Below are positions 1 through 64,000 of a stretch of 64,000 bases of DNA, piece by piece; the first letter of the stretch is position 1, and the number at the start of each line of letters is the position of its first letter. A model generated the notes under the pieces. The model ran no database searches. It was given only the letters and a program-made list of their open reading frames with translations, and was not told the origin of the DNA. The stretch is from Eledone cirrhosa (taxonomy: Eukaryota). The stretch is taken from positions 62,001 to 126,000 of the forward strand of contig CAXHJY010000593.1 in assembly GCA_964016885.1 (NCBI GenBank), given 5' to 3'. The position numbers and the translations under genes were made by a program.

Positions 1-423
1 GATTCTGAAGCCCTCCTCATTTCTATTTCCAACCCCATAGCCTCCATGGATTCCATCATAGCCATCACTATGTTGTCCAACGGGACCGTTTAGATCGCCA
101 GCAATAATTAAGTAGTTGCTGTCGGTTATTTGGGAGGTAGTCTGCATTAGCATCTCATAGAACCTGTCCTTTATAACGTCAGGTAGACCAGATTGGGGTG
201 CATAAGCAGATATTATTGTCACAGTAGTTCTATTTAGAACTAGTCTTAATTTAATTATTCTGTCATTCACTCTATTTACGTCAATTACCTTATCTACCCA
301 TTTTTCAGCTAACATAATTCCTACACCACCCTGTCCGTTGTCATTTCCCACCCAGAAAAGTTTATAGCATCGTTTTTTACCCACGATGAATCTGGCAGAC
401 CCTCCTCTCCACCTAGTCTCTTG
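1..423 (-). pseudogene. RTE LINE fragment, AP-endonuclease domain (runs off window start)
   Basis: Manual minus-strand translation QETRWRGGSARFIVGKKRCYKLFWVGNDNGQGGVGIMLAEKW...ISAYAPQSG...IIAGDLNGPVG...HGGYGVGNRNEEG is colinear with the EN domain of the 46916 ORF. Confidence 0.9.
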
Positions 424-777
424 ATTTATTAATCAGAAATTGAAGAAATGGTACAGAGAATTTAGAGATAGCCAGAATTCAAATCTAGCTGTGAAAAATT
501 ATACTTCGTTTTCTTGTATAAAAGAAAGATCCCTGTAACATATTGGTAGTTGATCTAATTATATTGTTCTTAATATTTGGATCATGGGAACATCAGCTAT
601 TTTAGTGAAGTGCTACTGGGATTGATTTAATCAATGTCACTGTCTCCTGAAAAGTATGACTTTGTGTCAAAGTTAGATATTATTATAATTACTATTACTT
701 TGTCACACAGTGTAAATGGAAAATGCAGTGAAGTATTTAGTCATCTGTAAAATCACAACAAGGACCTCAGACAGATA

Positions 778-990
778 ATCATTCACTCACTCACTAACGA
801 GTCGAGTTTCCTTGATCCAATGAACAGTACACTTTCCATTTGTCGCGATCTAACATTATCACTCCAAGATCCATTAAATTTCCTCCCACATCAGCACATA
901 GCATATCCAGATATATTGTTGCAGGACGAGCTCTACTTCTACGCCCGTGCGCAGGCTTTCATAAACGGCTGACGCACTCGTTTTTTGCCC
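778..990 (-). mobile_element. 5'-truncated RTE-clade LINE 3' end with (GTGA)n tail (separate family)
   Basis: Minus translation KPAHGRRSRARPATIYLDMLCADVGGNLMDLGVIMLDRDKW...STR* fits the RTE C-terminal GRP..DR..W pattern; followed by gtgagtgagtgaatga. Confidence 0.7.
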
Positions 991-1447
991 TGTAATAATA
1001 ATAATAATAATAATATCTAACTAATTCAACTAATTCAATAAATCAAGAGAAGATTCTTTAAATTTATGGGTTCCCTCACAAAATTGTTCAAGTCATTGGT
1101 GTTATGTATCAGAATACCATTTCAAAAGTCATGTCTGATGATGGTGAGGTTGATTAGCAGAATTAGTAGATCATCTGACATAACATTTAGTAATATTTCA
1201 TTTCATCTCTCTACATTCTGAGTTCAAATTCTGCCAGAGTTCCTTTACTTTTCATCCTTTCTGGGCCAATAAAATATTTACCAGTCAAGTACTTGTCTAC
1301 TGGATTTAGTTGACTTGTCTCTACCTCTTGTGTTCTTGTCTATTGTTACTTAAAGATGCACATATACATACAACTACATGTAATTAGCCAATTAAAGGAT
1401 CTCTATGTGTGGTTACATGATCTCCTACAGTATATATATATAAGTAT

Positions 1448-1740
1448 TGCATGGATTAGTGATTAGGGTAATCAGCTCACGATTGTAAGGTCATGAGTTT
1501 GATTCCCAGCATCACGTTTAATTCTCATTCATTCCACTTAGCTGGCAAAAGATGAGTTGTACTTTGTAATTCAAAGGTTCAGCCTTGTCACATTCTTTGT
1601 CATGCTGAATCTTCTTGAGAACTACATTAAGGTTAGGTTTGTCTGTGGAATGCTTAGCCACCTGTTCATTAATTTCATGAGCAGTCTGTTTCGTCAATCG
1701 TATCGACTGGAATACTAGTCATCATAACAGTCAGTACCAC
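1448..1740 (+). mobile_element. degenerate tRNA-headed SINE (related copy at ~9420-9660)
   Basis: A-box-like tggattagtga and B-box-like gagtttgattcc; body (cacttagctggcaaaa...tacattaagg...gtctgtggaat...aatttcatga) recurs at 9470-9660. Confidence 0.55.
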
Positions 1741-2004
1741 TTTAGTTATGTATGTATATATATATGTATGTATATAAAGTACCAGTAGAATACTGGAGTC
1801 AATTCTTCCACTCTCTCTCTTCTTCTCTGGAAGAAACCTGCTGTATTCAGGCCTGGAGAAGAGATAGCCCCACCAGGTTTAAAATGCACCTGGAATGCTG
1901 TATGTCAATGCAACACCCCCTTATGACCACTTTAGGTGTTACGGTACCATACATACATATAAAGAACAAATTTCTTCTTCGCTTTACCTGTGTGTGTGTG
2001 TGTT

Positions 2005-2225
2005 TGCTATGCATATGAAGGATGACTGTTGGCTGAAGAAGTAATCCAAGTGGAAGGAGCCTGTGAGGAAAGATCGAGGAAGAAATGGGAAGAAGTGGTG
2101 AGAACCAATTTTAAGGGGCTAGACCTCACAAAGGTGATAAATAGCACTAGAGGTTGGTTGCAAGCTGCTCTGTTAGAGACCCAATTTATGGAAGAATAGA
2201 AAAACAAATGTAACATGATGATATG
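2005..2225 (+). mobile_element. decayed RTE 3' end
   Basis: gactgttggctgaagaag...gtggaaggagcctgt...aagaaatgggaagaagtggtgagaacc resembles the VKKC..VEG..GRPRKTW.EVVRT end of the RTE; catgatgat tail. Confidence 0.55.
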
Positions 2226-2403
2226 TGTGGCTGTGTTTACACATGTGTGAATGTTTGTTTATATGTACTCACTGACACAACCATTTTAGACCACTATAAA
2301 TGAAGACTAAGGAATTTGGATACAATATTTTTTTCTTTTCAGCTTTTGGCTTCAAATTGATAAAATAATACACCCCTACCAATCTACACATATGCATGGA
2401 TAT

Positions 2404-2605
2404 TGTATATATATATATAATTTTATATATGTATGTATATATATATATATATTTGAATATATATATATATATATATTTGAATATATATATATATATTTGA
2501 ATATATATATATATATATATTTGAATATGTATATATATATATATATACATACACATACATGTATATATATATATATATGTGTGTGTGTACACACACAGAC
2601 ACACT
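2404..2605. repeat. compound (TA)n/(TG)n/(CA)n microsatellite with periodic TTTGAA interruptions
   Basis: Seen directly; accounts for the YI-repeat ORFs at 2269-2816. Confidence 0.9.
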
Positions 2606-2938
2606 CACTGTGCATGCATATGTATTTGGAGATAATGTCAGAACTAATGGAGGCAATATTGATTCCAATATCAGTAGGCTCACGGAACAAAGAAGTAGTG
2701 GAATAGCTAGCACACCTCAAAGCAGCATGTCTATACAAGCTCTCTGATAAAAATAGAAGATTAATATGATATGGATAAAAAATATAGAATAGAAGGCAAT
2801 AAGTTCCTGACCTCATCTTACCGTCATCTACATCACGTGGTTAAATACATAGGACTAAGCTTATAAGACTAAGACTCTACACCATCTAAAACTTGGTTTG
2901 TTTTATGTTGTGTCACTTTGTCTTGTAACTTAGCAGTT

Positions 2939-3285
2939 CATCATCATCATCATCATCATCATTTTACGTCCGCTTTTCCCTGCTTGCAAGGGTGGGACGG
3001 GAACTGATTCTGGCTTGATTTCTACAGCTGGATGCCCTTTCTAACACCAACCTCATTTACAGTGAGTGCTGGGTGCTTTTTTGCCGTGGCACCTCCACGA
3101 CCACTTTGCAGTGGAATGATAGGGACCCCAGTCCCTATCATCTCATTTCTACAGCTGAGTAAACTGGAGCAATGTGAAATAAAGTGTCTTGCTCAAGGAA
3201 ACAACACATCACCCAGTCTGAGAATTGAACTCACAACCATTCGATTGCAAGGCCAATGCTCTAACCACTAAGCCATGTGCCTCCA
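2939..3285 (-). mobile_element. tRNA-derived CORE-type SINE with RTE-derived body and 3' tail (family S1)
   Basis: Reverse complement of 31062-31407: A/B boxes, ccttgagcaagacactt...cagtttactcagctgtagaaatg core, last 40 nt identical to 49947-49986, (CAT)n on plus strand. Confidence 0.9.
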
Positions 3286-3400
3286 CACACAGATATTGAC
3301 AAAACAACTGCATGACTGAAATAAGTACTGGGTGATTGACTAAATCCTTAATAGTGGTGCCTTGGTATAGCACTGCAGTCCAGTGATTGATACCAAGAAA

Positions 3401-3434
<34 letters not shown>

Positions 3435-3489
3435 TGTTAAATGATGATGAAGATATATACACACACGCACAGATACATATACATATATA

Positions 3490-3660
3490 TTGTTATACTT
3501 AGGGAGTATCATGCTGTGAATAAATACACTCGCACCTGTTGGTTTTCACTTCAATTTATTACAAATTCCTGGATGTTTATATATTGTCAAAGTTCTTCGT
3601 CACACATTCTGTGATTTCCTCAGTGACCGATTTGCTATTTTGTGTCTCTCATTTGTGGTA
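3490..3660 (-). mobile_element. Penelope-like terminal (pLTR) relic, same family as the 44625 palindrome arm, with decayed hammerhead
   Basis: ttgttatacttagggagtatcatg...cacttcaattt...ttcgtcacacattctgtgatttcctcagtgac matches 44628-44828; minus strand reads gtcaCTGAGGAaatcacagaatgtgtgacGAAgaactttgac. Confidence 0.7.
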
Positions 3661-3920
3661 TGAATCATTTTATAGATTTAGTTGACTAGTATTGTACAGT
3701 AAGTCCTCAACAGAATATAAGTATATAGGGATTTAAACAAAGGCAGACTATATTTTTATACTTTACTACGTAATGTACATTTCTGAACTTTCTATATTTT
3801 AATTAGGTTTGCATAGTTACATAATCCTAGATTTATGGAAGGCACTTCATCAGATGTAAGTTAGATAAACTGTATCATAACATCTCTTTTGGGAGACCAC
3901 ATTATTTTGCATATGATATA

Positions 3921-4234
3921 TCATCATCATCATCATTTTACGTCCACTTTTCGCTGCTTGCAAGGGTGGGACGGGAACTGATTCTGGCTTGATTTCTACA
4001 GCTGGATGCCCTTCTTAACGCCAACCTCATTTACAGTGAGTGCTGGGTGCTTTTTTTCCGTGGCGCCTACACGTCCACTTTGCAGTGGAATGATAGGGAC
4101 TCCAGTCCTTATCATCTCATTTCTACAGCTGAGTAAACTGGAGCAATGTGAAATAAAGTGTCTTGCTCAAGGAAACAACACATCACATGGTCTGAGAATT
4201 GAACTCACAACCTTTCGATTGCAAGGTCAATACT

Positions 4235-4240
<6 letters not shown>
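3921..4240 (-). mobile_element. SINE family S1 copy, 5' end lost at a (TA)n tract
   Basis: Near-identical to 2939-3285. Confidence 0.9.
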
Positions 4241-4277
<37 letters not shown>

Positions 4278-4359
4278 GTATGTATAGAGTCTGCGGTGCT
4301 GAGACTGAGAAGGCCACTAATCATGTGAGTACTCGATACATGGGGAGATGTAGAGTGGG

Positions 4360-4519
4360 TATAGAGATATGTAAAATCCTGACCACGGTGCCAAGCAGTT
4401 TCAGCTTGTGTGTTCAGGCAAGTGTTTTCAAGGGTATAGACAACACCCTTGAAAAGGCTTGCTGAACACACAAGCCGAAACTGCTTGGTGCCACAGCTGG
4501 GATTTTACATATCTCTATA
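4360..4519. repeat. fold-back inverted repeat (~75-bp arms) with hammerhead-like variant, Penelope-like
   Basis: tatagagatatgtaaaatcc...ttcaagggt / acccttgaa...ggattttacatatctctata; right arm reads cacc-CTTGAAAA-ggcttg(loop)caagcc-GAAA-ctgctt-ggtg. Confidence 0.7.
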
Positions 4520-5164
4520 TATCTAATATATCTCTCTCTATATAATATATAAGCATGGAACAACAGATGTATGCTGATGATGAAGATGATGATATATATA
4601 TGAGAAGATAAGGGAGTTTTCACTTTATGTTGTAAAAATCGTATTTGCAGAATGATTATGTAAACATTAGTGAAAGAATAGCTTCCCAAATTTTTTTCTT
4701 AATGTGTTAGATTATTTAATCAAATAAATCTCTCTTCAAATTTCTCCTCACTCCTTGTCTGTTTTTCCGAATATAATAAATTATATTATATATATGATAT
4801 AAGCAAGTATAGCACCAAGAAAAATATAGACTTCGGTGAGAAAGGAGAATAAGAACTTAATGGCTTTAACATATATTGTTCAATCATATGCAATACTTAA
4901 TTATTTATCACACGTCTTCAGAAAGTTTAAAATTGTTTGTGGTAGTGTCTTTCCAGCATGTTGTAGAATTCAGGAATGAGATGTTCAAAATAAAAATGAT
5001 ATTTACGTTTAAGAAAATAAAATAGAACAAGAATAAATAAAATGACAATAAAATAAAATAAAATAAAATAGGTTAGAATGATAAGTAGAAAAAGTAAAGA
5101 GTTTCACATTATCATTCTGTACACTGTGATGTGGAACAATTTTTCCTTTGGCCATTGGTATGGG

Positions 5165-5410
5165 TGAAAGTTTCACCCATATAGTCAACCTCTCTAATGG
5201 CAGTGCTATGAAAATACATCTGGTACACCCTGTAAGGAGGTTGGCAATAGGAAGGGCATCCTGCTATAGGAACCATGAGGACCTCTCAGTTGTATCAATG
5301 GCACAACAACCTCTCTAGTGTTATTGATCTACACAATAAATGAACCAGGTACATTTTGTATAGTGGTTGCTAGCAGTTAAAGTGGACGTTAAATGATGAT
5401 GATGATGATA
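5165..5410 (+). mobile_element. degenerate non-autonomous RTE-derived element
   Basis: ctgtaaggaggttggcaataggaagggcatcc module plus ggacgttaaatgatgatgat tail. Confidence 0.6.
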
Positions 5411-6829
5411 TATCAGGATTAAACCAGTATTAAACTAGTTAGACCATTATTCAACAGAGTACTCTATACTTGGTATAGTGGAGAGTGACTATATTAGAAA
5501 GAGTCGGGGTCCGACGGCTGAACTCTTACTGTTTCAACAGATAGTCTGGAACCTGTTTTATTTATGGTAATAATATTTTGTCTTGTGGACTGCTGAGCAT
5601 AATAATACTTTACAGTATTTTATCTTGCCTCTGTACAATCTGAGTTCAAATCTTGGTGACATAGACTTAGATTATCATTCTCCCAGGGTTGATAAAATAA
5701 TACCAATCAAATGCTTAGGTTAAATATAATTAGCTATTCCCTCCTCCCAAAAAGCTATGGTCTTTTGTCTATGTTAAAAGTTATTGTTATCTACATCCCA
5801 TAAACTGGGATATTAATAAAACATATATATAGTAGGTATAGTTACATGATGTAATAAGAATTGGTTTAGAAGTATTTGAAAAAAAAAATCTACTGTGATA
5901 TATTGTAATGTAACAAATCTTAAAGTAATAACATTAAAATATTAATATTAATTGATTATATATAAATATTAAATATATTCTCATTATGATTCTTTGATAA
6001 AATAGATGCTTTTTTTATTTAAACTAACAGAAAGTACTTTCAATTTGAGTAACATTGTTTCTAGAGCACAGACAAAAAGCTAGTTTGAGGAAATTACAGT
6101 AATCTGTAGGAAAAAAAACCTTTAATAAAAAATTTATAAAATATAATAGGTTTGTGTCTTGTGGAGATGTTAGTCTTGTCATTGTAGACATGGTTGTTCT
6201 TAAATAAATATAAAATTGTTTCTAAGATGGTTTTGGTCTCTATTAAACATTGCAATTTTCTTGGACAGAATATCCAAGATGTTAAATGTGCTAAAATTTT
6301 ATTTGATAGACTGATTAATCAAAATGCCATAATTAGATTAATCAATAAAAGAGTATGAAAAGTATATGTTATGAATGTAAAATACTTTGGCTAAAGGCAG
6401 CAATAACAGAGGATGTATTGATAGTTCCATATTTTAATTAAAATACAGGATTTTGGAAATGGAGAGATTTTTCTTTCCCAATTACAATTAGCATTATGTA
6501 TATTGAGTAGAATATATATTCTAATTTGTGATATATTAGGTGAAGACATAGAATTGTGTCTGGGGGAATTTTTGTTAACATGGTGTCTTTTAGAACATAT
6601 TTTTTGTATTGTTTGCACTTAGCCTGTATGGGAGCCATTTAGATTATGTGGTGTAAGATTGTTTCAGCTATTATGGGGTGTGAAAAATAGTAGTTTGTGT
6701 AATGCAGAAACATGTGAGGAAAATGGATCTCAGTGAACAGAAATTACATAGGCTATGATGATTTTCAATAAGTTTTGTTTTGATCAGGTGGATGGATTTC
6801 TGTATAATGTTGTGATCCCCATCACACTC

Positions 6830-7300
6830 TCACATGTCTGCCTTGGAACAAGACATCCTCTCTCCTCCTCTCCGTAGGACAGGGAGGGTTCTTTAGTTCA
6901 GTCAAATGACTGACAATATCCCCAGTGCTGGTCCCACAATAAAATGCACCAAATACACTCTGTAAAGTGGTTGGTGTTATGAAGGCATCCAGTGGTAGAG
7001 GCACCATGCCGAAAAGAGCTGAGCGGACTCTTCAATCATGACATGAACATGATAAACTTTCTAGCCTTGGTGCTATGAAAAATGCACAAGTTTACTCTGA
7101 AAAGTTGTTGGTAATAGGAAGGGTATTCTAGCTGTAGAAACCATGCAAAAACCAGAATGTATGTAAGCATAAAGTGAGACCCCCCCTCCCCCACATATCT
7201 GAGAGGACAGAAACCTTGATTAAATACTGACATGGTCTGTGGTGACCAATCTAACCCATGCCAGCATGAAAAAACATTAAAAGATGATAAAGATGTTGAT
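6830..7300 (+). mobile_element. degenerate non-autonomous RTE-derived element with duplicated 'aggaagggcatcc' module
   Basis: Module at ~6925-7005 and ~7067-7150; ctaacccatgccagcatg...gatgat tail; aagacatcctctc shared with the RTE 5'UTR at ~46780. Confidence 0.6.
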
Positions 7301-7584
7301 ATTTACTAGGACTATGTAGGTTGAAGTCATGGGTATATAATATTTGGCTTGTGTTATGTTGTTTTTATTCTGATGTTCAGAATATTTTCAAACTATGTTA
7401 AACATGAAATAATTGGATTTTCTAAACATGAATTATCATGCAATCAATACTTAATATTTGAAATGTTACTGAAGTAGTGTATAGTTTCAGATAGAAGGCA
7501 ACATTTACTTTTTTAATGAAAAATAACTCATTTCAGGTACTTTTAGATACTTGAATATGAAGTGGTTTATGATGAATATTTTTT

Positions 7585-7823
7585 TTAACTCTTTAATTAC
7601 CAACCTGGCCAAAACTGGCTCTGGTTCTATGAAATATAACCACCCATTTTAAAGGTTTCCAATTTAGATTAAAATCTTCCAACATAATTTTATATAAAAA
7701 CCCTACTTTAAGTTACCCATCTTACTAATGAAATAATTAATAATTTTAGTAAATCCCTCAAAATTCTTCATTAATTAATTAAAATAGTGTATTTCATTAT
7801 AAATACAGTTATGAAAGGGTTAA
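7585..7823 (+). mobile_element. TTAA-bounded piggyBac-like MITE (family M1)
   Basis: TTAActcttt...aaagggTTAA; ~240-bp body repeated at 20971, 26177, 34358, 38084, 43148 and 43826. Confidence 0.8.
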
Positions 7824-7824
7824 T

Positions 7825-8410
7825 TGTCCCTCAGTACATTCTGTAAAGTGATAGTGGCAAGAATAAAGTGCACCCAATACAACTTCTATGGTGGTTGGCA
7901 TTAGGAAGGGAATCCAGCCAAGGAAACCATGTCAAATATTGAATGTATAAGTAAGATGAGGTTGTTCCAACCCATCTGACCGTGCCAACCCATCCAACCC
8001 ATACCAGTTTCGAAAGGAGACATAAAAATGATGATGCTGTCAGTCACCTAGGTGTGGTATATTGATATTGTTTTATTTTAAGAAGAATTTGCAGTGCCTT
8101 CATGGACATGACAGCCTTCTTAGTGTTTGTGATTGGGATCTACCCAATAAACACATCCAGTACACACTGTAAAGCGGTTGGTGATACAAAGGGTATCCAG
8201 CCATAGAAATCTTGCCAAACAAAGGGGCCAGGTAGACCCTCAGTTGTGTCAAAGACATGACAACCCCTCCTGTGCACTCAGTGGAGCGTCAACCGTACAT
8301 AAAGCTAGACATAGATCCCTGGCCTGCCTGGGAGATCAGTGACTCTGCTTCAGTACTGACTTGGTCCATGTAGCAGGAAAAGTCAATGTTAAAACGATGA
8401 TGATGATGAA
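7825..8410 (+). mobile_element. two tandem degenerate RTE-derived non-autonomous elements
   Basis: ggttggcattaggaaggg modules at ~7890 and ~8175; (GAT)n tails at ~8030 and ~8400; the second tail type recurs at 14665-14870 and 56780-56920. Confidence 0.55.
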
Positions 8411-8809
8411 TATAAATCATTCCAACTAACATAAATTTCAGATTTTCTTTCGTACTTTTCTTTTCATTCTATGTTTAGTAAATCTGTACCTAAAACCCAG
8501 ACATATCTTCTGAATACTTCAAACTAATGTATGAAAATATCAAAATATAATTATCATATTACAACATAGTAATATTGCATTAAGACATGAAATTAATCCA
8601 AATGTGTGCATAAATGAAAATTTGATATAACTTTTAGTGGATAGACTAATTACTCAATTTCAAGTAAGTTAAAACCAATCTCATTAGCTGACCACTTCTC
8701 CCAAGTGACCAAACAATTTTTCTCTTGGATCACAAATGGATTAATAGTAAAATTGATTGCATCAAATATGGTAATGGAATGACATATTCTCTCATTCATT
8801 GTCTCTAAT

Positions 8810-9075
8810 TATCATCATCATCGTCCTTTTTATATCTGCTACTCCATGCCTGCTTGGGTTAGACAGGCTTTTCCAACACAGCTTCCTTCCACCTACTACA
8901 TTCCTTCATCATATCACCTGGTAGGTTCACTGTTTTCAAATCTACTCTGCCCAGGTTTTCCTTGGTCATCCCCTACTGCAGCTTCCTTCCACTGAGAACT
9001 GCTGGCACTTCTTCACCCAACAATCATTTTCCATACACATCACATGTCCATACCAACATAGTCTTCTCTCTGTTT
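8810..9075 (-). mobile_element. decayed RTE 3' end
   Basis: Minus strand reads ...ggtatggacatgtgatg (WYGHVM)...gtgaagaagtgccag...gaccaaggaaaacctgggc; catcatcatc tail on plus strand. Confidence 0.7.
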
Positions 9076-9103
9076 TTCTCACAGTCTATATTATTGAATT
9101 AAG

Positions 9104-9330
9104 TACTCTCAGGTCCCAAATAATGGGGGTGGGGCATCGCTAATTTTTCTAGGTGGTCTCCGTTGATTTTTTTTTAAAAACCAGAATTAGTCGTTTAGTT
9201 TACATACTAAAACCTCAACCCATCCTATTTATTTTATAACATGGGATTTCTAGTAATGTACTTTTGTTGTCATGTATAATGTTTTTTAATGTTTAAAGAA
9301 AATTAATTATCTGTTATATGAAGACTCTCC
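9104..9330 (+). mobile_element. Tc1/mariner-type MITE fragment (family M2)
   Basis: TA + ctctcaggtcccaaataa terminus; body matches 20013-20373. Confidence 0.65.
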
Positions 9331-11436
9331 AAATAATGATCTAAGGTTGTATGTTCATGTGTTGTACACTACAGAGGTGTTAGAGTGTTTGGTTTATGTT
9401 TGTAAAGTTTTTAGTTTGATTCGCGGGAGCACAATGTTCTTACGCAAAACACTTCATTCCACATTGCTTCAGCCCACTCAGCTGGCAAAAATAAGTGATG
9501 CCTCCAATTCAAAATATCGGGCCCATCACATTCTGTGGTATACATGCTGAACCTCCTTGAGAATTGCATTAAGGGTACATGTGTCTGTGGAATCTCAATT
9601 GATTGCTTATAAATTTCATGAACAGGCTGTTCCATTGTTTAAACAACTGGAACCCTCACCAGCAAAGTAACAGATTAAAGTTCAGATGAAAAGCCTTGAA
9701 GAATCTACATTTGTTGCAGAACATTTCAGAAGCTGAGTTAAGTTCCATTTCAGTCTAGATTCACTGAGGTGGCTATCTTTATCAAAGCTTTTTAACCTGT
9801 GTGTTGCAAAATTATACAAGTAAATCATAAAATTGTTTCAGGTCAGCATACTTTATTTCACGTTTGAGAATTGTAAAAATTAATTATTGTTTACCTATTT
9901 TAACCATGCATGTTTATTTAATTACTATGCAATGTTTACTTTATAAAGTATATAGTGTGTTGCCTTCTTAAAAACTTTAGATAGCCTTTAATCTGTATAC
10001 AATCAAACCTCAGTCATCGGAACATCAATTATCTGGATTTGGGATTTTCTGAACAATATCTGCAAGTCCCATGAATCTTTAATTGAGCATTGTGTGCAAC
10101 TCAAACTTGAGAATAATAATGGTGCTACTATTTGTATTTTGTTTATACTGATTAATATTGAATTTTAATTACTAAAGAACTTGTAACAAAAAAAATGTTA
10201 TATCAAAAAGATGTTAGCAACAATAGTGTGATGATCTAATTTTTTGTTGACAGTTATCAAACTACCATGTTTTGATAGGTCTGTTAGTTTGTTCTCAGTT
10301 GATCATCACATCAAGCAATGTTAAAATAATTTGAACCCATAGAATGATGATGAGAAATGAATGACTAATATGCTAACAGATTTAAAAGCATGGCAAAATC
10401 AGTGGTATTATCATTCATCATATGACTTAGTTCTGAGTATGTATCTGTTACAAATAATCAAATTTGTTGTTTGTATGTCTGTAAAGACATAATGAACACT
10501 ATTGACAATCAAACAATAAATATTTTACTGGCTGAATTGTAGTGAAAAAGCATAGAAAATTGCAGAAGAGTGGAAATAAACAAGAATCTCTGTAAACATG
10601 CATTTTTTAAATGTAATTATATTCAATATGGCTTCTTTCATTTAACTTTTAATGCCATGCACTGCATGAAACCACATTAGCAAGATGTTCTTGAAAGTAC
10701 AAAACATTATTCTCACTGCATCACATTAAAAACATCTTTACTTAAGCTTACTGCAAATTTTCATAATTATCTGTCAATTAGTAAAGATAGTCAAAACATT
10801 TGAATTAACAAAACCATTATTAGATATTTACTGCTAAATCATTAATGTTATGGGTTAAGATTAATTTAGTTATCAAAACATATTTTCCAAGCAAAATACT
10901 TCATACCCATCTTGTTCTGATAATTAAAGTCTAATTTTACCTGTTCAACTGTCTTGATTTCAACAGACATGGATGGACTATCTTTCAAGATAGCAAACTC
11001 CAAAACAAAAGAGATTGCAAACACAAGACTCAATTGCAGGCTTAAATCATATTCTCAAGATATTACAAATATCTTTTGTTGTGTTGATTCTTCTGCAAGT
11101 TTTAAAGCACTAGCAGAGAAAATGGATATTAGATGATGATAATAATGATGATGTAGCTAATGAAATACCATTGAATTCTGCTGGCTTCATCTGTGTGCTT
11201 CTGGTTATTTATTTGCATTTTATTTGCATTATCTGAGCATTAATGTTGTATAAAATATCATACTCATCAAAACTCTAATTTAGATTTGGAAAAAAACGAA
11301 ATCAGTGGGTGGGACTTGCGTTCTTTCTCACACACATACACACACATACATACATACATGTATGTATGTAGAGTCTGAGGTGCTGAGACTGGGAGACCCA
11401 TAATCAAGCCGAAACCACTTGGTGCCCCGATCAGGA

Positions 11437-11663
<227 letters not shown>

Positions 11664-11664
11664 G

Positions 11665-11757
11665 GAGAAAGTATGATCCCGACGGCAGAGCTCAAGCCAT
11701 TTCGATGGCTATTTCGTCGAAACGGCTTGAGCTCTGCCGTCGGGGTCATACTTTCTC
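11665..11757. repeat. near-perfect GC-rich hairpin (~44-bp arms) between (TA)n tracts
   Basis: gagaaagtatgatcccgacggcagagctcaagccatttcga / tcgaaacggcttgagctctgccgtcggggtcatactttctc. Confidence 0.9.
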
Positions 11758-11838
11758 TTATTACCCACTCTACCTACCCCAAGTATTGAGTACTCTGGTG
11801 CGTTATGGTCCATCTGGTTCCTTACCACAACTCCTCCG

Positions 11839-11878
<40 letters not shown>

Positions 11879-12604
11879 TACAATACACACATAAATTATA
11901 TATATATATGCACACATACACATAAACATAAACTACAGTATTCTCAAGATGTTGTTTTTGTTCCTCACATTAGTTTTTGCTATATAGGTTATAGACAAGC
12001 CACACACACAGAAACAGTGATTTGTTGTGAATAGTGTCTAACCACTGACCTGGGTGCCTGTCACTCCACCAACAAAGACAGCAAGCAATTGCATAATATA
12101 AGATGAGGTTGGGGTAGTGTGGCTGTATTTAGGGGAAAATAAAAGAAAAAAAGATATTTCACTTGTCTTTCCATTACACCTCCTCCTCCTCCTACTACTA
12201 CTACTGCTGCCCATCTCCTATCTTCACTTTACCCTCCCTGTTTTCACCCTGTTCCTTTGTTAACCAACCGCTACCCACTCTTGTTACTTAGGGAGGTGAT
12301 GGGGTTTTGGTGATGGCCTTTGTTTTTATTTTTACCCCTTCAATTATTCTATTCCTTTTTATATGTATGTGTATGTGTGTGTGTGTGGGGGGGGGGGGGG
12401 TTCTTGTTTCTTTCTTGCAGTTTCCTGCCATTCATCCCCCCCTCCTCACACACCACACTTCACTTTTTCAACTATCCTCATATCCACAACCACCTCCTTC
12501 TTCTTCACCTCCAGGTCTTATGTACCACTGTGTATTCTGTATGGAGTGGTGATGATTGTAGTGGGGACTACTGTTTGTTAGGAGATTTCAATCAGATAGA
12601 AAGA

Positions 12605-12800
12605 AGCCTCTGCTCTTTCTTTCTCTCTCTCTCTCTCTTCCTTTCTTGCTCTCTTTCTCTTCCTTTCTTGCTCTCTTTCTCTTCCTTTCTTGCTCTCTTT
12701 CTCTTCTTTTCTTGCTCTCTTTCTCTTCCTTTCTCTCTCTCTTTCTGTCTCTCTCTCTCTTCCTGTCTCTCTCTCTCTCTCTCTCCCTCTCTCTCTCCCA

Positions 12801-12831
<31 letters not shown>

Positions 12832-13452
12832 CACAGGCTTGTATATACAAGGAAGCTGTGGGATGCTGGTAGTGGGGTAGATTGGACAGTTGATAATGAT
12901 GATGGGACTATATATATATATATACACAGAGTGACAGAGAAAAACAGAAAACAGGAGGAGAATGCACATACATGCATACATGCATCTTCCAGACAATACA
13001 CATACATATATTGTCAAAGATTGACCAGTAGTTCTTTTGAATGGGATTATGTGTGGGATATGCAAATATATTTGTGTATGTGTGTGCCAAAATAGTAGAT
13101 GCTCATTCACAAAACTCATAAGATTGTTTGTTCTTTGTTCTTCCTCTTTGCATCACATATTTCCATTATTTCCTTTCATTTCTCTTTCCTTTGCTACCAA
13201 TTTAAATACTTTCAAATTAAAGTATAGTGCTGATAATACTGCTTCGCCAAAAGGGAAAAAATAATAAACATGATAAATAATTAAATAATTGAATTAAAGC
13301 AAAATGTCATTTTGACCTAAACTTTCCTTTCTCATTCTCTCATTATCTTTCTTATACATCCTTATTTTCCCTCTTTCTCTCTCTCTATCCCACTTTTCTC
13401 TCTATCCCACTTCTCTCTCTATCCCACTTCTCTCTCTCTCTCTCTCTATCCC

Positions 13453-13510
<58 letters not shown>

Positions 13511-13798
13511 CTATCTCTCTATCTATCTATCTATCCTCCTCTCTCTTTCTCCTTTTACTTCATCAGTTTTTTTCTCTATTTCACACTTTCTCTTGCTAAC
13601 TTGTCTTGTCCTTTCTTTAATATGTAACACTCTCTGCCTATATCTCTCAATATCTCATCCCTTTTTGTTCATCTCTTTCTTTCTTTACTCCCAACCAACT
13701 CTTCTGCTTCATTCTCCCTTCTTCTTCACATTTTATTTACCATTTTCTTTCACTTTCTCTTTTCCTCACTCTCTCTGCATTATATACATGTGTGTGTG

Positions 13799-13829
<31 letters not shown>

Positions 13830-14480
13830 ATATATATGCTCATTTCCATCTGTTTCTTCCCTCCTCTTCCCCACATGTATTCCTTACACATCCTCTTCTG
13901 CATGTCTCTCCCCAGCTTCCCTTTCTCTCCCTGCTCTTCTCTTATTTTCACTCTACCTACTTACTCTCATGCCTTTTCTTCTTCTTTTGCTTTCATCCTC
14001 TCTCTTTCTCATACATTCTTCCTCCTTTCCTATTCTCTTTAACAGTTCTTTATCCCCCACCCCTGTTTCTATTGTTCTCTCTGTCTCTCTAACCACACTC
14101 TCCCCCTCTCTCTCTCTCTCTCTCTCTCATCCAGACTCTCCTCTCTCTCATCCAGACTCCTCTCTCTCAACCTAGACTCTCCTCTCTCTAACCCACACTT
14201 GCCTCTCTCTCTCTCTAACCCACACTCTCCTCTTTTGCTTGCTTAACCCACACTCTCTCCCCTCTCTCTCTCCATTACTGTTGTCTCTCTATCTCTTGCT
14301 TTCACTCTCCCCTTCTCTCTTGCTCACTACCTTCCTCTATTTACCTCTCACTTTTCTATCTCTCATTGTCCTCTATTTCTCAATCTCTCTCTCTCTCTCT
14401 CACAACCACTCCTCCTATAGTCATTAACTTTCACTTTTCTCCCTCCACCTTACTTATCTCTTCTCCATATTCTCAACACC
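12605..14480. repeat. polypyrimidine low-complexity region with (CT)n, (CTAT)n and short minisatellites
   Basis: Repeats such as cttcctttcttgctctctttct (x5), tatcccacttctctctctc and catccagactctcctctctct. Confidence 0.85.
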
Positions 14481-14984
14481 ACCTCCCCAATTTCTCTTGT
14501 CTTTATTGTTTGTAACCTAGAAATTCACAGAATTTCTATTTATATGTTATTCATTGTACAGCATGTACTGTAGTCTGGCCTGGAGTTTTGGGGACACAAT
14601 CTACAACTCTCTGTTTCAATCTTTCAGTCAAAGAAAGTATTTCCTTTTTTGTCAAACAAAGGGTTGCAAGGATCCTTCAATTGTGTCAAAGACATGACAA
14701 CCTTTCCTGTGCATTAGGTAGAACATGATGAGACTGTATGTAAGCGAGATGCAAACCCCTGGCCTGTTTGGGAGGTCAGTAGTAGCTCTTCTTCAGTACT
14801 GACTTGGTCTTTGTAGACCCGTCCAACCCTTGCTAGCAAAGAAAGCAGAGGTTAAAACGACTATGATGATTATGTATACCTTTTAGTAAGGTATGAACAT
14901 TAAACATATTCCTATATCTCCTTTTAACATGAACAAACACCACAGAAAATGAAGATTCATTATCAATATTATTATATAGAGAGC

Positions 14985-15510
14985 ATTAGATTGACAGTAA
15001 TCAGTAGAGCATCAAACTACATGCTTTGCAGCACATAGTTATGTCACCTTATGTTCTGAGTTCAAATCCCACTGAGGTTAGCTTTGCCTTTCATCCTTAC
15101 GAGGTTGTTAAAATAAAGCATCTTGTGCCTAAATCAGAAACCATTATTATATATAAGGGTATATATGGCAGTATCGGTAGAGGGTCGGACGCTATGCTTT
15201 CTAGCATAGTTACGTCCCTTTACGGTCTGAGTTCAAATGCCGCCGAGGTTAACTTTGCCTTTCATCCTTACGGGGTCGATAAAATAAAGTACCAGTAATG
15301 TACTGGGTAAATGTACTGGGTAATTGCTGGCCTTGTGCCTAAAGTAGAAACAATTATTATATATAAGGGTGGTGAATTGGCAGAGTTATTAGAGCATTGC
15401 TTAGCAGTGTTTATTCCACCTATTTACACTCTGAGTTAAAAACCTGCTGAGGTCAACTTTGCCTTTTCTGGGTCAATAAATAAAGTACTAGTAAAATACT
15501 GGGAGTCGAT
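14985..15510 (+). mobile_element. three tandem copies of SINE family S2
   Basis: gagttcaaat B-box followed by gaggttaactttgcctttcatccttacggggtcgataaaataaagtaccag and ttgtgcctaaagtagaaacaattattat; best copy at 15165-15360. Confidence 0.8.
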
Positions 15511-15727
15511 TTAACTCTTTAGCATTTACATTACTATTATATCTTCATGGTAAAGGTTTTTATCTTACATAATTATCTTAAATAATATGGAACCTATGAG
15601 GTTTTGATGATGATATTATTTATTTTGAGAACAATACCTTAATGAGTGGCTAGTTATGGCCGGTTTAAAGAGAAAGAGGTGAAAGAATTCTGGCTGGATA
15701 TGGCCGGTTTAAATGCTAAAGGGTTAG
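15510..15727 (+). mobile_element. TTAA-bounded MITE (family M3; second copy 55653-55881)
   Basis: ttaactctttagcattta...taaatgctaaagggttag terminal inverted repeats; shared internal sequence. Confidence 0.7.
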
Positions 15728-15917
15728 TCGATACCCACCTTGAATTGCAGGCCTGTGCCTAAATTAGAAACCATTATGATATATGAGGGCAGTAAGTAGC
15801 AGGTTCATTAGAGTGCCAGACAAAACACTTTGCAATATTTAGTTGTTTTCTTTATATTTGGTACTGAAATCCCATCAAAGTCAATTTTCTCCTTCCTCTA
15901 AGCCAAACTATATATAT

Positions 15918-16458
15918 ATCATCATCATCATCATCAACGTTTAACGTCCGTGTTCCACGCTTGCATGGGTTTGGACGGGGGTTTTCCCACTTGAGGCAAG
16001 AGTGATTGTCTTGCTCGCATAGGACTGTCTGGCAGGTTTTCTACAGTTGGATGCCCTTCCTAACACCAACCACATTTACAGTGTGGGTCTGGGAGGTTTT
16101 TACCGTGTTGCCTACACGGCCACATTACAGCGTGGACTGTGTGTTTTTTTGTCGTGACACCTACACGATCTCATTTGTTTCGGCCTGGATGGTGTGGCAC
16201 CAACATAACTTTACATAGAAGGGGGCGGTGTGGATGGGGTGGGGGTGGTGGGACGGGGGTGTATTTTGTTAGAGATGCCTACTGACTGTAGTAGGTTTTA
16301 CTATGTATTTAGGTAAGGCGGGTCTTCTCTATTACTGAGTACCGCCAAAGGTCTCGGTCCAGTGACATTGTCTTGGAGAGGTGTAAGTGTGTGAGGTCGG
16401 AGTTTATCAGCTCGTCCCAGGTTTTTCTAGGTCTGCCTATTCCGTGGCTACCGTCTAT

Positions 16459-16461
<3 letters not shown>
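15918..16461 (-). mobile_element. 5'-truncated RTE (subfamily B) 3' end and 3'UTR, flanked by (TA)n
   Basis: Near-identical reverse complement of ~62812-63330. Confidence 0.9.
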
Positions 16462-16514
<53 letters not shown>

Positions 16515-17785
16515 TTTAAAAAACAGTCTTCCATGGGACTTCTGAAAGTCCCAATGATTTATGAAAATCTCACCAGTAATAACTCATTGCTTTTTTCATT
16601 TTTTTCTTTTCCTTCTGCTTTGTATGAGATGCTTATTTTTATTCTGTACTTTTGAATACTGTTGGTATGTGATTTTGCAATTTGATATCCTTTTTTTTTT
16701 GTCTGTTTAACCACTCACATGTGAAGCAGAAAAGCTACCTATCAGCAAGTCGGACAGGCATGTAAAGCAATGTGCCTTGCCTAAGGGACACAGCACAATG
16801 TATTGTATTCACTAAATATTCTTGTCTTTTTTTTTTAATGTTGGAATTTCATATATAGTTACCTAGCCATTCTGATCAAGCATACCTATGATCAAAAAGA
16901 ATTCTAGCTGTGAGCTTCCTATGTTCTTTTGTATTTCAGACATTATGCCTGGGACTACATTGTTCAATGTGTCCTTACTGTTTTTTAAAGTCAGTAGACT
17001 GTAATTTAATGTGATTTGACTACTATTTCTAGCAAGTTGAGTGGCCACATAGTGGATCATTCAATAGCTCACGTGTAAGTTCTTAAGGTTGTGGTAACAT
17101 TACAGTACAAGTAGTAAGTTATCTCAAGCCTCTACAACTGTTAGAAATAGTGACCAAATTCCTCTCAAACTATATTTTACCATCTTAACAAAGACACATC
17201 AGATAAATTAAACCACAGATACATTATCCAAAAATAAAATATGATCATAGAATGCTTTGATCATACATCTTGTTGACTAGAGTTAATCTTGGATTAGACA
17301 ACAACAAAGTAAGGCCTTCATAACAATGTCTTTCTGTTATTTCAGTGACAGAGATGGTAGTCTTTGCTCATTTTACTTATTGTTTTTCATGCAGCAGGTA
17401 TCCCTGCATCGTTCTTTTAAATGGTCTAATTTTTTTTAATCTGTCGACAAGATCCAAGACCTCATTCACTTACCGAATGGGGTAGAACATGTCAAATTGG
17501 ACCAAGGAAACAATGTTTCCATTGGTCTTTCCATTGTTGATACTATCTACAGGTCGTAACTCTATAGTATTTAGTATTTCTTTGTGTTCTGAGTTCACAA
17601 TATCTTTTGACACGAGTCTTTGTATTTACATGTACCACATGTCTGACTATGATATCCAATTAATTCTCTTTGTGCCTTTTTTAGCTACATCCAGGTTTAG
17701 CTAAAGATAAAAACAAGATTTGTTTCTCCCCATAATATCTAAACTATATAACTGAGAGCTTCAACATAATTTAGGTAATAGTTAA

Positions 17786-18490
17786 TGATAACTGAAATTA
17801 GTAGTAAAGTTATGACAAATAAATAATTGAAATTAGTAATAAGATTGTGACAAATATATGACTGAAGTTAGTAATAAAGTTATGACAAATATATGACTGA
17901 AATTAGTAATAAAGTTATGACAAATAAATAATTGAAATTAGTAATAAGATTGTGACAAATATATGACTGAAGTTAGTAATAAAGTTATGACAAATATATG
18001 ACTGAAATTAGTAATAAAGTTATGACAAATAAATAATTGAAATTAGTAATAAGATAGTGACAAATATATGACTGAAGTTAATAATAAAGTTATGACAAAT
18101 ATATGACTGAAGTTAATAATAAAGTTATGACAAATATATGACTAAAGTTAGTAATAAAGTTATGACAAATATATGACTGAAATTAGTAATAAAGTTATGA
18201 CAAATAAATAATTGAAATTAGTAATAAGATTGTGACAAATATATGACTGAAGTTAGTAATAAAGTTATGACAAATATATGACTGAAATTAGTAATAAGAT
18301 TGTGACAAATATATGACTGAAGTTAGTAATAAAGTTATGACAAATATATGACTGAAATTAGTAATAAAGTTATGACAAATAAATAATTGAAATTAGTAAT
18401 AAGATTGTGACAAATATATGACTAAAGTTAGTAATAAAGTTATGACAAATATATGACTGAAATTAGTAATAAGATTGTGACTAATATATG
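17786..18490. repeat. 35-bp minisatellite, ~20 copies, with 105-bp (3-unit) higher-order pattern
   Basis: tgacaaat recurs every 35 bp (17813, 17848, 17883...); unit tgacaaatatatgactgaagttagtaataaagtta and variants. Confidence 0.95.
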
Positions 18491-20012
18491 GCAATGAGGG
18501 TGTGTTTGCTGAATAACACTTTTACATGTATATCTTTGTAGAATTGTGAATAACATTGCTTAGCAACTACTTGCTTCTGGATTCAATCTTGGGCAAGAAT
18601 TTTCTATCATAACTTTGGGTTGATGAATGTTTTTCAGTGGAATTTGGTTGAAGGGAATCTCAAATATATTTCATTTAAGTGTATTGGTAAAGGCTTTAAA
18701 CATCAGCAAGAAACCAAATAAACAAATTATTTTGAATATTCTGTAGTATTTGTTCTATCCATGTCACACTAACACTCTTGTGGTACATCATATATGCAGT
18801 CAACCAATCATTGGCTCATTGAAAATCTCTAACCAATTGAAGTATATTATTCATGAAATATGATATATAATAAAAATGTAAATATATTCCAAATCTCTGA
18901 AAAGACCCCCACACCGTATTAATTAAGAATTATCTCTCTTTAGATTCTTTTAATATAGAATCTCTAGTTTATAAATTTGATCTTGAAAAATATGTTCTTT
19001 CATCGATCTATTCTTCAACCAAAAGCTATAAAATCTAAAGAACTGCATCAGCTCTATAAATCATTTTGATGGTTGCATCTGTCTAATTTTAAAAACCTAT
19101 CTTTATAACAGGAAAATGCTATCTCAAATTTTCCAAATCTGCTGTGTTATGTGATGAATTGGTTCTAATGCCTATGCTGGTTTATAAAAAAAATCACAAA
19201 CATGTAGATTTTCATATTTCATTGCCATCATCTTTCTATTAATGCCTTTCATACCTCTCAATATATTTGTTTGTGTTTTTTTGTTTTTATTTATTATAAT
19301 TTGTTTTGTTTTTTGCCATATATCATGATGTAAAAGTAGACAAAAGTGTTTCTATCATTGTTGTTCTAATCTATAATTACTTTCTCAATTAGTTACAATT
19401 CCATCAAATCCCTCTTACCACTTAAGACTACTACGGAACAATTTCCCAATCTTTTACTGTAGCTTCTGTTACTAATAGCTCATGACACTTCACAATGTAT
19501 TTCTCATTGTCTAATACTCCTTACCTGTCAATAAATTCATAGTTTTCTTGTATGCAACACCCAATGTATCTAATTACCAACCACTAATTTAAACTCCTGT
19601 TGACACCCTTTTTGCTCATTTGATTCTTATTGACCTACAGTTTCTTTATTTTATTTACCTTCTGTATAATGATTATGTCTGCCAGTCACACTGTTTACAT
19701 TTCAGACAGAATATATCATATTAATTTCATTGAACACATTACCAGAACACCACATGTTTCAAGAAAACCAACACCATAACACTGTATCTCTCCTACATAC
19801 TTCATTGTCTACAGTATTTCTCGGCCTAGGTTTGCTCTTCATAACCAGAAAATACTTCAACCATAAACAGTCACTAATTTCATTATAAAGAGCAGATATC
19901 GATTACATTAGAGCACAGCTCACACAACTGTGATTGTGCAGCCACCTTATACATGATGCATTTGTAAAGTGGCTGCACCACCTCACACACACACGCATAT
20001 ATATTTCAACTA

Positions 20013-20373
20013 CTCTCAGGTCCTAAATAATAGGGGGTGGGTGGATGGAAAGTCAGTAATTTTTCTAGGTTGTCTCCCTTGATTTTTTTAAAAAACCAGA
20101 ATTAGTTCTCTAGTTTATATATTGAGACCTCAACCTATCCTATTTATTTTATAACATATGAGATTTCTTGTAATGTTCTTTTTTGTCAGGAATAATATTT
20201 TTTATTGTATTAAAAAAAATTATCACAGGAATGCTACCACTTAAAATAAAATTTCACCAGAGATAGATTAGCAAAATTTGATATGGGGGTGTGGGTGAAA
20301 TAAGAGCCGGGAGTTGGAAAAAATCAGAAAAATTAATAAGCAGGGGTGGTGGTGATTATTTGTGACCCGTAAG
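20013..20373 (+). mobile_element. Tc1/mariner-type MITE (family M2), TA-flanked
   Basis: TA|ctctcaggtcctaaataa ... ttatttgtgacccgtaag|TA; other copies at 9104, ~25280-25625 and 35858-36251. Confidence 0.75.
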
Positions 20374-20970
20374 TAGACCGAAGAAGATATAATTTATTGA
20401 TAAGAAACTTCATACTCACCCGTTCATGATTTCTAATCTTTTGGGATCTGCTGCAATGGGCTACCATTTCTCTGACCTTGCTGTCCCTGTACCTAAACTT
20501 ATCCAATGTCCCTGCTTCTTCTGCCTCTCACTCACCCACCTGCTCTGTGTGTTTCAATTCCCTGATCTTATACTCATTTCAAGGTAACATTGGTTCTTCA
20601 AGAATCTTCAATAAACTGACAATTTATCTGGTAACTAACAAAACAAAATTCACCATATGATATACACTTCTCCTTACAGATTCACACTGTTGGACATCTT
20701 CAATTAAAACAATTATATCAATTCAACAATGCTTTGTCTATTATTGACAGTTATATTATGCATACAGATTTAATTACTCATACAGTGCACAGAAACAACA
20801 ATCATAAAGCAATTACACCTATTACTTTATCTTTCAAATGATTATTTGTCACATGTTGCCAAGAGTATTGTGGTTTGTTCCATTTCGAGCAATTTCTAAC
20901 ATATGTTTAATCCTATTGACACCAAATTACCTGAAACCAGCCCGAGTTCTACGATACAAATCTGTTTGTT

Positions 20971-21210
20971 TTAACCCTTTCATGACTTCATTTCTAATGA
21001 AATACACTCTATTTTAATTAATTGATGAAGGATTTTGAGGGATTTACTAAAATTATTAATTATTTCACTACTAAGATAGTAATTTAATGTAAGGTTCTTA
21101 TATAAAATTATGTTGGAAGATTTAAATTTAAATTAGAAACCTTTAAAATGGATGGTTTTATTTCATAGAACCAGGGCTGGTTTTGGCCAGGTTGGTAACT
21201 AAAGTGTTTA
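20971..21210 (-). mobile_element. MITE M1 nested in a related older TTAA element (~20907-21385)
   Basis: Reverse complement of the 7585 copy, starting at TTAA 20971. Confidence 0.75.
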
Positions 21211-21409
21211 TATTTATCTAAAAAAATACTCTCATTATGATTTTATGTAAGTTATGTTTCAAACACCAAAGCAATAACGAGAAACTTTGTTATATTACTA
21301 AATCCTTGAAATTGTTTTATTTATTTTTCAAAATCATTTGAAAATCATAAGCAGTGTATTTTATTAGAAATATGGAAACTAGATCATTTAGTGGTATTTA
21401 TCTTCTGAC

Positions 21410-21855
21410 TCTCAACTCACTATCTTCAATTTGGTATTTGTGCCAATCCTTACCTATGGTCATGATTCTTGTGAATACAAGTGGCTGAAATGGAGTTACT
21501 CCAAAGAGTCTTCGGAGTAACATTACTAACATTACTAGTGTAGGTTGGAGATCAGAGTGTCACTCCAGGTAGAGTCACTACTTCTCCGAATTGAGAGACC
21601 AAAGCTCTGATACTATGGACACGTGGTTAGAATGTCTCAGGAAAGAATTGCTGAACAGATTTTCTGGGCAAAACCAACCAGAGTAGACCCAGGGGTAGAC
21701 CCCAAGCAAGATGGTTGGATAACATCCATGAGTTTGGCTGGTCTCACTTGGGGATCCAGACAGTTGCTTCTGACAGGATCTGCTGGAAGGAGTGTTTGGG
21801 GAGTCTACCCCCACGTCCTTCTCAGGAATAAGTGAGCGAAGAAGAAAAGAAGAGG
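21410..21855 (+). mobile_element. 5'-truncated RTE family D with (GAA)n tail
   Basis: aaactcactatcttcaatt...ccttacctatggtcatga...caagtggctgaaatg (LTYGH..Q.AEM); tail ggaataagtgagcgaagaagaaaagaag. Confidence 0.8.
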
Positions 21856-22009
21856 GAGAACCTCAATATACAATATTTCCAGTCCATTTCATAATCATAA
21901 TTTATCAATTGTTGTTTCGAAATTTATTAAGGCTTTTTTATGTGTATAGATTAAACAAATATATATCACTATACTAGCTTTACTGGAAAATGTGTAAATA
22001 ATGTTTTAT

Positions 22010-23983
22010 ATAGTGGGACATACTATGGTCACCCATATAGTTAACCAAGTAATACAGAATGGGGTCATACCAAAAGACTGGCATAGCAGCATCATCATTA
22101 ACTGCTACAAGAGTAAAGGGGATGCTCTAGATAGGGGAAACTATAGAGGCATTAAGTTAATTGACCAGGTCATGAAGGTCACAGAAAGAGTTATAGCGCA
22201 ACTAATCAGAGAGCGAATTGATCTAGATTAAATGCAGTTTGGGTTTGTGTCAGGTAAAAGTACCACAGACATCCTTTTCCTTGTACGACAACTACAGGAG
22301 AAGTACCTAGCTAAAAGTAAATCCCTCTATTTAGCTGTTGTAGACCTGGAGAAAGCCTTTGACAGAGTCTCCTGCTCCATTATCTGGTGGGCTCTTAGAA
22401 AACTAGGTGTAGATGAATGGCTTGTGAGAGCTATACATGCTATGTATAAAGAAACAGTCAGTAAGGTTAGAATTAACAATGAACATTGTGAAGAATTTAG
22501 TGTAAAAGTTGGTGTTCATCAAGGCTCTGTCCTTAACCCCCTCCTATTTATTATTGCCCTTCAGGCTATAACAGAGGAGTTTAAGACCGCCTGCCAATGG
22601 GAACTCCTATACGCAGATGATGTAACTCATAGCTGAATCTATGGCTGAACTAGAGAAAATATTTTAAACATGGAAGCATGGCCTAGAATCAAAAGGCCTT
22701 AAAGTTAACTTGTCTAAGACTAAAGTTCTAGTTTGTAGAAAAGAAAATACGGCACAGGTGCCCTCAGGGAAATAGCCATGCTCAGTGTGTAGGAAAGGAG
22801 TAGGCAGAAATTCCATTTTATATTCCAAATGCTAACTATGGGTACATAAAATATGTAGTGGGATCACAGGTAAACTATCTAAGAACGTAGATTTTATATG
22901 TGGCTGATGCTCAGGTGCAATAAATAGCAAGTGCCCACAGGATACTAGCTCCTTTTATTGCTCAGATGGTTCTATATAAATAGTGGACATTTTCCGTTAC
23001 TTGGGTGACAAAATCAGCAGTGGTGGAGGGTGCTCTGAAAGTACAGTAGCCAGAGTCAGAACGGGATGGAAAAAGTTCAGAGAGCTTATACCGCTGTTGG
23101 CCACAAAAGGTTTCTCTCTGAAAATGAAAGGCAGATTGTATGATGCCTGTATACGAACAGCAATACTTCATGGCAGTGAGACATGGGCATTGCGTGCAGA
23201 GGACCTGCGCAGACTAGAAAGGAACGAAGCATGCCTGCTCCATTGGATGTGTAATAGTAATATACGTGAACGGCAAAGCATAAATAAACTGAGAAATTAT
23301 GAATAAGAGGGATCAGATGCTGTTTACTTGAGAGAAAACTACATTGGTATGGTCACGTGATGCGCATGAAAGACGACAGTTGTATAAAAAATGCAGGGCG
23401 ATCAAAATTGATGGTAGTTATGGAGTAGGTAGACCCAGAAAAACCTGGGTTGATTTGATAAATTCCGACCTTACACACTTGCACCCCTCTAAGACAATGT
23501 CACTGGACCGAGATCGTTGGTGCTACATAGTAATACAAAAGATCTGCCTTGCCTATGTACAAAGTGAAACCTACAGTCAGTAGGCACCTCTTAACCAAAT
23601 ATACACCCCAATCCACTACCCCTACCCTATCCTCCCACTCCCACTAACACCACCTTCTCTCTGTAAAGTTGGTACCACAACATCCAGTCCAAATAAATAA
23701 GATAATGAGATTGAGATCGTGTAGGTGACACGACAAAAAAAAAAAATACACACACAGTCCACGCTGTAATGTAGCCGTGTAGGTAACACGGTAAAAAGTT
23801 CCCAGTTCCACAATGTAAATGTGGTTGGTGTTAGGAAGGGCATCCAGCCGTAGAAAACCTGCCAGATAGTCCTATATGAGCGAGACACGGTCACCCGACC
23901 AATCTTGCCTCAAGTGGGACAACTCTCGTCTAACCCATGCTAGCATGGAAGATAGACGTTAAACGAAGATGTTGATGATGATC
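22010..23983 (+). mobile_element. 5'-truncated, stop-riddled RTE LINE (RT, C-terminus, long 3'UTR, (GAT)n tail)
   Basis: ORF pieces with NYRGIKL, QFGF, DLEKAFDRV, GVHQGSVL, YADD, FRYLG and GRPRKTW, colinear with 48236-49984. Confidence 0.95.
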
Positions 23984-24811
23984 ACAGCATGGGTTGCTGA
24001 AATTAAGTTGCTCTTCCCCGTGCTAATAACTAGGCATACATGTGGACAGGAAATAAGAATAAGAGAAATGAAGAGTATTAAAAGGTAATTTGCAAGCTGT
24101 GAGATATGTCATTACTATAGAATAATCAACTGTTTATAATGATGACATATGCAGCCACTCTGATTAAATATGACTGTAGAGGATAGACATGAACTCTGTA
24201 AGTCATAGTGATGGCAGTTCATCTAGGAGGGCAGTTATTCTGAATAAATAAGACTACATGATCTGGATGTAAGCCCCACTAGCTGTAGAAAAGGCAACCT
24301 ATCTAGGAGACGACATATTCAGAATATTTGATACAGAGTGGAGAGGACTCATAAGTACTAACAGACAACATCTCTTGTGTTAGTGGCATGAAAAATGCAC
24401 CTAGTCCATGCTGTAAAGTAGTTGGTCATAGGAAAAGCAGAAAAGCATTGCCAAATTATGAAATGCATAACCTACTATGTCACACTAATTGTGTATACAG
24501 GACTAACACTAATCATGTTAGTACTGCACACAGTGATGGGGATAGCTGACCTTTAAATATCAGCTTATTTAATGAAAGAGTTGTTTATTTGATTAAATTC
24601 ATCCAAATATTCAATTATTTTTGAAACACATGGACAGTGTATTTCATGAAAAATATGGTAATGAATGGGTCAATGACATATAGCCATAGAAAAATACTGT
24701 CTGTACAGTCAGCACTTTTTTTAAATCTATTTTTTACAAATAATATTTAACTTACTTGCTATTGAATTACTACGAATTCTTGAGGCCAAGCTGAACAATT
24801 TGTTATATGTT

Positions 24812-25125
24812 TAGCGTAACTTGGAGATCAGAGTGTCACTCCATGTAGAGCAGCTATTTCCCTGAATTGAAAGATCACAGCTCCGATACTATGGGCATCT
24901 GATTAGAATGTCTTAGGAAAGAATCGCTGGACAGATTTTATGTGCAAAACCAACTGGCAAGAGACCCAGGGGTAGACCCCGAGCAAGATGGTTGGATAAC
25001 ATCTATGAGCTTGGTTGGTCTCGCTTGGGGATCAAGCCAGATCAGTTGGAAATGGTTGCTTCTGACAGGACCCGCTGGAAGGAGTATTTGAGGACTCTCA
25101 GAAATAAGTGGGAGAAAAAGAAGTT
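24812..25125 (+). mobile_element. RTE family D 3' fragment
   Basis: Matches 21540-21850 and the reverse complement of 41693-42020. Confidence 0.8.
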
Positions 25126-26176
25126 TAATGATGGAGGATATTTTACATTTTAAGGGGTTTTGAGGGAGATAATACTTTACAAATAAAGAAACTTTTCAGT
25201 GTCCCCTTATCTTAAATTCAGCAGAGTTGGTCTGTGAAATTTACCATTTATTATTATATAACTGATGATAGTAATATACTCTTGGGTTTGAATGATGCCC
25301 ACCCCCTCACTTATTAATTTTTCAGATTTTTTCCAACTTCCTCACTTATTAAGTTTTGCTAATCTATCTCTGGCAACATTTTATTTCAAGTTGTAGCATT
25401 CCTGTGACAATTAATTTTCTTTAGACATCAAAATACATTATGCATGACAAAAAAAAGAACATTACAAGAAATCTCATATGTTATAAAATAAATAGGATGG
25501 GTTGAGGTAAACTAAATGAGTAATTCTGGTTTTTAAAAATATCAACAGAGACAACCTTAAAAAACTGCCGATTCCACCCACACCCTGCTGCTTACTTCAA
25601 CCCCACCTGTTATTTGTGAGTAGTCTGTCTATGTCTGCCTCCTTGTCTGTCTTTCTCTCACATTTAAAGATAATCCAAGACATTATGAAGCTAAAATATT
25701 TACATAGTATATATATGTGTTTATTCATTATTCCTCCAATTGAAATGTGAAAAATAGCCAAACTAATAAAATAATGCAACAAAAAAATAGAGTAATCATT
25801 TGTGAATGAGTAGGCAATCACGTAGCTGTTCATTATATAAATCATTTACAAATGAGTTATTGAAACATTATCTGATATATAACCACCTAGATACTTGAAA
25901 GACAATATTTTTTTTCACTGACTGGACAAGTGTCTGATCCACTAATAATCAGTATTACTTGTTCCCATGACTGACAAGTGACTTTTCCATTGTTGTTTGA
26001 CCTGCTAGAAATATCAGCTAAAATTTCCTCAAGCATCAAAAAAGGAACATTGGGTTATGTATCTGTGGTACAATGCTTGAAAAAATGGTCACAGCTAGAA
26101 TGCCTTTGGTCATTGGTTCACTTGATCAGGCACGACATGGAGTTAATCAACAACAATCAGCACAAAATGGAACCAT

Positions 26177-26889
26177 TTAACCCTTTAGTTACCAACCTGG
26201 CCAAAGCCCCCTCTGGTTCTATGAAATAAAACCACCCATTTTAAAGGTTTCCAATTTAAATTAAAATCTTCCAACATAATTTTATATAAGAACCTTACAT
26301 TAAGTTACTATCTTTGTAACTAAATAACTAAACATTTTAGTAAATCTATCAAAATTCTTCAATAATTAATTAAAACTAGCAGAAAAACAACCCTTCGGGT
26401 GGTTTTCTGCTAGCATGTGTAGTGTGTATATTGATATTATACGCAAGTATATATGATACATCAAATAAAATCGTAATTGACAATATCCACGGAAATTGAA
26501 CGAAGACTGCATTACACTGTCTTATGTAATCAGTAATGTAATCCATGATACATTAAAAAAAACATGATATTATATATAAACTGCATTAGGAGAAAATTAG
26601 TGACAGAAATATATGAATGTTTATTTAAGTGATCGCTAACCGGAAGTGTTGCATTTGAAAATTTTAAAGAAGTGAATCTTTAAATAAACAATAAAATATG
26701 TTTAATCAACAGCTACTAAATTTAGTAGATAAATTATGTAATATTCATTCATTATTTATTCAAAGTAATCCAACTTATTTTACTAATGGGATAAAAAAAT
26801 TATAAACCGTACACAGTCCCGCACTTCTTACTTTATTATAGTTTAGATAGGATGTATATCATTAGAAATGCGGTCATGAAAGGATTTAA
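26177..26889 (+). mobile_element. MITE M1 interrupted by a Helitron
   Basis: TTAAcccttt start; M1 body resumes at 26848 (tag..tgtatatcattagaaatgcggtcatgaaagg) and ends at TTAA. Confidence 0.8.
26376..26847 (-). mobile_element. non-autonomous Helitron-like element
   Basis: Minus strand begins TC (tctaaactataataaag) and ends in a hairpin plus CTAG; inserted between A and T with no TSD relative to uninterrupted M1 copies. Confidence 0.8.
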
Positions 26890-26965
26890 GTGAGTCCTCT
26901 AAAACAGTTTTTGTATAATTAACAAACTATAAAGATAGTTATAATTATGAAGGCTAATAATTAAC

Positions 26966-27530
26966 CATCATCATCATCATCATGGTTTAACGTCCATCTT
27001 CCATGCTTGCATGGGTTTGGACGGAATTTTCCCACTTGAGGCAAGATTGGTTGTCCTGCTCGTATAGGACTGTCTGGCGGGTTTTCTATGGCTGGATGCC
27101 CTTCCTAACACCAACCACGTTTACAGGGTGGACTGGGAGGTTTTTACCGTGTTACCTACACGGCCACATTACAGCGTGGATTGTGTGTTTTTTTTGTCGT
27201 GACACCTACACGTCTGGCGGGTTTTCTACGGCTGAATGCCCTTCCTAACACCAACCACGTTTACAGTGTGGACTGGGAGGTTTTTACCGTGTTACCTACA
27301 CGGCCGCATTACAGCATGGACTGTGTGTTTTTTTTGTCGTGACACCTACACGACCTCATTTGTTTCGGAGTGGATGTTGTGGTACCAACATAACCATATA
27401 AGCTAGAATCAGTTCCCATATGAGCAAGACAAGGTCAGCCGACCGGACACTGCCCACAAAGGGACAACCCGTCTAACCCATGCTAGCATGGAAGAACGGA
27501 CGTAAAACGGTGATGATGATGATGATGATA
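26966..27530. mobile_element. two RTE 3'UTR pieces arranged tails-out; left piece has a ~141-bp internal tandem duplication
   Basis: (CAT)n at 26966 (minus-strand subfamily B UTR; 27071-27211 repeated at 27212-27352) and (GAT)n at 27511-27529 (plus-strand subfamily C tail). Confidence 0.75.
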
Positions 27531-27717
27531 ACAAGTTTTGTACTTATCAGCCTATCAGACAACCCTTGTATATTTCAGGTCAAAGTACTGTTATTCTTCA
27601 AACTTCAGTTGTTATTTTTTGGATTTTGTTTTTATTATTGTTTTTATTTTGCTGATACTCTGTAATAATTATTATCTATCTGTACCTCATCTGATGATTC
27701 TGACATTATTTCATATA

Positions 27718-27865
27718 AGGCATAGTTACATCCCTTTACGGTCTGAGTTCAAATCCCGCCAAGGTTAACTTTGCCTTTCATCCTTACGGGGTCGATAAAA
27801 TAAAGTACCAGTAATGTACTGGGTAATTGTCTGGCCTTGTGCCTAAAGTAGAAACAATTATTTCA
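27718..27865 (+). mobile_element. SINE S2, 5'-truncated
   Basis: Matches 15200-15360. Confidence 0.85.
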
Positions 27866-29325
27866 TATAAGGTTTGTAAAATATCTCAATGTGTAACTTG
27901 TTTTAACGCAGTCGAGAAGCCTCCAAGGGAACTTGCTACTCAATTTACCAACGTAGCTGTCAAATATCTCTTAATAAGCTCCAATTTGAAAAAAAAAACA
28001 CATGTCTTTAAGCCATATCCCATAATAAAGATAGGGATGGAAATATTAAGAACACTGATCAAATGATTCTTCAGTCTTCCACTAGATCAATTCTTGTAGT
28101 GCTAAATGAAGTTACTGGACAAAAATAACTTAATTTATGCTTTCATTCCTCCTCTTTATCATTGAATAGCTTTTGATGGCAAATAAACATCTGTAAAGAA
28201 ATTTCTCGGTATTCTTAGCACATGTTTCATAAGGGTTTGTACTTTAGCAGGGGGAAAACTGACGTCAAATGAGGATGATAGCGTGCGTGCGTGTGTGTAC
28301 CTTTTGTGTACCTAATATAAAAATGTAAACTATGGATGCACAAGAGATGCAGTGTGGTTGCAGGCAACCTGAAAGAGAAGAAAGACCTTGTATCTAGCAG
28401 ATGCACAGGTGTTATTGGCAGTAAGACCACTCATGAAATAAATTCTTTCAAATGCCTGGGACACTCCCTAGTATTAGTTGACAGTCTCTGTACCTAGGTA
28501 ACCATGTCAGCAGCAGAAATAGGGATCTTTCAGCTAATTTTTTACTCAGGAGGATATTCCACTGTATAGATGAGAATTACTCCCACACCTGAATATATTA
28601 TAAATTAACAGCTAAAATTTTAATTATATATATCATCATCATTTAACATTTATTCTTGATGATGATGATACACAATCACATGCATATATGCATATGCATT
28701 TCTTCACCCTTAAAGTTTTGAAGAGTAAAGAAAGGTTTCTTTTAGAATGTCCATGTATTGTTGGCCTTATATATTTTTTTTATATCTTTTAAAACTGTTG
28801 CCTGCTTTCTTTCCCCATCTATTTTCTCTCCCCAAACCACTTTCCATGTCTGGTATCTTATTTCTTTCTTAGGATGTACATACTCAACATCAGCCTAAAT
28901 ATAACCCATAACTACTTGTATATAGTACATTCTCTATATGCAGGTGTGGTAGGGTAGGATATATATAAATATATGTATGTGTATGCATGCATGTGTAATT
29001 TATGTTTATAAATTTATAAGTTATATATATAAATTATTTAGCCTAATACACTTGAATTTAGATCTTGTTTCACAAAGCTAATAAGACTGGCTAAATGAAA
29101 AGTTGTTGCTGTTGTTATTTTCAATGATTGCTTGTTTGTTTGTTTGTGTGGAAGCGGGGGGGGGGGTCCAATTTACTTATAGGCACTCTATATCTCTTCA
29201 TTTCTCTCAATTTCTTTCCCTAGCATTTATTCCTCCCTCTATTCCCACACATTTATGTCTATCTGTCCCCTCTTTCCACATGCTTAGAATTTTCAAAAAA
29301 TACCACAATCAATAAAAAATATAGT

Positions 29326-29725
29326 CATCATCATCATCATCATCACCGTTTTACGTCCGTTCTTCCATGCTAGCATGGGTTAGACGGGCTGTCCTGTTGT
29401 GGGCAGTGTCTGGTCGGCTGACCATGCCTTGTTCATACAGGAACTGATTTTGGCTTGATTTCTACAGCTAGATGCCCTTCCTAACACCAACCTCATTTAC
29501 AGTGAGTGCTGGGTGCTTTTTTCTGTGGCGCCTACATGTCCACTTTACAGTGTGGGCTGGGTGCTTTTTTATCGTGGCACCTCCACGATCACTTTGCAGT
29601 GGGAGGGTGTGGGGGCATATTGTCTATTTGCTTCAGCTTCGGCTTGTACCCATGGGAGGTCGGGTACTCTGTATTACTGCGTGACGCCAGAGGTCACAGT
29701 CGTGTGTCATCGCCTTTGAGAGGTG
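29326..29725 (-). mobile_element. 5'-truncated RTE (subfamily C) C-terminus and 3'UTR
   Basis: Minus translation LSKAMTHDCDLWRHAVIQSTRPPMGTSRS*, then the aggaagggcatc module and (GAT)n tail. Confidence 0.8.
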
Positions 29726-30304
29726 TAATTGGGTAATTATAGATATTTGTATTATATTGTCTGTACCAAACAGCCTCACATTGCCAGTGTGACTGAATCA
29801 ATACGACACTGGTCCTTTAAATTATAGGTGCATTTCAAAAAGTTTACATCCACGCAGTTTCACTCTCAAGACTTGGATCAACCCGAAGCTATGATAAATG
29901 ACACAGGCCACACAGTTTGATTGAACTTAGAAGGTCATGGTAGTGAAAAAGACCTGTTTGGCTAATTAGTATCACTACTAGAACCATTATTAGTGCTAAG
30001 AAACTCTCAGGAGAGCTGGATGGCAAGTCTTCAGAGAAGAACCCCCCCCCACACACACACACACACAAACACTCCCTCAAGCAAGTGTTTCAGCCCTTAA
30101 CTTCTTACACTCTAAGGAAACCGGGTCACATCCCGGTCATGACTCCTAGGTGCCCTTCTGCTGACACTTAGCCATTCGGATATCGGAGACTTGCTGTGTA
30201 TTTAAACCCTATAGAGATTTTGTTGACAGGATCTAGCTGGAATTATAATATAAATAAATACAGTAAGACCTCACACACACACACACACCTATATATATAT
30301 ATAA

Positions 30305-30810
30305 ACAAAATTAGAAGTTGATTTTTCGCTGTAGCATAGCTGATTGCATAAATGTAAGTATGGGTTATATTGAATAGTAATATTAATATTCGATTCGTTT
30401 GCAAGCAAACAGCCTACTAAGCTATGCTGTGTTTTGATGGCTATCACCATTCATTTGTTCAACAGTAGCATTAAAGAACAATCAACATGTTTCTGGGTCA
30501 TCAGGACTGTATACCTCTCTGCCACTCGATTGAACTGTTGAAAATACATAGTATTTTCTAACGTATACATTTATGTAATCAGCTATGCTAGAGTTACATC
30601 TATGTATCAGCTATGCCAGAGCCAAAAATCAAATTCTAATTTTGTTTTTAATTTTCGGCAAGGCCAGCTGTAAAATTGCTCAGTGTGCAAATGAGGATAA
30701 TCAGCCAATGTATACTTTAGAAAATACTATGTCTTTTCAACAGTTCAATAGAGTGGCAGAGAGATATACAGTCCTGATGAAGGGTAATGACCCAGAAACA
30801 TGTTGAACAA
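30305..30810. mobile_element. Penelope-like compound fold-back next to (TA)n
   Basis: Inverted pairs 30483-30572 / 30707-30806 and 30307-30356 / 30566-30643. Confidence 0.7.
30770..30808 (+). ncRNA. minimal type-I hammerhead ribozyme motif (probably partly decayed)
   Basis: agtc-CTGATGA-a-gggt(aatg)accc-a-GAAA-catg-TT-ga; palindromic stem III (ACATGT). Confidence 0.6.
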
Positions 30811-31061
30811 GTAATGTCACAACTAGTAAAACACTACCATCATCATCATTATTTGCTAATTTGATTTTGTCAATAAATAATTGTCTCCTTGTTCTACTTA
30901 GTCTATTTTAGTAACTAGGCTAAAAGTAGTAGTGGTGGTGGTGAGTGTAGAGAGGGTTCTGTAATCTTTAATACCAGGTCACATAGTATATATTTTAGTA
31001 CTATTGATACATTAGCCCTGTCTCCCCCTTGTGTGTGTGTGTGTAGATATGTTTCAATATC

Positions 31062-31407
31062 TGGAGGCATATGGCTTAGTGGTTAGAGCATTGGCCTTGC
31101 AATCGAAAGGTTGTGAGTTCAATTCTCAGACCGGGTGATGTGTTGTTTCCTTGAGCAAGACACTTTATTTCACATTGCTCCAGTTTACTCAGCTGTAGAA
31201 ATGAGATGATAGGGACTGGGATCCATATCATTCCACTGTGAAGTGGTCGTGGAGGTGCCATGGCAAAAAAGCACCCAGCACTCACTGTAAATGAGGTTGG
31301 TGTTAGGAAGGGCATCCAGCTGTAGAAATCAAGCCAGAATCAGTTCCTGTCCCACCCTTGCAAGCAGGGAAAAAGCGGACGTAAAATGAAATGATGATGA
31401 TGATGAT
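31062..31407 (+). mobile_element. full-length SINE S1 (tRNA head, CORE-like domain, RTE-derived body and tail)
   Basis: TGGCTTAGTGG A-box and GAGTTCAATTC B-box; ccttgagcaagacactt...ccagtttactcagctgtagaaatg resembles the MIR CORE; RTE tail and (GAT)n. Confidence 0.9.
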
Positions 31408-31935
31408 CTCCTACTTCTCACTGTTTCCTTCCAATCTCCTAATGTCCAAAATAGTTCTATTGGTAATTTTCTCACTCTCCTCAATAATCTCGCAACACAC
31501 ACGCACACACTTTCTTTTTACAATTTCTCCATACATTTTCCTCTTCCTACTCTCTCTCTACTCTCTTATTCTATCTATTTATTTATCTATGTATCTATCT
31601 TATATATTCATACCTGCATATTTGTATAAATAATAGGTCACATCTACAGCTGACATCTTGTTTGTGGACAAGACATATTTAATTCTACATTGCCTTAGAT
31701 TACTAAGTAATTATTAAAAGTAGTTGCAAGGTTTTTGTGTATGTATGTATGTATGTGTGTGTGTGGGGGGGGGGGTATCTTTGCTAGATTAACTTTCTAT
31801 CCAGGAAGCAGACATGATTTTTTTATCCATATGCTATATCAGAGCTATACAGTGTATCAGATAAGTGTGTGTGTGCATGTGTAATCTATGAATGGATACC
31901 TACTGCCATTTTCCATTTATTGTTGAAATCAAATG

Positions 31936-32705
31936 TACTGTATATACTTGTCTATAAGCTGAGAAGTATATGACAAAAAAATATTAATGGTAAAATGGGG
32001 GTCAGCTTATATTCTAGGTTCAATTTTTACATAAATAAGGTGCTAAAATATCTGGAGAGATTATTTTAGAATGAGACATGAGGGTTATTTTTGCATTCCC
32101 TTGAGAACATTCTCAACAAATTTTTATAATTTGAACTTTTTACTATATAAATATCCCCTACGCAAACACACATACATGCACCAACTGTTTTTCTCTGTGT
32201 CTTAATTATACATTTTCTTTCAATCTTGAAATCTTATTTCTGACATCTATTTTATTGCTCTCATTCTCCTTTCTCAATCTTGTCCATTCTTTCACTTGCT
32301 TCCCCCTCCCCTCCTTCTTCTACTCTATGAATCCCTTTACAATATTCTCTTATTTGAACTCTTGTTTTTACCTATTCCCTATTCATTATATCTCCTTGCA
32401 GCATGTGAGTGGCCGGAAGTAAACAAAAATTCATGAAACTTGTTGAAACTTTATATAATGGATGAGATGGTAAAAAAATCATCATGATGAAACAAAAACT
32501 GTATTCTAAACAACACTTAGCATTTTAAATATTGAAATATCAAAACCATATATATACATTCTCCACTCATAAGAATTTCAAAACTGCACCATTTAAACAT
32601 GTGTTGATTAGCTGCCTTGGCTTATAAACAGGGTTTGGATTTTTGCCCATTTCTCAGACATAAAATACAGGATTGGCTTATATTCGAGTAGAAAGATACA
32701 TGGTC
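31936..32705 (+). mobile_element. degenerate Tc1/pogo-like non-autonomous element (related fragment at ~40252-40400)
   Basis: tactgtatatacttgtctataagctgag start and ggcttatattcgagta near the end (decayed TIRs). Confidence 0.5.
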
Positions 32706-34357
32706 TTTATTTTCTACACTCCTTAGTTTTATGTGAATTTAGTGTCATTGTTGAAGTGTTTCATGTCACATATTATCTATTCAATATTATGCTGGACATC
32801 TCCATGACAAATTCATATAAACCCCATCCATCTGAAAACTAAACTTGTCCTTTTCCCCCTTAACTTCACTCCTGTACTGCAGATGAACTAAATCCAAAAT
32901 AATCAGATGATTTTCTCAACCACAAGCAGACTAAGGCAGTCTTATAACTATAACCATTAACAAGTATTTTCTTGCTGATGGGTGTTAAAGTAAATCCATC
33001 TAATGATATTTTTTATTTATTTATATCACTTAATCAAAGGGAGAAGAGAGAAAGTTATCATCAGACTAGAGCTCTGGCCCAAATAAGTTGCCAATGTGGA
33101 CTCTTAAAGGTACCTAAGGACCAGATGGTAGTGTTAAACTAGGCAACGAAGTATGATAGGAATAGTTCCTCCAATGGGTTTCTACAGTTTTCGTTGACTA
33201 AATTTCATTTACAAGGCTTTAATAAACTGGATGCTATGGTTCTTACCCAAAGTGCCAAGCAGTTGAATTAAACATGGAGCCATATAGTTGCATAGGTGGT
33301 TTCTATTTTTTATTTTTTATTTTGAACGCTGTTAAATTAACTCAAGTCTCTTGATCCTGTGTATTTTTTATATGACACTTGAGAAACAAAACCTGAAGAT
33401 TACTGTAGGATGTTTTAATCAAGACAGAGCAAATAAAATATAGTTTAAATTCTACTTATATTAATCCACTAGTTGCTTGATCACAAAGCTTTAAAAAAAT
33501 TATCATCATGCATGTTTGAATAATTTTTTGTTTTGTTTTCCATTAAAATGTTATAAACATAAACATTCAAAGGTCAAAGCATTTTGAGTAGTTCTTTATC
33601 TCAGGAGTTGGATTTCTCAGTCATTTATTTGACAGCTTAGATAACCTGAATTGGTTTACTGAAGAAATATCTTAATCTGGTTATGAAGTCTCTGTAGACT
33701 TAAGGCTAAATATAAAATATCCTAAACTTTTAACAATGCTTGGTCTTATTAAAAAAATTTGTTTGCATTAATTTTACTTTTTAAATGCTAATACTACTAA
33801 CTAAATATTAACTTATAAGCTGCATACAATGTTCTGCAATTGTTTGTTAGTTAAAAAACAAGAAAAATGTTAAATATACACATTTATTGCAATAATTATT
33901 TATGAATAGAAGAAAGAAATTTATGGACACAATTATAATTCATAAAGGCATTTAGCATATACATTTCTTAAAAATTGCTTAAAAATCAGCTTTGCAGAAT
34001 TTAAAGTTCTTATCACTTTATTTTAAAACTATAGGAATGATCAATTTTTGCAGTCCCAAATGAAAAGATATTTGAAGGGATGTGAGATTATAAATTGCAT
34101 GTTTATATAACAAAAGTGAACAGAGCTTATATGTAGTCTTTAGAAAAGAATCATAATTGATGATCCTCCATCGTCTGCTGGGCCAGCATTATTTTCCAGT
34201 TTCTGCATGAAGACACCAATCTCGCAACTTCTGTTGGTAATCTTCCTCTGTTTTTTAAGCATTAATCTACATTCTAATGTTGCTCTGAAGGGTAGTATCT
34301 ACATTTAAACAGACTCACATATGCCCCTCAAATTTCTCCTTGGTCACTTCACCTGTC

Positions 34358-34804
34358 TTAACCCTTTAGTTACCAAACCGGCCAAAACCAGCTCTGGTTC
34401 TATGAAATAAAACCATCTATTTTAAAGGTTTCCAATTTAAATTAAAATCTTCCAACATAATTTTATATAAGAACCTTATATTAAGTTACTATCTTAGTAA
34501 TGAAATAATGAATAATGTTAGTAAAACCCTCAAAATTCTTCATTAATTAATTAAAATAGATAGATTGGTAGATTGGCAGTATCGGTAGAGAGTCGGACGC
34601 CATGCTTTCCAGCATAGTTATGTCCCTTTACGGTCTGAGTTCAAATCTCGCCGAGGTTAACTTTGCCTTTCATCCTTACAGGGTCGATAAAATAAAGTAT
34701 CAGTAATGTACTGGGTAATTGCTGGCCTTGTGCCAAAAAGTAGAAACAATTAATTAATTAAAATAGAGTGTATTTCATTAGAAATGCAATCATGAAAGGT
34801 TTAA
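34358..34804 (+). mobile_element. MITE M1 interrupted by SINE S2
   Basis: TTAA ends; SINE at 34561-34748 flanked by the 19-bp direct repeat attaattaattaaaataga (34542-34560 and 34749-34767). Confidence 0.9.
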
Positions 34805-35116
34805 TCAGATAATATACTCAGTCACCAAAAATTAAAAAAAATGTTTCTATTTACCCATCTGCAGACGATGTAATGAAAGAACACAGAGCTAACCTCTATT
34901 TTCACCAAACTCTTCAAACTCAGTTCAATACATTAGATGTTTCATTTAAAATATCTTGTTTTTTTTACCTGAAATGTCACATTTTGTTTTTTTCTGTCAG
35001 GTATACACAAGAATATAATTTACAACTTTTATTGAGGATGTTGCTAAATTGTCTAAATCACCTCTAGTTAACCTTTTCTTGACCATATTTCTTATGAAAT
35101 ACACTCTATTTTAATT

Positions 35117-35305
35117 GAGACCCAGGGGTAGACCACGAGAAAGATGGTTGAATAACATCCATGAGCTTGGCTGGTCTCACTTGGTGATCCAGCCAGATCA
35201 GTTGGAGACAGTTGCTTCTGACAGGATCTGCTGGAAGGTGTGTTTGAGGTTTCTGCTCCCACGACCCTCTAAGGAATAAGTGGGCGAAGAAGAGAAGAAA
35301 AGACA
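35117..35305 (+). mobile_element. RTE family D 3' fragment
   Basis: gagacccaggggtagacc...ggaataagtgggcgaagaagagaag. Confidence 0.8.
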
Positions 35306-35857
35306 AAGAAATCTAATGGACTGAAATAGCCACTCCCAACAACTTATATAACAAATTAATCTCTTCTAATCCCAGTGTTGTTTCATCAATTCTTTCCCTT
35401 ACAACTTTCCATGATATATGTGTGGGAGTGTATTTACAGGTTAGTTGGTGTCTTTACCATTTCTTGGTAGAAAGATGTGTAAGAGAAGAGGGGTTCTCTC
35501 TGATTATTTGGCACAGTTTTCTACTCATTGAGTACACTTAGAGAAATCTTAATAAAATGCCAAGTAAAAGGTTGTGGAACCTTTCATTAGCTAACAACTG
35601 TATTAAGATAACATTTGTCTGACACAATATGCCTGAAAATGTTAGATAAAGTAAACATGTACAATAAAAACAAAGTAGCTTTTGAAGAGTTATAAGGAGT
35701 GGGTAGTTTTTTTTTGTGTTTTTTTTTTTTAACAGGTTAACAGGTAGAATGGATGGGTAGATGAATGAGTGGATAAAGCATCTAACTTAGCTTACACATT
35801 TCAAAAAATGCTGACTCTAATGGAATTACAATTATAATTTTTTTGAGATGTTGAGTC

Positions 35858-36251
35858 CTCTCCGGTCTCAAATAATCGGCCGTTCCCTGCCCCCGCTTAT
35901 TAATTTTTCAGATTTATTTACACACCCCGACCCTCCGTTCTTATCCCACCCTCACCTATTAAATTTTACTTATCTATCTCAGACGAAATTATATTTTAAA
36001 TGGTAATAATTAATTTTCTTTAGGCATTAATAAACATTCTACATGACAAAAAAGAACATTTCAAGAAATTTTATGTTATCAAATAAATAGGATGAATTAG
36101 GGGTCTCAATATGTAAACTAAATGACTAATTCTGGTTTTTAAAAAAACCAAGGGAGACAACCTAGAAAAATTACCGACTTTTCACCACCCCCACCCCCAC
36201 CCCACACACACACACACACACACCCCACCCCCATTATTTGGGACCAGAGAG
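35858..36251 (-). mobile_element. Tc1/mariner-type MITE M2
   Basis: TIRs ctctccggtctcaaataa / ttatttgggaccagagag. Confidence 0.75.
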
Positions 36252-36564
36252 TGTTTTGATACAGATATTTTGATTGTGTTTTCTTTTAATTTACACTCTT
36301 TCAACTATTTTCTATATACTTAATCATCAGTTTTACATCCAGTTTTCTGTGCTGGCATGGGTTGGACAAAACACTTTGAGGCAGTATTCTAGAGCAAGAA
36401 GTCCTTCCTGACACCAATTCTCTCTTATTTTAAATACATTCCACATCTAACCACTGAACAGCAATCACTCTCTTTATGTAGAATGTAAACATATACCACC
36501 AACTGTGATTTCAAATGTAAAAATAAGAGACAAACAAGAATGCACACATACACATACATTTATA

Positions 36565-36702
36565 TGATGGGCTTCTATACAGTTTCTGTCTACCAAATTC
36601 CTTCACAAGACATTATTAGTCAGTTGAGGCTATATTAGACACTTACCTGAATCCAAGACCATCTAGTTGTGAAGTTAACTCCTTAATCACACAGCCATAC
36701 CT
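36565..36702 (-). mobile_element. decayed tRNA-SINE (related relics at ~33175-33295 and ~18550-18660)
   Basis: cagtttctgtctaccaaattccttcacaag...ggctata...gacactt...ccttaatcacacagccat recurs in the window and resembles recalled octopus SINE sequence. Confidence 0.5.
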
Positions 36703-37289
36703 GGAAAAACAGATGCAGACACAAAATCAATATATATATATATATAAAACATGAGAAGAATGAATACTGCGTGGTTGCACATGGGTTACATATGATAAAA
36801 ATAGTCCTTCATCAGTGATTTTCCAACCCTCATTGGTATTTCACACATACACACATATATATATACACACATATATATGCCACTGTCCAAACTCGAAAGT
36901 ATCCCCAAATTCTATGCCTAATCACATGATCTTCCTCAACCTATCAAATTGTACTTCAAACATATAGCCATCTGAGCCACATTTTTTTTATAAAACTAAA
37001 AGAAATTCCCAACATCAATTGGATGTGAGTTAGAAGTCGGCATAGCCACTCATTTCGCCACCTGTATCCCACCTGTATTAACTGAGAACATGAAACAGAC
37101 ATGAAACAGAATTACATCCAGTTTTTAGAATGTTTCTTTTGGAAATTTTCTGTTTTGCATTATTATCTGTCCAAAGTGTATTGTGGAATGTATCATTTAA
37201 CTGAAACCTATCTTTCTCACACACTTCCTATTGTACTATTTTTCTTGGTAAAGAGGACCTTACAAATACATAACACATTTTTGCTTGTA

Positions 37290-37662
37290 AATATATTTAC
37301 TCACTCATACACACAGTTATATACATATTTACTCACATACTTACATGACACACATGCATATATATCTATATATATACTATGTAAATACACATTCTGACAC
37401 ATACACTCACTCATCCACATGTGCATGCATGCATTCATGCATGTACACATGCATTTATTTGAGAACACACATATATATATATATATATATCTACCAGCAT
37501 ATATAAAAAAGCATACAAATACAAACAGCTCATGCATTAATACACACATATGTAAACAGACATATATTTGTACCTGAAAAACTTTGGAAGTATGCATGAA
37601 TACACAAACACACATGCACACACATTCATGCATGAACACACACACACACACATTCATGCATG

Positions 37663-37728
<66 letters not shown>

Positions 37729-37760
37729 CATGCACGAGATCACACAAGCACATTCATACC
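37290..37760. repeat. (CA)n/(CATG)-rich low-complexity tract
   Basis: Seen directly. Confidence 0.85.
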
Positions 37761-38083
37761 CAAACATTTGTTTATGCAAGCATGATGACGCATTCACATC
37801 TGTAGCCAAACATTTGTTCAAACATATATTCATGCAAATTATGTGCCTACATCTTCCCATCTAAACTGGCAACAAACCACTATCTCACAACATACTTCAT
37901 TGTTTGCAGTTGGGAAGATTAAGTAAGGTCAACAGAAAATTATGAGACACCCTCACCATACGTGGGTATCAGACAAGAAATCTGGATGAAACAGCACAAA
38001 CAACAGCAGTGATGATTATAGTCTCTTTGGTCTACTTGTTTGTCACTATGTTGAAGTAAACTTACTACTTCACTTAGGTCTCC

Positions 38084-38685
38084 TTAACCTTCTTTTCATT
38101 ACCTACCAGGCCAAAACCAACTCTGGTTCTGTGAAATAAAGCCATCCATTTTAAAGGGTTCCTATTTAAATTAAAATGTTCCAAGATAATTTTATACAAA
38201 AACCACAACTTGAGTTACTCTCTTGTATGTATGTATGGATCAGTAACTGCTGGTGGAGTTGTAGTGGCACTGTAGACACATACAGCATTTCTTGGGCATT
38301 TTTCAACCTGGCCAAGCCCTTTCCTTGCCAGCTCTGAACATAGCAGATTTCTTCTAGAGAAGGGCAGAGAGTGATAGAGAGGACATGGAAAAGAGATATA
38401 GAGAAAGAATCACTCTCAGTACATGACTGGTACTTTTTTTTTATCAACCTTGAACGGATGAAAAGCAAAGTTGACTTTGGTGGGGTTTGAACGCTGAGTG
38501 CAGACAGCTGGAACTAATATTCCAAAACATCCTATCCAATGTTTTAATGAATCTTCCAATGTTCTGCTTTTAATAATGCTTTTCATAATGAAATATTTAA
38601 TAATTTTAATAAATCCCTCGAAATTCTTGATTAATTAATTGAAACAGAATGCATTTCATTAGAAATATAATCATGAAAGGGTTAA
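38084..38685 (+). mobile_element. MITE M1 interrupted by an older S2-related SINE on the minus strand (~38226-38580)
   Basis: M1 halves flank gactggtacttt...ggatgaaaagcaaagttgac...tttgaac; the insert tail also matches 1780-1920. Confidence 0.7.
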
Positions 38686-40939
38686 TAATCACTAACAGAC
38701 ATATTTATATGCATAATAGCTACTGTGAAACACACTTTACTGCACATACATTTGTCACACACCCACTGTCTATAACAGCTGCTATGATCTGCATTGAGAA
38801 ACTTCTCCACTCTCTTTCTTTAACATCATCATCACCATTATCAGATATATTATTATAAATATTTTATTATTTGTTTGTGTGGCAAGGAGAAGATTTTATC
38901 CTAACAACCAATATCATTATTGCTATCATGATTTTTGTTTGGGGCTGAAATACAGACAGTATCAAACCCAATACCTGGTTTCAAGCACTACACCTACGTA
39001 ACACCGGCCTTTTAAAGCTCTTTGGAGCATTTAAGATATCTGACATTGTGTTTTTGTTTAAATATCATAACTATGGGTGTCACTATGTCAAATGATGGCA
39101 CCTCATCTCATACCATGCATGATTTATATGCATTATATGTCATTATAAATGCAACTGTCTCTTTTGCACACATTGGTGCATATATGCATTTATTCATTTT
39201 TCTTTGTCACACTCTTGTTTATCAAATATTCTTACTGAAAAATTGTGAACATCATCATCATCATCATCGTTTAACGGCCAGTTTCCCTGTTAGCAATGTT
39301 TAGTACATCTAGATAATGGGTCTTACTTAGCCATTTTAGTAGCTGATGTAAAACTACTTCTGTTAACTGTCCATTCACAACCTTTTTTATCTTCAATTAT
39401 TAACTTCTTATCAGCAATATTGAATCTTTACTATTTTATATGTTGCTATATTTCTAACTATAACAATAACCAGATAGTATTAATGTCTTTCTATGGACAG
39501 ACCTAATTCCAACTTACATTTTATTTTGATACTTTTCTTTAGATAATGCAATTTAATCCGGTTGAGTTGTGATGCAAATTATGGCAGTTTTATTGCATTA
39601 GTCCTGCAGATAGAGATGCATTGAGTTGTAAAAAGCAAACAAAATGGTTTAGTGCTACAAATGTTGGTATTTTTCACTTGTTGTACATGGGAAATTATGT
39701 AAATAACTAAAAGGTCATGACATTTCTTAGTACATATCCTTTAGAGCCTTCTTATTGTCAATTTTTGGTGTTTTGAATTAGTTATATTTTCTTCATTTAG
39801 TATTCATGAAGCAGGCATCTGTTCTATCTCTCCATCTGTCTATCTTTATATATATATAAATAATATACATACACTATATATATAATCTTCCTTAACAACC
39901 ATATTGAATTCATTAAAGTATTTTACTATTCTAACATTTGTCTACAACAGCCTGCCTGTAAAATCTTGAAGAGAATAAAAGTTCTTGAATGATACCATTT
40001 TGCTATGCAATGAGGTTAAAGTACTGAAACAAGTGGCACAAGTTCAAAATTTAATATTTTCCTTGTTTTAATCCACTAGTTTCAAAAGCAGATAATACTT
40101 TTGTCCAATCTTCTGGTGAAATTTAACCTTTTCAGTGCCATATTTCTAATAAAATATGTTGCATATGTGTTTCATTTAATTTTGAAAATGCCAAACATTT
40201 AGAAGACTTTTAATTAAGAACGTTTCTTAAGAAGATTTTCTAAAATAAAATTACTGTATATACTTGTGTATATAAGCTGAGAAATATGTGACAAAAAATA
40301 GCTGGTAAATTGGGGGGTGGCTTATATTTGAGGTCAATATTTTGCCAATTTTCACCAACTTCAAAATTGTACATAAATGAGGTGTTGAAATATTTTCGCA
40401 TGGGAGGTGAATATTACACTGGTTTCACTTTGGAGCTGAATATTATACCAGTTTCGCATTTGACGTGAAATTCATATTTCCTATTATTTTCTTTTTATGT
40501 TTTGAATGAATATGGCCTTCAAGATGGTCGGAAAGTGGTATAAAAAATTGTTGCATTTATGGAGTTGTGAAACAAAAACTAAAAAATTATATAAAATGAT
40601 ATAAGGATAAACATTTGAAAATGAACATTTTTGGTTTCAGGCAGTTTGGTATCAAAAAGGTTGATAATTGAAAAATGGATGTAAAATGACAACAACGATC
40701 CCTCTAATACTATACTTATATGCAAACATTCACAATTATAAAGAACTCAGTGCTGGACTCGGAGTAAAAAGAATTAATAATTTAAATTGGGTCAGTGAAA
40801 CAATACTAGATTATGACTAAGTATAGTTTCATCTGGCAAATTTTCAAAATCATAATTTTGAAAATATGCCAGAGAGTTAGTCATAATTTAGAATTGTTTC
40901 TTTTAGTGTGGAAAATGGCCGTTAAGCGATGATGATGGT

Positions 40940-40988
<49 letters not shown>

Positions 40989-41042
40989 GTATGTGTGTGT
41001 ATGTGTATATATATGTGTGTGTATATATACACACACATATAT

Positions 41043-41082
<40 letters not shown>

Positions 41083-41201
41083 CCATCATATGCAAGTTGA
41101 AGATCATCTTCTATTGCAATTCCACAGCAAACTATGACTGCCCAGCCATGTCCATCACAGGCAACACATACACACTCTCTCTGCTTCCCTCCCTCTCTCT
41201 C

Positions 41202-41232
<31 letters not shown>

Positions 41233-41676
41233 CACTGAAACTCACAGAGGAGATGATGAAAGAATGCAACGAGTTAAGAAAAGCTGTGCTAAGAAGGACC
41301 TGCCCAACCTGTGTGGAAAAACAGACGTAAAAATAATGATGATGATATATCCATCCAAAATAGAGAGCGAACAAGACAACGGAAAAATGGACAGTCACCT
41401 CTGATCAGTCAACTTCTGGAAATCATTACAGTTTCTGTGCATCAATGTTATACTATTCATTCCAGTGGACATTGGAATGCAACAAAACAGGTAGCGACTG
41501 AGTTGTACTTTTCAGTGAATTACACAAATAAAGATAAAAAAAAAGATGCCTGAAAACAAAGTGCATCAACTGAAAAGGAAAGGCAAAAAATAGAAAATAT
41601 AAATGATGCATGGTAGCTTAGCCAAAGGAGAGAAATGAAAAAGAACAGTCCCCAAAATATACAACTATATGAATGG

Positions 41677-42639
41677 TTTCTTTTTTGTTGTTCTTCTTCT
41701 TCTTCGCCCACTTATTCCTGAGAGGGTCATGGGGGCAGAGTCCTCAAATACTTCTTCCAGTGGGTCCTGTCTGATGCAAGCATCTCCAACTGATCTGGCT
41801 GGATCCTCAAGCGTGACCAACCAAACTCATGGATGTTATCCAACCATCTTGCTCGGGGTCTACCCCTGGGTTTCTTGTCGGTTGGTTTTGCTCATAAAAT
41901 CTGACCAGCAATTCTTTCCTGAGACATTCTAACCACATGCCCATAATTATCAGAGCTGTGATGTTTCAATTCAGAGAAGAAGCGACTCTACTTAGAGTGA
42001 TCTCTGATTTCCAAGCTACGCCCTTTATCAAGTAATGTCACTCCAAAGACCCTTCGGAGGAGTCCCATTTCAGCTGCTTGTATTCGCAGTAAGGGTTGGC
42101 AAGAAAACCGAATTGGAGACAGTGAAAGACCATTCAATGTGGGAGTTAAATTCCGTCAAGAGTGCATACTGCCACCTCTCCTGTTCAGTATTTACATGAA
42201 CAGGATTGACATGCGCAGCTGGGTTGGAAATGGTGTCATGACTGGCAGATGTAAAATCAGTCGACTGGAATTTGCAGACGACATGGTGTTACTTAATTCA
42301 ATAGAAGATGATCTTCAACTTGCACTTGATAGGTTTGATGCCGAGTGCTGCATGGCTGAAATGAAAATCAGTGCTGCAAAAACTGAGACACTCATGCTCT
42401 CAAGGAAGCATGCATAGTGCACGCTACATGTGAATGGAGTTCCACTGAAGAAGGTATAGAAGTGCAAGTATCTCGGGGCTGTGTTCACAAGTGATGAACG
42501 GCAGGAGGCTGAATTAAGTGCAAGAATTGCAAAAGCTGGTGCAGTAATGCACCAGCTTCAGCATTCAGTGATCAGAAGAAGGGAGGTAGGCGTAAAAGCT
42601 AAACTCACTATCTTCAATTCGATTTTCTTTTTTGTTGTT
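41677..42639 (-). mobile_element. RTE family D insertion with 5' inversion and 16-bp TSD
   Basis: 3' part on minus strand (41693-42088, RIQAAEMG to (GAA)n); RT part on plus strand (42089-42623, RQECILPPLLF, FADD, KYLG, KLTIFNSIF); TSD tttcttttttgttgtt at 41677-41692 and 42624-42639. Confidence 0.9.
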
Positions 42640-42837
42640 ATTTTAAAGTATTCCATCATTATTATATATGAAATCAATATTATTATCTTGTTATTTACTA
42701 TGTCTAGTTTTCTTTTTATTTTATTTTATTTATTTATTGGTACCTTTCCCCATAGACAGTCCCATTTGAAATTTGATTATCTCTGTTATGAGAACTGTAG
42801 ATGTCAAATAACCAATTTGATTCAGTGGTCATTTGAC

Positions 42838-43008
42838 TGTATAGGTAGAGAATCGGACACCATGCTTTCCAACATAGAGTTACGTCCCTTTACGGTTTGA
42901 GTTCAAATCCTGCTGAGGTTAACTTTGCCGTTCATCCTTACGGGGTCAATAAAATAAATACACTGGGATAATTTCTGGCCTTGTGCCAAAAGTAGAAACA
43001 ATTATTAG
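42838..43008 (+). mobile_element. SINE S2
   Basis: Matches 15165-15360. Confidence 0.85.
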
Positions 43009-43147
43009 ATCATATTGCAGCTACATCTTTTGGTTAGAGTTCTTAAATTCTAAATAACCTGAGTTCAAGTTAGCTGAAAAATAAACTAGCATCTTACTCA
43101 GGGGAAGCCTTTTTCTCACATCTGTTTAGCACTACAGAAATTCTATG

Positions 43148-43383
43148 TTAACCTTTTCATGATTTCATTTCTAATGAAATACACTTTATTTCAATTAATT
43201 GATGAAGAATGTTGAGGGATTTACTAAAATTATTATTTCATTACTAAGATAGTAATTTAATGTAAGGTTCTTATATAAAACTATGTTGGAAGATTTAAAT
43301 TTAAATTGGAAACCTTTAAAATGGGTGGCTTTATTTCATAGAACCAGAGCCAGTTTTGCCCAGGTTAGTAGCAAAAGAGTTAA
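43148..43383 (-). mobile_element. MITE M1
   Basis: TTAAcctttt...aaaagagTTAA. Confidence 0.8.
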
Positions 43384-43825
43384 ACTTTATATTTCATGGC
43401 TCTAGTGGAATTCCAACAGCTGCATATATCTTTGTATATCACTGATCTTCTTCAATGAACAGAAAGATGTGTATTTTTGTCTTTTACATTCAATTCTCTT
43501 GTTAGCATGAGTTGTGTGGTGTGGCATGGTGTTTCAAGCTTAGTAAAAAACAATTGCATTCTTAAGTGAGATGCCTTTTCCCACTTTTAACTACTCAACT
43601 GTTTAGTAAGAGTGAAACTTGTTTATCAACTAGGCAAACAAATTATTTCCCTGAGGTACATCATCGTAATATGAGAGAGCTTTAATACAGTTGCTTAAGT
43701 TGCTAGAAATAATAACAGAATTCCCTCAGATGATACCGTGCCATTTAAAAACAAGGACACATTGGACAATGTCGTCTTAGATATACAAAAAAGAAAAAGA
43801 TGAGATAGAAAAGGCTGGAATACCT

Positions 43826-44066
43826 TTAACTCTTTCATGACTGCATTTCTAATTAAATACACTCTATTCTAATTAATTAATGAAGAATTTTGAGGGATTT
43901 ACTAAAATTATTAAATATTTTATTACTAAGATAGTAAAATAATGTAAGGTTCTTATATAAAATTATGTTGGAAGATTTTAATTTAAATGGGAAACCTTTA
44001 GAATGGGTTGATTTTATTTCATAGAACCAGAGCTGGTTTTGACCAGGCTGGTAACTAAAAGGTTAA
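43826..44066 (-). mobile_element. MITE M1 inserted at TTAA within an older repeat
   Basis: TTAA at both ends; flanks rejoin as ctggaatacct..tcataggtc, as in the repeat at ~26090-26150. Confidence 0.8.
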
Positions 44067-44222
44067 TTCATAGGTCAGTTTAATCAGAGCTGATTGGGGT
44101 TTGCAGCAACAACTGTTATCAAAGGTGTTTTCTTTTTTTTTTTTGTGGGATAGAAATAGTGAAGAATTCAGAAAGCCCTAACATTTTGTACACCTCCAAT
44201 TGCCCTTGACACAACTGAAAAG

Positions 44223-44261
<39 letters not shown>

Positions 44262-44262
44262 A

Positions 44263-44473
44263 TTAAGGTCTTTCTTGATTATATATGATTACAACTGTTT
44301 CACAGATGGGTGGCTCAGGATCTATATTAATGCTATAGACACGACTCCAGCATGCTCTTCATGCTTGTTAATCAAACAAAGCTAAAATCTCATCAATGGT
44401 GTTGGGTCTATAGCATTTATATAGATCCATCTGTGAAACGATCGTAACTATGTATGATCAATAAGGACCTTAA
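44263..44473. repeat. imperfect fold-back between (TA)n tracts with a hammerhead 3' half
   Basis: ttaaggtc...gtttcacagatgg...gctatagac / gtctatagc...ccatctgtGAAACGATCGTA...gaccttaa. Confidence 0.7.
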
Positions 44474-44601
44474 AGTGAAACGTTGCTTTGTTTTCAATAT
44501 ATACACTCTGCTCTAACATAGAGTGCTGATTTTGGTAAACCTCAGTAAACCATGAATCTACTGAATCACCTAACATATATATATATTTATATATATATAT
44601 T

Positions 44602-44632
<31 letters not shown>

Positions 44633-44783
44633 ATACTTTGGGAGGGTCATGTTGCCAATAAGAAACACACGCACCAGTTGCTTTCACTTCAATTTAATTT
44701 ATTAAATATTTATAAATTTATAAATTTATAAATTTCTGGTTGGTTGGTTGGTTCCACAACCAGATAGTTGTTTATATATATAT

Positions 44784-44828
44784 AGTCATAGTTCTTTCGT
44801 CACACACTCTGTGACCTCTTCAGTGACT
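44784..44828 (-). ncRNA. mirror hammerhead in the left arm
   Basis: Reverse complement of 46178-46222. Confidence 0.75.
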
Positions 44829-45097
44829 GGGGATTTCTTTCTTCGTTTCTGTGCCTTTCCTTTCTTCTATCCTACGCCATTTTGTTTGTGTGTGGGTTGC
44901 GTGCTCAGTTTGCGCATGCGCCACATCCGGGTGTCTGTGTGTGTTTGTGTTCATTTTTCTATTTTTTTATTTGTTTGTTTATTTATTTATTTATTGTTGG
45001 TTGGTTGTTTGTTCTATGTGTGTGTGTGTTTTCATTTTGTGTGTGTTTTCAATTGTAAGTTGTTTGTTCGATGTGTGTGTGTGTTTTCATTTTGTCC

Positions 45098-45479
45098 TTA
45101 ATTGTAAGTTGTGATGTTGCTGTTCCACTCATATTTTCTATTTAATTTTGGTTTTAATTCTTTTATGCTTACTGCCTCTGTAATTTGCCTAAACATTGCG
45201 TCTTTCTTGTGTGTGGATTCTATTTTTATTTCTATGCTCTCTAATTTACCCCTGTGTTCTATCTTAGCATGTTGGTAGAGCACAGATGATTCTTTATTAT
45301 CTTGGAGGTCTCGCCAGTGTTCATTTATTCGTTCCCCTATACTACGAGCTGTCTCACCTATGTACACTACATTTTTGTTTCTACATTGTCCTTCAGTACA
45401 TCTTATGCTATATACTACATTTCTAGTTTTACAGTTAATATGGGGGCTTATTTTACAGGTTATACATTTCTTATCTATA
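45098..45479 (-). pseudogene. mirror copy of the GIY-YIG domain in the left arm
   Basis: Identical translation from IDKKCITCK to the stop. Confidence 0.9.
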
Positions 45480-45480
45480 G

Positions 45481-45893
45481 CAAGACATACCCGTTCCAAA
45501 AGACCCTCATGTATAGATAAGAAATGTATAACCTGTAAAATAAGCCCCCATATTAACTGTAAAACTAGAAATGTAGTATATAGCATAAGATGTACTGAAG
45601 GACAATGTAGAAACAAAAATGTAGTGTACATAGGTGAGACAGCTCGTAGTATAGGGGAACGAATAAATGAACACTGGCGAGACCTCCAAGATAATAAAGA
45701 ATCATCTGTGCTCTACCAACATGCTAAGATAGAACACAGGGGTAAATTAGAGAGCATAGAAATAAAAATAGAATCCACACACAAGAAAGACGCAATGTTT
45801 AGGCAAATTACAGAGGCAGTAAGCATAAAAGAATTAAAACCAAAATTAAATAGAAAATATGAGTGGAACAGCAACATCACAACTTACAATTAA
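45481..45893 (+). pseudogene. Penelope-type GIY-YIG endonuclease domain (5'-truncated; no RT)
   Basis: C..KKCITC..NC..RNVVYSIRC...VYIGETARSIGERINEH...S.LYQH...H...RQITEA..I....P.LNRKYEW*. The N-terminal ~40 aa of the listed 45360 ORF are antisense of the other arm. Confidence 0.9.
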
Positions 45894-46177
45894 GGACAAA
45901 ATGAAAACACACACACACATCGAACAAACAACTTACAATTGAAAACACACACAAAATGAAAACACACACACACATAGAACAAACAACCAACCAACAATAA
46001 ATAAATAAATAAACAAACAAATAAAAAAAATATAAATAGAAAAATAGAAAAATGAACACAAACACACACAGACACCCGGATGTGGCGCATGCGCAAACTG
46101 AGCACGCAACCCACACACAAACAAAATGGCGTAGGATAGAAGAAAGGAAAGGCACAGAAACGAAGAAAGAAATCCCC

Positions 46178-46222
46178 AGTCACTGAAGAGGTCACAGAGT
46201 GTGTGACGAAAGAACTATGACT
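46178..46222 (+). ncRNA. minimal type-I hammerhead ribozyme (Penelope pLTR)
   Basis: Stem I agtca/tgact; CTGAAGA(G); stem II gtcaca/tgtgac; GAAA; 1-bp stem III G(aa)C; CUA triplet, predicted cleavage after 46217. Confidence 0.75.
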
Positions 46223-46435
46223 ATATATATATAAACAACTATCTGGTTGTGGAACCAACCAACCAACCAGAAATTTATAAATTTGTAAATTTATAAATAT
46301 TTAATAAATTAAATTGAAGTGAAAGCAACTGGTGCGTGTGTTTCTTATTGGCAACATGACCCTCCCAAAGTATAACAATATCGGTTTCAACACACGATTT
46401 CAGATAAAGAATCTTGCTAAACAAATTCAGAAACG

Positions 46436-46510
<75 letters not shown>

Positions 46511-46731
46511 AAGGTCAACAGTTGACATGATAGTGATTTTGACGATTTTGACTTTGATTTTGATTTTGTATCAGTACTGTCGGTAATATATGTATATATA
46601 TATGTGTTTGTGAGTGGTGTGCGTGATTGTATGCATGAATGAGTGTTGGTATGTGTGGTTGTGGTTTGTATGCATGAGTATTAGTGTGTGAGTCGTGTCA
46701 ATAAGTTTTTTTTTTTTTTTTTTTTTTTTTT

Positions 46732-49700
46732 AATGACCATGCTGTAAAATGGAGGGGTAGAGAGGGCCCTTGAGTCTAGTAAGACATCCTCTCTAGTGCT
46801 GGTGGCACAAATAAAAGCACCCAGTCCATGCTGTAAAGTGGCGCTGGTGTTAGGAAGGGCATCCAATCAATGCCAAAAAGCTTATCAGCACAGCAACAAA
46901 ACAGCATAGAAAAATATGAAGACGTCGCATCTCAGAGTTGCAACACTTAATGTTGGCACTCTTAGAGGTAGATCTGCTGAAATAGCGGAGATGCTGGAGA
47001 GAAGGCAGGTGGATGTGTGCTGCGTGCAAGAGGTGAGATGGAGGGGTGCCTCTGCGAGACTAGTCGTAGGCAAGCGTCTTAGCTATAAGCTATTCTGGGT
47101 AGGTAAGGATGATGGGTTAGGGGGAGTAGGCATTTTCCTGGCTGAGAAATGGATCAATAAGACAATAGAGGTAGTTCGAGTTAGTAATCGAATAATTAAG
47201 CTTAGATTAGTTGTAGGTAGGAGACTACTGACAATCATCTCGGTCTATGCTCCCCAAGCAGGCCTAGGCAAAGATGAGAAAGACTGCTTTTATGAGCAAC
47301 TTTTGCAAACAACCACAATGACAGAGGACGGAGACATTGTTATGCTAGCAGGAGACTTCAATGGTCATGTTGGACAGCTCCAGGATGGTTACACTGGGGT
47401 ACATGGTGGGCACGGTTACAGTTCAAGAAATGAAGAAAGAGTGAGACTTCTTGAATTTTGTGATGCAAGTACATTGACTATTTGCAACACAAACTTCCAG
47501 AAACCTGCCAATCACCTAATAACCTACAAATCTGGTGAGCACATAAGCCAGATTGACTTCCTGCTAGTTAGGCAGCGGGACAGGCAGATAGTGTATAATA
47601 CCAAGGCATACCCTGGGGAAGAATGTACCCCACAGCATAGGTTAGTTGTTAGTGATATCTCAGTAAGCAAGAGATGGAATGAGACATATAGGAAGGTGTG
47701 GAGAAGAAAGGTCTGGAAGCTAAAAGACCTTTCACTAAAATTCAAATTTAGGAAAGCCCTTCAAGATGTATATGACGAAAAAGAAGACGATTTAGAGACG
47801 TATGACATAGATAATAACTGGAAGTTCTTACGTGACAACTTGCTGAAGGCTACTGATGAAACCTGTGGCTGGAGCAGAGCTCCAACCAGACAGAGAGTGA
47901 CCTGGTGGTGGAACAGCAGTGTAGATAAGGCTATTAGAGACAAAAGACTAGCATGGAAGGCTTGGAATAAGGGTGGGAGTAGGGAAGAATATACAGCCAC
48001 TAAGAGAGAAGCTAGACGTCAGGTGTACTTAGCACGCAGGGAGGCAGAGAGTAGGAGGTTTGCCAATGTTCTGCGACGGGAAGATCAGAGGCGTGCGGTG
48101 TTCCACATTGCAAGGCAGTGTGTCAATGCAAATCAGGATGTTGTTGGTGATAAATGTGTCCGGGATGATGCCGGTGTACTTAGTGTCACGAATGACCAGA
48201 AAAAGGAGGCCTGGAAATGTCATTATGAGTGACTGATGAATGTGGAGAACGAATGGGAGAGAGAGAAATTACCCTTGGTAGATCCGACAGAGGGACCAGC
48301 TATTGAGATTGACGAATATAGGGTCCAAGAGGCGATTAGGGAAATGAAAAATGGTAAGGCGGCCGGACCATCGGGAATAGTTGCTGAGATGCTGAAGGCA
48401 TCAGGGGACGTAGGCACTAAACTGGTTGCACGCATAATCAATCAGGCTATATATGGTGGTGTCATACCCAAAGACTGGTGCAGCAGTATTCTCATAAATT
48501 GCTACAAAGGTAAAGGGGATGCTTTGGAGAGGAGCAATTATAGGGGTATAAAACTGATAGATCAGGTTATGAAAGTGGCAGAAAGGATTTTAGCACAACT
48601 AATTAGAGAAAGGGTCAAACTAGATGAGATGCAGTTTGGTTTTGTGCCTGGGAAGAGTACAACAGATGCCCTCTTCTTGGTGAGACAAATGCAAGAGAGG
48701 TTCTTAGAGAAGAATAAGCCACTATACTTAGCCTTTGTTGACCTAGAGAAGGCCTTTGATAGGGTACCCCGATCTGTCATCTGGTGGTCCCTAAGGAAGC
48801 TGGGTGTTGAGGAATGGCTTGTAAGGACAGTGCAAACTTTGTACAGAGGTACTCTCAGTAAAGTCAGGGTAGGAATGGAGTTTAGTGAGGAATTCCAGAT
48901 ACAAGTAGGAGTACATCAGGGTTCGGTCCTCAGCCCGCTCTTGTTCATTATAGTCCTCCAAGCCATAACAGAGGAGTTTAAGACTGGCTGTCCATGGGAA
49001 CTTCTCTATGCTGACGATCTGGCTCTTATGGCAGAATCAGTAGAGGAGCTAGAGAATAAATTCCGGCTATGGAAACAGCAGTTGGAAGCAAGAGGACTGA
49101 GAGTAAATCTAGCTAAGACAAAAGTGTTGATGAGTAGAAAAGAGGACAAAACCCTGATTCCGTCAGGGAAATGGCCATGTTCGATATGCAGAAAAGGAAC
49201 TGGCATAAATTCTATAAAATGCACACAATGTAGGTCCTGGGTACACAAGAGATGTAGCGGGATAGCAGGCAAACTAACAGGTAGGGAGAAATATGTATGC
49301 AGTAGATGTACAGGGAAATTAGACAGTAGAAGTCGCACTGATAGACACATTTTTCAAATGCGAGAGGGCGCTATAGAAGTGGTGGATAGCTTCCGGTACC
49401 TAGGAGATCAGATTAGCATGGGAGGAGGGTGTTCCGAGGCCATAGTATCTAGAATAAGGACGGGTTGGAAGAAGTTTAGGGAGCTGCTTCCTCTGTTGAC
49501 GAAGAAGGGTTTCTCCCTGCGTACGAAAGGCCGGTTGTATGATGCCTGTGTGAGGAGCGCGATGCTGCATGGTAGTGAGACATGGGCAGCTACCGCAGAA
49601 GATATGCGACGGCTGGAGAGAAATGAGGCAAGCATGCTCCGTTGGATGTGCATTGTAAATGTGCGTGAACGACCCAGCATAAATGTGTTGAGAGAGAAAC

Positions 49701-50011
49701 TGTGTCTGAGAGGGATAGAATGTAGTGTACGGGAGAGGAGACTGAGGTGGTATGGACATGTGATGCGCATGGAGGATGACCGATGGGTGAAGAAGTGCCA
49801 GGAAATGCCAGTTGAAGGAAGACGTGGTAGAGGTAGACCACGAAAAACATGGGCGGAGGTGGTGAGAACAGACCTCAGATCATTGAAGCTCACGGTGGAG
49901 ATGACGAGGGACCGTGACGAGTGGAGAGATGCTGTGCTGAATAAGACCCGTCCCACCCTTGCAAGCAGGGAAAAGCGGACGTAAAATGATGATGATGATG
50001 ATGATGATGAT
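46732..50011 (+). mobile_element. near full-length RTE-clade LINE (subfamily A)
   Basis: ~185-bp 5'UTR, single ORF with APE EN and RT, stop codon directly abutting a (GAT)n tail. Confidence 0.95.
46916..49984 (+). pseudogene. RTE polyprotein (AP endonuclease, reverse transcriptase, PHD-like finger), ~1022 codons with one in-frame TGA at 48230-48232
   Basis: ATLNV, VQEVRW, GDFNGHVG, QIDF, QHRLV; KAAGPSG, NYRGI, QFGF, DLEKAFDRV, GVHQGSVLSP, YADD, FRYLG. ORFs 46916-48232 and 48236-49984 are in the same frame. Confidence 0.95.
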
Positions 50012-50868
50012 AGTTCCACAGGAATTACTAAACCATACTTGACAACACGTTTTTCACCTAAAAAGGATTTTCAACTGATAAGATGAAAATCCTTTTCAGA
50101 TGAAACACGTGTTTTCAAGTTTAGTTATATATCTTATATATATATATACACACACACACATATAGAGAGAAAGAGAGAGAGACAGAGTTTTATTGTGGTA
50201 ACTAATTGATGCTTTTAGGTTCTTTCATAAAAAGTTGTCTATGTGTATTATGTATGTTTGGTTGTGTATTTATGTATTGTGTGACGAAGGGAGTGTACCT
50301 ACATTTAGGTATCTTAAGGAATGTATTTTCAGACATGTCTATATACCAAGGTTTTGGAGTAGTTTGTGTGTACATATGTGTATGTTTAGTTTCTAATGGT
50401 GTTAAGAGAGAGAAAGTGTGTTTTTTAATGAATGTGAGAAAAAATATGGAAGAAACAAGTGAGCATTTTGCTGTTTTGTTCAGTGTTTACTTGAATATTT
50501 TTCAATAATGAATCTAAATAATTTTATCATAAGTTTATTTATTACATTTCCATAACACATAAAATAAAATATGACACCAGAGTATTGATGTTGATGATAC
50601 TACTAATAATAATATAAATGTGTGTAGCAATATATGTTGTTTTAATCTTGGAGGTAAATTTATGAGAAATCTGATGTTTTCATGAGTCATGAACACATTT
50701 TGAGTATTTTTTTTAGAGAAAAGACATTACACAAAAATAACACACGTACTATCTTCCTCCACCCCATCGAAATATGCTCGCCTTTGTTTTTCAAAGAAAA
50801 TTATTTTAGTTCATTTCTTAGTTCATGTTACCACTGTTTTAAAATCCAATGTTTTGTTCATCTTCTTT

Positions 50869-50914
<46 letters not shown>

Positions 50915-51149
50915 ATAAATAGAGAGAGGAGACTGAAGCTGATTATTGGGTTTGATTGCATATTGATTAAGGTTATTTTGACTTTTTGGTTTTAGAGAAA
51001 TTGTTGTGATAGTCATCAATGCTGTTCTCATTAATATCTCCTGGTATCTATTTTATCTGATGTTGCTCAGTCAGTTACAACTGTTGCTACATTAACAGTA
51101 TTGCAGATATGATGTATCTGAATGTAATGTCATAATTACTGTATTTAGT

Positions 51150-51375
51150 AGGGTGATGAATTGGCAGAATCGGTAGAGGGTTGAACACTCTGCTTCACGG
51201 CATAGTTACGGCCCTTTACATTCTGAGTTCAAATCTCGCTGAGGTTAACTTTGCTTTTCATCCTAATGGGAGTGGATAAAATAAAGTACCAGTCATGCAG
51301 TGGTTCGATTTAATCGACTCCATCACCCCTCAAAAAAAAATTGTTGGCCTTGTGCCTAAAGTCGAAATAATAGTT
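51150..51375 (+). mobile_element. SINE S2 (long variant)
   Basis: tggcagaatcgg A-box-like, gagttcaaatc B-box, S2 core. Confidence 0.8.
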
Positions 51376-51779
51376 ACTATACTTTGTATATTACTCTCAC
51401 TTATATCACCATTATCATCATCTTGATTTTAAAAAAATTTAGTGTTTGTTTTTCATAAATGAGATTGCGGCCATCTATATGTAATAGATGGGTCTTCTAA
51501 ATTCAGTCATCACCAAACCAACTCTACAAACTCTATACTTATATTATTGTGTCCAAGCATAGGTATCCAATGTTTTAAAAAAAAGCACATGCTATATTTG
51601 ATATATAGCAATACTTATTAGAATGACAACAGGATGTAAAATAATTAGTTTGTGATTTTAATATACACTAGTTGGACTCCCGGAAATTCTATGGGGCACA
51701 GAAATGATTCCTCTTCACTATAAAGTCTAGACATAGGCATTCAGGAATGCAATATTATATCAATGAAAATATGACAACC

Positions 51780-52127
51780 TATCTTGTGCAAGCACCATAA
51801 TAAAATGCACCCATACCCTCTGTAAAGTGATAGTGTTGGTGCCACAAAAAATGCACCCAATATATTCTGTAAATGGTAGTGCTGGTGCCATAATAAAACC
51901 ACCCAGTAGACTCTGTAAAGTTGTGGTACTGGTACCTCAATAAAAGCTCCCTGTACACTCTATAAAATAGTTGGCATTAGGAAAGGTATCCACCCGTAGA
52001 AACCATGCCAAAATTTGGAACATATGTGTAAGACATGGTTCCTCAACAGTCCAGTCTAGTCTTGGACTGTGACAACCAATCCAACTTTTACCAGCATGGA
52101 AAGCAGACATAAAATGATGAAGATGAT
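51780..52127 (+). mobile_element. RTE-derived non-autonomous element with four tandem ~45-bp submodules
   Basis: gtgctggtgccataataaaa..cacccagtagactctgtaaagt-like unit x4, then gttggcattaggaaagg and a GAT tail. Confidence 0.65.
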
Positions 52128-52339
52128 TGCTGTCGACAATTTTTAATTATCAGCTAATTTGTCAGTATTCTTGATATGTGAGAGAACAATATATAATAAA
52201 AATAAAATTAAATCAATAAGAATTCATTTAAATGAATTTTATAGACAAAAGCAATATGTTTGGAACGTGACCAGCAAAGTTTTTACAATTGGAATAGAAA
52301 TAGGAGCATTGCCGTAACATTGACTACATAATATAGTCT

Positions 52340-52790
52340 AATAATTGTTTCTACTTTAGGCACAAGGCCAGCAATTACCCAGTACATTACTGGTACTTTA
52401 TTTTATCGACCCCGTAAGGATGAAAGGCAAAGTTAACCTCGGCGGGATTTGAACTCAGACTGTAAAGGGACGTAACTAATAATATAGTCTAATAATGGGA
52501 TATATAAACCCACTGAATGGAAGAAGATGGGAATCAGCTCCCATGTGTACTGATACCCATCTTTTAAGACAGTGGATTGGCAGTATCGGTAGAGCGCCGA
52601 ACAACATGCTTTGTGGCTTATAGTTACGGTTCTTTAAGTTCTGATTTCAAATCCTGCTGAGGTTAGCTTTGACTTTCATTCTTATAGGGTCGATACAATA
52701 AAGTACCAGTAATGAACCTGGGTTGATTTAATCGACTTTCCCCTCGCCTAAAATTGCTGGTCGTGTGCCTAAATCAGAAATCATTATGTA
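52340..52790. mobile_element. two SINE S2 copies (minus 52340-52478; plus ~52575-52790)
   Basis: S2 core on both strands; aatatagtctaataat duplicated around the minus-strand copy. Confidence 0.8.
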
Positions 52791-53542
52791 GTCAATGTTG
52801 TGGCAATGCTTCTATTTCTATTTCAATTCTAATTTTATTGAATTTTCACCAATTTCTATTGTATATTTTAAGTAAAGTAAACTCTCATATTTAAGGTTAT
52901 ATTATAATCTGACTTATCAAACTTCAAATCATTGAGGTACTACATGGATTTAAGTTTATTACAAATTTATTTTACTCAACAAGAATAAGATATCTTTATG
53001 AATAAAGAAAAATGTAATGTTGGTAATCATGGTAATAGTGATGATGATGATGCCACCAATAACACCACTGCTATAACAACTAACGTTACCACTACTATCT
53101 CTACCTTCTCTTTTTCTCTCTCCCTCTCTTTCTATTTCTCTCTCTTCCACCCTCTTTTCTCTCTTCTCTCTCTCTCCCTCCATTTACTGTTTTCATCATT
53201 ACTAACATTGCTGTCAGTGCCAATACTCTGATACCATGATTTACTTTGATTTAATTCCCCTAGTATGATGAATATCTTACATTAAAGATGCAAGCTTATT
53301 AATATTATGATTTGTATGCAGTAAGTGAAAAAGGAGTTGAAGAAATAAACTGTATGTTAGTGCAGTTTCTCACTATTATATATTATTATCTATACAATTA
53401 AGGCAGTCAGTTGGCACATCAATAATAGTGTTCTTCACTCTTCGTAGTACTAATCCAACTGAACACTACTTAATCTTTTATGCCAGCCTTGAAAATTACA
53501 ACGCAAATTCCTCATCTCCATTATTATTAGTATTATAAATAA

Positions 53543-54070
53543 AGGGCGATGAATTGGCAGTATTGGTAGAGCATCAGACAATTTGCTTTGCAGCATAGAG
53601 ATGCAGCGCTTTACGCTTTAAGTTCAAATCCCGCCAAGGTTAGCTTTGCCTTTCATCCTTACATTGGTCGATAAAATAAAGTACCAGTAACTCACTGGGG
53701 TGCATCTAAATCAGACACTATTATTATTATTATTAGGGCAGTGAATTACCTGTATTGTTAAAGCGTTGGATAAAATATTTTGCGGCATTTGTTTCTGCTC
53801 TTTGTGTACTGAGTTCAAATGCTGCCGCGGTTAGTTTTACCTTAGAGGGTCAATAAATTTTTTTTTGGCCTAAATCAGAAAGCATTATTAATTAGCAGTA
53901 TCGGTAGAGGGTCGGATGCCTTTCGAGCATAGTTACGTCCCTTTACAATCTGAGTTCAAATCCCGCCGAGGTTAACTTTGCCTTTCATCCTTACAGGGTC
54001 GATAAAATAAAGTACCAGTAATGCACTGGGTAATTGCTGGCCTTGTGCCTAAAGTAGAAACAATTATTAA
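53543..54070 (+). mobile_element. three tandem SINE S2 copies
   Basis: S2 heads at ~53545, ~53737 and ~53895, each ending in attatta. Confidence 0.8.
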
Positions 54071-54844
54071 TATATGATAAAGATGGAGGAAAAGTAAAAA
54101 ATAAATAAAAGGTTTTGATGAGAGAGGAAGTGAAAGAGAGAAGTTTTGATAAGAGGAGATGTGAGAGAAAAGTGTTGATGTCAGGGTAAGTGAGAAAGAG
54201 AGAGGTCAAAGAGTCGATGGAAAGAGGTAAAAGAAAGAGAGAAAGTGAGAGGGAACATTATTTATAGACAAATGCAATCAAATGAATGCACACATACATG
54301 TGATTTACTGAGAACTGCAACTGGGGATGTTATTGGTAGAGATAATGGTTTATGCAGGTGATGGTAGTTGTGGTAAGAAGAAGACTATAGTTTGCTTTTT
54401 TAGTAATATCTCATTTATTTTTTTAAATCGTCAGTTATTTAATGCATGTGCTTTAGTTGCAATTAACTGTCGTCTGCTAAAAAGAATATTTTACAAAGAA
54501 CTCAGTTTCCAGTTAGATTAACTTATTCAATGACAATTAATAAAGCACAGCCTGAAACATTTAATAAGATAGAGATTTACAGTGTTTAGTCATGAACAGT
54601 TATATGTTAAATTCTCTAGAGCTAGAAAATTAACTGATCTTTTTGTTAAGGTAGTTAATACCAATTAACAAGGGAAACAAAGAGGAAAAACTATTGTATA
54701 TAAGGAACTATTAAATTAATGTTATAAATTATGATAATGATAATTAATGGTTTAATAATTCAAATGATACAATGATGAAATAATAAATATGTCACAGTAA
54801 TTATTGCTGCCAATGACCGGGAAATTTCCTCAGGGCTATGCAAG

Positions 54845-55265
54845 AATGGAACTAGATGCATTGAATAATGACATTGGACCAATTCTCTAATGCGAAACAT
54901 AACAGTTGCATTGTCAGAGTTAAGGTCAGTGCTTTGAGACATGAAGGAAAGAAAGCTGTTCAAAGGGCCTGAGTTGCTAAGGTGCAGCATGGCAATGAAG
55001 CTACAATTTGGTTCTTGGCAGACTGAGATGGACATATGCTGCTCAATTCCAAGCAGATGTGTGCAGATTTTCGGTGGCATTTTGCATAGCTCTTCAGAAC
55101 AAGCAAGATGACGAACTACAGTTCCTTCCTCAACAATCTGCCATGGTTCTCGGTGACTGATGCAAAGGGCTGTGAAATGCCAATAACAGCATCCGAAATA
55201 TGGGAAGCCCTAAGTGGCTGGAAGGTGCAGATAGTCAAGTTTGGATGGTCTACCCTACGAGTTTG
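54845..55265 (+). pseudogene. degenerate L1/Tx1-type ORF2 fragment (EN-RT linker)
   Basis: Manual plus translation CIVRVK..LRHEG...D*DG..L....M...F..HFA*LF...FLNNLP...CEMPITASEIWEAL, then (frameshift) SSLDGLPYEF, resembling the KSPG.DGLP.EF motif. Confidence 0.7.
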
Positions 55266-56427
55266 AAAGAACTAAGTCAGATAGTCTTCTCTTTTTTTAC
55301 TTACTTAAAAATTCATCTATTTATTAATTTCAACCTTGTGGGTCTTATCTACTTTCTTTAAAATTTCAAATGCCTTCTAAAGTTTGGAAAAATAAAACAT
55401 TAAAATATTTAAGTGTACATTTATCTTCCTTACTAATAAATGCAACAGTTTTGTTTTTGTTAAATGAAGTTAATAATAAAACCATATTGGTACCTAGTAA
55501 AGGAATAATAAAAACATGTTGGTACCTAGTAAAGGAATCAATAGTGTTTAGCATTTGATAGAACTCTATCATTGAGATTGCAAGTTGTAAGGTTTAAAAA
55601 ACTAAGTCAAATAGTTTTCTTTTATTTACTTATTAATTTATTAATTTTGATCTTAACCCTTTAGTATTTAGACTTTTCTATATTTACTATTATATGTTCT
55701 CAATAAAGACTTTACCTTACATGATTATCTTACATAATATCGAATCTATGAGATTTTTATATTATTTATTTTGAGAACAATACCTTAACACCAGTATGAA
55801 TGGCTGGTTACAGCCAGTTTGAGCAGAGAGAGGTGAGAGAATTCCGGCTGGATACAGCCAGTTTAAATGCTAAAGGGTTAAATGTTCTCCAGATATTTTA
55901 TCTTGCAGTTCTTATCTACTTTATTTTTTGTCTAAAAATATTGAGTAATGGCAATACCCTGCATAGGTTAACTTAGGCTGGAAGATAGGAATAACTGAAA
56001 GAGGTTAATACTATTGATATTTGCTTTGAATCTTTCTTATGCTTTTGTTTGAAGGGGAAATCTAAGTAGAAAGGGTGTTTCAGTGAGTTGTATTCTTAGC
56101 AAAGAAGGTTAAGCAAAGTATTGTTTATAAAGATTTCTTTAAATCAGAAAGTGTCTAAAAACATGTGTATAGTGTCTTTACTAGTGGACAGGTTGTTAAA
56201 AAAACATTTGCAATATTAGTAGTTGGAAAAACTTCAATTCTTAATATGATGCAATTGTAGTGCTGAGTTATGCATTTCAAGAATGTTTTGCCAATGCATA
56301 TTTTGTGCTGCACAGAACATTAAGAATAATTTTCATATAAAAGATTTTGGAATATGTTGACTTTGAAAATGATTGTGTAGAAATGGTTTTAAGATAATTT
56401 ACATTTCATTATTTATCTTCGGAAGAA

Positions 56428-56556
56428 GGTCGGACGCCATGCTTTGACGCATAGAGTTATGGCCTTTACCTTTCATCCTTACGGGGTCGATAAAATAAAG
56501 TACCAGTAATGCGCTGGGTAATTGCTGACCTTGTGCCAAAAAGTAGAAACAATTAT
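56428..56556 (+). mobile_element. SINE S2, internally deleted
   Basis: S2 head joined directly to cctttcatccttacggggtcga. Confidence 0.75.
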
Positions 56557-57102
56557 TTATCTTTTATTTCATATTTTAAAAAATTGACTGATCCCATACA
56601 GGCATAGTGATAGCTTTCTTAATCAAATTAGAGTAATTGATTTTAGATAGTGGTTCATGTTAACCCTTTTGATACCAACCTGCCTGTAACTGTTCTGCTT
56701 TTATCATATAAAACTGACTGTTATAAAGTGTCTTTGATTATATTAAATGTTAATTTTATTTAAGATATTTTTTAAAAGGCCCTTCAACCTCCCCTGTGCA
56801 CTTGGTAGTGATGCAGATCCCTGGCCTGTCCTGGGAGATCTGTAGCCCCCACTTTAGTACTGACTGGTCCATGTAGATCCGTCCAGCCCTTGCTAACGGG
56901 GGAAAACAGATGTTAAAATGAGTTTATTTTTATTGGGTAATGATTCAAACAACTTTCTAGAAAAGGTTATTTAATTAAATTCTTCAAATTTTGAAAATTA
57001 ATTGATAATCATAAGCAGTTTATTTCATTAGAAATAAAGTAACAAGTGGGTTAAGGGGGTCTTAATTTTTAAAAAAATGATTAGTAATACTTGTAATTTA
57101 TA

Positions 57103-57352
57103 CTTCTTCTTCGTCTTCCTCTTGAGAGGATTATGGGGGCAGAGTCCACAAACACCCCTTCTAGCTGGTCCTATCAGAAGCAACTGTTTCCAACTGATCC
57201 AGCTTGACCCCCAAGCGAGATTAGTCATGCTCATGGATGTTATCCAAACATCTTGCTCGGGGTCATCCCTGGGTCTCCTCGCTGGCTGGTTTTGCCTGTA
57301 AAAATCTGTCCAGCGATTCTTTCCTGAAACATTCTAACCACATACCCATGGT
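57103..57352 (-). mobile_element. RTE family D 3' fragment
   Basis: Matches 41693-41945. Confidence 0.8.
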
Positions 57353-58499
57353 CTAAATCAAAGGTTCTCAATGGGGGGCGTTTTGGAGCAAGGGGTGTGT
57401 TTGAAGCTTTGGGGGGCGCTAAGGGGCACTGGAAGGCTATTTACTTAGGTAAGTTTTATAAGCCATATTTGTACGTCTCTGAGACAGCCAGTGTGAATGC
57501 ATTTGAATGAAGAAAACGAAGAAAATAAATAAAAGAAGCTTGTCAACGAATTCCCTGGGGATAGAATCAAAGAAATCAAGAAATGAAGATAAGAACAACA
57601 GAAACGACAAGAAAAGAAGCAATGATGATGAAAGGTGTGGGTGTATATACACATACATACATACAATCATACACACACATGCATACATACATACATACAC
57701 ATACATACACACAGAGGCCGGCGTTGGTGTTTGATGAGGTTGAGAACCTGGTCAGCTTTCAGCCAGAGCTGTGCTATTTAATCTCCCTAGGTAATAAAAT
57801 CTGGAGGCAAAATTTCTCCTTACAAAAAAAAACATAACATCACTTCCATACATACTTAAACTTATTAAAATGCATGTATATATACAAATGTATCCTCTCC
57901 TTTACCTTTTTCCCTTTCGCCTACCCCGAGGCAGCCCATCGGGCTTTTGCTAGCCGCAGTACCCTCACTCCAGTAAATTATATATAGCATTGGCCAAAAA
58001 CGCAATACCAACTAAATATAGCAGCTGTTTTAGACTCTAGAGATTTAACTATATCTCTTAACTAATCCATTTTATAATTTTATACTATTCTATTTACTAT
58101 CATATTTATTAATCATATCATAATCTCATTATAATCCATCTAGTCATCCCCCCCCCCCGCTCTATTTTCTCCAGAATCCTTTTTCCCCTGCTTCCTATCT
58201 AGCCTAATGTCATACACACTCCTTAGAATTTGCTGTATAGAATTCACTTTCAACGCTTGACCAGCTCCACCCACTCCTCATTGTTCTACAGGCAAGTTCA
58301 GCCACCACCACCTCCCACTGTCATGAAAGATTTAATGTTGTTTACAAGAAATTGTGACCAATCACTTTTAGACAACTGCAATCTTCCCATATAAGGAATT
58401 ACCCTTGAAAATTGCTCTATTTATTTACTACACTAGAATTTCTAATTATCAGAAATAGCCTTCGAAACTAGCCTTCACGCTGGTATCTAAACACTTTCC

Positions 58500-61970
<3,471 letters not shown>

Positions 61971-63331
61971 CAGTGGAGTTCAAGACCGGCTGCCCATGGG
62001 AACTCCTATACGCAGATGATCTAACGCTCATAGCTGAATCAATGGCCGAGCTAGAGAAGAAATTCCAAACATGGAAGCACGGCCTAGAATCAAAAGGCCT
62101 TAAAATTAACCTAGCTAAGACTAAAGTTCTAGTTTGTAAGAAAGAAAATAAGGCGGCGGTCCCCTCCGGGAAGTGGCCATGCGCAGAGTGTAGGAAAGGC
62201 GTAGGTAGAAATTCCTTTTGTGTCCAAATGCAAAGTTTGGGTGCATAAAAGATGTAGTGGGATCACAGGTAAGCTAACTAAGAACATAGATTTTACATGT
62301 GGCCGGTGTTCTGGGGATATAAGTAGCAGCAAGTGCCCACAAAATACTAGCTCTTTCAACTGCGCAGAGGGTTCTATAGAAATAGTGGACAGCTTCCGTT
62401 ACCTGGGTGACAAAATCAGCAGTGGGGGAGGGTGCTCTGAAAGTACAGTAGCTAGAGTCAGAACTGGGTGGAAAAAGTTCAGAGAGCTTATACCACTATT
62501 AGCCGCTAAAGGGTTCTCCCTAAAAATGAAAGGCAGGCTGTACGATGCCTGCATACGAACAGCAATGTTGCATGGCAGTGAGACCTGGGCATTGTGTGCA
62601 GAGGATATACGCAGACTAGAGAGAAACGAAGCTTGCATGCTCCGCTGGATGTGTAATAGTAATATACGTGAACGACAAAGCATAAACGAACTAAGGAAAA
62701 AATTAGAAATAAGAGGGATCAGATGTTGTTTACTAGAGAGAAGGCTACGTCGGTATGGTCACGTGATGCGCATGAAGGATGATAGCTGTATAACAAAGTG
62801 CAGGGCAATAAAGATAGACGGTAGCCACGGAATAGGCAGACCCAGAAAAACCTGGGACGAGCTGATAAACACCGACCTCACACACTTACACCTCACCAAG
62901 ACAATGTCACTGGACCGAGACCTTTGGCGGTACTCAGTAATAGAGAAGACCCGCCTTGCCAGTAGGCATCTCTAACAAAATACACCCCGTCCCACCACCA
63001 CAACCCCCACCCCATCCACACCACCCCGTTCTATGTAAAGTTATGTTGGTGCCGCGCCATCCAGGCTGAAACAAATGAGATCGTGTAGGTGTCACGACAA
63101 AAAAACACACAGTCCACGCTGTAATGTGGCCGTGTAGGCAACACGGTAAAAACCTCCCAGACCCACACTGTAAATGTGGTTGGTGTTAGGAAGGGCATCC
63201 AACTGTAGAAAACCTGCCAGACAGTCCTATGCGAGCGAGAAAATCACTCTTGCCTCAAGTGGGACTACCCCCGTCCAAACCCATGCAAGCGTGGAACACG
63301 GACGTTAAACGTTGATGATGATGATGATGAT
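61971..63331 (+). mobile_element. 5'-truncated RTE (subfamily B) inserted in (TA)n; frameshift near 62218
   Basis: [15 protein letters not shown]...WPCAEC / CKVWVHKRC...FRYLG...GRPRKTW; ~350-bp 3'UTR; (GAT)n tail. Confidence 0.95.
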
Positions 63332-63362
63332 ATATATGTATATATATATGTATATATATATG

Positions 63363-63413
<51 letters not shown>

Positions 63414-63428
63414 GTATATATATATATG

Positions 63429-63485
<57 letters not shown>

Positions 63486-63500
63486 GTATATATATATATG

Positions 63501-63569
<69 letters not shown>

Positions 63570-63578
63570 GTATATATG

Positions 63579-63610
<32 letters not shown>
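63331..63610. repeat. (TA)n/TATG array continuing after the RTE
   Basis: Seen directly. Confidence 0.95.
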
Positions 63611-63755
63611 GTAATAATAATGAAATTGAAGACTAAAATCTAGAGAGGGCTCGATAAGGAAAATATATATCAAATATATAAGAACCGAAGAGCAAATATT
63701 TATTAAAATAACAGATTAAAGTTTAAGCAAAGAATCGCTGCTTTCACCCTTAACG

Positions 63756-64000
63756 GGATCTTCTGAAACTAACAAAGTCAATCTGTAAACGCAGAACTGG
63801 ATATTTCAAAAAACGTTGCAACCGGAGGAAGACAGGAAGACGATACTTTGGTTCATGGTGACGTTCGCTGGCAAAGAACGGGTGCCAGCGAACGTCACCA
63901 TGAACCAAGGTATCGTCTTCCTGTCTTCCTCCGGTTGCAACGTTTTTTGAAATATCCAGTTCTGCGTTTACAGATTGACTTTGTTAGTTTCAGAAGATCC
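63756..64000. repeat. palindrome, arms of at least 118 bp with 9-bp spacer, running off the window end
   Basis: 63756-63873 versus 63883-64000, one mismatch; spacer aagaacggg. Confidence 0.95.

Follow-up and report, generated by a model that had tools for sequence, protein, structure and literature searches.

We analysed a window of 64,000 nt from Eledone cirrhosa (contig CAXHJY010000593.1, positions 62,001 to 126,000 of the forward strand), in which two inverted copies of one retroelement form a long palindrome flanked by TA microsatellites (Table 1). The arms of the palindrome span 44625-45479 (855 nt) and 45512-46381 (870 nt) and are separated by a spacer of 32 nt. They differ from one another by a single substitution (44721/46285) and by one 15-nt indel, which falls within A-rich sequence of low complexity (after 44961 in the left arm, 46030-46044 in the right); their identity by substitutions is 99.9%. 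These coordinates and both differences reproduce those given in the original prediction from the sequence. The sense directions of both copies point outward, and the copies therefore lie head to head. The right copy is a 5'-truncated Penelope-like element (PLE, 45480-46438) with a linker that appears Nematis-like, and it exceeds the left copy at both ends, by the spacer on one side and by a 57-nt tail on the other. The spacer is element sequence of the right copy and not a neutral loop. It encodes the same linker residues as related proteins, and near 45498 it has one base more than most family copies. On the outside, the left copy ends at the short end of the element (equivalent to 46381) and the right copy at a longer tail end, which are different element positions. 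The unit had been described as bounded by (TA)n; this holds on the left, but on the right 57 nt of element sequence (46382-46438) intervene before the TA run.

Table 1. Features of the inverted unit and of a related solo stub, in window coordinates.
Feature	Position	Strand	Evidence
Older solo stub with decayed hammerhead, ending on the left arm's base into a TA-rich repeat	3487..3661	-	84-86% identity in two blocks
Left target: interrupted (TA)n microsatellite	44574..44624	.	sequence
Left arm: inverted 5'-truncated copy, fully inside the right copy's extent, tail absent	44625..45479	-	arm alignment
Minimal type-I hammerhead, left arm	44784-44828	-	descriptor search; predicted cut near 44789
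177-aa ORF: antisense-derived start and antisense spacer fused to endonuclease; ATG 45631	45098..45631	-	
177-aa ORF: 40 antisense-derived residues, spacer off native frame up to extra base, then endonuclease; ATG 45360	45360..45893	+	
Central junction: 2-nt TA microhomology between inverted arm and native upstream sequence	45478..45479	.	loose end before 45478, 3 contigs of run X4
Spacer: native element sequence, end of RT-EN linker, right copy only	45480..45511	+	relatives' linker residues, family copies
C-terminal GIY-YIG endonuclease with upstream CX4CxxC linker finger, CCHH motif and R/H/E/N positions; stop 45891-45893	45507..45893	+	Pfam, alignment
3' UTR / pseudo-LTR (pLTR), right copy: low-complexity part, hammerhead, TA run 46222-46233, ATG 46356	45894..46381	+	
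Minimal type-I hammerhead, right arm	46178-46222	+	descriptor search; predicted cut after 46217
28-codon open frame from ATG 46356; 9 codons in arm, rest in tail	46356..46439	+	weak match to relatives' N-termini
Tail, 57 nt, family sequence, right end only	46382..46438	+	family depth high over 46392-46425 in all 4 runs
Right target: pure (TA)n microsatellite	46439..46506	.	sequence

The GIY-YIG domain that had been proposed for each arm was confirmed by Pfam matches that narrowly pass the curated cut-off (24.0 and 23.8 bits for the two arms, cut-off 22.6), with the catalytic positions kept in both. An alignment of 10 sequences showed the Cys, Tyr and Gly positions to be invariant and R, E, H, H, E and N to be nearly so. 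The Penelope-like identity of the parts was likewise borne out, as 30 of 33 related proteins match the window solely in the two arms; the best identity of related proteins to the arms reaches 57%. An RT catalytic motif lies upstream of the endonuclease position in 28 of the 33; of 8 relatives scanned with Pfam, 2 gave an RT match, which was weak (E 0.003-0.004) and fell short of the cut-off. Comparison with the related proteins gave no RT in this copy or elsewhere in the window. The nearest solved sequence is the GIY-YIG catalytic domain of I-TevI (PDB 1mk0, 1ln0), a weak match (E 0.014); I-TevI is a phage homing endonuclease and, unlike the present domain, is without PLE zinc motifs.

The linker of the element appears to be of the Nematis type, an assignment made by eye from linker spacing and not from an RT tree. 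In the supplementary alignments accessible for PMC8557442, Nematis elements likewise have a C-terminal endonuclease, a CCHH motif and a short CX4CxxC linker, with 7 residues between it and the following Cys. The Nematis rows that carry names come from nematodes; for the present element, the closest named relative among animals is an Octopus vulgaris protein (P0023). Three other clades were rejected. For Neptune, which was our first guess, the distance from the linker finger to the next Cys is about 20 residues or more in the alignment rows, compared with 7 here. The Hydra clade is defined by the absence of CCHH and by a CxCX5C linker, whereas CCHH is present here. Naiad elements carry an N-terminal endonuclease and no canonical hammerhead, while here the endonuclease is followed by a stop codon and a 3' UTR with a hammerhead, and the RT lies upstream in relatives.

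The minimal hammerhead predicted on each strand was recovered in both arms by a descriptor search, with the predicted cut of the right-arm motif where it had been placed. These two were the only descriptor matches in the window, and an equally strong match occurred in 0 of 100 Markov-shuffled 60-kb sequences. The right-arm motif consists of a 5-bp helix I, a CUGAAGA core, an extra base before helix II, a 6-bp helix II and GAAA, with a helix III of 2 bp and an AA loop. An Rfam search at gathering and E-value thresholds gave no hammerhead match and returned only chance matches on TA repeats and on the hairpin centre, and the folding energy of the hammerhead, taken alone, lies within the ordinary range (z about -1.3). 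Dual minimal hammerheads on opposite strands, with an extra base at 9/10.1, have been described in PLEs (PMC4209133; this and the other papers are cited from those parts of their text that were accessible). The features that define PLE minimal hammerheads are found here, namely the core boxes, the extra base at 9/10.1, G10.1-C11.1, a short helix I and a long helix II, and all of these after the core boxes, together with the placement on opposite strands, are shared with the motifs in the accessible text of PMC4209133. The present pair differs from them in two respects: the helix III loop is AA and hence not a perfect palindrome, and the two hammerheads lie about 1.36 kb apart, compared with about 100-700 bp. 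In dimer geometry G15.2-C16.2 is complementary, and the AA loop would leave two A-A mismatches. According to the same source, minimal hammerheads of this type show no cleavage as monomers and little as dimers; the Poseidon hammerhead requires protein and is dispensable for insertion in vitro (PMC11167929). Because the two hammerheads lie on opposite strands, we infer that one transcript would carry just one of them. Among the best-supported 40 of 134 base differences between family copies, none falls within the hammerhead and many flank it (46171-46280), a pattern that is suggestive of constraint. A non-LTR retrozyme, as such tandem, same-strand hammerhead repeats are described in the accessible literature, was rejected because the copies here are inverted and carry coding sequence.

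The family to which the element belongs is abundant. Sequences matching 45440-46440 were found in 12,221 contigs of run X1, 699 of X4, 504 of X5 and in 176,177 reads of X22, where X22 is a reduced-representation (RAD) library with cut sites inside the element, so that the matching counts are not copy numbers. The four runs were drawn from 24 listed, of which those with a share under 0.2, the single RNA run X16 (0.13) among them, were left aside. The identities of these matches fill all bands from under 90% up to 99% and more, and some contigs of X4 and X5 match the window without a difference over 99-173 nt, suggestive of a recent subfamily. No published name for the family emerged from a literature search that extended neither to Repbase nor to the bulk of subscription journals. 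The left arm stops at the natural short end of the family, since in 127 X1 contigs the element gives way to AT repeats at 46381, and the solo stub at 3487-3661 stops at that very base. A BLAST search found no inverted partner of this stub among the matches listed. At the other end of the arm, three X4 contigs continue upstream of 45478 with other sequence, and because native sequence runs on there, the centre of the palindrome is a 5' truncation. Two further signals were discarded. Sharp read starts and ends in X22 (46088, 45745-45748, 46275 and 46427) coincide with GCATGC and AATT sites and are therefore RAD restriction ends and not element ends, and a C at 45921 was dropped as a private variant because a neighbouring repeat unit can mis-map there.

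Beyond the short end, the tail of the right copy extends the open frame that begins in the arm. This 28-codon frame probably opens the next ORF copy in a source tandem, as judged from its weak resemblance to the N-termini of relatives. When the tail peptide was compared with whole relatives, 59 of 500 shuffles scored as well, which is not significant; when the comparison was confined to the N-terminal 40 residues of 29 long relatives, the corresponding number was 81 of 2,000, which is marginal. An ORF start that lies in the pLTR plus the tail, with an inverted pLTR and with the tail holding more of the ORF start, has been described by Arkhipova et al. (2013, accessible text of PMC3846280). The tail measures 57 nt here, compared with 30-40 nt in published Penelope-like insertion units.

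We consider it very probable that the locus is a young, dead-on-arrival insertion of this abundant, endonuclease-positive Penelope-like family with a Nematis-like linker. An origin at the time of insertion had already been proposed, and we agree with it; the whole arrangement, and not just its parts, is a textbook Penelope insertion unit as far as such units are set out in the accessible text of PMC8557442 and PMC3846280. The canonical endonuclease-positive unit in these sources shares with the locus a head-to-head truncated copy, a one-sided tail, what is probably an ORF start in the pLTR plus tail, a TA run in the pLTR, and a (TA)n target that hides any target duplication. An inverted 5'-truncated copy beside the element, a tail confined to one end and (TA)n targets are described in the Figure 2 legend and the text of Craig et al. 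(2021, PMC8557442), and head to head is the most frequent arrangement (PMC3846280, accessible portion). The locus departs from the canonical unit in that both copies are truncated at nearly the same place, which leaves no RT and makes it almost all palindrome. Poseidon of Anolis (PAc; Frangieh et al., 2024, PMC11167929) belongs to a different clade and resembles the present element in its AT-rich target, in ends that probably lie inside the ORF start and in a tail between two end positions; its inverted copies are left unexplained in the portion of the main text that was accessible. The locus appears to be a family member of described shape and not a new gene or system. Most likely it is inactive, with the hammerheads and ORFs as passengers. 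The endonuclease frame is still intact, which fits the youth of the insertion and is also compatible with use.

Such closely matched arms could also arise if a single copy had folded back during library preparation or assembly, or if polishing had homogenised two arms. The 99.9% identity by substitutions would fit this reading, as would the observation that the central junction was bridged by none of the 24 pieces listed out of 13,569. If the palindrome were an artefact of this kind, then its two ends should not lie at different element positions, one of them natural, with each entering its own unique flank. The arms also differ at two places, although polishing could still hide some differences. 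Arm identity is 83-99% among the seven other small fold-backs of the window, a spread that genuine insertions of unequal age would show. We therefore regard an artefact as very unlikely. Gene conversion can keep the arms of a palindrome alike, and a pair formed after insertion, through inverted duplication or through recombination of neighbouring copies, could have been homogenised in this way. The left arm, however, stops exactly at the short end of the family and joins its own (TA)n, and these elements ordinarily give rise to head-to-head pairs (PMC3846280, accessible text), so that a post-insertion origin appears highly improbable.

Several observations bear on how an insertion of this shape was built. 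Minority variants are common to both arms, such as G at 45621 where A accounts for 99% of X1 depth, and the arms must therefore derive from one template or have been homogenised. The two truncation points are 32 nt apart. Among the best-supported 15 of 123 joints in X22, three show a strand switch, with spacings of 13, 189 and 424 nt, suggesting other inverted copies; each of these joints has one or two start sites, and library chimeras could account for them. In vitro, purified Poseidon protein was found to cut both strands and to extend them, with the tail lying between two RT start sites (PMC11167929, accessible text). How Penelope elements build the inverted copy is described as still open (PMC8557442, section 15), and we found no worked-out model specific to it in a literature search that left most subscription papers outside.

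In the sequence of events that we propose, an intact copy elsewhere would supply both the protein and a tandem RNA, and the GIY-YIG domain of that source protein would cut a (TA)n run. Reverse transcription would then start inside the start of the next ORF copy and stop after about 0.9 kb, just upstream of the endonuclease, which is how the RT would have been lost from this copy. In the route that we tentatively favour, both cut ends would be primed, the right one at the long (tail) site and the left one at the short site, where the long end at 46438 is taken as a start site from this copy alone and the short end at 46381 is recurrent. The long cDNA would then fold back on the 2-nt TA match and be copied towards the left end. 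Fold-back copying of one cDNA is favoured by the shared minority variants and by the 32-nt gap between the truncation points. The natural end of the left arm speaks for a left cut end that was primed at a start site of its own, all the more because the longer internal TA run at 46222-46233 was not used for joining.

A snap-back of the cDNA during insertion, which is the route originally predicted, accounts for how tight the centre is and how nearly identical the arms are; by itself it leaves unexplained a left arm that stops on the natural short end and a tail on the right only. In its pure form we consider it possible, if somewhat unlikely. Two independent cDNAs joined end to end are an unlikely source of the palindrome, and other routes, such as the self-priming on an antisense template that Arkhipova et al. 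proposed for head-to-head junctions (PMC3846280, accessible text), are quite improbable taken together. The idea that a strong native hairpin in the spacer drove the fold-back was rejected, as only a weak 5-bp extra stem appears in the minimum-energy fold and it is absent from the centroid. Counted across the genome, the ends of arms, the lengths of spacers and the differences between arms could tell a snap-back apart from priming on either side of the cut.

The geometry of the palindrome also bears on its coding capacity. Both of the 177-aa, ATG-led ORFs that had been noted are present, one on each strand, and with them it had been suggested that the locus could yield an RT-less nuclease with a de novo N-terminus. 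We simulated 2,068 combinations of truncation and spacer, which are not independent of one another, and obtained an ATG-led ORF on both strands in 49%, and on the top strand in 63% and the bottom strand in 69%. Since about half of the simulated fold-backs yield both, the fused ORFs are expected from the geometry and are a by-product of it. Both ORFs are open and ATG-led with intact catalytic positions, and stand-alone GIY-YIG ORFs are mentioned for Terminons (PMC8557442, accessible text), which speaks for expression of an RT-less GIY-YIG nuclease with a new hydrophobic N-terminus. The plus-strand ORF, however, crosses the spacer off the native frame and relies on an extra base that most copies lack, this base being missing in 251 of 295 X22 reads and in 99% of X1 depth. 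The 40-residue extension scored no better than shuffles against 35 relatives (29, with a shuffle mean of 31) and is without a homologue, and the three near-length database matches to the fused ORF cover just 47-69% of the query. Expression of such a nuclease is therefore extremely unlikely, and this part of the original prediction is not supported. We give equally little credence to the broader proposal that Penelope fold-back is a route to new genes, in which an antisense ATG and a hydrophobic leader fall in frame with GIY-YIG about half the time, and that a host-kept RT-less nuclease is translated here from a flanking transcript.

A transcript from the flanks that read through the insertion would form an 855-bp hairpin, which might be processed into siRNA or subjected to A-to-I editing and so help to silence the family. 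The predicted fold pairs 1,718 of the 1,757 bases of the unit, and the Penelope siRNAs of transgenic D. melanogaster corresponded to the inverted parts of rearranged copies (PMC3681739, accessible text). Against this, the arms point outward, so that a promoter in the pLTR would, judging from the layout, fire into the flanks and not across the palindrome. Further, no host exon was found among 144 ORFs (143 of 147 low-complexity-filtered ORFs of at least 60 aa, with two previously scanned and the last two left out, plus the tail frame), where only retroelement domains passed the Pfam cut-offs; the locus could still lie in a long intron. We regard read-through silencing as doubtful, and were it to occur, the outcome would be one already known. 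A>G and G>A differences were not accepted as signs of editing because they come from DNA or from unlabelled runs and reflect copy divergence. Nothing specific to PLE hairpins in octopus was found in the literature searched, which left most subscription papers outside. If the host edits RNA heavily, young near-perfect palindromes would be natural places to seek both editing and siRNA.

As transposon debris of described shape, the locus itself is of little import. Its modest value is as material, since it represents an abundant family that has a recent subfamily, a sharply defined short end and a tail of some length at the other end.

The seven other fold-backs in the window are small. One is a head-to-head pair at 30482-30571 and 30707-30806, whose copies agree in 86 of 90 columns and are separated by a 135-nt spacer. 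Each strand carries a hammerhead-like core in which GAAA is followed by the palindrome CATG; the pair failed the hammerhead descriptor and is probably an older stub of another Penelope family. A near-perfect palindrome at 63756-64000 (117 of 118 columns, 9-nt spacer) has its right arm at the window edge and gave no match to the fetched Penelope proteins. The remaining five, at 4360-4519, 40797-40900, 44263-44473, 50031-50126 and 52283-52832, have arm identities of 83-94%, several of them lie beside TA runs, and they could be further Penelope stubs or MITEs; the one at 44263-44473 lies 150 nt left of the main palindrome.

The neighbourhood holds other retroelements as well. Some 400 nt to the right of the palindrome, a nearly intact LINE, which we take to be RTE-like, encodes an AP endonuclease, an RT and a PHD finger on the plus strand (46910-49984) and is interrupted by one in-frame stop at 48230-48232. 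Fragments related to it lie at 1-432, 22232-22633 and 62205-62972, and a further RT fragment lies at 42001-42414. Between 58500 and 62000, a TA/CA microsatellite of about 3.4 kb apparently interrupts a LINE fragment that resumes near 61975.
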